A DNA stretch of 64,000 nt from Candidatus Bathyarchaeota archaeon (GCA_963717465.1 OY970340.1:544001-608000); one strand, 5' to 3'; counted from the first letter of the stretch, positions 1 through 64,000 are shown. Notes: generated by a model from the letters alone, not told the origin. Numbers and translations are program-made.

Positions 1-1419
1 TAAAGCATTTACTACAGCAGTCGCTATGATCAAAACCACATTGCCGATTTGAATGACGGCAATGGGCATAGTATTAAACCCAAAGTATGCTACGGTACCC
101 AAATATGTTGACATAAAACTTGCAAGGACTTCCAGAACTGTAAGGAGAACAACGCTCAGAGGCTGCGTAACCAAAACCACCATCTGAAAACTGCTTGCAA
201 CAACGTCACGCATTTTTCTAAACTCAAGAAATTTAACGACACGGTTTCCTATCGCGTTAGATATTGTAAGGGGATTAGCACCTCTATCCAAAGCATCAAA
301 CAGTATTTTATTACTTACATGAATATGATAGGATGCTGCCTCTTCGGAAAGCGCTTCTAGGGATTGCCTGTGATTTATGCCTAAATCCACTCTTGCTATT
401 GTTGAACGGACAAGCTTGCGTAAAGGTCCAAGTTCCATATGAAGAATAAACGAAAGCGACGTTTTCAAATCAGAAGTTGAAGCCAAGTTTTCACCTAACG
501 CTTTTAAGAACGTGGGGTAATTCGTCTCAATTTGATTTACTCGTCTTTCGAGCAAGTATCCGAATGTGCCTGGAATAATTGTGCCCAAACCAAAGATTAT
601 CATAGCATACGGTGCACCCGCTTTAAGGTAAACAAAATAAGATAGAACAACAAAAACAGGCATGACAAACAAAGCAGTCCATTTCAGACATTTATAAGCA
701 CTTGGCGGGTGTTTTCCAATGTGAACAATTCTTTCTCTGGCTGTTGAATACCATAAGAGGAAAAACATAAGTACGTTCGAAAAAACTGCGACAACATAGC
801 CTACCCATAACATGTTTCCACTAGCCATGAATACATTCATGAGCACTAAAGTCATAATCAAAAAGATAAGTATGCTTTGGAACGCTGCAAATACGCCCCC
901 AATAGCCTCCAAAGTTTTAACCATTCTTTCGTAATACCCTGAATACTCTTCCATAAGCATAGAATTCTCCATTTCCAAGTATCCCCTAGGCTCTACGCTG
1001 GAAAACGTGTTCGTACTTCTTATGAGAATGTCCTTTAATGGGGGCTTAACAGTCTTAGCAATCTGATTAGTTGCACTGGTTACTCCATAACCAAAATCCT
1101 TGGCTAAATTACGTATTTTATGGAAAATCTTACTGTAAAAACCGTAATCTTTGCTTTCTGCAATTGTGTTTACAAGATCTTGCGGCGTTGTTTCGCCTAA
1201 AGTTAGGCTATACATGTGGAAGATAACTGTCGTCAAAGTCTGGTCAATTCTTTTCTTAATTGCTCTTTTTCCCGTGTACATTATAATGAATACAAAACTT
1301 AATCCAACACCCAAACTAATTATCGCTTCAATAAATTCGCGACTAAGCATGAAATACAGTGAAAAGATTAGTGTAGGTGTCAATACCAAAACTAATTTGT
1401 TTGTCCGACTTAGGACCAT
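1..1419 (-). CDS. flaJ: Archaellum membrane platform protein ArlJ/FlaJ (3' end beyond window edge)
   Basis: Not in the ORF track. ATG at 1419 overlaps the flaI stop and reads MVLSRTNKLVLVLTPTLIFSLYFML...HMYSLTLGE...YGFYSKIFHKIRNLAKDFGYG. Several hydrophobic segments; canonical position after flaH-flaI. Confidence 0.85.
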   Translation of the reverse strand, partial: MVLSRTNKLVLVLTPTLIFSLYFMLSREFIEAIISLGVGLSFVFIIMYTGKRAIKKRIDQTLTTVIFHMYSLTLGETTPQDLVNTIAESKDYGFYSKIFHKIRNLAKDFGYGVTSATNQIAKTVKPPLKDILIRSTNTFSSVEPRGYLEMENSMLMEEYSGYYERMVKTLEAIGGVFAAFQSILIFLIMTLVLMNVFMASGNMLWVGYVVAVFSNVLMFFLLWYSTARERIVHIGKHPPSAYKCLKWTALFVMPVFVVLSYFVYLKAGAPYAMIIFGLGTIIPGTFGYLLERRVNQIETNYPTFLKALGENLASTSDLKTSLSFILHMELGPLRKLVRSTIARVDLGINHRQSLEALSEEAASYHIHVSNKILFDALDRGANPLTISNAIGNRVVKFLEFRKMRDVVASSFQMVVLVTQPLSVVLLTVLEVLASFMSTYLGTVAYFGFNTMPIAVIQIGNVVLIIATAVVNAL

Positions 1420-3074
1420 GGAATTTCCATCCCTCTTATTCTACGTTGCACTTCCCAAATTCCTAAACTGCGTGCAGTGGCCATTGTTTTGGCTACATCA
1501 GTGTATGAAGGAAAGTTTTCTGCGAGGAAACTAAGCACTTCAGCCCTTGCTTGCATTTCATCATAAATATCTTTGATTTTGTCTTTACTCCAGCCTCTAA
1601 ATGCAAGAACTTTATTCTCTAAATGGAAGCTGGAACCCATAAATCGGAATTGATCTAAGTTTTCATCATAAATAAAGATTGGTAAATAGTTTAATTTTCC
1701 CCCATCGGGTTCATAACCGATAACTTCGTTAATAGAGGTGCATCTTCTGATAAATTTCGTTCCTTTCTCAATTCTAGCCTGGAAAATAACTAGATTTAAG
1801 CCGTCTATGTGACTTTTTGGGACGTCAATCGGGTATGACGTCAGCCTTTGAAATAGTTGTCCAAGAGAACCTGCGTGCATTGTAGATAGCACAGGGTGTC
1901 CAGTTTCAACAGCTTGAAAAGCTACTTTCCCTTCTTCACCTCGTAATTCACCAACGATTATGTAGTCAGGTCTTTGTCTTAAGGCCGCTTTTAGCAGGTC
2001 GAACATCGTAACCTGAACTCCAGTGTGCAACCTTGTAACTTCTCTGATCCAGTTTTTGTGGAGGAGATTAATTTCCGGTGTTTCTTCTATGCTGATAATT
2101 TTTGAATCCTGACCGATAAAGGATGTTAAGGCATTCAAAGTTGTCGTTTTGCCAGAGGCTGTCTCACCGCATACTAATGCTGAAACGCCTACCTCAAAGA
2201 GCATCCAAAGATAGGCTGCTAATTCAGCGGTGAACGTGTGCCACTTGATTAACTGCGCGACTGAAATCGGCTCTGTTGGAAACTTCCTTACTGTAAAGTT
2301 GCTGCCTCTTAGGCTTATATCTTCGCCGAAGACTATGTTTAATCTTGAACCATCATCCAAATGAATATCAATTATCGGGTGAGTATAACTTAGAACTTTT
2401 CCGTGCCGTTCCGCTATATTTCTTAGCAACTTGTTAATGGCTTCTTGAGAAAGATCAAGGCTTGTTTCCAAATTGCCAAAAGTGTTGTGGTAAACAAAGA
2501 TTTTACCTGCTCCAGGGATGCTTATGTCTTCAAGCCCTGGATCTGCCAGAAACCCGTCTAAGAAGCCATTTCCGATTTTTTCTCGTAAAAAATGGTAAAG
2601 CAGATTAGTTTCATCAGTTCCTTTTGGAATTTTAACATTCCCCTTCTTTAAGGCGCGCCTAAAGAGCGTAGCTAAAATCTGTGTTTTTTTTTCACCGTAA
2701 TCTTTGCTTTCTACGAGTCTTGCAACTTCTTCTTCAATTGCAGTTAACAATTTTTGGTCTGGCTTTGGCGGTTCGATAATATTGTACCTGTTGCCTGTTT
2801 CATCCATGACCACGTTTGCGTAAATGCCTAAACCTAACGGATAAATTATGTTAACAAACTTTTTGTACGTTATAGCGCTAGCATCACGCGTGTACTCGGG
2901 CGGATCAGGCATTCCTTCAACATAAGATTTCAGGTAAGGGTGCTTTTGCATGGCAGTTGTTAAACTATCGTATACCTCGCGGTTGAATAAGCCTAAATCC
3001 ACGTCTTCCAATTTCTTGTGTCTAACGCGATATATCTTTTTCAAAATTTTTTTAGCTGGAGCCAAAACCGACAT
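1410..3074 (-). CDS. flaI: Archaellum motor ATPase ArlI/FlaI
   Basis: Walker A GETASGKTT, ISIEETPE, ALRQRPDYIIVGELRGEEG, TGH..STMHA; lies between flaH and flaJ. Confidence 0.93.
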   Translation of the reverse strand: MSVLAPAKKILKKIYRVRHKKLEDVDLGLFNREVYDSLTTAMQKHPYLKSYVEGMPDPPEYTRDASAITYKKFVNIIYPLGLGIYANVVMDETGNRYNIIEPPKPDQKLLTAIEEEVARLVESKDYGEKKTQILATLFRRALKKGNVKIPKGTDETNLLYHFLREKIGNGFLDGFLADPGLEDISIPGAGKIFVYHNTFGNLETSLDLSQEAINKLLRNIAERHGKVLSYTHPIIDIHLDDGSRLNIVFGEDISLRGSNFTVRKFPTEPISVAQLIKWHTFTAELAAYLWMLFEVGVSALVCGETASGKTTTLNALTSFIGQDSKIISIEETPEINLLHKNWIREVTRLHTGVQVTMFDLLKAALRQRPDYIIVGELRGEEGKVAFQAVETGHPVLSTMHAGSLGQLFQRLTSYPIDVPKSHIDGLNLVIFQARIEKGTKFIRRCTSINEVIGYEPDGGKLNYLPIFIYDENLDQFRFMGSSFHLENKVLAFRGWSKDKIKDIYDEMQARAEVLSFLAENFPSYTDVAKTMATARSLGIWEVQRRIRGMEIPWS

Positions 3075-3086
3075 GCATGCACCTCC

Positions 3087-3788
3087 CTAGAGTTTTACGC
3101 CGCTAAGAGGCATTACTCGCAAGCCGATCTGAGAGCTAACTGCAAGAGTTATCGAGCTCTTTCTTTCACCGTTTACTCCCCAAAGCTTTATAGTTCTAAG
3201 TAATTTGACGTCTATTCCGGATATGCAAGCGTTTTCTAATACAAAGTAGGCGTCAGAGTTTGCTCTAAGTTTCATTATGGATTCTTCTGAAAGAAATTCA
3301 GGGTGAAACGTAATAACAACGGTCTTGTTATATGCGACTAGATTTTTTATTTTGGTGATGAACGTTAAGAACTCGTATAACGGTGTATCCATAGTTAAGA
3401 CGCTTAGGCTGTCGATAACAACAACATCATAATCGTGTTTTTTTGATTCAAGAAATTTCGTTATTATCATTAAAAAAAGAGCACTCTTTGACTTGCTCCA
3501 TCTTCCGCCCTCAACATGCAAAGGGAAAATTTTGAGGTAACCGTATAAATAGTAATTGTACGGGTCAAGCCTCACTGATTCCATCATTGAAAGATATTCC
3601 ATAGCCCTTGCTTCGCTTGAAATCACGTAAACTCTAGATTGATTCTTAAGCATCGCATGAACTATTTGCTGAACGAACACGGTTTTCCCAGAGCCATGAT
3701 CGCCTTCAACAAGCATTAGGCTGGGCGTCGGTATTCCACCACCGAGGTCCCTGTCCAATTCTGGAATGCCTAACTTCACTACTTTCAT
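3087..3788 (-). CDS. flaH: Archaellum KaiC/RecA-like protein ArlH/FlaH
   Basis: ELDRDLGGGIP, EGDHGSGKT, VVVIDSLS; operon context. Confidence 0.93.
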   Translation of the reverse strand: MKVVKLGIPELDRDLGGGIPTPSLMLVEGDHGSGKTVFVQQIVHAMLKNQSRVYVISSEARAMEYLSMMESVRLDPYNYYLYGYLKIFPLHVEGGRWSKSKSALFLMIITKFLESKKHDYDVVVIDSLSVLTMDTPLYEFLTFITKIKNLVAYNKTVVITFHPEFLSEESIMKLRANSDAYFVLENACISGIDVKLLRTIKLWGVNGERKSSITLAVSSQIGLRVMPLSGVKL

Positions 3789-4312
3789 TGTGGACCAGCA
3801 GTCTCCCCTGTTGCTGTCACGCCATAGTAAGAAGCAAAGATTATGGATACAATGTCTTGGGATAAGATTTCTGGGGCTCCATCTGGAATACTCAGGGTAA
3901 TGTTGGCTTGTTCATCTGGATTTAAAACATTATGAGTTACTATGTTAAAGGTGGTGTTGGTACCTGAAATTCCGATTTCTGTTATTTGGTATCCTTCGAT
4001 TGCGTAAGAATTCACTTCTGAGCTGTTACCGTAGGTCAAGATTATTGTATTCCAATTGTAGCCGCTGGAATTTTGAAGGAATATTGTTGTTGACCCAATA
4101 TTCGTTACTGTAATGTTGCATGATGTGGCGCTTACTGAATTAACGGTCAATTGTATGTGTGTATTGAGTTTTTCTTGCTGAGTAGTTGCATAACCATTTG
4201 CTGTTACTGAGAGGTCATTGATACTTGTGAAAAAGACTGCTGAAACTCCGGTAAAGAACACCAAAAAGCCTATGAGCACTACAAACGAAGCTATCGCAAC
4301 AGAAAAACCCAT
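3785..4312 (-). CDS. flaF: Archaellum stator protein ArlF/FlaF
   Basis: N-terminal MGFSVAIAS hydrophobic helix, then a beta-rich domain with NIGST and LNP motifs; directly upstream of flaH. Confidence 0.75.
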   Translation of the reverse strand: MGFSVAIASFVVLIGFLVFFTGVSAVFFTSINDLSVTANGYATTQQEKLNTHIQLTVNSVSATSCNITVTNIGSTTIFLQNSSGYNWNTIILTYGNSSEVNSYAIEGYQITEIGISGTNTTFNIVTHNVLNPDEQANITLSIPDGAPEILSQDIVSIIFASYYGVTATGETAGPQ

Positions 4313-4321
4313 CTTTCAGCC

Positions 4322-4813
4322 TCATGTTAACGTTGAGAAGAGATAATCATTTCCAATTCCATTAGCAGGTACTACTTTAACTTCAAAAGTTGTGCCGTTA
4401 ATTGCCTCGGTTGGGTAAGCATATATGATTGCAGTTTCTCGCGGTTCCCATACTCCGTTCCCATTTGTGTCTACAATGTAGAACTTTCCGCTTCCTGCCA
4501 AAGCGTTTGAAGCATAATTATAGAGTTGGGCGCTGCCATAATTGCCAACGTAAACGTCCATATCCGCGTAATCGGTTATTGGAAGACTGCCTGTGTTCTT
4601 GGCGTATACTACAAAAACTGGTTGGCTCGTATTCGCTGTGGCATAAATTACTTGTACCTGCGTGTCCACGTTGTTTTTTGCGTTGTTAGCTTCTTGTGTC
4701 ACTTCATTCTGCACAATATTGCCAGTATAGAAGGCACAAGCAACAAAAGCACTTGCTAATATTACAGCACCTATAACCATAATTATGTGGGTTATGGTGA
4801 CTGAGAAGCCCAT
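4322..4813 (-). CDS. flaG: Archaellum stator protein ArlG/FlaG
   Basis: MGFSVTITHIIMVIGAV helix, YAKNTG, WEPRET and VKVV..NG motifs typical of ArlG. Confidence 0.8.
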   Translation of the reverse strand: MGFSVTITHIIMVIGAVILASAFVACAFYTGNIVQNEVTQEANNAKNNVDTQVQVIYATANTSQPVFVVYAKNTGSLPITDYADMDVYVGNYGSAQLYNYASNALAGSGKFYIVDTNGNGVWEPRETAIIYAYPTEAINGTTFEVKVVPANGIGNDYLFSTLT

Positions 4814-5583
4814 TTGTTGGTGCCTCTATTCGACTTCGGCTTTTTGTTGATCTGGTGTTCTGTCACTGCAACGAGTGTTTCCATATCAGCTGGGTCTAAG
4901 TCACTTTTTGTCAATGCAGCCGCTTTGTATAAGAATAACAGCAAATGTCCTTTACCTAAGCCTATTGACCTAAACTTTTCACACGTAACTGCTAAAGAAT
5001 AAATCAACTCGTTAGCTTGTGGCGCTACATAACCCATTAACTCGCATAAACGAGCTAATTCTCGAATATCGCCGGCAGCTAATCCAACGTCAAAAAGATC
5101 CCAAATCCAGTTAATATACTTCGACGCTACAATCGGCTTGACCACCGCTGACTGGGCAGGTTTGCTAGTTTCCTCGATCTGCGGAATCAAAGGTTCCAGC
5201 TTTTTGTCATCATTAGTTCTTGGTTTTCCCAAACTAATGGACTTTATACCCGGCGGGAGACTTTGGTTTTGAACATCTTCTTTCTCACTTGATATTGATT
5301 TCAAAACATTGAACGGATTCTCTATCTCAGTAACAGTAGCGCGTATGTTTGAAATGGATTTCTTGAGGTCACTAACTGAAGATTGAATTTCATTCGATAA
5401 TTCATCAATATCTGTTTTTAGCTCAACAATTTGGTTTTTTTCTTTGGCAGAGTTTGAAAAACTACCATTCTTTGCCTTATTATTATTTTCAACACTTTGC
5501 ATAGCGTCGATATCATTATTTGCCAAACAGATTTCTCCTATGTAGTGATAATTTAAGTCGTTAGCGGTCATTATCTTAGGCAA
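4792..5583 (-). CDS. ArlC/D/E-like archaellum accessory (switch) protein; probable start ATG 5502
   Basis: Coiled coil ending in IENPF, a Pro/charged linker, and a C-terminal helical domain (WIWDLF...LCELMGY) resembling ArlD/E. No N-terminal TM helix; overlaps the flaG start. Confidence 0.6.
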   Translation of the reverse strand: MPKIMTANDLNYHYIGEICLANNDIDAMQSVENNNKAKNGSFSNSAKEKNQIVELKTDIDELSNEIQSSVSDLKKSISNIRATVTEIENPFNVLKSISSEKEDVQNQSLPPGIKSISLGKPRTNDDKKLEPLIPQIEETSKPAQSAVVKPIVASKYINWIWDLFDVGLAAGDIRELARLCELMGYVAPQANELIYSLAVTCEKFRSIGLGKGHLLLFLYKAAALTKSDLDPADMETLVAVTEHQINKKPKSNRGTNKWASQSP

Positions 5584-5743
5584 AACCCTATATAATTTAT
5601 GAAGCCTGAATCAATATTGAGCCTGCAGCACGAATAAAAACGCAAAAGTAAAGAACACAACCCTGCTTAGATAGCCGTCCGTATCCGTGAACTTTAAATG
5701 CATGAGTCCAGAAAGTACACATCGAACAATAGGCGCTGATTAA

Positions 5744-6250
5744 ATGAATCCCGATGAACTTAAAAAAACAGATAGCGAAAACCAAAAAGATCAGTTTGTG
5801 GGACCAATTTATTCGAAAAAAGATGTTAGAAAAATTGTCTCAGAGTTTGCCTCTTCATGGATAAAAGGAACAATAATTATTCGCTTTCCAACTGCAGTGG
5901 AACTTGGAAAGAAAACTCCGCTGAACATTGCGTTTCCAACGGATCCATCTGTAAATGCAGAATTAAAAATAAAAGAATACTTTGTTGACTCACTATCTGT
6001 TTGCGCTGGAACTAAGAAGGCTTCAGTTGAGGAACAGGAGAAAGCAGTCACGGAAGTTTTTAAAATGCTACTAATGTTCCGATCAGCCAATAGAATAGAA
6101 GGCAAAATAATATCAGATGACTTAGAAAAGAAAATTGAAGCCCTAGAAAAAACCGTTAAGAATCAAGCGAGACTTTTAGATCAGGTTACGGGGTTTTTGT
6201 TTACACCGAAACCGAAAAAACATACTAAACAAAAACCAGTTAGCCAATAA
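5744..6250 (+). CDS. Hypothetical protein with C-terminal coiled coil
   Basis: 168-aa ORF divergent from the arl operon; no motif recognised. Confidence 0.6.
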   Translation: MNPDELKKTDSENQKDQFVGPIYSKKDVRKIVSEFASSWIKGTIIIRFPTAVELGKKTPLNIAFPTDPSVNAELKIKEYFVDSLSVCAGTKKASVEEQEKAVTEVFKMLLMFRSANRIEGKIISDDLEKKIEALEKTVKNQARLLDQVTGFLFTPKPKKHTKQKPVSQ

Positions 6251-6350
6251 GCAACTTTTTAAAAACATAAATCGAATTTTTTTATCGCAAAAAGGCGTGA
6301 GCCGTTAAAAGCATAATCATTATCTCTAACTTAGTCAAACTGGATAGTAA

Positions 6351-7445
6351 ATGGAGAGGAAACAAGTGCCCAAAAACTATACTTACACTGAAGCAGGTGT
6401 AAATCGCAGCAAACGTGCAGAATCCAAAAAAGAATTAAAAACGCTGTTTGAGACCTACAAGCAGAGTTACTTCGGCGATGTTTTGCGTTTGCCATACGGT
6501 AACGTTTTTCCCATCGGCGCGAACACTTTCTTGGATTTAGTAATCGAGGGTGTAGGTACAAAAGTTCTCATGGCACAACTGGCAGAGAAGTATGACACCA
6601 TTGGCATTGATGCTGTTGCAATGGCTGTTAATGATGTAATACGTTCAGGTGCTAAACCGCTCGCCATCGCAGATAACATTCATGCTAAAGCCAGTGACCC
6701 TGCACTGGTGAAAGCGTGGCTGCAGGGTATCGCTAAGGGAGCTATTGAATCTGAATGTCCAGTTACAGGCGGAGAAATCGGCGACGTAGCTGAAATAATT
6801 AATGGAATTCGTGAAAACGTTGGTTTTGACCTGGTTGTCTCCTCCATAGGGCAAGTAAGAAGAAAAGATGTCATAACGGGAGAGAACATCAAAGTCGGTG
6901 ACCCGATTGTTGGTTTAGCAAGCAGTGGTGTGCATAGTAACGGCATAACCCTAGTGAGAAAGATTCTTTTTAAACAGTGGGGTGGAAAATACGAGCCAAC
7001 GGATGTCCCCCAAGGATTAGAAAGACAGGTTGCATTGGAAGTTCTTGAGCCAACAAGAATCTACGTGAAAGAACTTTTAGCATTAGCTAGAGAAGTAAAG
7101 ATTAAAGCAGCAGTACACATAACAGGCGATGCTTACAATAAATTCTTAAACTTGAGCAATTATTCGCCAGGCATAGGTTTCGAGTTCAGCAATTTTAAAC
7201 CGCAACCAGTTTTTGGCTTAATCCAAAGGACAGCAGAGGAATTGGGATACAATATCTCAGATGAGGAGATGTTCAAAACCTTCAACATGGGATGGGGCTT
7301 TGCCGTAATAGTCGACAAAAAGGACACGGAGAAAGCTGTAAACACTCTTGAAGAAGTCCATGCGGCGCCTGAAATCATCGGAAAAATCACTAAAACAGGT
7401 AAAGTGGAAGTGCACTTCAACAATAAAAAGATGATTTTAACCTAA
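6351..7445 (+). CDS. purM: AIR synthase (phosphoribosylformylglycinamidine cyclo-ligase)
   Basis: YTEAGV, EGVGTK, GIDAVAMAVND, SSGVHSNG, AVHITG, FKTFNMGWG. Confidence 0.95.
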   Translation: MERKQVPKNYTYTEAGVNRSKRAESKKELKTLFETYKQSYFGDVLRLPYGNVFPIGANTFLDLVIEGVGTKVLMAQLAEKYDTIGIDAVAMAVNDVIRSGAKPLAIADNIHAKASDPALVKAWLQGIAKGAIESECPVTGGEIGDVAEIINGIRENVGFDLVVSSIGQVRRKDVITGENIKVGDPIVGLASSGVHSNGITLVRKILFKQWGGKYEPTDVPQGLERQVALEVLEPTRIYVKELLALAREVKIKAAVHITGDAYNKFLNLSNYSPGIGFEFSNFKPQPVFGLIQRTAEELGYNISDEEMFKTFNMGWGFAVIVDKKDTEKAVNTLEEVHAAPEIIGKITKTGKVEVHFNNKKMILT

Positions 7446-7502
7446 TCTTTGCTGTCTTTTTGATGAAAGCGTTTAAATCTTCTTCATCATAATTTTTAGC
7501 CC

Positions 7503-7754
7503 ATGAAATACGCTGCGAAAATCGAAGTTAGCCTAAAACCTGGCCATAGTAACCCAGAAGGCGAAACAACTGCACATTTACTAAAAGAATTAGGATACAG
7601 TGTAAAGGCTGTGGATGTAAGCAAAGTCTACATAGTTACCCTTGAAGCCTCAAACCGTGTGGAAGCCAAAGCCAAAGCGGAAGAGATGAGCAAACGGTTA
7701 CTGGCTAACCCGACTAAAGACAATTACTCGATAATTGTTGAGGAGCAAAAATGA
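7503..7754 (+). CDS. purS: FGAM synthase subunit PurS
   Basis: LKPG..NPEG and RLLANP motifs, 83 aa, directly before purL. Confidence 0.93.
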   Translation: MKYAAKIEVSLKPGHSNPEGETTAHLLKELGYSVKAVDVSKVYIVTLEASNRVEAKAKAEEMSKRLLANPTKDNYSIIVEEQK

Positions 7755-10144
7755 ACACGAGCCTCATCTTTCGCGCAAAAAGACAAGTTGCTTTTTGAGG
7801 TAGTCATTGGCAGAAGCAAATGATGAGCAGCTTGTTGAAGTAAACAATGAGTTAAGTTTAGGTTTTAGCATTCACGAACTTAAAAACATTCAAGAGTATT
7901 TCAAGAAAGAGAACCGAAACGCCACAGACGTGGAGCTTCAAACCATCAGTCAAACTTGGTCAGAACACTGCTACCACAAAACCTTCAAGGGAAAAGTCAA
8001 AGTAGGCAACAAAGAAATTGATAGCCTCTTTAAAACTTACATTGCCAAGGCAACAAAAGAAATCAATCCGCATTGGTGCTTTAGTGTTTTTGAAGACAAT
8101 GCAGGAATAATCCGCTTTGACAAAGGCTTTGGAATAGCGGCAAAAGTTGAAACGCACAATCATCCCTCAGCTGTTGAACCTTTCGGTGGAGCAGCCACAG
8201 GCACAGGCGGCGTAATACGGGACATTCTTGGAGTATGGGCTGACCCAATCGCATGCACGGACGTGCTGGGTTTTGGACCTTTAGATTACGATTACCAAAA
8301 ACTGCCTGCAGGAATAAAACATCCTAAATACGTTTACAGGGGCGTTGTTTCAGGCATAGGCACTTATGGAAACAACATGGGCATTCCAACAGTTAACGGA
8401 GCAGTATATTTTGATGAGAGTTACACAGGGAACGTCATTGTTTACTGTGGATGCGTAGGACTTCTGCCGCTTGAAAAATACATTAAAAATGCGAAGCCAA
8501 ACCACATCGTTGTTTTAGCTGGTGGAAAAACAGGCAGAGACGGAATCCACGGCGTAACCTTCGCTTCAGCTGAATTAACAGAGAAATCAGAAGTAGTTTC
8601 TCGTCCTGCTGTGCAAATTGCGGATCCAATAGAGGAAGAAAAACTTAAACGTGCAATAATTGAGATTCGAGACCGTAGGATTAGGCTCTGCAACAACAGA
8701 TCTTGGCGGAGGAGGATTATCCTCAGCTCTTGGGGAAACAGCTGAAAAATACAATTGTGGAACAACCATTGACCTGGCGAAGATTCCGTTGAAGTATCAG
8801 GGTTTAGCACCTTGGGAAATTTACATTTCAGAATCTCAAGAAAGGATGCTGCTGACTGTTTCACCTGAAAACTTGGATGCTGTAATGGCGGTTTTCGAAA
8901 AAGAAGATGTACAAGCAACTGCAATAGGCACGTTGACAACTGAGCGCCGTTTAAAACTGAAATATCAGCAGCGAAGTTGTTGCGGATTTGGAAATGGATT
9001 TTCTTTTTAACCCAATTAAAACCACGAAAACCGCAGTAATCGAAAACGTCTGTTTCACTGAACCCGAATTTTCTGAGCCTACAAACTTAACTCAGACCCT
9101 ACTGCAATTGATTTCTGCTCCAAACATTGCCAGCAAAGAAAGCGTAATTCGCAGTTACGACCATGAAGTGAAGGGAAACACGTTACTTAAACCGTTGCAG
9201 GGCAAGTACGCTGGACCAAACGATGCAGCCGTGCTAAAACCACTTGACAGTTCATTGAAAGGCTTGGTTATTTCTTGCGGTATGAACCCGAATTACGGCA
9301 AAATCGACGCTTACTGGATGGCAGCTTCAGCCCTCGATGAGGCAGTGAGAAATAATGTTGCGGTTGGCGGCAGAAGAATTGCCTTGCTGGATAATTTCGT
9401 ATGGGGAAATCCTGAGAAACCAGAACGATTAGGCTCACTTGTAAGAGCCTGTGAAGCTTGTTATGATTTTGCCAAGATATTTAAGAACCCCCTTCATATC
9501 CGGCAAGGATAGCCTCTACAACGAATCCCCGCTTGGTCCAGTAACGCCAACATTACTGATAACAGCAATCGGTGTAATTCCGAACATTCAATCAACCGTT
9601 TCCATGGATCTGAAAGCACCTGGCAACGCACTCTACATAATAGGTGAAACATACAATGAGCTAGGCGGCTCCGAATACTACAAGCAAAAAGGCTTTCTCG
9701 GCGCAACAGTACCCAAAGGTACATGGTGGCAAAGCAAAAAAAACCTTTAAAGCGGTAACTAAAGCCATCGATTACGGCTTAATCAAGTCTTGCCATGACT
9801 TATCTGAAGGTGGATTAGCAGTTGCAGCTGCTGAGATGGCTTTTGCAGGCGGCTACGGATTAGAACTGGATTTAAAAAAGGTTCCAGGTAAGGGTTTTGA
9901 TAGAAATGATTTTGTTCTCTTTTCAGAATCAAACAGCCGTTTCCTGCTTGAAGTGGCAGAAAAGGAGAAAAAAGATTTTGAAGCCTTGATGAAAGGGAAA
10001 GTCTGCGTTCAAATCGGGAAAGTAACAAGAGAAGAAAAGCTTCTCATTCATGGGTTGGATGGATCGGTTGTCGTAGATGCTTCATTATCTAGCTTGATTG
10101 ATAGTTGGAAGAAAACATTAAGCAGCGAGGCGCAGCCAAGTTGA
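7751..10144 (+). CDS. purL: FGAM synthase subunit PurL (split by several frameshifts, probably assembly errors)
   Basis: Consecutive fragments: [76 protein letters not shown]. Confidence 0.92.
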
Positions 10145-10958
10145 AGCGGGAAGAAATTAAAATTTGCGTTCTACGAGTTGGAGGAACGAACTGTGACGCA
10201 GAAACCCAGCGGGCCATCCAAGAGTTTGGTGTGCAAGCCCAAGTTTTGCATGTTAACGAGTTAATAAAAAAGCCAAACCTTCTAGATTTTCATGCTTTGG
10301 TTTTTCCAGGCGGCTTCTCTTTCGGCGATTACGTGCGGTCAGGCGTGATTTTTGCCAGAATGCTTTCAGCAAAATTGGGAAAGGAAATGAACACTTTTGT
10401 CGATGAAGGCAGACCGATTCTGGGAATTTGCAACGGTTTTCAAATACTTGTTGAATACGGGTTACTTCCAGGCTTTGAAGGCATGAGCGATTACCCCGAA
10501 GCTTCGCTGGCCAAACAACCAGCCAAGGCTACAAATGCCAATGGATTCACCTTAGAAGCGAAAACAAGGGAAAATGCGTCTTTTCAAGCAAAATCCCAAC
10601 AGGCAAAATTCTACGAATGCCGATTGCACACGGTGAAGGGCGACTGCTGTTTCCAAAAGAGAAAGAAGAGAAAATGTTGGCTAAACTCATTGATGAGGAC
10701 ATGCTGGTGTTCCGTTACTGCGGTGAAAACGGTGAACCTGCAGAGGGGAAATACCCAATTAATCCAAACGGCTCATTCAGTGACATCGCTGGAATATGCA
10801 ATAAGGAAGGTAACATTTTCGGTTTGATGCCGCATCCTGAAAGAGCAATGTACTGGTGGCAACAACCCGACTGGACACGGCAAAAAAGAATGGCGCAGTT
10901 CGGTGATGGAAAACTGGTTTTTGAAAGTCTGATTGAAAATTTAGTGAAAAAGCCGTAA
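10141..10958 (+). CDS. purQ: FGAM synthase glutaminase subunit PurQ (frameshifted near 10500-10620)
   Basis: [21 protein letters not shown] in the first fragment; [20 protein letters not shown] in the second. Confidence 0.92.
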
Positions 10959-11853
10959 GTCTTCAGCTTTAGGCAAACCTTCGCGGGCTCCCATTTTCAT
11001 CACTGACCTTGAAGCAACAAAATTGCCCAGTCGCCCACATTCCTGCAGATTTTTCTCTTTAAGTAAACCATAGAGGAAGCCAGCGTTAAAGGCGTCACCA
11101 GCTCCGGTTGTATCAACAACCTTAACTTTGAATGACTCTATCATGAAGCGTTCATGCCCATCTGTAACGTAAGCAGCCATTGCTGCCAAGTTTAACGGCG
11201 ACAATTTTAACGCCTTTATCGATCATGAAGTCTGCACTTCTACTGTAGTCGTGTTCGCCCGTTAAAAGTTCAAGTTCAAACGCGTTTGGCAGCAGAAGAT
11301 AAGTCTTGTTTATAATCTCCTCTAAAGCCTCCATGCCTTTTCTCGCGTAAACTGCACCAGGGTCAAAACTTACTTTCACGCTATTGGGAAGGGCAGTAAG
11401 GAGTTTTTTTTGTGTTTGCATTGATTTTTCTCCGACAAAAGAGGTTAAATGGATAAACTTTGATTTGAAACCATAATCTTGGTTTATCTCTTCAAGGGAT
11501 ATCGTGTCGTTAACGCCTGAGTTAATGTACAGGGCTCTTGCACCTTTCTTGTCAACGAAGCCGAGCACTGAACCACTTTTTCCCGTGGCATGAATTATTC
11601 CGTTTGTGTTGACGCCTTCTTTTTCGAAGCCTTTGCAGAGAAATTCGCCTTCTCTATCGTCTCCGACTTTGCCTATGAAGCCTGCTTTGCAGCCAAGCCT
11701 TGCAAGTCCAACAATCGTGTTTGCTGCTGAGCCTCCGCATGCTTCAACGTAATCTTCAATGAAGCTTTCCTCTTCTGCTTTCGCGATACGGTTTACTTTG
11801 AAGAGCGTGTCAACGTTGAGTGCCCCAAAGCCTACAACATCAAAATTTGTCAT
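10941..11853 (-). CDS. PfkB/ribokinase-family kinase (EhaT-like), frameshift near 11170
   Basis: [32 protein letters not shown]; start overlaps the stop of the Ftr-like gene. Confidence 0.88.
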
Positions 11854-12761
11854 GGAAACAACTCACGCAATGATATTATGTAATCCCCCAGTTTACCGCC
11901 GTAATTGCCAGCAGAAACCTTGACAACTCCATCAACACCTAAAACAGCTTGAATACCTACTTTCGTAGCTTTTTTTACTGCATCCAAAGAAACTCCGTTT
12001 AACACTATCTCCGCAATGTAACCCACGCCTTTTGGAACTTGAGATTCACCAGCTAACCGTTCTCGGAGGCTGGGACAATACGGGTGATTAGTTGTAGGAC
12101 CTATCTGCGGGAAATGTGTTTCAGGCTTTGAGCCGGCAGAGCAAACATCAAAAGGAGTAACTACATCATTCACCTTGCGGATTGCCGCTAACGCTTTTTG
12201 AGAGGCTTTTTTGAAGGATTCTTTTGAAGTGCACATTATCCAAAAGTTGCCGCCCATAACGCCCCTTGCATACCCTAAGTATCGTTCAATGATGAAGTCT
12301 GGAACCATTAGTGGAACAACGATTACTTCTCTGCCATAACGGTTTTCAACCCATTCGTAACCGTCTCCGCAGTGGCCCACACGCTCCATCATATCCAGTT
12401 TTCCCTCAGGCGAAGGCAAAGCGTCAAAAACAGCGGTGAAAGGCTTGACAAGTATATCTTGACGAATTCGATAGGAGAGTTCAGCTTCAAACTTTTTCAG
12501 TGATTCAGCGAATGTTTTTTTTGGGTTTATTGCACCCCAGAACTGCACTAAGGCGCCTTTACGTTTATCAGGCGTTTCCTTTTCGCTTAGCCACCGTTCT
12601 ATTCCACCTTCAACTCTGCCGATAACAACCGATGGTGTTGCAGTTGAATCCTCAGCAGCCTGCCTAAGGGTCTGTTCATCATCCGCCGTTACAATAAACC
12701 TGCAATATATTCCAGCAAACGCCTCAGCATAAGTATCCTCAACTAAGGGTTTTTTAACCAT
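11850..12761 (-). CDS. ftr: Formylmethanofuran:H4MPT formyltransferase paralogue (Ftr-2/EhaS-like)
   Basis: Ftr-family motifs [35 protein letters not shown]; divergent blocks [29 protein letters not shown]. Confidence 0.85.
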
Positions 12762-13834
12762 TCATCCAAGCCTCCCAATTGCTACTCCGCGAACTTTCTT
12801 GCGAAATTCGCTGCTCTCTTTAACTAACGATTCCATATTTTGAGGAGTTACTATTTGAACTTTGGGAAAAACAGCCAATTCTTTCAGCAAAGTTTCACCT
12901 ATGCCTAAGCTGCTTGAGCAGTTTAGGAGACCATGATTTGATTGCATCCAACGTTTTGGCTTTTCCCAATTTACAGAAAATCTCCATGATAACAGCAGTC
13001 ACAAGGTTACTTTCAGATAAAACGGCGATTTGAGCGTTTTTTACTGCGTAACCGTTACCGTTAAAGGAAACCGTTAATCCATCATGACTCATTCACAAGT
13101 TTGAAGGCTTCAACATCAGTTATGCTGTCGCCAACATACAATACATCCTCTAATTTAGCTTCCAAGCGTTTTACTGCGTCTTGGATGGCTTCAGCTTTCT
13201 GCTGTCCACCAACAGTTGTCACCTCAGCAAAAATTCTTCCAACACTCATTCTTGGGATTTGCACCCAGAAAATCTCGTCAAGCCGCCTCAAGGTTTCTTG
13301 GTCTTTTTGGGAAAAGTCCTTGATGGATTTTGCTTCTTTGGGAATTTCGATTAGTGGCATTTGAGCAATTTCCAAAGCAATCATCTGCAAATCGTCGTTT
13401 CTTCTTCCGTTGTTGCTTGGTATTTGTTAAGGCAGAGTTTAGTGCAGTAAGTGTTCTTGTATGGAAACGTTAAAGCCTTACACAGAGGCTTTAGGTAATG
13501 CTCGTAACTTGTACTGACAATGAATGAGTCAGAAATCTCTTGAATATGACTCATGGTTTTTTTGCTGTCTGCAATCAAAACGATGTGTTCTGCAGAGAAA
13601 TCTTCCATCTGTTTATCGCTTACTTTGGTAAGCCTTGAAAAAGGGCAAAATCAACTTTAAAGTGCTGCCTGCAGTGTAACCTGGTTTTTGCAGTACATCT
13701 GCAAGTACATCATCATACTTGCTTATGTTAGTAAATAATTTTTCGCCTTCTGGAATAAAATGTGCTGCTAACTCGAATGCATTATCATTCTTGGATATTG
13801 GGCCTTCACAATCGGATACGAAGATGCGCTTCAC
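12762..13834 (-). CDS. HAD-superfamily hydrolase, EhaR-like (several frameshifts)
   Basis: GTG at 13834 just after the purD stop. HAD motifs in successive fragments: [44 protein letters not shown]; ends [10 protein letters not shown]. Confidence 0.8.
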
Positions 13835-13836
13835 GC

Positions 13837-15255
13837 TTAGCGCCTCAAATGCTCCATGTGGCTTACACTTTTTGCAATATGTGATTTTGAAGCTATGTCT
13901 GATCGGTTCCAAAGTGCGCCGCCAGTGATAGCTTTGGCGCCTTCTTGAGAGATTTGGCGTGCTTCCTCGATGGTTTTGCCTACGCCTAGAACGCCGACGG
14001 TTCTTGACTTCAGAGTCCAGTTCTTGCCATCGTTTGTTTCCATTGAGCCAGGGTAAATGCGGATTCTATCACCGTATTTACTTGTCAATGCGTAAGCTTT
14101 TGAGAGGTCAATTGGAGTATGTAACTGCTGATTTATCCACTTTGTCTGGATAAACTTCTTTATAGCCGCCGTAGTCTGATGGCACTTTGTAAGTTAACAC
14201 GGTTGCTGCATTCTCAACTTGCAGACTGGTCAGGTTGCCCTCAATCATTTTGAAGCAGACATCGACAAAATCATCCTTTATTATTGGCAGTATATTGATG
14301 ATTTCAGGGTCTCCTGGGCGACTGTTGTTTTCAAGAACTTTAATGCCTTTGCCAGTATGCATGAAGGCAAGATACAAGGGCACGCCGCGTAAAGCTGAAG
14401 CGTCCTTAATTTGCGATTGCCATCCATTAAAGATTTTTTAGCTAACTCAATTTCATGTTTTCGTTCTGCTTTAGTTAGGAAAGGCAACTTGCCATCTGCA
14501 TCTTTGTAGGAGCCCATTCCTCCAGTGTTTGGGCCCTTATCATCATCAAAAGCCCGTTTATAATCGCGAGTATCAGGTAACGGAATAAAGTGTTTTCCGT
14601 CGCAAAAAGCCATGAAGCTGGATTCTTCTCCATCTACTTTTTCCTCGATTATCACTGAGCCGTACTGGAAGTTTGATAGAGAAATACTCAAAAAGTTCTT
14701 CTCTTGTGGTAAAATGGTCGCCCCAAACGCCGACGCCTTTTCCTGCAGCAGGCTTATCAGGTTTCACTACTGCTTGGTTGTCCAGTTCATCAAGCCATTT
14801 ATAGACGTCTTTTTTGACTTCATCTTTGCCTTTGTAATCGTTTGGGTTGAAAATCTTGAAACGCGGGTTTGCTTCTGGCGCTATCTCTTGAAACAATAAA
14901 CGTTGCTTTACCTTGCTTTCTTCTATGGCGTATTCTTGCTTGGGACAAATTACAGGTATTCCAGTTTGCTTTTCGACGAGGTCTCTTATGCCGTCGATTA
15001 TTGGTTTTTCAGAACCAACTAGCGCAAAATCAATGTTGCCTTGTTTTCTTTTGCAAACTTGCAAATTTGAGCAACATCCAAGTTGGGGATAACAACATGT
15101 TTAACGGCTTTTTCAACGTTGAATGGGTTACGTTGTTTATCGGCAATGTACAAGTCTACTTTGTATTTTTGGCTTCTTGCAAGTGCATCAACCATGGCAG
15201 CTTCTCTTGACCCATAGGAAACAACTAACACGCCAATCTTTTCCATAAGAGACAA
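13837..15255 (-). CDS. purD: Phosphoribosylamine-glycine ligase (several frameshifts)
   Basis: [67 protein letters not shown]. Confidence 0.92.
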
Positions 15256-15289
15256 CCTGTACCTGCATAGTTTAGCATGAACGCTTAAT

Positions 15290-16789
15290 TTACTTTGTCA
15301 CGGTTCGGGATTCGGGGGTTTCATCCATTTCGTAAATTCGTGTTTTTTCTTGGTAGCCGTTTTCGAATTTCTTTTTCATTTCATCAGCCATTTGCTGTGC
15401 GAGGGGTGTTGGGTACTTGCCAGTTATGCAAGCTAAGCATAATTGGTCGCGGGTTTTGCCTGTTGAACGTATTAGCGCCTCAATGGATTGGTAGCAAACG
15501 TTGTCTGCGCCTATAATTTTGGCAATTTCTTGAGCGTTATGTTTTGAACCGACGAGTTGTCCGTAAGTTGACATGTCAATTCCGTAGAAGCAGGGACCGA
15601 TTATTCTGGGAAAAGTCACGAAAACATGTACTTTCTTAGCGCCTGAACGACGCAGTTTATCAATTATAACTTTTGTTGTATCTCCACGAACGATGCTGTC
15701 TTCAGTTACTATTACACGTTTACCGTCAACTTTTGAACCTAAAATGTTAATTTTCTTATCAATCGTTAAGAAACGCTCATTGTTTAATAGTATGAAGGCT
15801 CGCTCAGTTACGTACCTGTGCCGCCTTGACGCTCGCTCCCATCGCAGTCCCGAGGCTTCATGTACCCCCATAGCGGGATCATCGCCGGTTTCAGGTATTG
15901 AAAGTATAATATCTCCATCTTTGGCAATTTCAGGATACTCTTTCACTATGTTTCGTCCGAAGTCTTCTCGGATTTCATACACATATTTTCCATTGAATTT
16001 TGAATCAGGTCTTGCAAAATATGCATATTCAAACGCGCAGAAAGCTTCTCGGGGATTCTTGATTAATTGTTCCCGTTTAAAGCCGTCTTTTGTAACTGTT
16101 ACAAGTTCACCAGGGTTAAGCTCGAAGTCTCGTACAAGACTATTCATGTCTAAACTTACTGTTTCAGAGGAAAAAGCAAAAGTTGCCCCGTCAAGTCCAT
16201 GTCCAGCACATAAGGGTTTTATTCCATGTGGATCTTTGAAGGCAAAGAATTCGCCTTCGCCTGTTATTCCAGTTACGGAGAATGCGCCGTCTAAGACTTC
16301 CATGCAGGATTGAACGGCAGATTTTAGGTCTTTTCCCTCTTTAAGCCCTAAGAGAAGTTTGTGGCAGAGTATGTCCGAATCGCATGTGTAATTAAAGTCT
16401 GGGAAGTTTTGGTCCATTTCTTTTTTTAATGGCGCAGTATTAACTATGTTGCCGTTGAATGATAACGCGATTTTTATTTTACCTTCTGAGGCTGTAACTG
16501 GCTGAGTCCCTTTAATCAGGGAGGATTCATCGCATTTACCTGACGTTGTGTATCGAACATTGCCGATGCCTATGGATCCTGGCAAGCGCCCGAACCATTC
16601 ATTTATTGCACTGGTTTTTATTTTTGGAACTAAATCGAGGTTTTTGTAAATGTAAAATTGCTTGTTGTTGTATGTTAGAAAGCCGTGTGATTGGTGACCT
16701 CTGTGATTTTGGGCTCTTAGCCCCCAATAAACGTATGGAAAAACAGGTATGTTTTCGAAGTTTATTGCACCAAAGATACCGCAGCCTAT
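15290..16789 (-). CDS. purF: Amidophosphoribosyltransferase
   Basis: Frame stays open upstream of the track start and reads IGCGIFGA...QNHRGHQSHG (Ntn Cys at 16781-16783). Also NGNIVN, DPHGIKPL, CAFEYAYFARPDS, EDSIVRGDT, PCFYGID, CLAC. Exact start uncertain. Confidence 0.92.
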   Translation of the reverse strand: MGCGIFGAINFENIPVFPYVYWGLRAQNHRGHQSHGFLTYNNKQFYIYKNLDLVPKIKTSAINEWFGRLPGSIGIGNVRYTTSGKCDESSLIKGTQPVTASEGKIKIALSFNGNIVNTAPLKKEMDQNFPDFNYTCDSDILCHKLLLGLKEGKDLKSAVQSCMEVLDGAFSVTGITGEGEFFAFKDPHGIKPLCAGHGLDGATFAFSSETVSLDMNSLVRDFELNPGELVTVTKDGFKREQLIKNPREAFCAFEYAYFARPDSKFNGKYVYEIREDFGRNIVKEYPEIAKDGDIILSIPETGDDPAMGVHEASGLRWERASRRHRYVTERAFILLNNERFLTIDKKINILGSKVDGKRVIVTEDSIVRGDTTKVIIDKLRRSGAKKVHVFVTFPRIIGPCFYGIDMSTYGQLVGSKHNAQEIAKIIGADNVCYQSIEALIRSTGKTRDQLCLACITGKYPTPLAQQMADEMKKKFENGYQEKTRIYEMDETPESRTVTK

Positions 16790-17130
16790 TTTTTGATCCC
16801 TTCTCCTTCGTATAATAGAATGTGGAGATAATTGAAAAGGGGTTTATTAGCTTTTAGTACATATTTGGATAAAAAGCATGAGCATTTTTTACATAAGATA
16901 ATTGAAACTCTTTTTTGATGGGATGAAGGGATTGTTTGTAGGTGTTTTAGACGTACAATATTAAATTTGCGAAAACACTATTAGTAATAAACGTTGAAAA
17001 ATTGCCTGTGTAAACGTTTGTTGTTGCATGGGTCAAGATTGTTTTGTGTCTTGAGTCTTAATATAGATTTTTGAGTTAGACTGTTATTTTTTAGGTTTAA
17101 GCAGTAAAGAGAATATTGAATCATGCGACA

Positions 17131-17287
17131 GAAGATATTTATAAAGAGTCACCCCTTTCATGTTGCAAAGATGAGTCGGCGAAAAACTATGTTACCCAAA
17201 AAAATAATCAAACAAGAACAAGTCAATAAGACTGTACAATTCCAAAGCCAACAGACTCATCACAAACCTCATGCACTAGGAGGTGAA
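17131..17287 (+). promoter_or_regulatory. BRE/TATA promoter, long leader and SD of the first pilin/archaellin-like gene
   Basis: Purine-rich stretch followed by TTTATAAA at 17138-17145; AGGAGGTGA at about 17278-17286. Confidence 0.55.
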
Positions 17288-17295
17288 ATGATACA

Positions 17296-17890
17296 ATGAA
17301 CTACAATAACATGCACAAATTGCTAAAGAACCGCGTAGCACTCAGCCACTGTCGTAACCACACTTATCATCCTAGTCATTGCAGTCCTGCTCGCCAGCGT
17401 AGTCACATACTTCGCTATCAACGTAGTCAGCACAAGAGTTCAAGAAGAAAGCTTAGCTCTAACAAAACAACACGTTTGGTACAACGCAACTGATGGATCC
17501 ACCCAAGCAGCCTTATTGATAATTAACACTGGCGGTAGAGACGTAGTCATACAGAAGTTTGCCGTCCGAGGACAAAACGTAAACTGGGCCAATGTTACCT
17601 ATGCCACCACGACAGAGTCAATAGCCGCTGACCTATTATGCAACTGCAGCTCACAAGATGGTCAAGGCATACAAGCAGGTTCCTTCACAATAGGAACAAC
17701 AGATCCAGCAAATGTAACAATGTATACGGCTGCTGATTCACTAACACTGCGATCAGGTTACACAATGGTACTCTACATTAACGGCCCAGACAGCATCACA
17801 ATCAACGACGTAGGCTTAACCGTAAGCATAACCCTCAACACAGCCCAAGCAATGTACTACGTGGAAAGTAACGTACAAGCAATAAATTAA
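17296..17890 (+). CDS. Type IV pilin/archaellin-like protein 1 (frameshift near 17346)
   Basis: Removing one base gives KLLKNRVA/LSTVVTTLIILVIAVLLASVVTYFAINVVSTRVQEESL, in frame with ORF 17516-17890. Clear paralogue of 18052-18609; class III signal peptide. Confidence 0.85.
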
Positions 17891-18051
17891 AAGCAGCAAA
17901 CAGCGCAAATTAAGAAACAATAAATGATACAAAGCAAGATCACCCAAGTTTTTTTCATTTTTTTCTTCTATCAAAAAAGTATGTAACTTTATTCTACGCA
18001 CAAATTTACATATCAAAAATTTGAGTTAATTGATTTTTCAAGTGAATAAAA

Positions 18052-18609
18052 ATGAGAAATATACTAAGAAATCGTTTGGCTTTAAGTACAGTCGTAACAA
18101 CTTTGATTATCCTTGTCGTTTCAGTGCTACTCGCAGGAGTCGTAACCTACTTTGCAATCAACGTAACCAGCACCAGAGTGCAAGAAGAAAGTTTATCGCT
18201 TACTAAGCTTCACGTATGGTGTCCAGCAAACAGCTCTCTAAGCCCTCAAGCAGCATTCTTGATAATTAACACTGGCGGACGCGACGTAGTCATACAAAAA
18301 ATGACGGTCAGAGGACAAGCAGCCGATTGGACTAACGTCTTCTACAACACTACAGGTTCATCGGTGACAAGTGACTTCACATACGTTAATTCTGTAGCAG
18401 CCAGCTCCTCAGTCAACATAACCGCTTCAAGCACTGTTACATTATCTGCAGCTACAGGCGAGTTAACTTTGGATTCAGGTAAAAGCATGGTTGTCTTCAT
18501 TTCCAGTCCAGACAGCATCACCATCAACGACATCGGCCTGACTGTTGGTATAACAGTCTTCACCTCGCAAGCAATGTACTATCAAGAAGCCAACGTACAA
18601 GCAGCTTAA
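18052..18609 (+). CDS. Type IV pilin/archaellin-like protein 2
   Basis: RNRLA/LSTVVTTLIILVVSVLLAGVVTYFA class III signal and helix; Ser/Thr-rich beta domain with N-x-S/T sequons. Confidence 0.88.
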   Translation: MRNILRNRLALSTVVTTLIILVVSVLLAGVVTYFAINVTSTRVQEESLSLTKLHVWCPANSSLSPQAAFLIINTGGRDVVIQKMTVRGQAADWTNVFYNTTGSSVTSDFTYVNSVAASSSVNITASSTVTLSAATGELTLDSGKSMVVFISSPDSITINDIGLTVGITVFTSQAMYYQEANVQAA

Positions 18610-18637
18610 ACAAAATCTTCATAACAACCCCCACATC

Positions 18638-18660
18638 CTTTCTTTTTTTGTTATATTTTA
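18638..18660 (+). terminator. Oligo-T archaeal terminator-like tract
   Basis: tttctttttttgttatatttt about 30 nt after the stop of 18052-18609. Confidence 0.45.
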
Positions 18661-18825
18661 AAACTTGTAAATTCTACAAAAATAAAATTAACAATTCAGA
18701 AATTTTTTCTAAAAAATGAAGCCAGCATAAAGATTTTCAATAACTATCTGTAATTTTTTTTACGCACAAACGCTTAATCCACTTTTTTAAAGAAAGACTA
18801 CGTAAGGCAATAGGAAGATACTAAT

Positions 18826-19659
18826 TTGAAAAGATTGACGAAGACGAAACTTGGATTTCATCATTCGAAAAAAGCGCTAGCTGTTCCTGTTACCTTCATG
18901 ATTCTTTTCGTGACATCTTTGGGTCTGATCTCAGTTATGTATTATTTTTCGGTGGAAAGGATAAACTCTCAAAGCACTACTTTAGAGGCTTCAACGGCAA
19001 AACAGGACATGATGTCGTTGGATCAAGCCATTTTATCTGCTGCATGGCAACCTGGCTCCTCAAGAGTGATAGACATTAGAGATTCAGGAGGGGAAACAAA
19101 CATCCAACCATTAACTAACGATTTATCAATCAGCGTCACCGATGACGTGAACATTAGCCAAGTTATATACAATCAAACGATTGGGCAAGTCATCTATGAC
19201 CTCCCAAGCACATATTCAGCCGACATAGGCTTATACCTTTCAGGAGACGGCCGCACTATCATAAACGATAGCAGTTCCGTCATGACACAACTCTACATCA
19301 CTAATGTTGGTGAAGGACCTGAAATTTCACTATGCTATCGCCCAGAGGTATCGTACTTCACAAGCGGACAAGAAAATGGTGAAACCGTTAACGACCTGCG
19401 AATTTACATAATCAACCTGAACAGTTCAGACGCATTCGAGTTGTATGGTGAACTCCCGCTTAAAGTATCATGCGAATCAATTCAAACATCAACCTTAGCT
19501 TACAACGTTTCAAACAGCACTCAAGTCTTAAGCATAACATCAGTTTTAAACGGGGCATCAGGCCAAATTTCCGTTCCAATTTCGAGCACTGATAACGGGG
19601 CAATAATCAACGTGGAAATGGTTGTTTGCAACCTGAACATCACGAGGTGCGTGATTTAA
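18826..19659 (+). CDS. Minor pilin-like protein
   Basis: SKKA/LAVPVTFMILFV class III-like signal, beta-rich body; first gene of the pilus operon. Confidence 0.65.
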   Translation: MKRLTKTKLGFHHSKKALAVPVTFMILFVTSLGLISVMYYFSVERINSQSTTLEASTAKQDMMSLDQAILSAAWQPGSSRVIDIRDSGGETNIQPLTNDLSISVTDDVNISQVIYNQTIGQVIYDLPSTYSADIGLYLSGDGRTIINDSSSVMTQLYITNVGEGPEISLCYRPEVSYFTSGQENGETVNDLRIYIINLNSSDAFELYGELPLKVSCESIQTSTLAYNVSNSTQVLSITSVLNGASGQISVPISSTDNGAIINVEMVVCNLNITRCVI

Positions 19660-20107
19660 ATGCCGACAATCATTCCAGGTTACGTATACTCGATTTTTGC
19701 TTCAATCCTAGTTGGTGCCATAATAATTTGTGCCATAGGCGTCGTTTCAACAAATATTGAACAATCCACTGAAAAACAGCAGTTATCAAACCTTGCAGGA
19801 TACGTTGCTACAAAAAGCCTTGAACTAATCGACCAATCAATCGCCAGCAACACGAACTCCACCGTTCAATTAAACCTGCCAACATCCATCGGAAATCAAC
19901 AATACTGGATTTCAATTTCCAATGACTCAGCCAGTACAATGGGTGGAAGTAGGTTTTGGACCAAACGTTGTTTCCAGTGAGCAGCAAGCGTACATACCCT
20001 CAGAAGTTTCTGCTTCAGGTGTATATCTAAGCACTTCAGGCGCAGCTAGTCTGGAATGCTATTCAGACGTTTCCGGAATACATTTAACAATTTACGGAGG
20101 AAACTAA
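19660..20107 (+). CDS. Small pilus-associated membrane-anchored protein (frameshift near 19935)
   Basis: N-terminal TM helix, LNLPTSIGNQQY; continues in ORF 19922-20107, which abuts the ATPase start. Confidence 0.6.
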
Positions 20108-21688
20108 ATGCCATTTGGAAAAAAGAAAAATGAAGAAGAACAAGAAAAAGAGAAAATATCCGAAGAAGAATTAATAGGCTATTTAGGTATTCAAGGTGCC
20201 CGTGTACCCGAAGGGTACATACAGATCGAAAGTTACCCACTTAAACCGCCTTTCTCTTACGCTTGGATATTCCAAGATGAGTCTGACGGAAGCATGTTTT
20301 ATGTCGTGGACGAATTAACACTGTCTGTTGAGGAAAGGGACGCCTATAAGCGGTTAAAAAACATTTTAGAATATGAATTAAAAGCCCCCAAAATAGATGA
20401 GACTCTTGATGATTCATTCCATAGACAATTACCTCAAATAATGAAGGATCATGAGAAAGTCCTTTCTGGAATCAATCAAATAGGCATTAAGAAAATTACT
20501 TACTATCTCGAAAGGGATCTTATAGGATTTGGGAAAATAGACGCTTTGTTTTCCGACCCCTACATAGAAGACATCAGCTGCATAGGAGTTAATAAGCCAG
20601 TTTACCTTTGGCACAGAAAATATGAAAATGCTCGAACCAACATAATTTTCATAGAAGAAGAATACTTGGATGATTTCGTAACAAGGATAGTACACCGACA
20701 AGGCAAACATGTTAGCATTGCACACCCAATCGTGGACGTAACTCTTCCAGGTAAACACAGACTCGCAGTATCCTTTGGAAAAGAAACAACCCCAGCTGGA
20801 ACAAGCTTCACAATAAGAAAATTCAGAGAAGACCCATTAACAATCGTAGATTTAATTATGAATGAAACAATCGATGAAACAATCGCTGCCTACCTTTGGA
20901 TGCTTATGGAAAGCAAAATGTCCGCAATGATTGTTGGCCCCACAGGAGCAGGAAAAACAACAGCACTAAACGCGATTGCCTGCCTAATAAAACCAGACTA
21001 CAAAATCATCTCAGTCGAAGAAGTCGCTGAAATCAATCTTCCACAAGAAAACTGGGTTTCAACCATCGCCAGACAAGGATTTGGAGGAGACAAAGAAGGA
21101 GAAGTCTCACTTTACGAACTTATCAAATCAGCAGTCAGGCACCGACCTGCACTCATCCTGATAGGCGAGGTTAGAGGTGAAGAAGCATATGTCTTATTCC
21201 AAGCCTTAGCTACAGGTCACGGTGGAATCTGCACCATGCACGCTGAAGATGTTGAAACAGCCATAAAACGTCTGAACCAGCCACCAATGAATATTCCTCA
21301 AGGAGTCATTCCGCTTATGAACTGTGTGATAGTCGTCAAACAAAATAAAAACCCAAATTTCATTGCAATAGACAAGAAAGCTTCAAACAGAAAATTTGTT
21401 AGAATCTCAGAAATAAACCCGAGCGGAGCAATACATGATGTCTTCCAGTGGAACCCATCTTCCGAAACATTCACGCAGAACCTGGAGCAGAGTTATCTGC
21501 TTTCAAGAATAGCTAAAAACCTTGATGTTCCAATTGGAGTCGTTCTTCAAGAGATTGAAAGACGAGAAAAAATCTTGCTGAAGATGATTGAAAAGAACAT
21601 GCGCGACTTCCGAAGTGTACACAAAGCGCTAAACAGCACGGTAATATTGCCAGAATTAGAGATCAAAGAAACAGAAACGGAGCAATAA
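20108..21688 (+). CDS. Type IV pilus assembly ATPase (PilB/VirB11-like)
   Basis: GPTGAGKTT, SVEEVAE, RHRP..ILIGEVRGEEA, ATGHGGICTMHA. Confidence 0.92.
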   Translation: MPFGKKKNEEEQEKEKISEEELIGYLGIQGARVPEGYIQIESYPLKPPFSYAWIFQDESDGSMFYVVDELTLSVEERDAYKRLKNILEYELKAPKIDETLDDSFHRQLPQIMKDHEKVLSGINQIGIKKITYYLERDLIGFGKIDALFSDPYIEDISCIGVNKPVYLWHRKYENARTNIIFIEEEYLDDFVTRIVHRQGKHVSIAHPIVDVTLPGKHRLAVSFGKETTPAGTSFTIRKFREDPLTIVDLIMNETIDETIAAYLWMLMESKMSAMIVGPTGAGKTTALNAIACLIKPDYKIISVEEVAEINLPQENWVSTIARQGFGGDKEGEVSLYELIKSAVRHRPALILIGEVRGEEAYVLFQALATGHGGICTMHAEDVETAIKRLNQPPMNIPQGVIPLMNCVIVVKQNKNPNFIAIDKKASNRKFVRISEINPSGAIHDVFQWNPSSETFTQNLEQSYLLSRIAKNLDVPIGVVLQEIERREKILLKMIEKNMRDFRSVHKALNSTVILPELEIKETETEQ

Positions 21689-21691
21689 CAA

Positions 21692-23199
21692 TTGAATAGT
21701 CCTTCAGGAGCACCCAAAGGTAAAGTTTCAAGTTTACTCTCAAAAGCAACCAGCGAAGAGAAAGAAAAAATTGAACACGAGTTACCGTTTGCTGTTATGA
21801 TTTTCACTTTAATGGCCGCAAGCGGCATCTCACCATACGATAGCTGGAAGAAATTGCGCAAACTATCATTCCTTCCAAACTTCAAAAAAGAAGCAGAGGA
21901 AATGATTAGACAAGTTGAAGTTTTAGGAAAAGACCCCTTGACAGTCATGCGCCAAAGAGCAGAAAAAACAAATTCAAAAATATACAGGAATTTTCTCGGA
22001 GGGTTTGCTTCATCAATTAGAAGCGGCGGAAAAACAGTGGATTACTTAAGAAGCGAGTTAAAAGAGATTTTTGAACTTAGACACGGAGAATTAACACGAT
22101 CGATTGAGAAAATAGCAACATTGGTTGAAGCCTACACTGTAATGTTAATCGTTGTACTATGCGTCTATATCTTATTTGTTGTCTTCTCAGCAACAGGCTC
22201 ATTAGACGTTTTAACCGGTTCCGCGATTTCTTTAACACCAGCAACATCTTACATTATAGCTTTTGTTCTTCTGCCTGTAATGTCTTTAATCTTCATTTTA
22301 GTTGCACATAACATGCAAAAAAGCGCTTTCAGCGATCTATCGGACCTTTACAAGAAAGCACTAATTATACTTGTGCCAGTTGGAATTGTGATAGCAGTCT
22401 TCGCCATGGTACCCGAGCTTGACAAATTCACTTGGACCGATTGGTTTACCAGAAATTGTTACAATCGGACTAGTTGTTGCTTCTGTGATCCCTGCAATAC
22501 AATATCATAAAATCTCAAAAATCAACTACAATGCAGAAGATGCAGTTCCACACTTCATACGAGAAGTAACCGAATCACATAAAATTGGATTGTCTCCTGA
22601 GAAAAGCATCATTCAAGCAACAAAACGCAAAGATTACGGACCGTTTTCCAGATACCTCGACTTAATGCGAAGCCAAATTGAATGGGGCATTCCATTGAAA
22701 AAAACATTAACTAACATCCGCAAGGAGATCAGAAGCTGGTTTGTAACATTAAACTTCGCAATGATGATTGAAACCATGGAAATCGGCGGAAATTCCACAG
22801 AGTCACTAGAAATACTCTCTGAATACAGTGAAAAAGAACGAGAAGTTCAAATTAACAGGCGAGCAACTTTAAAGCCATACATTCTTTTAGCAGTCATATG
22901 GAGCATTCTAATTGCTGTTACCACCAACATAGTTGCTTTAACCACAATGATGATGAATAACGTAGCAGGCATGGACGCAACCGACTTTGCATCTTCAGCA
23001 AATTTATTAGTGGAAAATCAAATGGAGTGTATTTTCAGTCGGAATAATTCTTCAATGCTGGATTTCAGGATTCTTTATTGGAAAAATTAGCGAAGGAAAC
23101 TTTGGGGCAGGCTTCAAGCATTCAGCTTTACTGGCGGCTGTAGCGTACATTTCATTGATAGTATCCAAGTATGTTCTGGCAGGAATGTTTGGATTGTAA
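21692..23199 (+). CDS. Type IV pilus platform protein (PilC/TadC, two T2SSF-like halves; frameshifted)
   Basis: ELPFA..MAASGISP, second half PHFIREVTESHKIGLSP, TM bundles; last fragment GFFIGKISEGNFGAGFKHS ends at TAA 23197-23199. Confidence 0.85.
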
Positions 23200-23221
23200 A
23201 AATAGTGTGGAGGAAAACAAA

Positions 23222-24265
23222 ATACCAGCAATTTCCATCGACACTTTCTTTGCCTGCACACTGATAATCATGGTTACATTAACAGCTACAGCCTTTTTAG
23301 TTGAAACTTTGCAAACAAATATTGCAAGTGCACAAGATTTAAACAAAGAAAGTTACTTGAAAAACATAGCAGACGCAATAGTCACAGGTTGCGGTTCACC
23401 TGTAGATTGGGGATCAAGCGACACATTGCCAAGCAGTTTCGGCTTAGCCAGCGCAAACGCTTCATATGCATACACGCTTGACCCTGATAAAATCAGCAGG
23501 TTAAACAATCAAAGCATTTATTCAATACATATGTTGACGCGTTCAAAGCTGCTAGATTAAACAACATTGCCTTAGGAATATCTGTTACACAAATGTTGCA
23601 GATATCGATTTCTTGTTCAGGCAATACAACAGTTGGAGACCAATACAACATACGATTTTGAGGTTTTCGTAAGTCAAAACTCAGCCGCTGTAGCTACAAA
23701 CTTACATGCTTATGTTGTTGCCAATAATTTTTTAGGCGAAGTTTACAGTGAAACATCAAATTCTGGCATCGGAAACTTTAGTATCCAAATTCCTAATTCT
23801 TCAAATGGAACAGCTCTCTTAGTAGTGTTTGCCCAAGCTAAATCTGATGATAGGTTAACTGCTTACGAAACATTTTCTTTTACGCATTTAACAGGAGAAT
23901 TATTACCTAACCATACATTCATGGATTTAAGCCCGCTTAATAACACATTAACGTTAACACCTAACTATACCAATATGAACATAAGTGAAGCCTACGCTTT
24001 CTCCTACACTTACCAGTCAAACTTGACCAGCACTTCAGAAAATACATATGCTATCCCGAATTTTTTAGATAACAGCCCCATCGTTTTCGTAGTTTCTGGA
24101 ACAAATGAAACCACATATTTTACGGAGTGGACAGCGTACCCATGTGTTCCACTTAGTTTCGGAGCAAACTTTGCAAATTCTGAGGAAAACGTGTTTACAT
24201 ATATAGTTACCATCAATGGTGCATTTTACAAGTTGACACTTACCTTTGGAGATGTAGTCAATTGA
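23222..24265 (+). CDS. Pilus-associated secreted or membrane-anchored protein (frameshift near 23530; probable ATA start)
   Basis: PAISIDTFFACTLIIMV TM segment, GSPVDWG...FGLA...LDPDKI motif; continues into ORF 23633-24265. Confidence 0.6.
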
Positions 24266-24695
24266 GGCGGCTACTGAAGAAACAACAGAGGGCAAATCCG
24301 AATTATCGAAGCGTTTTTCGCTTCAGTACTAATTTTTTCTTCGCTCGCGTTAATCCCCAGTTTTCAGAGCAACAATTCAAATAATTCTCTATGATGCCCT
24401 TTCAACCACTGCGAATAATACTCTTCTAAGCTTAGACAGCAATGGTCACTTAGCTAGTTTAGTGGATAACGGAAGCTGGAGTGAGCTTAAAGATTGCTTT
24501 CAATCAGCACTTTCTCCAGGAATCTGGTTTAATGTCACAGTCTTCGATGAAAACATGAACCCACTCAACAATATTCCGATAACAAGTGGAAGCGCAGTAA
24601 ACGACAAAATAGTAGCAGTAGATTACGTTTGCCCAAGTACAAGTAGCAATTATACAATTTACATAATTAGATTACAACTAGCAACGGTGTCATAG
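24262..24695 (+). CDS. Minor pilin-like protein (frameshifted; N-terminus missing from the ORF track)
   Basis: TTG at 24262, basic leader then RGQ/IRIIEAFFASVLIFSSLAL; continues to LLSLDSNG and ORF 24462-24695. Confidence 0.65.
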
Positions 24696-24696
24696 C

Positions 24697-25470
24697 ATGC
24701 AAAGACGCAATCGACGCAACTCAGGCCAAGTACTAATCATAGTCTCATTAACAGTAACATTGCTTTTACTTTCCACAGCACTTTTTGTAGCTGAATCCTT
24801 AAGAAGCGAACTTGTAAATCAGCCAAGTTCAACTCAAACATTTTCTTTTTATGAACAAGGATTAAGAAATACGATGATAAGCGCTTTAGCGAATGTTTCC
24901 TTAGCGAATGTTTCGAATAGTGGAGACACAGGGGTTCTCTTAGAAGACTTGGACCAGTTTGGAGCAGTAGCAGCTAATTACTCGTATAATTCAATCTTAC
25001 AAATAACAGCTACACCGCTCAATGCAACACCTTACCAAGACGGCATATGGATAAATTGGAGTTCAAACGGAGAAGGAGTCACAAGCGCCTGCGTGAATTA
25101 TAGCCTGGACTCGTATGATACTGCATCAACATACCATTCAGAAGGCTCAATTAATATAACGACGGAAATCGACGTCAGCGGATACTATGCTTTGGAAGCT
25201 GGCTCAACTAAACAGGTCAATTTAACATGCAACGTTAACAATGAAGGAAAACCTGCACTCGCCAACAATTTCACTATTTATTATCAAAAGCTTAGTGGGC
25301 GTTGGGTACAAGTTTCTTCACCAAACAACATAGTCGATTACGGGAACGGCACGTATACAATGTCTTTTACGATTTCAACTTATAATCCATCAGCAGTAAT
25401 ATCAGTAAATTGCTATGATTTAAGAGGAATATTCGTTCAAGCTAACATGACATGCACCGAAGTTACTTAA
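24697..25470 (+). CDS. Minor pilin-like protein
   Basis: RRNRRNSG/QVLIIVSLTVTLLLL class III signal; beta-rich body with DYGNGTY. Confidence 0.72.
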   Translation: MQRRNRRNSGQVLIIVSLTVTLLLLSTALFVAESLRSELVNQPSSTQTFSFYEQGLRNTMISALANVSLANVSNSGDTGVLLEDLDQFGAVAANYSYNSILQITATPLNATPYQDGIWINWSSNGEGVTSACVNYSLDSYDTASTYHSEGSINITTEIDVSGYYALEAGSTKQVNLTCNVNNEGKPALANNFTIYYQKLSGRWVQVSSPNNIVDYGNGTYTMSFTISTYNPSAVISVNCYDLRGIFVQANMTCTEVT

Positions 25471-25998
25471 TTTTAATTGAAAACATAAAAAAAAAAATGA
25501 AAGATACTAACTACTACCGAGGCTGTATTTGGAATCAGGATTAATAATTTTGAGAAGCAATCCTTGAATCATAACAATTAAGCACTTGATAACTAGTTTC
25601 TTATCAGAAATAAGAAGTAATAAGAACCCCATGTGTTAAACGCCAGTTAGGATACATGAGAGTTTTTTGATGCAAACCAAACACACCTGAAAAATACTTT
25701 GCGGTTTCGCTGTTTCTATGCTATTAGAAAGATGTTAATGCACCAAAGATCACATCTTTAAGTTGAGAAAGAAAGTGAACGGAAGCAAAACGACAGTAGA
25801 TTTGCGCCATGAACAGCTTATTGCCATGAAAAAATGCTTAACCGATCTTAGAAGATAAGGCAGTTAGAGTGTTAAGAAAAACAAATATCAGGATCAGATT
25901 TCCAGACAATTGCAGTTTTGTAATTCCTGATTGTGTAAGTTTTGGTTTAATCAAAAAAAGACAGAGTTATTGTTGACTGCGCTTTTGAAGAATTATGT

Positions 25999-26961
25999 TT
26001 ACTGGATTGCTTTTTGTAGGTAGACATTGTTTTCAATATTTCCTGTTTCAACGAGTTTTGAAAATAGCATTTGTAGAGTCCATACGAAAGCGTTGTAATT
26101 TGTCCAAATAGCAGATGTCTTATCTTTTTTCTTGTCGCCTGTTTCGGAGGAGGAGTCATTTTCGTGAAATGCAATTAACAATTCTTTTCTATCTGAAATC
26201 ATGAAGCAAGGCAAATTTTGAGTTTTTACGGTTAGATTTTTTTGACCAGACCACTTCATTTGATCAGTAAAGTAATTGCTTTTCTGAGAGTTTTCAGTTA
26301 ACAGAGTAATGTTTAGTTTACCTGCTTTCTTTTTCAGTTTGTCAGTGAAGTCGCTGTAATATAGTTGCGACAAATAATCATCCGGAGCGAAAATTTGGAA
26401 TTCGCTTTGTGTCTTATCAAGTAATTCTTCAGCTTTCAAGATTACTTGCTCGCCCTGTAACATTTGGAAAAGTTCTTTCTTTGTATTTTCGACATTTTGT
26501 TGAGGGATTGATAGCCAAAGTTCTACCAGGTTTGCTTTCTCTTTTTCCAGAAGCTTAATTTTCATTTTTTGCGCGTCTACAAGTAAATCTATAGCTTTGT
26601 CCAAGGGAACAGCCGTGAATTTCAGTGGTTTTTCAAAAACTGAGAAAAGTATTCCTTTCTTTTCTAAGTCTCGAAGGATACGGTAGGTTTCGGTTCTGTG
26701 AAGAGAAATTGCTTCTGCGATTTCACCGGCTTTCTTTTCGCCAGCTCTAGCGAGGTAAAGGTATACTTTTATCTCGTTTTTGAGAAGCCCAAATCTTGAT
26801 AGTGTTTCTTCTATTGTTAATAGTTGCTTGGTGAAGCCTTTATCTCTTTTTACGTATTTCCACGTTTCTTTCTTGTCATCGTGGATTTTTATAAGGTCGT
26901 CGGCTTTTTCTATTGCTAATTCCATGTATTTCACTTCTGCTTCCAAATCAGAATTAGTCAT
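25999..26961 (-). CDS. TrmB-family transcriptional regulator
   Basis: FGLLKNEIKVYLYL...AGEIAEAISLHRTETYRILRDLEKKG wHTH, coiled coil, C-terminal effector-like domain (MISDRKELL, AIWTN). Start set at ATG 26961; the track extends to 27051. Confidence 0.88.
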   Translation of the reverse strand: MTNSDLEAEVKYMELAIEKADDLIKIHDDKKETWKYVKRDKGFTKQLLTIEETLSRFGLLKNEIKVYLYLARAGEKKAGEIAEAISLHRTETYRILRDLEKKGILFSVFEKPLKFTAVPLDKAIDLLVDAQKMKIKLLEKEKANLVELWLSIPQQNVENTKKELFQMLQGEQVILKAEELLDKTQSEFQIFAPDDYLSQLYYSDFTDKLKKKAGKLNITLLTENSQKSNYFTDQMKWSGQKNLTVKTQNLPCFMISDRKELLIAFHENDSSSETGDKKKDKTSAIWTNYNAFVWTLQMLFSKLVETGNIENNVYLQKAIQ

Positions 26962-27089
26962 CAATGTTGAGTTTCTATATATTTTATAGTTGTGACTTAG
27001 AAATATGAATTCAAAATTCATGTTATACAAAACAAATTTTAAACAAAACAAATAGAAACATAAGAGACCGAAAACGAAAAATTGAAAAA

Positions 27090-28815
27090 TTAAGTCTCAA
27101 TTGCCTTAACTGAAGCATCAATATAAGACTTGGGCAAACCTGTTTGTAAGGTCCTTTTGCGTGTAAACTGAAGTATAAAGTCTAAAGAAATTACCCATAC
27201 GTTTAGTTTCAACACCTATACCGATAACTATAACGTTTTTCCTCAACAAATCATCGACACACTCCTTCAAGGCAATCGGCATGTTTGCATATCCATACGG
27301 CCAACCATCTGAAATAACGATTAAAACACGTTGCTCCTCAAACCGTTTAGCTAACATCTTCCCTGCCACTTGAATTGCATCTGGAATATAAGTAAGCCCA
27401 TCAAAATTTAATCCTCCAATTCTTGCCCGCACGGTTTTAGAATATGACTCAGTGCTGTCTTTTAAAATGTAAAATCTATCATTGAAAGCAAAAAAAGTCC
27501 ATGAAGTTGGGTCCGGCATCAACTCGCGTGCTGCTTCACCAACACTGATAGCCAGTGCACGCGCATATTCTCCTCTAACTTTCATGCTTGAACTTACATC
27601 AAAAACAATTGACCAAGCAAAACTCTGCTTTAGATATTCATCAAGCGAAAACACGTCTGTTGCAGGCTTATTGCTAGCCATGGCTTGAATCACAGCGCTC
27701 AAATCAAGCTGACCAATTTCCTTCCTTGGGTCTTCATCCAGAAGATTCAAAGGCTGTCCTTAATGCATCCAGCAATCTTCGGCTTGCTCCTGGCAACTAG
27801 ACTTCTTGCCCGGAGATATTGCGTAAAATCTTCAGTTGGAAATGAAACTGATTTAAAACGTGTCAAAGAAGTGACATATTGATTCATTTTAGCGGCTATT
27901 TTTTCTTGACGTTCTTTTAAGTGCTTATCAGATTCAAAAGCTTGAAAGGCTTCGGCTTCTTGTTCTGGTCTCCAAAGCTGCTCCATATTATCTATAGCAG
28001 GCACAGTACCGCCTAAGTGTTTCAAGAGATCCAATGAATGTGCCTTCAAAATCGTCACTAATTGCCAATTCCGAATCGGTGAAGATGCTGCATTTACCTA
28101 GACTTTCAGTATGGGGAAGAGATGGTGCTTCAAGAAAGGGACCAAAAGGTTCAAGTTTACTCGTGATGAATTTGACTTTTTCGTTAAACAATTCTTCAAG
28201 GTTTACTTGTTCTCCGGCTAAAGAAGATAAAATGGTGTCTTTTAATGGCGCTAAATCGCTAAAAATTAGGTCAACTTGTTGCTGTTCCTCTGGGGTAAGT
28301 GAACCTTTGATTAAGCCTACGTTAAGTTTTGTTAATAGGGCGGTCATAATTCTAGTTGAGGAAGCAAAGATTCGTTGAGCGGGTTTGATTTTTTGGAAGA
28401 ATATTGTGCTTGCATAAGCTAAGTCGTTAAACCTGTCTGGATACCATGCTTGCAGGTAAGTATTAACAAAGATATCACGAACAAACGACTTTGCAAAAGC
28501 TGTAATAATAGGGTCTGAATTGTCGGGAGCAATTTTTTCTTTAGGCAAAGATGTTAATGTATGAGTCGTTAAATGCAAAACGGTTGCTCGAAATATTCGG
28601 CATAATTGAGATTTACCCGCTTGATTTTGAGGAAAAATTTGTCCAAGAAAAGAGATTTTCCCATCAGTTTGAAAGTTGATGCTTGGCATCTTAATGGTGA
28701 AGCCATAATCGTCCATTTCAATAGTGGATTGGTTTATGGTGGAATCTTGAAGTATTTTTACTTTTGCGTTATCTTTTTGCAAGGAAACTGCCCAAGCATA
28801 ATCAGTAAACCCCAT
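27090..28815 (-). CDS. vWA-domain protein, NorD/CbbO-like (three to four frameshifts)
   Basis: Fragments 27988-28815, 27747-28058 and 27118-27750. MIDAS DVSSSM, T in GLTYIP, ISDGWP; probable true end ...DASVKAIET* at 27090. Confidence 0.82.
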
Positions 28816-28837
28816 AAAATCTACCTTAAATTCAAAG

Positions 28838-29863
28838 CTACTGCTGTTTCGTGAAGACTGCTTCTAAGATTCTGCGAACATCTGATTGAACTTCTGGACT
28901 ATCACTTGTTAAGCCAATTATCGTTTCATCAGCCGCAACTATCGGTGAATTTCCATCATGAACTAAAGTTCCCCAGTTGATCAGGTCGCCTAAAGATGGA
29001 CCGTAAGGTAAATCTCCAGCTTTGTACTGCCTGCGTAATTCGGCCCCAGCTTGTATAATCTTGAAAGCTGTGTCTTGGTCAACTTTGGTTCTTTTCTGAA
29101 GCATTTCAACTTCATGCGGTGAAATCTTATCGCCAACGCTTAAGAAATCAAAGTTAATCCAAACGGCCATTCGTCTTCTCATGGCAGCGTTTAGCGGTTT
29201 TGTTCCTGAGAATTCGGCTGTGGCAGGGTTCATGCTGATTATCATGTAACCGTATTTATGGCGTTCAATTACTTCACTATCTTTTTCGTTGAGGACTAGG
29301 TGGCCTCTTGTGTCAAGAACTGGGTTAAGCCTTGTTGCTACATCTTGCTTCATCATGTTTGCTTCGTCAAGGTACATTATGCCGCCTTTTCTAAGCCATT
29401 GTGTTAATAATCCATCAACCCAGTTTTCTTTTCCTAATCCAATGAATCTGCCGATTAAGTCAAATGAGGATGTTGATAAGCCACAGTTTACCTCCCATAT
29501 GGGTAAACCCGTAAGTTCTGCAACTAGGTAGACTATGTGTGTTTTTCCTGTTCCTGATGGGCCTATTAGCGAGCACTGCTTGAAGTAGTATAGGGCTCTA
29601 ACGATTCTTTCTACGTAGTTAAGCCCATGGTCTAGATATTCTGGAGTGTTCTTTGGGATCATATCGTCTAAATGAGCAAAACTAAAGTTTGGGTGCAAGT
29701 CATACCTTTGAATGTTATATCTGTCGTATAGGGGTGACTTGGACATTGGCCGTTCTTTGTCTAGGGACACGATTACCTTGAATTTCTCTTGTTTTAGTGT
29801 TGAGTATTCTTGGATTCTGCTGGCTTCTTGTTTGTCTCGTAAGCCTTGGTGGCCGTATACCAT
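28838..29863 (-). CDS. MoxR-class AAA+ ATPase (CbbQ/NirQ/NorQ-like)
   Basis: GPSGTGKT, WVDGLL, MYLDEAN, SMNP....GTKPLNAAMRRR; adjacent vWA partner. Confidence 0.9.
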   Translation of the reverse strand: MVYGHQGLRDKQEASRIQEYSTLKQEKFKVIVSLDKERPMSKSPLYDRYNIQRYDLHPNFSFAHLDDMIPKNTPEYLDHGLNYVERIVRALYYFKQCSLIGPSGTGKTHIVYLVAELTGLPIWEVNCGLSTSSFDLIGRFIGLGKENWVDGLLTQWLRKGGIMYLDEANMMKQDVATRLNPVLDTRGHLVLNEKDSEVIERHKYGYMIISMNPATAEFSGTKPLNAAMRRRMAVWINFDFLSVGDKISPHEVEMLQKRTKVDQDTAFKIIQAGAELRRQYKAGDLPYGPSLGDLINWGTLVHDGNSPIVAADETIIGLTSDSPEVQSDVRRILEAVFTKQQ

Positions 29864-30039
29864 TTAAATCGCTCTTATAAATTGTTGGTGGGCAGTGTCT
29901 AATATAAATATTATGTATTAAGACTTGATACTAAATATATTTGCACAGTTAACAGACACACAGTTTATAAACAACACACCAATGTGCGTAATTCAAGGTA
30001 CGTACAAGAGCTTTTCTTTAACAAAGGAAGTTAAACACT

Positions 30040-30591
30040 TTGTGGATAAAAATGACTCAACAGATGGATCAGCCTGCACAAACCGTAATAAACATTGAAC
30101 AACCAACATCAGTACCAAGCTCTAAAAAAGAGAATATTCCCCAAATATCTTTACCAGAACTCCTCGACGCCATGAAAAACATCGCAGATGATGTTGGACA
30201 AATAAACGAGCTAACTTCAGAAGAAAAATTACTAGTTGCAGAGTTTTTCAATTCGTTACTAAAATTCATGCAACCACTAGCCCCAGAAATCGCCATAAAC
30301 GTTTCAGTCCTCCCACCAGGAATGGGAAACGTAACAGCTGCACACCTAGATCCAACTGGCCATTTAATTCTCATATTTGCTGATGGGCATATTGAATTGA
30401 AAAACCTTGCTGTTGACAAAAACCGGGACCTGTTAATATTGATAATTCAAGATGTGGTTCCGAAGTTTAAGCAATTAACAAGCGCAGAGAAACGTAAGGT
30501 AGAGAGCAGAATCAAGTTTTTATCAGCCATTACAAAAGAAATGCAGAAAATTTCAAACACTCTTTCATCCGCTATTTCAAAGCGTGAATAA
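30040..30591 (+). CDS. Hypothetical protein (helical with small beta insert); probable start ATG 30052
   Basis: 183-aa ORF followed by a T-rich terminator-like tract; lies between the AAA gene and cheY. Confidence 0.7.
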   Translation: MWIKMTQQMDQPAQTVINIEQPTSVPSSKKENIPQISLPELLDAMKNIADDVGQINELTSEEKLLVAEFFNSLLKFMQPLAPEIAINVSVLPPGMGNVTAAHLDPTGHLILIFADGHIELKNLAVDKNRDLLILIIQDVVPKFKQLTSAEKRKVESRIKFLSAITKEMQKISNTLSSAISKRE

Positions 30592-30799
30592 ATTCGTTTG
30601 CTTTTCTCCTTTTTTGTTTTTTAATCCTTCTTGTTTTTTGTTATTATTCATTGTCTTAATGTTCATAATTTAAGCGGTTATTCCGCATTTTAGGTTGTTT
30701 GCTTTCTAAGTTATATTAAATCTTATGTGTTAATACACAATACTTTTATACGTAGACACGAGAATTAAAACAATAAAAACAACAATAGAGGAAAAAACA

Positions 30800-31168
30800 A
30801 TGGGAACAGTCCTCGTAGTAGACGACGCATCATTCATGAGAGCAGTGCTAAAAAAAATAATTCTACAATCAGGACACGAAGTAATTGCAGAAGCATCCAG
30901 TGGCGACGAAGCAATAACACAATTCCAACAGGCAAAACCAGACCTCGTATTGATGGACATAGTCATGCCGCCAGGACAAAAAGCAAAAGATGGAATCGAA
31001 GCAGTCAGACAAATAGTAACAACAAACCCAACGGCAAAAATAGTAATGTGCAGTTCAATGGGGCAACAAGCATTAATAGCAGAAGCTATCAAAGCAGGCG
31101 CTAAAGATTTTATCGTAAAACCATTCCAACCTCAGAAAGTAATGGAAGTACTATCGAAATATTGCTGA
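30800..31168 (+). CDS. cheY: Chemotaxis response regulator CheY
   Basis: VLVVDD, LMDIVMP, MCSSMGQ, FIVKPF; single receiver domain heading the che cluster. Confidence 0.93.
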   Translation: MGTVLVVDDASFMRAVLKKIILQSGHEVIAEASSGDEAITQFQQAKPDLVLMDIVMPPGQKAKDGIEAVRQIVTTNPTAKIVMCSSMGQQALIAEAIKAGAKDFIVKPFQPQKVMEVLSKYC

Positions 31169-31180
31169 GGCAAGAAAACA

Positions 31181-31816
31181 GTGTTAACCAGCCCTACTCC
31201 AAATTTCGCGACTTTAGCGGCGGTCAACCTCCACAGCAAGTTCGAAATTGGAACATTAAGAAAACAAGCAAAACTAAACGCTATCCAAACTGAAACCGTA
31301 TTTGCAAGCCCATCGATATCAATACGTGCAGGCGAAAAAGTGGAAGAAGTTCGAGTGGAAATGGCGGAGATGAAAGTAGATAGTAGGCCAATAGAATTGA
31401 TTACATCAGTTGGATCATGCATTGCCATTTGCATGTATGATACAAAAAATGGATGTGGGGGATTGGCTCATATCATGCTTCCAAACTCTGCGATTGCTCC
31501 ACACGAACATCTTCCATCAAAATTTGCAGATACAGCTGTGCCTGCTTTGCGAGAAGGCATTATAAAAATGAGCAAAAGAGAAGAACGTCTTTCAGCAAAG
31601 ATAGCCGGAGGAGCCAACATGTTTTCGAGTTTAAAGAACAACACTCTTGAGATTGGGTCAAAAAATATTAGCGCTGTTAAGGCAGCGTTGGACAGTAATA
31701 AAATCAGGCTGATGGGAGAGGATGTTGGAGGAAATCACGGGCGAAAAATATCTTTTAATATTGAAACAGGAGTTACAATTGTTCGACATTTCAACGGAGA
31801 GATAATTAAAATATGA
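31181..31816 (+). CDS. cheD: Chemoreceptor glutamine deamidase CheD (true start may be near 31340)
   Basis: VGSCIAI, GGLAHIMLP, KFADTA, KIAGGANMF, EDVGGNHGR. Confidence 0.92.
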   Translation: MLTSPTPNFATLAAVNLHSKFEIGTLRKQAKLNAIQTETVFASPSISIRAGEKVEEVRVEMAEMKVDSRPIELITSVGSCIAICMYDTKNGCGGLAHIMLPNSAIAPHEHLPSKFADTAVPALREGIIKMSKREERLSAKIAGGANMFSSLKNNTLEIGSKNISAVKAALDSNKIRLMGEDVGGNHGRKISFNIETGVTIVRHFNGEIIKI

Positions 31817-32487
31817 GCGAAAATGTAGAAAACATGATAGAAGGGATAGATGCTTCAGAACAAAACTTTGTGATTACGACGACTCAAATTGACCAAAAGG
31901 AGCTGGACATATTCAGAGAGATAGGAAGCATAGGTTCAGGACACGCAGCAACGTCGCTTTCAGAAGTTCTAATGCAGGATGTCCAAATGGATATACCCTC
32001 AGTGTGCGCCATTCCGCCTCATTTATTGAACAAATACTACAACAGGTACGATATCCCTACGACTGCAGTACTTATGGAACTTGCTAATGATTGGGGATGC
32101 GATATCCTTTTAATGCTTGAAAATGAAGAGGCAAAAAAAATCGCAATGATGATGGCTATGGTCCCGAAACCGGAAGATTTGGACCCCGCAATGGAAGAAT
32201 CCGCAATTCAAGAGCTCGCCAACATAATAATCGGGTCATTCTTAACAGCAATCTCTGACTTCAGCGGCGTACAACTCATTCCAACTCCACCGCAAAGAGT
32301 AGTTGACTCGTTTGATGCCATACTTGACAACTTCTTAGTAAAACAAGCAATGTTTGTGGACAAGGCATTAGTGTTTAACACATGCTTTAAACGTGCTGGA
32401 GAAGATGCAAAATCGATACTGATGATTTTTCCAAGTGAGAAGCTACAAAGACGTTTAATAGAGAAATCAAAGGAGTTGCTAGGTTAA
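31813..32487 (+). CDS. cheC: CheY-P phosphatase CheC
   Basis: EIGSIGSGHAATSLS and SAIQELANIIIGS repeats. Confidence 0.9.
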   Translation: MSENVENMIEGIDASEQNFVITTTQIDQKELDIFREIGSIGSGHAATSLSEVLMQDVQMDIPSVCAIPPHLLNKYYNRYDIPTTAVLMELANDWGCDILLMLENEEAKKIAMMMAMVPKPEDLDPAMEESAIQELANIIIGSFLTAISDFSGVQLIPTPPQRVVDSFDAILDNFLVKQAMFVDKALVFNTCFKRAGEDAKSILMIFPSEKLQRRLIEKSKELLG

Positions 32488-32510
32488 CCAATAATGGAAG
32501 ATGCAAGAAA

Positions 32511-33173
32511 ATGACAAAAGCCAGAAAAAAGCAAAAAAGCCAAAATGGAACTGAAGATCCGAAACTCGACTTAAGTTCTAATATAAGCGAAATTGATATT
32601 CTGACTGAAGTTGGAAGCATAGGCGCTGGCAATGCATCAATTGCACTTTCAAGAATGATAAATGAACCTATTAAAATCGAAGTTCCAAGAATACATTTTG
32701 TATCACCACATGTCATCCCAAGAATTTACAATAAACACGATACAAATGTAATTGCGACTTTTATGCAGTTAAGAGGCAAAGCGGACTGCGACATTATGCT
32801 GATTTTTGAAGAAAAAGAAGCTGAAAAAATTGCTAGTTTAATGGCAAAGGGCGCATTGATAAATTCAAAAGCAATGAGAAATTCTGCTTTAGAAGAATTA
32901 GGTTCTATCATGATTGGTTCTTTCTTAAGTGCAATAGCGAATTTTACAGGTTTAGAACTAATTCCGACACCACCTCAAGTAATATTTGACGATTTTGACG
33001 CATCAATCGATGAACTAATTGCGAAACAAGCACTTTGTTCAGATGTTGCTGCAGTCTTTGATTCGCGATTTAGAAGAGAGAATAGTTCAGCTGAAGGATT
33101 GCTTATGATATTTCTAAGCAGAACAATTAGGCGAAAACTTGCTGAAAAAAGTAAAATATGGCTAGAGGTCTAA
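32511..33173 (+). CDS. cheC: Second CheC paralogue
   Basis: EVGSIGAGNASIALS and SALEELGSIMIGS repeats. Confidence 0.88.
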   Translation: MTKARKKQKSQNGTEDPKLDLSSNISEIDILTEVGSIGAGNASIALSRMINEPIKIEVPRIHFVSPHVIPRIYNKHDTNVIATFMQLRGKADCDIMLIFEEKEAEKIASLMAKGALINSKAMRNSALEELGSIMIGSFLSAIANFTGLELIPTPPQVIFDDFDASIDELIAKQALCSDVAAVFDSRFRRENSSAEGLLMIFLSRTIRRKLAEKSKIWLEV

Positions 33174-33191
33174 ATGAAATCAACAGGATGA

Positions 33192-34055
33192 ATGAATATA
33201 ATCGAACAGAAAATAGCCAATGATGATCTCTTGGAGAATATGGCTTTTGAGAGATTAAAAAAAATTCTTTCAGAGACTTTAGGAGTCCAATTTAGCGGTT
33301 ACCGGGATGAATATCTTAAAAGAAGAATAAGCATCAGATTAAGAGCAACAAACACGAACAAATATTTAAGCTACATTTCGTACATAAAGAAAAATCCTGA
33401 AGAAGTCGATAATTTGTTCAATGACTTAACAATTAACTATACAAGCTTTTTCAGAGACAGTGATGTATACAATTACTTAGAGAAAAAGATCTTTCCCAAG
33501 ATTTTTGAATCTGACTCTGTTAGAATATGGAGTGCTGGGTGCGCGTCAGGAGAAGAACCATACTCTTTAGCTATTTTAGTTAACAAGGCAATTGATTTGC
33601 AAGTAACGAGAAAAACGCCAAGTAATGCCATTATTTTTGCAACAGACGTAGACAAGGATGCTTTAGCAAAGGCATCGCTTGGCGAATACAAGAAAACTCA
33701 ACTTCAAACACTAGATGAGGCATCAATCGATAAATATTTCACTAAAGAAGGCGAAATTTATCGAGTAAAGGATTGCCTAAGGCGCTATGCAAAGTTTGAA
33801 AACGCAGATATAATGAAGCCTCCAGCACATACAAATTTAGATTTGATTCTATGCAGAAATGTAATGATTTATTTCTTAAAAGAAAGCCAGCAAGTGGTCC
33901 ACATGCATTTCTTTAACGCATTAAAAGAAGGAGGCTTCTTCGTGGGCGGCAAAGCTGAGATTTTAAGCGGGGAGCCAAGTCAAAAGTTCGTCCAGTATAA
34001 CGCGGAAACCAGAGTTTACATTAAGCCAAAAGCAAATAGCGTCCCTGCTGTGTAG
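33192..34055 (+). CDS. cheR: Chemotaxis methyltransferase CheR
   Basis: TINYTSFFRD, IWSAGCASGEEPYS, DLILCRNVMIYF. Confidence 0.95.
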   Translation: MNIIEQKIANDDLLENMAFERLKKILSETLGVQFSGYRDEYLKRRISIRLRATNTNKYLSYISYIKKNPEEVDNLFNDLTINYTSFFRDSDVYNYLEKKIFPKIFESDSVRIWSAGCASGEEPYSLAILVNKAIDLQVTRKTPSNAIIFATDVDKDALAKASLGEYKKTQLQTLDEASIDKYFTKEGEIYRVKDCLRRYAKFENADIMKPPAHTNLDLILCRNVMIYFLKESQQVVHMHFFNALKEGGFFVGGKAEILSGEPSQKFVQYNAETRVYIKPKANSVPAV

Positions 34056-34185
34056 AATGTTTTCAGGTTCTCTTGTCCTTCTTTTTTGCTTGTTTGTTTT
34101 CTTTTTTGTTTGTAATTAAAAACATGCACATACCCAAATAACGTTCTTAAAGGAAATTTCAAGTTGCACGATTATGTAAATTAGG

Positions 34186-36195
34186 GTGAAAATGCTCTTG
34201 TCGATTTCAGATAATGATCAATACAGACAAATATTTATCGAAGAGGCCAAGGAACATATAGAAACATTAACCAAGTCTTTGCTGGATTTAGAGAAAGATC
34301 CCGAAAACAAGGATGTTGTCAACATGCTATTTCGGTCAGCGCACACTCTAAAGGGATCTTCAGGAATGATGGGATTTAAGGATTTTCAAGAATTAACACA
34401 TTCGATGGAAGACATTTTTGATCATATGCGCGAAGGCGATAAACCAACAAGCGTTCTAATTAGCACTCTTCTAGAATGCGTCGATACACTTTCTGACAGG
34501 CTTGATAAAATTCAAAATAATACAGAAGGAGAAATAGATGTCGCTAGCATGAAGCAAAAATTACACAGTTCAGACCAGCCAAAACCAGATAAGGTTGAGA
34601 AAAAACAAGACCAAATTTCTTTGCCAAAGAATCTTGAATTAGACAACAGTGAAAAAGAAGCCTTAAAGAAAGCTGAAAGCTCAGGAGAACATGGCTACAA
34701 CGTTGAATTAAAATTCAGTAATGACTGCGCCTACAAGAATATCCGTGCAAACATGTTGCTATCTAGAATCGAGGAATTGGCAGAAATCATCAAAACAATT
34801 CCAAGCCAAAAAGAGTTCGATGAAAAAAACCTTGAAAACGGACTGAAAATTGCAATTACAACCAAGTCAAGCGAAAAAGAAATTGAAAACTGCGCTCGGC
34901 AAGTTTTAGAAGTCGAAAACGTTAACGTGACAACATTAGAGACTAGCATCTCAAAAGAAACCAAACAGCCAGTTGCTCAATCGGTTGTGCAACAAGCAGA
35001 AGACTTGAGAATAGTAAATGAGGTACGTTCAGCCCAAACCGTTAGAGTCAAGTTCGAACAACTGGATAAACTGATGAATTGGGTCGGAGAACTAGTAATC
35101 AACAAGATAGCTTTGCTTCAGGTAACAGCTGATAATAGAAGTGAAGCGTTAAAGCGGATTACTGAAAACATCGATCGGCTAACATCGGATTTGCAGGATC
35201 TTGTAATGCAAGTGCGAATGGTGCCTGTGAGCCAAATATTTGATAGGTTTCCAAGAATGGTTAGAGATTTGGCACTTGCAAGCGGAAAGCAAATCGAGTT
35301 AATAATGGAAGGAAAAGAAATAGAAGTTGACAGAACTGTACTAGACGAGATCGGTGAGCCACTTATTCACTTATTGAGAAACAGCATAGATCATGGAATT
35401 GAATCAGTTGATGAAAGAAAAAAATTGAATAAAGATCCAAAGGGCAAGATTAAACTGTCTGCGCTTCGTAACGGCGACACTGTGATTATTCATGTTGAAG
35501 ATGATGGTGCGGGAATAGATCCAGAAAAACTTAAGGCTGCAGCCATTAGAAAGGGCTTTTCAACAGAAGCTGAACTTGCGAAAATGAGTAGAGAACAAAT
35601 AATAAACATGATTTTCCTGCCTGGTTTTTCAACAGCTAAACAAGTCACGGAAACAAGCGGTAGAGGTGTAGGCATGGATGTGGTGAGAACCAAGATTACG
35701 GCTTTAGGTGGATCGGTTCATTTTGAAACTCAGGTTGGAAAAGGAACAAAAACAATAATAAAATTGCCTCTTACCTTAGCGATTATTCAAGCTATTTTGG
35801 TAAAGGATTCTGGTCAAACATTCGCTATCCCTACTAGTCAAGTTTCAGAGATTGTGCGAGCAAAGAAAAACGAAGTAAAGTCCCTGGGCAAAAAAGAAGC
35901 TATCATTGTCAGGGATAAGGTTATTCCAGTCGTCCACTTGCATAAACTTCTCGGTTTCAGAGGAGAAGAAGAAGAGGAATTTGAACTGCTAATATCTTAT
36001 ATCGGTGACGAAGAAACAAAACTGGGAATAGTGGTAGACTCAGTAATAAGGCAACAGGACATTCTAATTAAGACTTTAAGCGATGCATTATCCGGAATTA
36101 AAGGCATCAGCGGCGCAACTATATTGGGTGACGGACAAGTGGTTTTAGTGTTGGATGTTGCACAGTTCACCAACCGGCATCGTAAAGGAAGCTAA
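34186..36195 (+). CDS. cheA: Chemotaxis histidine kinase CheA
   Basis: HPt FRSAHTLKG, P2 domain, HLLRNSIDHG, DDGAG, FLPGFST, SGRGVGMDVV, C-terminal CheW-like domain. Confidence 0.96.
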   Translation: MKMLLSISDNDQYRQIFIEEAKEHIETLTKSLLDLEKDPENKDVVNMLFRSAHTLKGSSGMMGFKDFQELTHSMEDIFDHMREGDKPTSVLISTLLECVDTLSDRLDKIQNNTEGEIDVASMKQKLHSSDQPKPDKVEKKQDQISLPKNLELDNSEKEALKKAESSGEHGYNVELKFSNDCAYKNIRANMLLSRIEELAEIIKTIPSQKEFDEKNLENGLKIAITTKSSEKEIENCARQVLEVENVNVTTLETSISKETKQPVAQSVVQQAEDLRIVNEVRSAQTVRVKFEQLDKLMNWVGELVINKIALLQVTADNRSEALKRITENIDRLTSDLQDLVMQVRMVPVSQIFDRFPRMVRDLALASGKQIELIMEGKEIEVDRTVLDEIGEPLIHLLRNSIDHGIESVDERKKLNKDPKGKIKLSALRNGDTVIIHVEDDGAGIDPEKLKAAAIRKGFSTEAELAKMSREQIINMIFLPGFSTAKQVTETSGRGVGMDVVRTKITALGGSVHFETQVGKGTKTIIKLPLTLAIIQAILVKDSGQTFAIPTSQVSEIVRAKKNEVKSLGKKEAIIVRDKVIPVVHLHKLLGFRGEEEEEFELLISYIGDEETKLGIVVDSVIRQQDILIKTLSDALSGIKGISGATILGDGQVVLVLDVAQFTNRHRKGS

Positions 36196-36330
36196 ACCGT
36201 AAAAAAAGCTAAGCTTCAGTTCTTCTTTTATTTTCTAGATTTTTATGCAATCAAAGTAAGACATATTCCTTAGTCGGAAGAGCATTTAATTGTAATAGCG
36301 TATTTTCCAGAGTGAAAGGCGCGTGGATTT

Positions 36331-36699
36331 ATGACAGAACACACCGAATTAAAATCAGACAATGCTCGAAATGTAATATTAAGTTACGGCGAGACGGTCT
36401 ATTTTGTTAGTAAAGTTAATGTTAAGTTCCAAGAAGGCTTCGAGAAACTTAAAGCCGTTTTTCACGCGAGAAGAGCAGCAGACAATCAAGTTCAAGATTT
36501 AGAAGTTGAAATAAGCCAGGAAACTTATAATTTGCTGATTGAGTACACGAAACTGAATAAATTGGACTTAATTCTTGTTATAAGCATTGAAGGCAACGAA
36601 TCCAAATGGTGCCTTTTAAGTGAAAATTGGCTAAGAAACCAATCAGGCCTCAATTTTTCAGACACAGAATCATGTAGCAAAACAAGATATATCGTCTAA
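36331..36699 (+). CDS. Hypothetical protein inside the che cluster
   Basis: 122-aa ORF between cheA and cheW on the same strand. Confidence 0.6.
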   Translation: MTEHTELKSDNARNVILSYGETVYFVSKVNVKFQEGFEKLKAVFHARRAADNQVQDLEVEISQETYNLLIEYTKLNKLDLILVISIEGNESKWCLLSENWLRNQSGLNFSDTESCSKTRYIV

Positions 36700-36837
36700 T
36701 TCTTTAATCTACTTCTAATTCTTTGATCCATTTCAAATTTTTGATCTACAATATTTACTCTACATACGTAACATCAATTCATAAGCATCAAATATCTAAT
36801 CGTGATACGAATTGTCAAAGCACCAGGAGACTAATAC

Positions 36838-37350
36838 ATGGTTGACATGGATAAGAAAACATTAAGAGAAGAAATCCAAATGTTGACATTCTCAGTCAGC
36901 AAGGTCTTTTACGGAGTTAATGTTCAGCAAGTACGTGAAGTAAAGAATTTCGAAGGTGTAACACCCGTGCCTTATGCACCTAGTTACGTTAAGGGAGTCA
37001 CAAATCTTCGTGGAGAAGTCATTCCCGTAATCGACCTTAAGAAACGCTTTGGAATGGCCACTCAAGAAGGAGTTGACGAAGCAGGCATAATGATAATAGT
37101 TCAAGGTAAACATCCGGTAGGAGTAATGGTTGACTCAGTTCTTGAAGTACTAACGCTTCCAAAGGATGATATAGAAACAAACCCTGACAGTTTAATCGTT
37201 GATAAATCAGAATCCATAATCGGCGTTGCCAAACACAACAATGAACTGATACTATTGCTTGACCTTGCCAAAATCGTATCTAAAAACATTGAAAAAGACG
37301 ATGGAAAGGGATTTCAAATTCAAGTTGAAAACGCACCCATTAAACAATAA
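36838..37350 (+). CDS. cheW: Chemotaxis adaptor CheW
   Basis: VPYAPSYVKGVTNLRGEVIPVIDL, GVMVDSV. Confidence 0.95.
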   Translation: MVDMDKKTLREEIQMLTFSVSKVFYGVNVQQVREVKNFEGVTPVPYAPSYVKGVTNLRGEVIPVIDLKKRFGMATQEGVDEAGIMIIVQGKHPVGVMVDSVLEVLTLPKDDIETNPDSLIVDKSESIIGVAKHNNELILLLDLAKIVSKNIEKDDGKGFQIQVENAPIKQ

Positions 37351-37371
37351 TCAATCTTTTCGAGGTTTGCT

Positions 37372-38388
37372 ATGGGGCAAATCAAAGTTCTTGTTGTTGA
37401 CGATTCAATACTAGTGCAAAAAGTAATTTGTGATATTTTTAAAAAGGATCAATCAATATCCGTAATTGGAATCGCCAAGAATGGCGAGGAGGCACTTCAG
37501 AAGATTGCAGAGTTGCATCCTGATGTCGTGACAATGGATATAGAAATGCCAAAGATGGATGGATTAACCGCTGTTCAAAAAATCATGGATGCAAACCCCC
37601 TTCCAATTTTAATGGTTAGCGCTCTGACACAGAGAGAAACGAAAATTACATTCAAGGCTTTAGAGTTTGGCGCGGTAGATTTTATACCTAAACCTTCAGG
37701 TTCATTTTTGCTTGATGGGGAAAGTATTGAAGAAGAATTACTCTCAAAAGTTAAAACAGCCGCTGCCGCAGACGTGAAGAGAATCAAGCGTCCAACGATT
37801 GAGAGAGTTTTGCCTCACAGAAAATTCAAGGACAAAGTGATACTAATCGCTGCGTCAACAGGTGGGCCACCTGCCGTAAATCATGTGCTTAAGAACCTTC
37901 CTAATGACATGCCACCTATTTTGGTCGTTCAACATATGCCTAAAGAGATAACTAGGCTTTTCGCTCAAGGCTTGAACGAGAGATGCAAATTCCAAGTTAA
38001 AGAAGCAGAGGAAGGCGATACTGTTCATGCAGGTCTTGCTTTAATTGCACCAGGCGGGTTTCACATGGTCATCACCGGCGATGGCAAAGTCAGCCTAAAT
38101 GAAGACCCAAAAGTAAATTTTGTCCGTCCATCGGCTGACATCATGATGTTTTCAGCCGCGAGTGTTTTTGGTGCTAAAAACGTTGGCGTTATACTCACAG
38201 GTATAGGCTCTGATGGAGCGAATGGAGTAAAAGTCATAAAAGAGAAAGGCGGAACAACAATTGCGCAAAACCAAGAGACCAGCCTTGTATTCGGTATGCC
38301 CAAAATGGCTATAGAGACTGGTTGCGTTGATGTTGTTGCTCCTTTGGAGCGCATTCCAGAAGCGATAATCAGTGCATGTGAAGAATAA
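37372..38388 (+). CDS. cheB: Chemotaxis methylesterase CheB
   Basis: Receiver domain (VDDS, MDIEMP) plus ASTGG, QHMP, RPSAD, TGIGSDG. Confidence 0.95.
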   Translation: MGQIKVLVVDDSILVQKVICDIFKKDQSISVIGIAKNGEEALQKIAELHPDVVTMDIEMPKMDGLTAVQKIMDANPLPILMVSALTQRETKITFKALEFGAVDFIPKPSGSFLLDGESIEEELLSKVKTAAAADVKRIKRPTIERVLPHRKFKDKVILIAASTGGPPAVNHVLKNLPNDMPPILVVQHMPKEITRLFAQGLNERCKFQVKEAEEGDTVHAGLALIAPGGFHMVITGDGKVSLNEDPKVNFVRPSADIMMFSAASVFGAKNVGVILTGIGSDGANGVKVIKEKGGTTIAQNQETSLVFGMPKMAIETGCVDVVAPLERIPEAIISACEE

Positions 38389-38513
38389 GGATTTGAGCCC
38401 TAACTTCATTTGCTAGTTGCTTATCTCGAATTAGAAGCTTGTTTTCAAATATTGATTGTCAAGCGTTTGTAGTTAATGTAATGGACAAATGCTATTATCC
38501 ATAAAAAAACTCT

Positions 38514-39113
38514 TTGATGTCAGGATGGAGTAGCATAACGGTGTATTGCATGGGGACAGAGATTAGAACATTTAATGCACTTAAAGAAATATCAGATTAT
38601 TTAATAGATCAATTAACCCAGTATAGATCATCGTATGATGATTATAGTGAATGGCTGGGCACATTGCTTAGGAGTTGCGAGGAGACTAGTAAAAATGAGG
38701 ATTGGTATCAAAAGTCAGCTGCAGCACAGAAAAGTACGCGGTCTCCACCAAAGAAAGCGCCTGAATCAAAGTCCGCTGACAAAAAGGGAACAAAGAAGGG
38801 TGAATCTTCAATTTGGATTCCGTCGGGAACAATACTTATTTCATCGACAGAACAAGGGCAAGCAGAAATTTTGTTTGAAGCAGTTGAAAAGATCGGGGTT
38901 AAGCTTCAAGAGATAGAGAAATTTAAGGCGTCTCTTCAGCAGCTTGAACGTGTGGGTTTAGGAAAGAACGTTAATTATGTTCTTTACATTGAGGATGATG
39001 TTCCTAAGAAAATGGTTACCCGCTCAAAGAACGACATGAACACTGAGGAAGCGTTCAAATTTGAAACTGAGTTTTCCACTCCAGCTTTTTACAGTGATTT
39101 TCCTATCAAATAG
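38514..39113 (+). CDS. Hypothetical coiled-coil protein; probable start ATG near 38550
   Basis: 199-aa ORF after cheB; two helical regions around a Lys-rich linker. Confidence 0.7.
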   Translation: MMSGWSSITVYCMGTEIRTFNALKEISDYLIDQLTQYRSSYDDYSEWLGTLLRSCEETSKNEDWYQKSAAAQKSTRSPPKKAPESKSADKKGTKKGESSIWIPSGTILISSTEQGQAEILFEAVEKIGVKLQEIEKFKASLQQLERVGLGKNVNYVLYIEDDVPKKMVTRSKNDMNTEEAFKFETEFSTPAFYSDFPIK

Positions 39114-39193
39114 AAAAATTGTAGCAAAAAACCTTGTTGGGTCATCTACAAGGTTAAATATGAAAAAGTTGAATAATAGACACAGCAGGGTGA

Positions 39194-39733
39194 CCAATTA
39201 TCTGCCCAAAGTATGCTGTTTCGGGCGTAACAGTTTCAATAAGAATTGACAGTATTCAAGCTGAAAGAACAAGTCAATTATTCCCTACTGCAGACCTATT
39301 TTTTGATGTTAATGCTAAACTTGAAGAAAACAAGAAAGGCACCAATCAAGTTGCCCTCAGCTTCAACCTGCTGATATCTACTAAGCCCAACATTGTCAAG
39401 TACACAACAATCGGAACTGTTAACTTAGATGGACCAGCAGAAGAAATTAAAAAGAAACTTGAGCCAAACCCGAAAACAAAAATTCCACAAATCCTATTTA
39501 CAGTTTACCAACTTGTTTTTAACCCAATCTACATGCTAGCAGGAGTCCTAAACACCCCTTATCCACCGCCTGACTTACTCCATTCAATGTCTGAGAAAAT
39601 CAAAATTTTGCCAGCCACCGAAGAGCAACCTTCTCAACCAAAAAAAGAAGCCACTCCTCCCCCAGCACAACCAAAAACAGAAGCAACTCCTGCACCAACA
39701 GCAGAAAACAAAGAAACACCTAAGGCAACATAA
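39194..39733 (+). CDS. Hypothetical protein, possibly SecB-like fold, with Pro/Ala/Thr/Glu tail (only its 3' third is in the ORF track)
   Basis: Stop-free frame from 39194 to 39733: AVSGVTVSIRIDSIQAER...FDVNAKLEE...LSFNLLISTKPNIVKY...IPQILFTVYQLVFNPIYMLAGVLNTPYPPP. SD-like GGGTGA just upstream. Confidence 0.7.
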   Translation, partial: PIICPKYAVSGVTVSIRIDSIQAERTSQLFPTADLFFDVNAKLEENKKGTNQVALSFNLLISTKPNIVKYTTIGTVNLDGPAEEIKKKLEPNPKTKIPQILFTVYQLVFNPIYMLAGVLNTPYPPPDLLHSMSEKIKILPATEEQPSQPKKEATPPPAQPKTEATPAPTAENKETPKAT

Positions 39734-39842
39734 ACGAAGAAAGGATAACTGTAACATAAAAATTAATTGAAAATAAAATCTCCAGCAAGGTCTACAGCCG
39801 ACCTCTAATGTTTTTTTTAGCAAATAGAAAGGGGAATGGGGT

Positions 39843-41267
39843 TTATGGTTGCCATTTATCGATTAGATATTTGGGTATATCTGAAGAGTCTCGTGGGCCA
39901 ACTTGAACTGTCCATCCGCTTAATTCTTCTATTTCACCGCTGAGTTTCGACGCCTTGCCGGGAATAATTATTTTCCTGTGCTTAACTTTGTTTTCGACTC
40001 CTGATGATTTAATTGCGTCAGCAACTCTATCTGCAGTCAATTTTCGTCCTGCAACTCCACTATCGATGGCTGAGCCTCCGGTATCAACAACTATTAAGTA
40101 AGCGTTTAATTTGCCGCTTTCTATGTCAGAGGCTACTGTATAGTACGTCATTGCAAAGTTAGAAGTGAAAAACACGGGCGAGTTTTCATTTGGAATACCG
40201 AACACTTTAAGGCCTGGAGCAACAGCCACGGGTTTACGTGGATCCGTGTAAATGTTCTGCCTTAGCACCGTAACTGGTAGAAGGGACCAGCCGTCTAAAC
40301 TATGCATCACAAGAATGTCAGAGTATCGAAGAATAAGCATTGAAGCAAGGTGCGATTCGCGCCACTTAACTATGTCTTCTGCTGTTTCACCTTTGTCCAG
40401 CCAAGCAACCATGGGAACACCCATCAGAGGATAGCCGGCAAGTTCTTCGCCTTCTTTGCATGCAGCTCTACGCAACATTGTAAAGTTGTTTAGTGTATCG
40501 GCGATACCTTCATTTGTGAAAGTACCTGGATCTAGCACTATGTCCTTTAAACCATAAGCAACCAATGTTTTAACTAGTGAAAGCAAAGCTGTAAGATCGT
40601 TCGGCGCCGAAGCTACCAATGGGCAATTGTACATTAAGGCGAGTTCAGCCATATCTTTCCAGTTTTCACTGGTCGCAGCATAAAGAAGTGGTCTCGCGTT
40701 AAGCGCCGCTGTAAGTCCAGCTTCAGCAATGTTAGGGCTAAAAGTGCATAAAATGATTGGCAGATTAGTGGTTTCAGAAACCCGTTTGACGGCTTGCTTA
40801 AATTTTTCAGCGTCGCCTGAAGTGCATCTGATAGCTATCATGTCCAGTTTTAAGGTGTTACCGATGTATTCGAAACTGTAGTTTTCTACTCGTCTAATTC
40901 TAGAAACGAGTTCTTTTTCAGAGATTTCATCTGTCACGTCAATTGCAATTGCTGTAGGGTTAAAGTATGCAAATTCATGGCGGTACATGACAAGTTTGCC
41001 GCCGATTCTTTTTGCATTTTCGCCCACCCCGACAACTATTTCTCTGACTGGAGGGCTTAGCATTTCTTTAAGTTGATTGTAAGCTTTCTCGTTCTCCCTC
41101 CTTAGAAGCGGTGGACATGATTCAAGTGTTGCTTCGCGGTTGACGATTTTTGTTGAAAATGCCATGCAGTTTTGGAGACCGCATTCTTTGCAGTTCATTT
41201 TAGGCAAGAGTTTATAGATTTCTATCGGACTTAGTTCTTTTATGCCTGCTTTCTTTTTTCCACTCAT
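39843..41267 (-). CDS. cdhE: ACDS complex gamma subunit (corrinoid Fe-S protein, large)
   Basis: LPKMNCKECGLQNCMAF...CP, IYTDPRKP, TSNFAMTYY, VGPRDS. Confidence 0.95.
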   Translation of the reverse strand: MSGKKKAGIKELSPIEIYKLLPKMNCKECGLQNCMAFSTKIVNREATLESCPPLLRRENEKAYNQLKEMLSPPVREIVVGVGENAKRIGGKLVMYRHEFAYFNPTAIAIDVTDEISEKELVSRIRRVENYSFEYIGNTLKLDMIAIRCTSGDAEKFKQAVKRVSETTNLPIILCTFSPNIAEAGLTAALNARPLLYAATSENWKDMAELALMYNCPLVASAPNDLTALLSLVKTLVAYGLKDIVLDPGTFTNEGIADTLNNFTMLRRAACKEGEELAGYPLMGVPMVAWLDKGETAEDIVKWRESHLASMLILRYSDILVMHSLDGWSLLPVTVLRQNIYTDPRKPVAVAPGLKVFGIPNENSPVFFTSNFAMTYYTVASDIESGKLNAYLIVVDTGGSAIDSGVAGRKLTADRVADAIKSSGVENKVKHRKIIIPGKASKLSGEIEELSGWTVQVGPRDSSDIPKYLIDKWQP

Positions 41268-41282
41268 ACCAATTGCCTCTCT

Positions 41283-42516
41283 TTAAGTCTTAGCTGTAAC
41301 CCAATTAGGAAACTTTGAAGGTTCAGCTTTTTGACCGCTAACCAGATTGTTAATGATGTCCTTCATGGTTTTTACCGCAGCAGGATGTGCCATCATGAAC
41401 AAGTCAACTCCTGCCAACAAAAGAGTTAAAGCAGTAGTTAGTTCCCACAAGGGACCTCTAAGTTCACGTGGTTCCCACTCAACAGGCATTTTAAGCCAAG
41501 CTTCACGTGCCGCCCACGCATTCGTTGTACCAGAAGACATTGGATGTGCCAATTCAGAGTCACCCATCAAGGCTCCGAGCCTGGCGTGCTCCATATTAGT
41601 GAAAGAGTATTCTAAACCGTATCCTAAGGCTGCAGTAGTCAAATCCATAACGATGTCATCTCTGCCTAGGAAATCGTACAGGCGACGATTAAGTTCCCGT
41701 CCTAAGTTCAAGTCCATCGGGGAAAAAGCCAGCGCTGCATGGCCCGTTTTTTTAACGCATTTTGCGACTCTTTCAATATCCATGTCGCCAGTGATTGAAC
41801 TAATTAGAAAGCGTTCTCCTTGGAAAGCGTTACATACTGCTTCGAATACCTCTGCGTCTTTAGCTGAGTCACCGCAGCCGCCGATTACAAGGGGCACATC
41901 AACTGCTTGCAAGACTTTTTCAACTGTTTTAACAGCATCCTGTGGTTTAGTATCTTTAAGCAGCGGGTCAATGCTGATTAAGTGGATGGTAACCATGTCA
42001 GCACCAAATTTTTCAACTGCAAGTTTTGCCCAAGCTGCAGGGTCGCCGATCACTTCACTAACGTGCATTTTAACAGCTTTTGAAAGGGGAACTTCCATGT
42101 CAAAAACGTCAAGAGTTATAACTGGCTTGTGAGCTGTTGGCTGCTCAAAAGTGTAGAAAGCAGGAGAAGTCTCTCCGCCAATTATTATTGAGCTGCGTCG
42201 TGTTCCACCCTCGCTTTTTGTCGCGCCCAGTTTTACCTCAGCAATTCTTACTAGTGTAGGCACCCATTGGTGGCGAAAATGGTGCGGGTAAGATTGCGGT
42301 TGGCTTGCCACCCTTGATGCCTGGAAGCTTAATTTTGGGAATTAATTGACCAGTTGCCGATGGTTCGAAGACTATTTGCAACTCTTTTAAGTCCATCTGA
42401 AAGTCTTCAAGTTCAAGTTGCTGAGACTTAGCAAGCGCGTCTAATATGTCGCTGAGGTTTAGCCCTTCATTAGACGTTTTCTTTTTGTCAACCTCGCTAT
42501 TTGCCAAAAAGATCAC
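41283..42516 (-). CDS. cdhD: ACDS complex delta subunit (frameshift near 42250)
   Basis: EVKLGATKSEGGTR, LVIGGCG, ALGYGLEYS, NAWAAREAW, RGPLWE; N-terminus in ORF 42238-42516. Confidence 0.93.
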
Positions 42517-43937
42517 CTTTTCTCGGGTTTATTACTATTGCTCTTGTTCGTTTGTACGATGATTACTTTGCGTGCATAGATTTTTGCGTCTTTAAGTATG
42601 ATCTTGAATCCACCAGCTGAAATTGGTAATGATGTGGCTGTTGCAACGGGCAACATGGTTCCTTCTGCTTCCTCTCTAACTATTGCTTCTTCAGCCTCTG
42701 CAACTGGAGCCTCTTCAGCAATCCATCTTGCCACAACGGGATGGTTCATCTCTTGGAGGAATTCTTTTAATGTTTCAACGTTTTGAGCGTTGTCTTCAGT
42801 AGCAATCTTGTCCACTACATCTTTGGGGATGAAGTCTTTAACTCTTTCTTTAACTTCCTTCGGTAGCCAAACTACCCTATGCCAGCCACCATCGGCAGCG
42901 AGAAACTTTTTTGAACGCATGTATTCGATGCTAATTCCATGGAAGCCATCTACTTGTCGCCCACCCGCTGTTGAGTCAGCCAATGTTGAGAATGGTAAGC
43001 CGCTTACTGTTACACCCTTAAAGCTTCGGTGGACTATGCCGAAGCCTTCGACTTCTGGAATGTAGAATGCTATTGCTTCAAAGCAGCCGCATGAAGTGTG
43101 CGGGTGATCGAATGCAGTGTACATCCAGACTTGTGAGACCTCGCCTAAGGTACGGCTTTTAACGGTTTCGTTTACGCCTGCAAATTCGCCTTTTTCAGAA
43201 TCTATTACTTCGCCACGTTCAATAGCGAATACGGGCCCTTTTGGATCAACGCTTGCTGAGGCTTTTCCGTCAAACCAGCTGATGGCGCCACAGTTAGAAT
43301 ATCGTTGGGGAGAAATAATGCATACGTGCGAGGGAGCAAACGATTGGCAAAGAGTGCACCCGTAGAATTTATCAACTTCTTCATCTTTAAGACCTCTGGC
43401 TTTAGCATCTCTGGAATCATATGATTCAATTGCGATGGTGTAGATTTCGGATACTTTGGCTGGGTCAGTGATAAAAGTTATTTGAAGTTTCTCAATTATG
43501 GGCAATTCACTCTTGAAGAGCCTAAGGAGAACCTTGCCGATTGGTTCGAAACTGTTTAAGCCTTTTTGGTATGATTTCTTTGCTAAGCGTAACCAAATGT
43601 CATAACGTTGGTTTAGGTGCATGAAGCCTTCAATGTAGTTTAGGTACTCGTGAATGCGCCTCTCTATTACGCCTTCTAAACTTTGGTCAAGAGTTGGACC
43701 TGCGGCTTCGATTATTAAGCCAAAAGGAAAGGCTCCACCTTCTTTTAGATCTTTAATGTCAGGGCCAACAATTGTGATTTTTCCATCGTCTACCTCGTTC
43801 ATGGGTTTTACTTTGGCGATTTCAAATTTTTCTTTGACAGCTGGACCACCGAGCTCTATTTGCATGTCGTTTTTGCGGATTCTTTCTCCTTCGTATATTA
43901 CGCCTACGTCGACAGGTATGTCTTTAAACATTGACAT
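42513..43937 (-). CDS. cdhC: ACDS complex beta subunit (acetyl-CoA synthase)
   Basis: YEGERIR, FYGCTLCQSFAP, NCGAI, HTSCGCFE. Confidence 0.96.
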   Translation of the reverse strand: MSMFKDIPVDVGVIYEGERIRKNDMQIELGGPAVKEKFEIAKVKPMNEVDDGKITIVGPDIKDLKEGGAFPFGLIIEAAGPTLDQSLEGVIERRIHEYLNYIEGFMHLNQRYDIWLRLAKKSYQKGLNSFEPIGKVLLRLFKSELPIIEKLQITFITDPAKVSEIYTIAIESYDSRDAKARGLKDEEVDKFYGCTLCQSFAPSHVCIISPQRYSNCGAISWFDGKASASVDPKGPVFAIERGEVIDSEKGEFAGVNETVKSRTLGEVSQVWMYTAFDHPHTSCGCFEAIAFYIPEVEGFGIVHRSFKGVTVSGLPFSTLADSTAGGRQVDGFHGISIEYMRSKKFLAADGGWHRVVWLPKEVKERVKDFIPKDVVDKIATEDNAQNVETLKEFLQEMNHPVVARWIAEEAPVAEAEEAIVREEAEGTMLPVATATSLPISAGGFKIILKDAKIYARKVIIVQTNKSNSNKPEKR

Positions 43938-43940
43938 TTC

Positions 43941-44489
43941 TTATACTTCTCCTTCTTTTTCAAATTTTGATGTCATGACTTTAAGATTTGAAGCCCACTC
44001 TTCCAGCGTCGCGTTTGGAAACGACCAACTTGCGTGAGGATGATAAAGATTATCAAGAGTCATTGTTCTAAGGCTTGGTGCAAAATGCTTTAACCCTGAC
44101 AGTATGAGCGCTTCCATGTAGTAGGGAAGCCCAACGTACATTACTAGGTCATAGTGGCCTTTGCCGTCAAGTCCCGTCCATGTTGGATCCACGAGCCTGT
44201 TGCTGATATCCATAGCAGACATGAAGCCTGCTGGTTCATATCCTCGTTTAAGGAATTCGCCGACCATGTGGGCAGTTGCTACAATTGGCACTTTTGATGC
44301 TTTTGCAAAGTCGATTATGTAATCGATTAATTGTTTTCCTTCCATGTAACGTTCAGTTGCATAGCTACCTACAATAAGGAGTGGACGAGCAGCTTTCTTA
44401 ACCAGCGCCACTGCAACATCGGGTTTCTGTATTGGTTGCGCCTTTTTTGTTGCAGCTATTTCTGCGCATTCCCAAGGTTCACACGACAT
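43941..44489 (-). CDS. cdhB: ACDS complex epsilon subunit
   Basis: ARPLLIVG, WTGLDGKGHYDL, HASWSFPN. Confidence 0.93.
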   Translation of the reverse strand: MSCEPWECAEIAATKKAQPIQKPDVAVALVKKAARPLLIVGSYATERYMEGKQLIDYIIDFAKASKVPIVATAHMVGEFLKRGYEPAGFMSAMDISNRLVDPTWTGLDGKGHYDLVMYVGLPYYMEALILSGLKHFAPSLRTMTLDNLYHPHASWSFPNATLEEWASNLKVMTSKFEKEGEV

Positions 44490-44495
44490 TCATCA

Positions 44496-46854
44496 TCACT
44501 CCTTTACTTTGCGTATCATTCTTGGAAGCAAAGTTGGGTCTGGAATAACGTTTTCCCTCCAGTTTTTGGCTTCCAATATCTTTATGATTTCATCTTTCAT
44601 GGTCATCGGTATATCTGCGGGAGTTCGAACAAAAAGATGAATGTCATTTGGCATGATTCCATAGTAACGCTTGTGTAAATCAATGTAATGTGAGAGCTTT
44701 ATTGAGCGTCCTTTCCAAGTGTCGTTTGGTCTGATGCAAAGTTTTGCGATTGTAACCATTGCTTCTTGTGGTGTTTCCACTGTTTGGAATAAGTGTTCAG
44801 GGGCAGGGCCAATGTTAACTTTATCGCCTGTGCGTGCATCAAAGACTTCCCAGTTTTCTGGTTTGTCTTCTCTGCCCAAGAGCATGCGACGGTATTTGCT
44901 TCCGTGTGGACCGACAAGCACTGGAATGCCTAAACGCCAAAAGCCTGCAGCGATTGCAACTGCTTTCTGTGAGTAAGCACCCCATGCTAAGCCGACTGCG
45001 CCTAAACGGTTATAGATGTAATCTGCTATTTCCTCATAGTTTCCCCTTAAGCTTCGTTTTGCAAATATGTTTGCTACTTTTATAGCGGCTCCTGCAATGT
45101 GAGAGTTTGCTACGCATGAACCAACGTTGAGGACTCCTCCAGCTTCAAACCCGCCTGGGAATTCTTCGTACAATGTTTTGCCATCCGAGTTCTTATATGA
45201 ACCAGCGGACATGGCTGAGCAACCTGAGGTTACTACGATGTAGCGTCTATTTGCGAATTCTCTGCATATATCATAAACGTCCTTTCCGCCATGTGGATAA
45301 TTGCTGCAGCCTACTACTGCAAGTATGCCGGGGATTTCGCCGAGCACGATTGGACTGCCAACGTTTCTGATTTCTATATCCTGAACTGCGCCTCTTCCAA
45401 CGCGGCAGAGGTTGTTCTCTTCAAGCATGAATTTTTCTCCAGCTTTAATTATGAAACTGTGGATGCTGAGTTTAATCTGGGCATGCTTCTTCACATCGTC
45501 CGCATCCTATGCAGTACTCGTATAATTCAGTGAGTTCAGCCATTGAACCTTCAGCAGCTGCCTTAAGTGCCTGGGGGATCTTGAGGTCTTGTGGACAGGA
45601 TCTGCGGCATTGGTTGCATTGTCTGCATGTTTTTGCAAGTGTTTTAATTTCTTCGATTTCTGGAAGATTATTCAGTTTCTTTCTTATCGGCGCAATCTTG
45701 ACGGGCTACTTTAACGGCGACTTCGCCGACTTTTTCAGGATCAAGAATCAGTACACCTGGAACTTTTCCGCTTACAAGGTCAGCGACAATTTCATCTGCT
45801 GGATCGTTCGTGCGGTTCTTGAAGCCCATGCAGTTCTTTTCTGATGCTGCGATTACTGGAGCATGGACTTTTGCGGCTTCGTCAGAAATGTCTGTTCTGA
45901 CGCATTGTTCGTCTAAAACGACTACGTCTGCGAATCCAGCGCGGATAAATCGTAGTTGCCAACTGAATTGGGCCGACGATTCTGCCTCGATTATAGTATC
46001 TGGTGATGTCGTGTGCAGTGCAGCATAAACCTACTACTTCGATTTGATCATTGACTTTGGTGTCTTTTGCGTAATCGATAATTCCGACTGAGGGAACTAC
46101 GTTGTGTCCAATGCACATGATCACCGGTTTTGAAGTATCCACAGAGCCTATCCCTAGTGAGACAAGTGGGAGCTTCTGGATCAGCTTTAGGCATTCCCAA
46201 AACTGAAACTTGAGCGATGTCGCCAACTTCCATTCCAAGATGATCTATCATTCCAACATGGAAGGCTTTTGATTCAAAGTCTAAGTTGTTGCTTTCCTGT
46301 CCGGTATGTGCAACTGCGAGTGTTTGAGTAATTTGTTCTTCAGCATAATCTAGAACTTCAACTAAGTCTCCTAAAGTTTCAGGCTTTATACCCGTGACCA
46401 AACGGGTTATTGGAGCTTCCACCTTAATGTTCAATCCGCCAATGTCAAGCGGGGTTCTGCTACCATATTTTTCAATCAAATGATTAACCATGTGACGTGA
46501 ATGAGCCGTGTGAGTTGCTGCACCAATGCAACAAGCTAAGAGTACAATTCTGGATGATTGAGCACCAATGTCCAAGCCGCATGCTCCACGCTTTCCAGCT
46601 GTTAAATCACATTTTCCAAAAGTGCACAAACAGCAAAGATCACAATCAGGCATGTAGAAGGGTTTATACCTGTTTAAGAGTTTCAGATCCCAGTCCCTCA
46701 ATGTTGTAAGGGAGGGCTTCGGGGTTGGCCCCATGGGCTCAGCCCAGTTATCTGTGACAAGTTTGCCTATTGAAACTTCAAGGTTCTTGATGAGACCTGT
46801 GCCACTTATCATCTCGTCTATCTTCAAGTTTACTTTTTTGCTAGATAAGGTCAA
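44496..46854 (-). CDS. cdhA: ACDS complex alpha subunit (CO dehydrogenase; several frameshifts)
   Basis: [30 protein letters not shown], extra ferredoxin-type CxxCxxC motifs near 45500-45630, [20 protein letters not shown]. Confidence 0.93.
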
Positions 46855-47306
46855 AACCTCCGTAAAGGTTTAAATGGAAGGTAACATTGCAACATTTTAA
46901 ACCTTTCCTGAAGAATCAAGGGGTTTATTGATTAAACTTGAGCAGCTGTTGCATGAAACACTTGAAACTAAAACTGTCAATGCCGTGACAATTTCAAAGC
47001 AAAAACTCTTATTTTTCAGCAGCAAACCCCATTTTCGTTATGTCCGCTCATCCATAACGGCTTTCTTTAAAAACATTTTGACTAGAATGAAAATAAAGAA
47101 ATGCTCTAACCCAAAGAAACAAGCAAAAGGTGAAAAAAACAGTGGATGTAAGCGGTGTCGACTAAAGCACTCTAAAAAGCTCAATTTCCCGCGTAATATC
47201 TATCTTCTTTACTAACATTTGCAATAACACCTGCCTTTCAATTTTCCATTTTTGACATACAAAGTTTAATTTGTCTCAATGATTGTAAAGGATATAGGGA
47301 ATTGGA

Positions 47307-50150
47307 ATGGCTACTTTAAATCTGGAAAAACTTTTCAACCCCAAAAGTGTCGCAATAATCGGCGCTAGCGATGTTGAAGGCTCAGTTGGGAACGCCATAG
47401 TCAAGAACTTGACTCAAAGAGGCTATGCTGGGAAAGTGTATTTTGTTAATAACCGCAAGCCAGAAATTCTCGGCGTAAAAACATACGCTAAAGTTTCTCA
47501 GATTGGTCAGCCGATAGATTTAGCGATTATTGCCACGCCGGCTAAAACCGTGCCTGAAGTCATGGTGGATTGCGGCTTAGCAAAAGTTAAAGGAGCCATC
47601 GTTGTTTCCGCTGGTTTTAGAGAAACTGGAGCAGAAGGAAGAGCTCTTGAAGCTGAAATTCTAAAAATAACAAAAAAATATGAAATACGTTTAATTGGCC
47701 CCAACTGTATCGGCATTATTCGTCCAAGAAATAACTTGAACGCGACGTTCATCGATAAAATGCCTAAAGCTGGCAATGTAGCTTTTATCACTCAGAGTGG
47801 CGCTTTAGGGCAAGCCATTTTAGACTGGGCTATTCATCAAAATATTGGGTTTAGCAATTTTGCTTCTGTTGGTTCCATGACTGATGTTGATTATGGAGAC
47901 TTGATTGATTATTTTGGGACTGATCCACACACCAAAAGCATACTTATGTACGTGGAGACGATAACTGAAGCGCGCAAATTTATGAGCGCTGCGAGGCACT
48001 TTTCAAGAACCAAACCTATCATTGTTTTGAAATCAGGTAAGTTTAAAGAAAGCGCCATCGCTGCAGCCTCGCACACTGGTTCACTTTCAAGCGAAGACGA
48101 AATCTATGATGCAGCTTTTAAACGGGCAGGTGTCGTACGTGTAGAAGAAATCGCTGACTTGTTTAATGCCGCTGAAGTTCTAAGCAGTCAACCTTTACCA
48201 AAAGGTCCACGATTGGCAATAATCACGAATGCCGGTGGCTCAGGAGTAATGGCCGTTGACGCATTAATCAAGCAAGGAGGCAAATTGGCTACTTTAAGCC
48301 AAAAAACCTTAGACGTACTAAGCAGCGTGCTGCCATCTTATTGGAACAAAAACAATCCAATTGATCTTATGCAGGATGCAAAAGCTGAACGCTACCGCAC
48401 TGCACTAGAAGCCTGCTTGAACGACCCTAACATTGATGGCATTTTGATTATTTTTTCACAGCAAGCTACCCCAGCAGTTGTAGAAATCGCAAATGAAATA
48501 GTAGAAGTCGTGAAGAGTAAAGTTTACCAGAACAAGACAATTTTAACTTGTTTCATGGGATATGGTCAAGTTCAGCAGGCAAACGATATTCTAAAAGCCA
48601 GCAACATTCCCATTTATCCAACGCCTGAACAAGCCATCAGAACCTATATGTCTATGCATCATTATCAGCGAAACGTTGAATTGATGTATGAGACTCCTGA
48701 AGAGTTACCAGTCGATTCAGCACCTCCAAAACGACCAATCATGGTTATTCTGCAAAACGCAGCATTATCGGGCAGACAATTTTTAACTGAGGAGGAAGCA
48801 AAAAAAGTTCTCAAATACTATACTTTTCCAGTTGTTAAAACAGAAAACGCTAGAACTGAAGAGGAGGCCGTTGCTCAGGCTTCACGCATCGGATACCCAG
48901 TTGTGTTAAAAATCAACTCTCCCGAGATTACGCATAAAACTGAAGCGGGAGGGGTAATTCTAAACTTACACGATGAAAATCAAGTTCGTGTAGCATTTGC
49001 TTCTCTCATAAAGCATGCTTTAAACTTCAAACCTAATGCTCAAATTTTAGGCGTCACCGTACAATCCATGGTTTCAGAAAAAGGCTATGAAATCATGGTT
49101 GGCGGTAAAAACGACCCAGTTTTTGGTCCAATTATACTGTTTGGCACAGGCGGCATCGGTGTAGAATTATTCAAAGACTATGCAATTGGATTATCGCCCC
49201 TAAACACAACACTTATTTTAAGGATGATGGAGGAAACCAAAGTTTACCAGTTGCTTAAGGGTTACCGAAACGCGCCTCCAGCAGACGTTAAGCGGCTTGA
49301 AGAAATTATGTCACTATTGTCTCAACTTATGATTGATTTTCCACAAATCAAAGAGATTGACATCAACCCGATTTTGGTTAATGAGAATATGGCTACGATT
49401 CTTGATGCGCGTATAATGGTTGATAAAGAGTGGGTTTGTAGACGGTTTGATCCTCATGAGCACTTGGTTATTAGTCCTTATCCCAAGAAGTACCAGATAA
49501 CTTGGCGTCTAAAGAATGGACAAGAAATCATGCTTAGACCGATTAAACCAGAAGACGAGCCGCTCTGGGTTGAAATGTACCGCAGTTTCTCCGAAGAATC
49601 TATTCGCTACAGGTTTTTCCAGATGCAAAAAGATGCCCCCCATGCTGAACGAGTACGCTACTGCAACATTGACTATGATCGAGAAATAGCCATCGTGGCT
49701 GAAACGTTTGAAGCAGGTAAGAAAATGTTAGGTGTAGCTCGTTTAAGCATTGAAGCAGGCGGTAAAACTGGCGAATTAGCATTTATCGTCAGTGATAAAT
49801 GGCAGGGTTTAGGTTTAGGAACAAAGCTGGTCGATTACGTGCTGGAAATTGCAAAGGAAATGGGCGTTGAAACAGTATACGCCATAATGTTAGTCGACAA
49901 CTATCGTGCGTTAAATTTAACCCAAAAAATGGGATTCAAAAATGAGTACCAAAATGACGGCACCGTTAAAGGAATCTTAGATTTGACTACCGAAATCGAT
50001 TACAGATGCTTCGACACTGAGACTAATCAAAATAAGGCAACTAATGAAAATCGTATACAAAACCAGGAAAACAATGTTGCGCCATCTGAAGCTAAATCAA
50101 TTGCAACTTATGTGCCAAGCGCTGAAAAGAAACTTGTTAAGCTTAGTTAA
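47307..50150 (+). CDS. NDP-forming acyl-CoA synthetase (ACD alpha/beta)-GNAT fusion, Pat/Pka-type lysine acetyltransferase
   Basis: AIIGAS, GPNCIG, QSGA, ASHTG, TNAGG, ATP-grasp HKTEAGGV / DINP, then GNAT LRPIKPED...YRFF...IDYDRE...WQGLGLG. Confidence 0.9.
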   Translation: MATLNLEKLFNPKSVAIIGASDVEGSVGNAIVKNLTQRGYAGKVYFVNNRKPEILGVKTYAKVSQIGQPIDLAIIATPAKTVPEVMVDCGLAKVKGAIVVSAGFRETGAEGRALEAEILKITKKYEIRLIGPNCIGIIRPRNNLNATFIDKMPKAGNVAFITQSGALGQAILDWAIHQNIGFSNFASVGSMTDVDYGDLIDYFGTDPHTKSILMYVETITEARKFMSAARHFSRTKPIIVLKSGKFKESAIAAASHTGSLSSEDEIYDAAFKRAGVVRVEEIADLFNAAEVLSSQPLPKGPRLAIITNAGGSGVMAVDALIKQGGKLATLSQKTLDVLSSVLPSYWNKNNPIDLMQDAKAERYRTALEACLNDPNIDGILIIFSQQATPAVVEIANEIVEVVKSKVYQNKTILTCFMGYGQVQQANDILKASNIPIYPTPEQAIRTYMSMHHYQRNVELMYETPEELPVDSAPPKRPIMVILQNAALSGRQFLTEEEAKKVLKYYTFPVVKTENARTEEEAVAQASRIGYPVVLKINSPEITHKTEAGGVILNLHDENQVRVAFASLIKHALNFKPNAQILGVTVQSMVSEKGYEIMVGGKNDPVFGPIILFGTGGIGVELFKDYAIGLSPLNTTLILRMMEETKVYQLLKGYRNAPPADVKRLEEIMSLLSQLMIDFPQIKEIDINPILVNENMATILDARIMVDKEWVCRRFDPHEHLVISPYPKKYQITWRLKNGQEIMLRPIKPEDEPLWVEMYRSFSEESIRYRFFQMQKDAPHAERVRYCNIDYDREIAIVAETFEAGKKMLGVARLSIEAGGKTGELAFIVSDKWQGLGLGTKLVDYVLEIAKEMGVETVYAIMLVDNYRALNLTQKMGFKNEYQNDGTVKGILDLTTEIDYRCFDTETNQNKATNENRIQNQENNVAPSEAKSIATYVPSAEKKLVKLS

Positions 50151-50377
50151 CAGGCATTACCTAATCTGAGCATAATCAAACCAAAAATCTAGATTATAAC
50201 TCGGCTGGAGACAGTATTTACTAAACAAAATGGTAGTTTGCTTGGAAAGCACGCACCTTTAGTCTTCTTAAGTGAATTTAGGGTCATTAAATTGTCTATT
50301 CAACGGAATAAATTAACATTTCTTTAAAAATTTATAAATCGAAAAGTGCAATAATAGCAACTAATTGGTGTAAAAAA

Positions 50378-50965
50378 ATGAGTAATGAGAATTTAAGTAA
50401 GCTTGCGAATCCTGCACCGTTAGGACTTATCGCCTTCGGCATTACTACTGTTCTGCTGAATTTGGCTAATGCGGGTCTCTTTAACGTTGATAGTGTGATT
50501 TTAGCTATGGGCATTGCTTATGGAGGATTAGCACAGGTTCTTGTTGGAATCATGGAATACAGGAGGGGTAATACTTTTGGCACTGTAGCGTTCACGTCTT
50601 ACGGCTTGTTTTGGTGGAGCCTTGTGATGATTCTAGTGTTACCTAATTTATCGTTCACAAGCGGTGCATTTGGCAGTCCAACTTCCTCTTCACTGGCAGC
50701 GTACTTTTTGATGTGGGGAATTTTTACCTTCGCAATGTTTTTCGGTACATTGAAAGTTAATCGAGCTTTGCAATTAGTATTCGGGAGTTTAGCGGTACTA
50801 TTCTTCATGCTGACGATAGGAGCGTTAATCAGCAACACGACATTTACCATGATCACAGGCATAGAAGGCGTCGTGTGCGGCCTTAGCGCAGTATACCTCG
50901 CAATTGCAGAAATTTTAAACGAAGCATACCACAAAAATGTGTTACCCATAGGGGTAACGAGCTAA
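50378..50965 (+). CDS. satP: Acetate transporter, SatP/YaaH/GPR1-FUN34 family
   Basis: [26 protein letters not shown]; about six TM segments. Confidence 0.92.
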
Positions 50966-51029
50966 TACACCCTTTCTTTCCCTATTTTTAGGAAAGATTT
51001 TTATTATAAAGTGGTGGAAACAAGCTTAG

Positions 51030-53006
51030 TTGATTATAATGTCTGAAACAAGCCTTCCTTTCGATGAAAAATATTCTCCAAATGGTGCAGAAATCTCGTC
51101 TATAGAGAAAAGAAAGCAAGAATGTGAAAAGTCAATAAGAAACCAACAAGAATACTGGCTGGAAAAAGCTAAAGCTATCGATTGGTTTAAACCGTTTGGC
51201 AAAGTCTTAGACGATTCAAATCAACCGTTTTATAAGTGGTTCGTTGATGGAAAACTGAATGCTTCCTATAACGCCTTGGACAGGCATATAAAGAGCCATC
51301 GAAAAAACAAGATTGCGTATTATTGGGAAGGCGAAATGGGAGAAACAAGAACTTATACTTACTATCAGCTCTACAGAGAAGTAAACAAGCTTGCAAAAGT
51401 GCTTAAAGACTTCGGCGTCAAAAAAGGCGACCGAATCGCAGTATTCCTACCTGTTATTCCAGAATTGCCCATTACTCTGCTTGCAACAGCAAGGTTAGGC
51501 GCAGTTCATACAGTTGTCTTTTCAGGGTTCAGTGCGGAAGCGTTAGCTGACAGAGTAAACGATTGCCAAGCAAAAATCCTAGTAACATCAGATGGATCAT
51601 TTCGAAGAGGAAAAGCGGTTGCCATTAAAGATAATGCAGATAAAGGTTTACCGAACATGCCTTCTATCGAGAAAGTTATTGTGGTTAAACGAACCGGGCA
51701 AGCGGTTCAAATGAAGGAAGGCCGAGACGTTTGGTATCATGAAGTTTTGGCTGCAACTAAACCGAACACGTATGTGGAGCCTGAAGTTGTGGATTCTGCT
51801 GACCCGTTATTTGTCCTTTACACTTCAGGGACTACAGGCAAGCCGAAAGGAGTCCAGCATGCCACAGGCGGGTACCTTGTTTGGGCTTATTGGACGCTTA
51901 AGTGGGCCTTCGACCCAAGAGAAGATGATATTTTCTGGTGTGTAGCCGACATAGGCTGGATTACAGGTCACACCTACAACGTCTATGCGCCCTTAAGCAT
52001 GGGAATTACATCTCTTCTTTTTGAGGGTACACCTGATTACCCTGCACAGGACCGATGGTGGGACATTATTGAAAGAAATGGCGTAAACATTCTTTATGCA
52101 ACGCCGACTGCTATTAGAATGTTCATGAAGTTCGGTGAAGAATGGCCGCAAAAACATGATCTCAGCACTCTGCGCATCTTAGGAACTGTGGGTGAGCCCA
52201 TAAATCCTGAAGCATGGAAATGGTACTATCGTGTAATTGGCAAAGAAAAACTGGCGATAATCGATACGTGGTGGCAGACAGAAACAGGTGGATTCATGAT
52301 TTCTCCAGCCTCAGGAATAGCACTAACCCCCTTAAAGCCTGGATCAGCTACATTGCCAATGCCGGCAGTTAACGCTGATATCTTTGACGAAAAAGGACAG
52401 CCAGTTCAAGCAGGCACTAAAGGTTTCCTTGTGATAAAATCGCCTTGGCCAGGAATGCTGCAGACTCTTTGGAAGGATCCTGAACGCTTTAAGCAGACGT
52501 ACTTTGGCAAGTGGCAAGGAATATACTACACTGGCGATTACGCAATCCGAGACCCTGAGGGCTACTTCTGGCTTTTAGGCAGAGCAGATGAAGTGCTCAA
52601 AGTTGCAGGTCACCGCATAGGCACAGTCGAGCTTGAAAGCGCGTTGGTTTCGCACCCTGCGGTATCAGAAGCAGCAGTAATGGGAAAAGAAGACGCATTG
52701 AAAGGTGAAGTCCCTGTAGCATTCGTAACATTGCGAAGCGGTTTCACGCCATCGGACGAACTAGAAGCCGAACTGATAAAGCATATTAGAAACACCATAG
52801 GCCCAATCGCCACTCCAGACGCAGTTATCATAGTTAACAAACTGCCAAAAACACGAAGCGGCAAAATAATGCGAAGACTACTCAAAGCTGTTCTGGTTGA
52901 AACTCCACTTGGCGACATGTCAACGCTTGAAGATGAAGGCTCAATAGAAGACATAAGAGCCACATACCACGATATTCGAAATCGAATAATTAACAATAAA
53001 AAATAA
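51030..53006 (+). CDS. acs: AMP-forming acetyl-CoA synthetase
   Basis: YTSGTTGKPKG, DIGWITGH, DTWWQTETG, GRADEV, LPKTRSGKIMRR. Confidence 0.96.
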   Translation: MIIMSETSLPFDEKYSPNGAEISSIEKRKQECEKSIRNQQEYWLEKAKAIDWFKPFGKVLDDSNQPFYKWFVDGKLNASYNALDRHIKSHRKNKIAYYWEGEMGETRTYTYYQLYREVNKLAKVLKDFGVKKGDRIAVFLPVIPELPITLLATARLGAVHTVVFSGFSAEALADRVNDCQAKILVTSDGSFRRGKAVAIKDNADKGLPNMPSIEKVIVVKRTGQAVQMKEGRDVWYHEVLAATKPNTYVEPEVVDSADPLFVLYTSGTTGKPKGVQHATGGYLVWAYWTLKWAFDPREDDIFWCVADIGWITGHTYNVYAPLSMGITSLLFEGTPDYPAQDRWWDIIERNGVNILYATPTAIRMFMKFGEEWPQKHDLSTLRILGTVGEPINPEAWKWYYRVIGKEKLAIIDTWWQTETGGFMISPASGIALTPLKPGSATLPMPAVNADIFDEKGQPVQAGTKGFLVIKSPWPGMLQTLWKDPERFKQTYFGKWQGIYYTGDYAIRDPEGYFWLLGRADEVLKVAGHRIGTVELESALVSHPAVSEAAVMGKEDALKGEVPVAFVTLRSGFTPSDELEAELIKHIRNTIGPIATPDAVIIVNKLPKTRSGKIMRRLLKAVLVETPLGDMSTLEDEGSIEDIRATYHDIRNRIINNKK

Positions 53007-53134
53007 AATCTTCTATTTTTTTATCTGAAAAAGAATCAAAAATTATTTAATCCCTCAAGTTTTTGGCACGGTTGAAGCCAGCTTTAAATCAAAAGTCACT
53101 TTCAGCACCAGCAGCCACGTAATAGAAATACTTG

Positions 53135-53899
53135 CTATATGTAGCCTGCTGTCTTCATTATCGCTTTAACGGAAAGATAGGCAGGATTATCAGATGGCAG
53201 ATCAAGCAGTGATTTACCGTTAAGAACATAATCATCCAATTGCTCATCGGCGAATATTTTGCCAAGATACTTGAATTTTAATTGTTCCTCAGCTTGTTTT
53301 CCCAGTTTGGCTGGAAAACGGTAACCGCCTAAAAGATAGAAATTTTCAAATTGGATGTCAACTTCTTTAGCTATTCGGTAAGCTCGTTTTACATGATCAA
53401 ACGACTTTTTGGAGTTGTCAAGAATGTCAAAAATATCATCTACTTTTGACGTTATTCTGCGGTTTAAATGCTCAAGCCCCGCTGGAGAATCAATCAAAAC
53501 GTAATTGTAATTCTTAGTTAATGATCCTAATGCGCCCTTCAAAGCTGAGTTTGGCATGCAGTAGCAGCCTTCAACCCATTTAGTGCCAACAGCGAGAAAG
53601 TCAAAGTTATTGCTTTCGTACAAGCCATTTTCCCAAATTCGGCTTTCAATACGCTCAGTTGGCGGAATTCCAACGGTTGTGCCTCCCTTCTCGATGAACG
53701 TGCTAACAAGCAATTCAGCAATCGTGGATTTCCCAGCTTCTTTAAGGTCTATTCCAAGCATTTCAGCAAGGTTCTGGTCAGGATCAGCATCCACCAATAG
53801 CAACGGCGCCTGTTTAGCTTCGATAAAGCATTTCGTCATAAGGGCAGTATAACTGGATTTTCCCGTTCCACCGCGACCGACCGTGACAAGAGTTTTCAT
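53135..53899 (-). CDS. cooC: CooC/AcsF-type nickel-insertion ATPase
   Basis: GRGGTGKS, VDADPD, GCYC, DSPAGLEHLNR. Confidence 0.88.
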   Translation of the reverse strand: MKTLVTVGRGGTGKSSYTALMTKCFIEAKQAPLLLVDADPDQNLAEMLGIDLKEAGKSTIAELLVSTFIEKGGTTVGIPPTERIESRIWENGLYESNNFDFLAVGTKWVEGCYCMPNSALKGALGSLTKNYNYVLIDSPAGLEHLNRRITSKVDDIFDILDNSKKSFDHVKRAYRIAKEVDIQFENFYLLGGYRFPAKLGKQAEEQLKFKYLGKIFADEQLDDYVLNGKSLLDLPSDNPAYLSVKAIMKTAGYI

Positions 53900-53920
53900 G
53901 TTTAATAATCCTCAAAAATG

Positions 53921-54700
53921 TTATATAGTTTTCTTTAGCAGAAGCTCACATATATCGTCTATGGTCTTAACTGCTTCACTTGTCATGTTCTTTAATGGTG
54001 TTTCACCAAGCATGTCAGCTTCAATGACTTTCTGGTCGAAGGGCACAAAAGTAAGCAGGGGCAAATTGTTTTTTTCAGCAAAGCTACTAACAGCTTCTCT
54101 TTGAGCCTTGTTCATGATTCTATTTCCAACAAGGTACAGTTGCTTCATGCCAGCATCTTTAGCCATATCATGGATGTGCTTGGCAATTTCCAGCGATTTC
54201 AAGTTGGAGTCTGCAACGATAAGTAATGCGTCCACGTGTCTTGCAGTGCCTCTGCCAATATGTTCAACGCCAGCTTCCAAATCCAGTACAATGGCTTCAT
54301 CGCGTTCCACAACAAGATACCGCAGCAGAGAGCGTATGACAGCGTTTGGAGCACACATACACCCTGCACCCATCGACTGCACGGTACCCATAACGATCAA
54401 ATTCACGCCGAGCGGAGTATTAACCGCATAATCACGTACTATGTCGTCAACGGTGAATTGCAAGCGGTAGACGCCTGAGTAACCTGTATCAGTTTTCGAA
54501 TCGATTAAGGGCTTGTTCTGTGAGATGGGAACAATTTTGCGAGTTTCCTCGGCAGCTAAACCTAAAGTTAAACCAAGATTAGGAGAAGAATCAGCATCGA
54601 GCGCTATGGTTTTTAACCCTCGCTTAGAAAACCCGCGTGCTAAGCCGCCAGCAATTAGGGTTTTTCCAACTCCACCCTTGCCAGAAACTGCTACCTTCAT
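53921..54700 (-). CDS. cooC: CooC-type nickel-insertion ATPase
   Basis: GKGGVGKT, DADS, GCMC, DLEAGVEHIGRG. Confidence 0.9.
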   Translation of the reverse strand: MKVAVSGKGGVGKTLIAGGLARGFSKRGLKTIALDADSSPNLGLTLGLAAEETRKIVPISQNKPLIDSKTDTGYSGVYRLQFTVDDIVRDYAVNTPLGVNLIVMGTVQSMGAGCMCAPNAVIRSLLRYLVVERDEAIVLDLEAGVEHIGRGTARHVDALLIVADSNLKSLEIAKHIHDMAKDAGMKQLYLVGNRIMNKAQREAVSSFAEKNNLPLLTFVPFDQKVIEADMLGETPLKNMTSEAVKTIDDICELLLKKTI

Positions 54701-54729
54701 TCAATTACACAACAAGAGTGTTATATCAT

Positions 54730-55560
54730 CTAACTATTATTTTTTGATGCTGAAACGGTTATGCTTACTATAGAATTAGCCGCTTCTTTAACCTCTTCAG
54801 ATGTCAAGCCTAAATTGTTGAGGGCTTCTTTAGCTTCAGGTTCGCTAATGATACAGTCAAGGGGAAAAGTTTTTTCCTGCATAATTTTTACTGTTTGGAA
54901 TCCGGCTTTCTTTATTTTGTCGATGTATTCGTCTTTAATCTCTGCTCCAGAAATGCATCCTGCGTATGCTTCAACGCTTTTTTCCATGGCTTTAGGCAGC
55001 TTCTTTAGCAGAACGATGTCTGAAACCATCAACCGACCATTAGGGGCAAGAACTCTGAAGGCTTCTTCAAACACTCGCTTCTTGTTTGGTGCAAGGTTGA
55101 TTACACAATTCGAGATTATTGCATCGATTGAGTTGTCTGCTACGGGCAAGTTCTCGATTTCTCCAAGCCTGAACTCCACGTTTGAGTAGTTACCTTTCTT
55201 GGCATTCTTACGAGCTTTTTCCAGCATTTCGGGGGTCATATCTACTCCGATAACTTTTCCTGTTTTACCAACTTTCTTAGCAGCTAGGAAACAGTCAAAA
55301 CCTGCGCCTGAACCTAAATCTAAAACCCGCTCGCCCTCTTTCAGCGATGCTAAAGCGGTTGGGTTACCGCAACCTAGACCGAGATTAGCGCCTTCGGGAA
55401 CTTGATGGATTTCATCTTCAGTGTAACCGATCATTTTGCTTATCTGTTGGTCTGTCGGAGCTGAACAGCAACTGACATTCGATTGGCAACAAGTTCCATT
55501 AGTCTTAGCAACTTTAGCGTATCTTTTTCTTACTACTTTCTTGATTTTATCTTCTTTCAG
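54730..55560 (-). CDS. arsM: Arsenite S-adenosylmethionine methyltransferase (probable CTG start)
   Basis: [30 protein letters not shown]; in-frame upstream extension [18 protein letters not shown]...CC....CC. Confidence 0.92.
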
Positions 55561-55562
55561 AA

Positions 55563-55823
55563 CTATCCCTCCTGTTTAGTTACTCCTTTAAGCAGAGGAC
55601 CAAGAGTCTTCGTTACTGCACCGACTAGTCTATCTGCTTTAATCATCATTATACAACAAACTTTACCATCTTTCTCGCATGCAACAATAGCAATTTTGTC
55701 ATTAGGATTGAAATTTGCCTTTTCACGCAAATCTTTGGGCAACACGATCTGCCCTTTTGCATCCATTGTTATTACTGCATCAATTCTGCAGGTATCTCCC
55801 TCACAAGCCATGAGAATCATCAT
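55563..55823 (-). CDS. Cys-containing AbrB/SpoVT-fold protein (resembles HgcAB-associated HgcC family)
   Basis: CRIDAVITMDAKGQIVLPKDLRE swapped-hairpin motif plus KVCC; TATA box upstream; 2 nt from the arsM start. Confidence 0.8.
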   Translation of the reverse strand: MMILMACEGDTCRIDAVITMDAKGQIVLPKDLREKANFNPNDKIAIVACEKDGKVCCIMMIKADRLVGAVTKTLGPLLKGVTKQEG

Positions 55824-55842
55824 GGATAATCTACTCAAAACC

Positions 55843-55880
55843 AATATAAACTTTTCTGATTTTTCTGAAAAATCTGAAAA
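55843..55880. promoter_or_regulatory. TATA box plus 14-1-14 inverted repeat (candidate operator) between divergent AbrB-arsM and acr3-arsC units
   Basis: TTTTCTGATTTTTC-T-GAAAAATCTGAAAA at 55852-55880 (one mismatch), abutting minus-strand TTTATA at 55845-55850. Confidence 0.6.
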
Positions 55881-55909
55881 TATCAACAATAACCTATTAA
55901 ACACAAAAA

Positions 55910-57049
55910 ATGAATTTTCCTACCAATCTCCTTAAATACATGCCTCCCGAACACTATAAATTATTTTTAATAGCAGGAAAGCGCATGGAGCAACCTAAGC
56001 CTCATCTTTCATGGTTAAGCAAATTCCTGACACTTTGGATATTCCTAGCCATGCTTGCTGGCGTTTTAATTGGCTATATTTATCCAAATACCTCGACAGT
56101 TATCGGCTCTTTAAGCATAGGAACAACCTCAATTCCAATCGCTATCGGGTTAATCTGGATGATGTATCCACCATTGGCTCGAGTCCGCTACGAGGACCTA
56201 AAGAAAATAGTTGCAGCAAAAGAGGCAAAAACCATGTTTGCAGAGTCACTTTCTTTGAACTGGATAATCGGGCCATTATTAATGTTCGCTTTAGCATGGG
56301 TATTTCTTGGAAGCTACCCAGCACTTCGGGATGGCGTAATACTCATAGGCTTGGCACGCTGCATCGCAATGGTAATTGTCTGGAACAATCTTGCAGAAGG
56401 CGACAACGAATGGACCGCGATACTTGTCGCAATCAACTCGATTTTTCAGATCCTCATGTATTCAGTTCTCGCCTACTTTTACATAACAATTGCGAGCTCT
56501 TGGATATCGGGAACTGGACAAATCGTAGACATCTCCCTATTACAAGTTGCCCAATCAGTAACAATCTACTTAGGAATACCATTTTTCGCAGGAATCATAA
56601 CTCGATTCTACTTTATCAAATCTAAAGGCAAAGAATGGTATGGAAAAAAATTTATGCCCAAACTAAGCCCTACCTCGCTTATTGCGTTGATATTCACAAT
56701 AATCGTGATGTTCTCTTTAAAAAGCCAGTATATTATTAGCTTACCGTTAGACGTGGTTAGAGTTGCTGTTCCGCTTCTAATCTATTTTGTAGTTATGTTT
56801 TCCGCAGCTTTTGCGTTAGGATACTATTCAAAGCTTGGTTATCAAAGAACTGCATCGCTTTCCTTCACAGCCGCTAGCAATAACTTTGAACTAGCCATAG
56901 CTGTAGCAGTCGCTGTTTTTGGCTTAGCGTCCCAAGAAGCTTTTGCGGCAGTAATTGGTCCACTTGTAGAAGTTCCTGTTATGATTAGTCTAGTGAACGT
57001 TGCTATATGGTTACGGAAAAAATATTTTGCTAGTGAGAAGGAGATTTAG
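55910..57049 (+). CDS. acr3: Arsenite efflux permease Acr3 (probable start ATG 55985)
   Basis: [40 protein letters not shown]. Confidence 0.95.
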
Positions 57050-57050
57050 T

Positions 57051-57443
57051 ATGAAACGAGTTCTGTTTGTATGTATTGAAAACGCTGGCAGAAGCCAAAT
57101 GGCAGAAGCATTCGCCAAAAAATACGGAGAAAACAAGTTCATCGCTTCCAGTGCAGGAAACAAGCCTGCTGGCAGGGTTAACCCTATTGTTGTAGAAGTC
57201 ATGAAAGAGAAAGGCATCGATATTTCTAAGAATAAGCCTAAAGAGCTTACTTTTCAAATGGCTAACGACTCAGACCTAATAGTTACCATGGGCTGCAGCG
57301 ATCAAGGAATTTGCCCCGGACCGTTCTTTAAGCCAACAATCGAGTGGAAACTCGAAGACCCAAAAGGAAAGCCTATAGAAAAAGTTAGAGAGATAAGAGA
57401 TGAAATCGAGCGACAAGTGCAAGAGTTAATAAGAAACAGCTAG
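57051..57443 (+). CDS. arsC: Arsenate reductase, LMW-PTP family
   Basis: VLFVCIENAGRSQMAE, TMGC...CP, EDPKG; directly after acr3. Confidence 0.92.
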   Translation: MKRVLFVCIENAGRSQMAEAFAKKYGENKFIASSAGNKPAGRVNPIVVEVMKEKGIDISKNKPKELTFQMANDSDLIVTMGCSDQGICPGPFFKPTIEWKLEDPKGKPIEKVREIRDEIERQVQELIRNS

Positions 57444-57451
57444 AGGAGTTT

Positions 57452-57638
57452 ATGGAAATGGGCTTCTACGTGGGAATAAAGGAAAAAGCTAAGCCTGTAA
57501 TATTTGAGAGCAAAAAAAGCACCCAGTAACGCACCTCAATACGACGTCATTTACGGCCCGTTTAAAACAAGAGAAGATTCAGAAAAGTACGTTAATGCGA
57601 TGGATCAAGGTGTTGCGTGCGGTGACTCAGATTTTTAA
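57452..57638 (+). CDS. Small hypothetical protein (about 60 aa, frameshift in an A7 run)
   Basis: SD GAGGAG then ATG 57452, MEMGFYVGIKEKAKPVIFESKK; after a shift APSNAPQYDVIYGPFKTREDSEKYVNAMDQGVACGDSDF*. Confidence 0.5.
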
Positions 57639-57683
57639 CGTGAGAATATTAAGCTATTAGCCAAGTGCCCATAGGCTAAACTA

Positions 57684-58361
57684 TTAAACGTTTTTCCTTT
57701 CAGGGCTTTTTAAAAAGTCTTCGATAGCTTCAAGTCCTTTCATCGGTTTATCACTGTAAAAATCACAGCCTAATTTTTTTGAAATTTCCTCTGTGACAGC
57801 GCCTCCTCCTATTACTACTAAGATTTTGTTTCGAAGACCTTCGCGCTTAAGTTCCTCTATAGTTTCGCGGGTCAAGGAAAAAGCAGAAGCCTGCATGCAG
57901 GAAACAACCAGCGCTTGTGCTTTGATGGTTTTTATTGAATTAATAATGGAATCAGGCGTATCTTCTCTGCCAATCTTATAGGCAACCTTGTATCCTGACG
58001 ATTTGAAAAGCAAGGCCAAAATATCCTTCATCAATGTATGTCCATCACCTCTCATGCAAGCTACAACAACACGTCCTTTAGCATTAGTTGTCTCAGCGCT
58101 CTGCCTATCAAGGAACGACAAAACTCGAAAGGTAGGCACCAAAGCATTAGAAATTTTCTTCATAACCTGCATTTCTTCTCGCTCAGACTTTCCAGCTTTA
58201 TAGGATACTGCAATTTCTTCCCACACTGACGCAATTTCCATCAATATGTCCCTTACATTAACGCCACTTTCTAGAGCGCGTTTTACAATGCCCACTGCTT
58301 CCACGTCACCCCTTAAAAGGGAATCACGAATTTTTCCAAGCGAACTTTGACCCACAAACAT
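57684..58361 (-). CDS. Cobalamin-binding (corrinoid) protein, MtaC/MetH cap plus B12-binding domain
   Basis: Helical cap, then VVVACMRGDGH, VVSC, VVIGGGAV. Confidence 0.8.
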   Translation of the reverse strand: MFVGQSSLGKIRDSLLRGDVEAVGIVKRALESGVNVRDILMEIASVWEEIAVSYKAGKSEREEMQVMKKISNALVPTFRVLSFLDRQSAETTNAKGRVVVACMRGDGHTLMKDILALLFKSSGYKVAYKIGREDTPDSIINSIKTIKAQALVVSCMQASAFSLTRETIEELKREGLRNKILVVIGGGAVTEEISKKLGCDFYSDKPMKGLEAIEDFLKSPERKNV

Positions 58362-58538
58362 TCCACAATATACGCCAAAATACGTCTACATAGCATTTTC
58401 CCAGCTACTAAAACTTGCCTCCACTGTTCGTAAGGTTTTAGAATCCTGTAAATACTGAAAAGAGGGAACTGCTAACCTCTTAAGTGATAGATAAAATTGA
58501 AGCAAATCCTGTTTTAATATTTATATATTCGGTTAATT

Positions 58539-59612
58539 ATGGCTAAAGCCATGAGCTCCAAAAAAATCGATTTTGAAAAGTCATTACTTAACGAAGTTGT
58601 CGGAAAAGGGAAATGTGCAAGTTGCGGCACATGCGTCGTCGTCTGTCCCTTCGGCAGCTTGGAATTTAAGAATGGAAAGCCTAATCAAATAAAAGAATGC
58701 AAAACCTGCGGCATTTGCTCGCAAGCTTGCCCAAGATACGAGTGGACTATGGCTGGTGCAGAGAACGTTGTTTTCGGTAGAGCAAGAAAGCCTGAAGAGG
58801 AATATGGAGTTTCCCGTAGGATAGCGATTGCTCAAGCTAAACCGGATAACATTCAGAAAGTCCGTCAAGATGGTGGAGCCGCCACTGCGATGCTGGCAGC
58901 TGCGTTGCAGAATGGATTGATTGATGGAGCCGTAGTTTCTGGAAAAAGCCAAGAAAAGCCTTTCCTTCCAGTTCCATTGCTTGCATTAACTCCGCAACAA
59001 ATTGTTGAAGCGGCAGGAACAAAATACACCTGTTCAAATAGTCTTCTTGGTTTGCCTGAAGTGATTAAGCAGAAAAAGACGCAAATCGCTTTTGTTGGCA
59101 CACCTTGCCAAGTTCAAGCTGTTAGAAAAATGCAGATGAGCGGGGTTAAAAAGTTTACAACATCAATTAAGTACGTTGTCGGTTTAATGTGCTCTGAATG
59201 CTTTGACTATGAAGGGCTCATAGATGCACACATTAAAGGTAAACTTGGGATTAATCCAAATGACATAACGAAAATGCAAATCAAGGGAAAGATGCTCGTA
59301 ACCACTCCAGCAGGAACCACAGCTATTCCTCTCGCAGAAATAAAACAATACGTTGGAAAGGGTTGTGGCGCGTGTGAAGACTTTAGCTCTGAACTCGCAG
59401 ATGTCTCAGTCGGTGGACTAGGACTCGATGGGTGGACATTCGCGATTATACGCACTGAAAAAGGCGAAGAACTATTCACAAACGCTGAAAAAGCAGGGTT
59501 CTTAGAATCAAAACCAGTCGAAGAAGGAGCCTTCTCAAAAAGCCTGCTGCTTAAACTTACAAGGAAGAAACGTGAAAAAACCCCAGCAGCTCAAGCTCCA
59601 CCAAAACAGTAA
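58539..59612 (+). CDS. FrhB/FpoF-family F420-interacting flavo-Fe-S protein
   Basis: Two CxxCxxCxxxCP motifs, QDGG, AGTKY, VGTPCQ, GLMC, GC..C.D, ADVSVG. Confidence 0.9.
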   Translation: MAKAMSSKKIDFEKSLLNEVVGKGKCASCGTCVVVCPFGSLEFKNGKPNQIKECKTCGICSQACPRYEWTMAGAENVVFGRARKPEEEYGVSRRIAIAQAKPDNIQKVRQDGGAATAMLAAALQNGLIDGAVVSGKSQEKPFLPVPLLALTPQQIVEAAGTKYTCSNSLLGLPEVIKQKKTQIAFVGTPCQVQAVRKMQMSGVKKFTTSIKYVVGLMCSECFDYEGLIDAHIKGKLGINPNDITKMQIKGKMLVTTPAGTTAIPLAEIKQYVGKGCGACEDFSSELADVSVGGLGLDGWTFAIIRTEKGEELFTNAEKAGFLESKPVEEGAFSKSLLLKLTRKKREKTPAAQAPPKQ

Positions 59613-59715
59613 GAACCAAGATAATTCCCTCTCTATTCTTTTTGATATTTTACGGGTATTATTCTGTTGGCATAAAGAGATTTTTTAGTGTTGTTCTGAT
59701 CGCGTGTTGTTGTGC

Positions 59716-60358
59716 TTATGCAATGTTTAGTTTGAATTGATTTAAAACTTGTCGGCAAGCAGTCGTGCATTCTGATTTAAGCAATTTACTTAAGTCTTGA
59801 GCAGAGTCTATGTCCATGGCTACACTCCTTGATTGGTATAATTTCAAAGTCAAGCCTTTGCTATATGCCTCCTTAGCGTGTTTCTCAAAGCTCCTCGGCC
59901 CAAAAGCTGCATGAATTAAGTTTGGTGGACTTTGGAAGAGAACGTTTGTACCGCCATCACCTGAGCAAGACAACACAACAGTTGGATCGTTATCGCTTCC
60001 CAACTCAACTATTTTGTCCACATCGGCAGTGGAAAGCAATGGGATGTCGGCGGGAAGTACGAGTACAGCTTCTGCCCCTTTCTGTATGCACCATTCAGTT
60101 GCCTCATCAATCGCAGAGTTCAGACCATGATTTTTCTCGCTAATATGGGAAGCACCGAATTTACCCGCTACATCACGCACTACGAGATCATTACTAACTA
60201 CAACAATCTTCGTAACGGTTGAGTTTTGTCAGCGCGGTTAAAACGTCCTCAAGCATAGCTAGTGTTAGTTCTTTGCGCTCTTGCGGACTCAATACTGTAG
60301 AAAGACGTTCTTTTGAGACCCCCAAGCCCTTGACAGGTACAACCGCGTAAACAAGCAT
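59716..60358 (-). CDS. cofC: 2-phospho-L-lactate/PEP guanylyltransferase (frameshift near 60220)
   Basis: VVPVK....SKERLS, AMLEDV, GLN, LPADIP, GGTN, FG..SF..H, DID...DL. Confidence 0.9.
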
Positions 60359-60436
60359 GTTCAAGCCACCAGAAACCTTTCGTTGAGGCGACTGCGAGTT
60401 TATTGAAGTGTTCAATTGTCACCTAAAAATATTTAG

Positions 60437-60459
60437 ATGGCGCGTAAAAAACGCGCCAT
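60437..60459 (-). terminator. Perfect 9-bp GC-rich hairpin after the mer stop
   Basis: ATGGCGCGT-AAAAA-ACGCGCCAT, 8 nt after the mer stop, followed on the minus strand by ctaaatattttt. Confidence 0.55.
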
Positions 60460-60467
60460 TCAACTTT

Positions 60468-61475
60468 TTAATCTTTGAATTGGGGAATGATCTTGCTGCC
60501 GATTAAGTCGATGGCAGTCTTTACGTTTGAGCCGACTGGTGAACCGACTACGAATTGGCTTATGCCGAGCTTGCGAAGTTCTGCTATGCGAGCGATACAC
60601 ATGTCAGGTGTTCCGCTTATCGAGAAAGCGTTGATCATTTCAGGGGTTACTAAGCCGAGTGCTTTTGGGAAGTCTCCGGCTTTCAGTGCTGCACCGATTT
60701 CACTTGCTTTAGTCGGGTTTATGCCATGCTTTTCAAGAATTGCAGCTGGGCTTCCAGCAACGATGAAGGCTACTACGGGTGCTGCAGCTTTAAGGGCCTT
60801 CTTTAGGTCTTCGTTAACGCTGAATGATGTGTAAGCTGCAATGTCAACGTCGCTTGGGCTTCTATTTGCTTGTTTCATGCCTTCGCCTATTGTTTTAATA
60901 GCAAATGCAACGTCGCCTGGGTCGCTGGCGTTCACTAGGACACCGTCTCCAATTTTGCCAGCCATCTCCAGCATTTTCGGTCCCTGTGCACCAATATAGA
61001 CAGGAATTTTCCGTTTTATCTTAAAGTTGAATTTGGACCCGTTAGTCTTGAAGACTTCACCTTGGTACGCAACTACTTCGCCAGCGGTCATTTTTCGGAA
61101 GATTTCAACAGTTTCTTTTACGGCTGCCATTGGTTTGCCCATTTCGACTCCGATTTGTTCAAGAGTAGTCTTGTCTCCTGCACCTATGCCAAGCAGAACT
61201 CTTTCAGGAGCCATCTCGTCTAAGCTTGCGATGGCTTGTGCAGTGATAACTGGGTTAACCATCCAAGGATTAGTTACGCCTGTGCCGATGATTATCTTGT
61301 TTGTGTATAATGCTGCGGCTGCAAGCGTAGTGTAAACGTTTCGGTTTCCAAAGTGATCTGTAATCCACAGATTGCTAAACCCGTTCTTTTCCGATTGTAT
61401 GGCATAGGCAGCTATTTTCCAGTATGCTTCGCTGGGAACAAATTCTATTCCAAATTTAAGCGGCATATTAATCAA
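60468..61475 (-). CDS. mer: F420-dependent methylene-H4MPT reductase
   Basis: FGIEFVP, WITDH..NR, GVTNP, GIGAGD, YIGAQGPKML, AAYTSFS, VGSP. Confidence 0.93.
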   Translation of the reverse strand: MINMPLKFGIEFVPSEAYWKIAAYAIQSEKNGFSNLWITDHFGNRNVYTTLAAAALYTNKIIIGTGVTNPWMVNPVITAQAIASLDEMAPERVLLGIGAGDKTTLEQIGVEMGKPMAAVKETVEIFRKMTAGEVVAYQGEVFKTNGSKFNFKIKRKIPVYIGAQGPKMLEMAGKIGDGVLVNASDPGDVAFAIKTIGEGMKQANRSPSDVDIAAYTSFSVNEDLKKALKAAAPVVAFIVAGSPAAILEKHGINPTKASEIGAALKAGDFPKALGLVTPEMINAFSISGTPDMCIARIAELRKLGISQFVVGSPVGSNVKTAIDLIGSKIIPQFKD

Positions 61476-61804
61476 TCTCCCTTGTACATTTGGTGAACTA
61501 TTTGTTCAGCCAACTTTAACATTTGAAGTTCACCCAGTGCAGCAACCGTTTTCTCCGCATCAAGAAGCACGGCAGCTTCTAATACGGCAGTTAAACCTGC
61601 CTCACTGCTTGCAGTGCCGTTTTTCATATGGAGAAGAATGGTGTTTGCAAGGGTAACTGGCATTTTATGTTCATTTTTCGCACTTAAAATGACACCAATT
61701 AATTGTTCAGATAGGACTCCCCACTTCTCAGCGGGAACTGTTTCAACAAGTTTTGAATAATCCGTCAAGGTTCCTCCTTTGGAAAGGAAATTGCATGGTG
61801 ACAC
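61472..61804 (-). CDS. Small helical hypothetical protein coupled to mer (probable TTG start near 61769)
   Basis: SD AAGGAGG before TTG; stop overlaps the mer start region. Confidence 0.65.
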   Translation of the reverse strand: MSPCNFLSKGGTLTDYSKLVETVPAEKWGVLSEQLIGVILSAKNEHKMPVTLANTILLHMKNGTASSEAGLTAVLEAAVLLDAEKTVAALGELQMLKLAEQIVHQMYKGD

Positions 61805-61978
61805 TTAAAAAGCATTCGTCCAAGGAAACAGCTTTCAGAAAACCACTTATTATGTTAAAGGTGATTGCTAAACGCGATCTTTCTCCAGTTTTTGAGTCGC
61901 TGTTTCCGACACTATTTTTGAGATAAATTTAAGTTTCATTGCATAATTAGCAATGATGACCAAATAGAGGGTATCAAC

Positions 61979-62736
61979 ATGAACATTATTCAGGTAATTC
62001 CAGTTGAGAATTTACCATTAATAAAGAATAAAGATAACCTCGGCCAACTCATCGTTAAAGCTGCAAAAAAACAGGGTACGCCGATTCAGGAAAATGACGT
62101 TATCGTTGTCACGCATGTTGTTGTTTCGAAAGCTGAAGGAAACGTGGTTAACCTCGACCAAGTTACTCCTTCGGAGCGAGCAAAGGAAATAGCGCAAAAG
62201 ACCGACAAAGACCCTGCGATGGTTGAGGTTATTCTTCAAGAAACCAAAGATATTATTCGTCTTGGTTCAAACAGTATCATAACCGAGACGAAAAGCGGAA
62301 TAGTCTGCGCTAATGCTGGGGTCGACCGATCAAATGTTGATGGTGAAAGAAATATTGTGCCACTGCCAAAAAACCCTGATGAGTCTGCGCAGAACATTAG
62401 GAAAGAAATAAAACGGTTAGCAGGCGTCAACGTTGCAGTTATAGTTTCTGATACTCACGGCGACCCTTCCGTATGGGTGAAATAAACGTTGCAGTCGGCA
62501 TAGCAGGAATCAAGCCTATCAGGGACAGGCGAGGCGAAAAAGATCTTTTCGGATATGTTCTTAGAATAAAGCAGACAGCTATTGCGGATGAATTATCTTC
62601 GGCAGCGGAACTTGTCATTGGCCAAGCGAATGAAGGAATACCAGTTGCCATCATAAGAGGATACAAATACAAAATTGATGAAAACGCCTCAAGAACAGAC
62701 CTTACTAGACCAAGAGAAAAGGACCTTTTCAGATAA
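61979..62736 (+). CDS. cofE: Coenzyme F420-0:L-glutamate ligase (frameshift near 62460)
   Basis: VSKAEG, CANAGVDRSN, SDTHG, DRRGEKDLFG, ADELSSAAELVIGQA.EG.PVAIIRG. Confidence 0.92.
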
Positions 62737-63124
62737 ACTAAAGTTAAACTTCAAGATTAATTTTGGTTCTGAGAAAAGGAAATCGTATTTTTTATTTTTC
62801 TTTTTGAGGTTTAGTTTGGTAACGTTTGCAGTTTTTCTAAATTGAAAAATTAATTTATTTCCTTTTTATTCGATTTTAAGATTGGATGGCTGGCAGATTA
62901 TAGTTAATTTTAAATATAACTGTACTAATAATCGCCTTTAATTACTGGTGTCTAATGAGTGTTGGTCGTCTCAAGTAGTGACCCATTATCTGATTGGCAT
63001 CTTTTAGCCCCTAAGGCGTTCCCAGACTTATCAATCAAAGATTTCTCTCATTTGGCGTTATCCAACAATTCTATAGTTAGAGATCAGTACTTTCTCAAGA
63101 CAGCAGCAAATTCAAGGAATAATT

Positions 63125-64000
63125 ATGGAAGAGACTGAAGAAGAGCCTTCGCATCTTAATCATGAAAATGAAGAAATTAAAAATCGTGGTCCCTTTTCAC
63201 TTTTAGACGGTGCAACTGCACAGGTTCCGTCAATAACTCCTGAATTGTATTTTGAAAGCAAGACAGCTAGAGATCACAGCAAATCGCTTGAAGAACGGCT
63301 CGAATGCTTTGAAATAATACTTGATTCAGAAGTAGGCGATACAAACCTAACCCGAGCAAGAAACATTGAAAGAGAAGTTGGACTTCGACAAATATACCTT
63401 AAATTCGAAGGCGGAAATCCAACTGGAACACAAAAGGATCGCATCGCCTTCGCACAAGCTCTTGACGCGCTTCGCAGGGGATACGATGAAATAACAGTTG
63501 CTTCATGCGGCAACTACGGCGCAGCAATCGCGTTAGCTGCATCCTTGGCTGGATTACGATGCCTAATTTACATTCCTGAAGGGTACCACGCTAATAGAAT
63601 CAAAGAAATTAAGCAGTATAGGCGCTGAAATAATTAAGACTCCTGGAGATTATGAAGAATCAGTGAAGATTTCTCGTGAACAAGCTGAAGCAAAACGGCT
63701 ATTACGATGCGAATCCAGGCGGAAGCAACACAAACATTCAATTCAAAGCGTACGGCGAAATAGCTTACGAGATTTACGATGAACTCAGAGATGCACCTGC
63801 AGCTGTAGCTGTACCAGCCTCAAACGGCTCCACGATAGCAGGAATCTACAGAGGCTTTCTAAGCTTATACAACCGAGGAAAAACATCCCGCATTCCACGC
63901 TTCATTGCAGGTTCGTCTTACGGCATGAACCCAATAATAAACGCCTTCATCAAAAATATGCCTCACTGCTGCGACCTGAAACCTGAAAAAATCAGAAACA
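63125..64000 (+). CDS. Threonine synthase-like PLP-dependent enzyme (partial; frameshift near 63615)
   Basis: KFEGGNPTGTQKDR, ASCGNYG; continues GAEIIK.PGDYE, YDANPG, AYEI, VPASNG to the window end. Confidence 0.8.

Follow-up and report, generated by a model that had tools for sequence, protein, structure and literature searches.

A trio of genes behind purD as a candidate modular GAR formylation system in archaea without PurN and PurT

Three genes located directly behind purD in the genome of a Bathyarchaeon are likely to encode a modular system for the formylation of GAR to FGAR in archaea that lack PurN and PurT. The trio consists of a HAD-like phosphatase-family gene, a gene for a paralogue of the formyltransferase Ftr (termed Ftr2), and a gene for a PfkB/ribokinase-family kinase, and in this Bathyarchaeon it probably performs step 3 of purine synthesis. 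The genes were studied within a stretch of 64,000 nucleotides (the window), in the whole genome, and in related genomes and loci. A literature search found no published proposal of the trio as a GAR formylation module.

Organization of the purine gene cluster

The purine genes of the window are arranged in two convergent groups, with purF, purD, and the trio on the minus strand and purM, purS, purL, and purQ on the plus strand. The first gene of the minus strand operon was purF (15290..16651; Pfam GATase_7/GATase_6), coding for PRPP amidotransferase in an intact frame with 83.6% identity over 445 amino acids to an intact orthologue at locus L059. This was followed by purD (13837..15246), coding for GAR synthetase, with GARS_N, GARS_A, and GARS_C matched over five frame pieces that are separated by approximately four single-base indels. 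The trio included the HAD-like (EhaR-like) gene (12762..13834, minus strand) in a broken frame with its HAD Pfam matches on one piece, the gene for Ftr2 (11850..12761, minus strand), which is intact and codes for 303 amino acids (Pfam FTR 1.9e-43 and FTR_C 7.2e-54), and the kinase gene (10941..11853, minus strand) with one frame break and PF00294 matched on both pieces (1.2e-32 and 1e-20). The plus strand carried an intact purM (6351..7445; AIR synthetase, AIRS and AIRS_C), purS (7503..7754; PF02700 PurS, 1.5e-19), the small purL in five frame pieces (7807..10144; FGAR-AT_linker, AIRS, and AIRS_C), and purQ (10105..10958; GATase_5), in which a single frame break left one piece matching profile positions 2-138 and another matching 126-256.

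The trio genes are closely packed. The purD stop codon TAA is separated by 2 nt from the GTG start codon of the HAD-like gene, the gap between the HAD-like gene and Ftr2 is 0 nt, and the Ftr2 stop overlaps the kinase start by 4 nt. The trio is flanked by purF and purD upstream and by the convergent purQ, which overlaps the kinase gene by 18 nt. No hydrogenase genes were present in the operon holding the trio and no eha genes were located nearby. The gene content, order, and junctions given in the preliminary description of the cluster were borne out by Pfam matches, the ORF map, and reading of the junctions, but it had passed over the broken frames of most of the genes.

Alignment to three intact orthologous loci (L059, L010, and L058) placed indels near 15038, 14679, 14437, and 14121 in purD; near 13628, 13398 (2 nt), 13091, and 12906 in the HAD-like gene; and near 11172 in the kinase gene. 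All were single-base indels except for the one of two bases, the purD HSPs fell in alternating frames, and Ftr2 was the only open frame of the trio in this assembly. These breaks are probably assembly noise that occurs genome-wide, because genome-wide ranking by ORF intactness puts the region in the 12th percentile, the canonical ftr elsewhere in the genome is likewise frame-broken, and codon-position mismatches in the broken genes (third position far above first, and first above second) follow the pattern of the intact orthologues. The alternative is that the cluster is decaying in this genome, with real and perhaps very recent breaks in purD, purL, purQ, the HAD-like gene, and the kinase gene, and that the organism is a purine auxotroph. 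This would be consistent with approximately 15 frame breaks in 7.5 kb while purF, purM, purS, and Ftr2 are intact, but it is improbable as fragmented ORFs occur throughout the genome (12% of its 7.5-kb segments are worse), the genome, although a single contig of 3.05 Mb, reaches a marker completeness of just 88%, and neither the broken canonical ftr nor the orthologue-like substitution pattern points to decay of the purine genes.

The step 3 gap and C1 genes of the genome

The absence of purN and purT, previously noted for the cluster, was found to extend to the whole genome, with no PF00551 match for purN and a best purT score of 37.4 bits against a cut-off of 502 (TIGR01142/NF006766). AICARFT and FTHFS genes were also absent from the genome, while two PurP genes, FwdA (802 bits), Mch, and a second ftr were present. 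The second ftr (G000:C1:1037705-1038128) scored higher than Ftr2, and the window copy is neither the sole nor the canonical ftr of this organism, in agreement with its earlier designation as a paralogue.

A similar gap has been reported in other archaea. Genes for purN and purT were not found in Archaeoglobi, Methanobacteriales, and Methanopyrus kandleri (Brown et al., 2011), leaving these groups without a recognized enzyme for step 3. Chadwick et al. (2022) reported the same for ANME-1 and assigned Ftr2 to precisely the groups with this gap, of which at least one organism is a proven purine prototroph.

Ftr2 as a candidate formyltransferase

Residues 7-302 of Ftr2 aligned to the solved structures 1M5H, 1M5S, and 1FTR with E-values from 1e-54 to 8e-24, and the FTR and FTR_C domains spanned its full length. 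A tree of 24 Ftr sequences was divided with 100/100 support into one clade containing the eight HAD-adjacent copies (Ftr2) and a second clade containing the 16 others (Ftr1), which were second copies from HAD-positive genomes and single copies from genomes with PurT or PurN-like genes. The two clades were separated by 16 alignment columns among these 24 sequences. The glutamate E251 was invariant in all 24 Ftr1 and Ftr2 sequences and in 33/33 Ftr2 sequences; the matching Glu252 of FhcD is described as oxyanion-stabilizing in an excerpt of PMC6926001. The Ftr2 orthologue at L059 scored 230.6 bits against TIGR03119, below the cut-off of 292.6, and passed NCBIfam NF002554 (332.7 versus 297 bits). 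Ftr2 is a candidate formyltransferase for GAR or glycinamide riboside.

Single ORFs joining Ftr2 and PfkB in G395 (L105) and at L056 were not supported as recurrent fusions, because the search for longer Ftr2 forms gave only one protein (559 amino acids, 36% identity), and they may be assembly frameshifts. Complex prediction for the HAD-like protein and Ftr2 with alignments returned a score of 0.00, which carries no weight either way.

The HAD-like protein and the kinase

The intact orthologue of the HAD-like protein at L059:6911-7990 contains 360 amino acids. The earlier "EhaR-like" label agreed with "energy-converting hydrogenase A subunit R," the name that JGI gives to close relatives, and with a match to PDB 1Y8A (E 1.6e-30). 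This entry, the hypothetical protein AF1437 of Archaeoglobus fulgidus, is the nearest solved relative and shares the first motif D-x-E-G-P with the HAD-like protein. Among 62 family representatives, the HAD motif residues were conserved as D8 in 54, S/T107 in 62, K212 in 61, D235 in 54, and D239 in 62, with the nucleophile Asp missing in eight. Retention of the motif set in most representatives plausibly fits a predicted catalytic competence. The +2 position of motif I was Glu (E10) rather than Asp in 56/62 representatives, and enolase-phosphatase E1 also carries Glu at that position.

The intact kinase orthologue at L059:8900-9808 matched PF00294 (1.9e-51) and kept the GAGD catalytic motif. 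Its score against the TIGR02152 ribokinase model was 169.3 bits, under the cut-off of 299.65, and the nearest solved structures were ribokinases and a fructokinase at approximately E 1e-27. By score, the protein is a member of the ribokinase family and not a D-ribokinase equivalog.

Conserved synteny and complementary distribution with PurT

A contig scan, filled by Bathyarchaeia, provided 80 related loci. Of these, 78/80 carried the HAD-like gene no more than 1.2 kb upstream of Ftr2 and 78/80 carried PfkB no more than 1.2 kb downstream of it, such that the HAD-like, Ftr-like, and PfkB genes are adjacent in that order in the window (13834-10941) and in 78 of the 80 related loci. The HAD-like gene was adjoined by purD in 72/78 loci, the other six being contig ends. 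This arrangement is far beyond chance, and the anticipated recurrence of pur synteny in relatives was observed.

The HAD-like gene, as a marker of the trio, and PurT were complementary in two samples, one of 401 Thermoproteota (phylum sample) and one of 331 Bathyarchaeia in which the former genomes were included (class sample). In the phylum sample, the HAD-like gene was present in 58/65 Bathyarchaeia versus 0/336 other Thermoproteota, and a PurT-like gene was present in 5/7 HAD-negative versus 0/58 HAD-positive Bathyarchaeia. The class sample contained 184 genomes with the HAD-like gene and 11 with a PurT-like gene without overlap (0/184 versus 11/147). One candidate overlap, G401, was rejected as its PurT-like match is PurK. 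Among 15 testable genomes without the HAD-like gene or PurT, the four with purD all had a PF00551 protein and the remaining 11 had no purD. In G237 and G297 (loci L096 and L097), a PurT-like gene directly followed purD and occupied the slot of the trio. The compared genomes are kin and these counts correspond to few independent gains and losses, with roughly four to six family-level switches. An anti-correlation of the trio with purN and purT across archaea had been anticipated; it held in Bathyarchaeia with respect to PurT but not in ANME-2a/2b, where Ftr2 is also found and which possess PurN (Chadwick et al., 2022), and it is thus not strict outside Bathyarchaeia. Run as far as was feasible, the computational refutation tests named in the preliminary description did not refute the proposal.

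PurN-like variants and domain fusions

The formyltransferase component of the module was replaceable. Three genomes (G360, G036, and G068) own only Ftr1 and encode a diverged PurN-like protein in place of Ftr2, with the HAD-like gene and PfkB retained. The operon order in G360 is purF-purD-[PurN-like]-HAD-PfkB-FolD, and G036 and G068 carry purF-purD-[PurN-like] plus a separate HAD...PfkB-FolD cluster. As a counter-point, a PurN-like enzyme with FolD adjacent should have an activated donor and would have no evident need of the phosphatase and the kinase. The PurN-like domain was also fused to a HAD-like domain in protein P0194 (599 amino acids), the PurN-like part of which was 47% identical to the G360 protein.

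The four HAD-coupled PurN-like proteins retained the catalytic N-x-H and D. Their N-terminal loop read S[ST]GRD in place of the SGxG[ST]N of canonical PurN and of three HAD-independent forms. We take the SGxG[ST]N loop of PurN to bind the substrate phosphate, and its loss in the HAD-coupled proteins fits a substrate without phosphate. The literature search yielded no residue-level papers on phosphate binding by this loop.

Two further proteins (P0210 and P0192) had the HAD-like domain fused to a PurT/PurK-class ATP-grasp domain. Their N-terminal part was evaluated as PurD and rejected, as no BLASTP similarity was present. A metagenome scan with P0210 gave only two loci, with no pur genes or kinase nearby, and the occurrence of the HAD-like domain in such surroundings is a counter-point to be kept beside the pur-linked cases. 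Few organism labels were available among the protein-cluster members, including Methanomassiliicoccales-labeled members and one Aenigmatarchaeota-labeled MAG.

A proposed route and its alternatives

We infer the substrate, the donor (formyl-methanofuran or formyl-H4MPT), and the order of steps of the module. Ftr2 would be the catalytic core, transferring a formyl group to the glycinamide amine from formyl-H4MPT or formyl-methanofuran, two carriers that this genome is equipped to produce. Its obligate partners would be the HAD-like protein and the ribokinase-like kinase, acting where the substrate carries its ribose phosphate. The phosphatase would remove the 5'-phosphate of GAR, the formyltransferase would formylate the riboside, and the kinase would restore the phosphate with ATP, for a net cost of one ATP per formylation that would equal that of PurT. 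This order of phosphatase, formylation, and kinase is plausible, with a probability that falls somewhat short of even. Similarly tentative is the broader nucleoside-level route, in which GAR is stripped, glycinamide riboside is formylated by an enzyme of either Ftr-fold or PurN-fold in the same slot, and the product is rephosphorylated, with EhaR/S/T as purine enzymes. In such a route, ATP would pull a formyl transfer that, with a low-energy methanogen-type carrier as donor, would otherwise be close to equilibrium, and EhaR/S/T would draw formyl groups from a pool replenished by Eha. As a counter-point on the donor, formyl-H4MPT was not believed to be a formyl donor and labeling data were inconsistent (Brown et al., 2011).

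Ftr2 or the PurN-like protein may instead formylate GAR directly, with the HAD-like protein and the kinase as accessory components for GAR binding or scaffolding, as a repair or salvage pair, or as regulators. The association of the HAD-like domain with Ftr2, with PurN-like proteins, and with the PurT/PurK-class ATP-grasp fusion is consistent with such a role, as are the absence of a kinase near the ATP-grasp fusions and the persistence of 8/62 HAD-like representatives without the nucleophile Asp, and a dephosphorylation detour looks wasteful with formyl-folate where FolD is adjacent (G360, G036, and G068). However, the core HAD-like family keeps what would be a full phosphotransfer motif set, PfkB adjoins Ftr2 in 78/80 loci and is retained in all three PurN-like variants, and the HAD-coupled PurN-like proteins are without the SGxG[ST]N loop that the HAD-independent forms keep, making direct formylation unlikely. 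Still less probable, to the point of being very improbable, is that the trio does not formylate GAR and is merely co-located with the purine genes, serving in the making or recycling of C1 carriers or in an Eha role while another enzyme, such as a tandem PurP paralogue, performs step 3. The genome does contain two PurP-like genes, Brown et al. (2011) describe PurP cluster II as a group of unknown function, and the Methanothermobacter trio genes are co-transcribed with ehaA-R according to an excerpt of PMC3087415. A cofactor role nevertheless leaves unexplained the swap of Ftr2 for a folate-type formyltransferase with HAD and PfkB kept, the PurN-like-HAD fusion, the mutual exclusion with PurT, and the presence of PurT in the same slot after purD.

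Implications

If the GAR formylation module proposed here is correct, it would constitute a third, non-homologous system for this step and close an archaeal gap noted since 2011. The annotation of thousands of genes named "Ftr," "EhaR," and "ribokinase" would be corrected, and a reason would be given for three soluble enzymes riding on the eha operon. Purine C8 would come from C1 units of the methanogenic pool, which would alter carbon-flow models of methanogens, methanotrophs, and Bathyarchaeia. The phosphatase/kinase bracket would, if real, represent a new way to drive group transfer with ATP.

Comparison with known systems

PurN catalyzes the reaction proposed for the module without a phosphatase or a kinase, and its family (PF00551) is absent from this genome. 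PurT performs the same step at the same predicted ATP cost, and its gene takes this operon slot in sister lineages (L096 and L097). It differs in having an unrelated ATP-grasp fold and in drawing on free formate; the present genome lacks it, and it did not co-occur with the HAD-like gene in any genome (0/184).

The closest counterpart of the complete trio is EhaR-EhaS-EhaT of Methanothermobacter, a set at the end of the eha operon whose members belong to HAD-like, Ftr-like, and ribokinase-like families according to an excerpt of PMC3087415. The three families are the same as those of the window trio, with the orthology of Ftr2 and PfkB to EhaS and EhaT taken from the literature only. In the same excerpt, the Methanothermobacter genes are co-transcribed with the Eha hydrogenase operon rather than with pur genes, and they end that operon, whereas the window trio is located inside a purine operon without eha genes.

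Ftr/FhcD (1FTR/2FHJ, 1M5H, 1M5S, and 6S6Y chain D) has the same two-lobe fold family as Ftr2, and the oxyanion Glu is common to both. Ftr2 differs in its separate clade, 16 clade-specific invariant substitutions, and an insertion of roughly nine residues, and in lying with HAD and PfkB in a pur operon, away from the canonical copy. The proposed acceptor of Ftr2 would also differ, being the glycinamide amine instead of methanofuran.

Organization of the Purine Gene Cluster

Pfam searches and ORF maps revealed five head-to-tail genes on the minus strand of the window, purF (15290-16651), purD (13837-15246), a HAD-like gene (12762-13834), a formyltransferase paralogue (Ftr2; 11850-12761), and a PfkB-family kinase (10941-11853), convergent with purM, purS, purL, and purQ on the plus strand. 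The window covers purine steps 1, 2, 4, and 5, and step 3 is without a known enzyme. The junctions were as given in the preliminary description: 2 nt from the purD stop to a GTG start, a HAD/Ftr gap of 0 nt, and an Ftr/kinase overlap of 4 nt. The 3' ends of the convergent purQ and PfkB genes overlapped by 18 nt (10941-10958).

The cluster is real; it was read, however, from a noisy assembly, in which most of the genes have interrupted frames, a point missing from that description. Approximately 15 single-base-indel frame breaks lay across purL, purQ, PfkB, the HAD-like gene, and purD (7800-15300). Alignment with three intact orthologous loci mapped single-base indels (one of 2 nt) to purD and the HAD gene at four sites each and to the kinase once, while purL was split into five pieces and purQ into two (ORF map, Pfam). 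The breaks are read as assembly noise because fragmented frames were common throughout the genome (a 3.05-Mb single contig, with the cluster region at the 12th percentile and 12% of 7.5-kb windows worse), the canonical ftr elsewhere was also broken, and mismatches against an intact orthologue were concentrated at third codon positions, with rates resembling those of intact orthologue pairs. The fragmentation suggests an unpolished long-read assembly; marker completeness was 88%.

Among the best 80 loci with relatives of Ftr2 (69-81% identity; 76 labelled Bathyarchaeia or Bathyarchaeota), the HAD-like gene lay ≤1.2 kb upstream in 78 (exceptions L074 and L081) and the kinase ≤1.2 kb downstream in 78 (L038 stops at a contig edge and the L039 kinase is 3.3 kb off), and purD and the HAD gene were neighbours in 72 of 78, the other six being at contig ends. 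As all 80 loci come from one class, these counts reflect stability and not independent recurrence. By hand count, 51 of 54 HAD-positive genomes had an Ftr2-type match ≤1.1 kb from the HAD gene; in the exceptions it was 16 kb off (G084) or on another contig (G092), and G335, whose HAD gene sits at a contig end, yielded none. Ftr2 and PfkB read as one ORF of 598-606 aa in L105 (6755-8551; genome G395) and L056 (7995-9812); a search for longer Ftr2 forms found no recurrent Ftr2-PfkB fusion and these may therefore be assembly frameshifts.

Absence and Distribution of Known Step 3 Enzymes

The preliminary description had proposed that the trio replaces both PurN and PurT, and neither was found in this genome: a profile search gave no PF00551 match anywhere, and purT scored at best 37 bits, where the cut-off is 502. 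Searches of the genome also found no AICARFT domain and no formate-tetrahydrofolate ligase. Two tandem PurP genes are present for the second formylation, and one of the two may have a role outside AICAR formylation. This PurP-like pair (L088, L089) lies outside the window at contig positions 2509963-2511425 (PF06849, 164 and 152 bits). The genome encodes FwdA (802 bits), Mch, and a second ftr copy besides the paralogue in the window, and formyl-methanofuran and formyl-H4MPT should both be available in this organism.

Passages of earlier studies describe purN and purT as not found in two Archaeoglobi, four Methanobacteriales (printed there as “Methanomicrobiales”, although the species named are Methanobacteriales), and M. 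kandleri (Brown et al., 2011; PMC3261824), with ANME-1 added later (Chadwick et al., 2022; PMC9012536). Ftr2 was reported in ANME-1, ANME-2a/2b, Archaeoglobales, M. kandleri, and M. marburgensis, the relevant sections giving this distribution and the purN/purT absence separately, without a link between them (PMC9012536), and EhaS and EhaT are treated as hydrogenase subunits in the corresponding part of Kaster et al. (2011; PMC3087415). Full-text searches of the openly available literature found no publication proposing GAR formylation by the trio.

In a sample of 401 genomes, the HAD-like gene occurred in 58/65 Bathyarchaeia and 0/336 other Thermoproteota; a PurT-like gene (E ≤ 1e-40) was present in five Bathyarchaeia, all among the seven without the HAD-like gene, and PF00551 was matched in four. 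The remaining two HAD-negative genomes were G345, with purD and a PF00551 protein, and G020, without a convincing purD. An overlapping class-level sample of 331 genomes held the HAD-like gene in 184 and TIGR01142 matches (E ≤ 1e-50) in 12, of which 11 were PurT-like (224-303 bits, 457-488 aa) and HAD-negative. The other, G401, scored 463 bits on the PurK equivalog and was rejected as PurT, being PurK; PurT was therefore found in 0/184 HAD-positive genomes, bearing out the expected anticorrelation among kin genomes of one class. Since these genomes are related and the switches fall at family level (f7, f8, f10, f12, f13, and f14), few independent events are represented. Fifteen of the 136 genomes with neither the HAD-like gene nor PurT were tested; purD was present in four, exactly those with a PF00551 protein, and 11 were without purD.

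In G237 and G297, a PurT-like gene directly behind purD, in the operon purF-purD-purT-purE (L096, L097), occupied the slot of the trio here, and the G237 protein passed the PurT equivalog NF006766 (472 vs 339 bits). In family f7 (G002, G116), the PurT-like gene adjoined hypA, hypD, and an AIRS-domain (HypE- or PurM-like) gene, not a pur operon (L094 5513-10193; L095 6779-10773).

Module Proteins and Replacement of Ftr2

Ftr2 contained both Ftr domains (Pfam), aligned over its full length with solved Ftr structures, and kept a Glu invariant in 24/24 Ftr sequences that is assigned as the oxyanion stabilizer in a passage of the Fhc structure paper (PMC6926001). A maximum likelihood tree of 24 rows placed the eight HAD-adjacent copies in one clade and the remaining 16, comprising second copies from the same genomes and single copies from PurT or PurN-like genomes, in another (100/100), with 16 alignment columns fixed differently between them. 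Given this split and the second copies in the same genomes, including this one, the paralogue is neither the sole nor the canonical ftr, and that potential objection falls away.

The HAD-like family comprised 634 representative clusters (E ≤ 0.001), its sole solved relative being AF1437 of Archaeoglobus fulgidus (1Y8A, E 1.6e-30). Phosphotransfer motifs were largely kept in 62 aligned representatives, with Glu where motif I normally has its second Asp; the nucleophile Asp and first Asp of motif IV were absent from eight divergent ones (P0218, P0227, P0235, P0244, P0247, P0248, P0250, and P0252), some labelled Methanomassiliicoccales, a group said to be without the H4MPT pathway. The kinase was closest to ribokinases and far under the ribokinase cut-off.

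Folate-type formyltransferases took the Ftr2 slot in some relatives. The G360 operon (L099 7356-14066) reads purF-purD-330-aa Formyl_trans_N protein-HAD-PfkB-FolD, the HAD and PfkB partners staying in place, and G036 and G068 had purF-purD followed by a similar 278-299-aa PurN-like protein, with HAD-like, PfkB, and FolD genes in a second cluster. Each of the three had a single Ftr, of the canonical Ftr1 clade. Protein P0194 (599 aa; cluster of two members) fuses a PurN-like domain (~3-264), 47% identical to the G360 protein, to a HAD-like domain (265-563). The swap with retained partners and this fusion argue for a formyltransferase role of Ftr2 in the purine pathway and for HAD and PfkB serving the substrate side, not a particular C1 carrier. 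The second G068 cluster also held an AICARFT gene, suggesting that in this lineage both purine formylations draw their C1 units from folate; this AICARFT-only gene lies beside FolD and the module's PfkB gene (L100 1308-4292).

An alignment offered a further hint: the first loop was S[ST]GRD in the four HAD-coupled PurN-like proteins vs SGxG[ST]N in canonical PurN (G402) and the HAD-independent G345, G406, and G409 proteins, a position presumably holding the GAR phosphate in E. coli PurN. The same four proteins have kept the N-x-H and Asp catalytic residues, named His108 and Asp144 in the relevant passage of Brown et al. (2011; PMC3261824).

Proposed Mechanism

Beyond the observed gene identities, linkage, Ftr clade, complementarity, and modularity, a reaction order may be proposed in which the HAD-like enzyme would dephosphorylate GAR, Ftr2 would formylate the riboside by analogy with the methanofuran amine, and PfkB would re-phosphorylate the formylated product. 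Formyl transfer from formyl-H4MPT to the furan amine is given as slightly uphill (+4.4 kJ/mol) in a passage of PMC6926001, so an irreversible phosphatase/kinase bracket would help. Two main weak points stand against this mechanism. The folate-type variant should need no such help, and the HAD-like domain also occurs in ATP-grasp-HAD fusions (P0210, P0192) with neither kinase nor pur genes nearby, as at the P0210-like loci L130 and L131. The fusions matched NF006766 at E ~3e-8 over a 36-residue stretch only; in P0210-like proteins (961-970 aa; L130 9001-11892, L131 9001-11910), the HAD-like domain follows an N-terminal part of ~590 aa that bears an ATP-grasp signature of the PurT/PurK class, and two small conserved ORFs, one faintly DUF505-like, lie upstream of the genes. 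Step order and donor aside, the proposed GAR formylation by the trio passed every computational test within reach, and the cycle would have a net cost of one ATP, the same as PurT.
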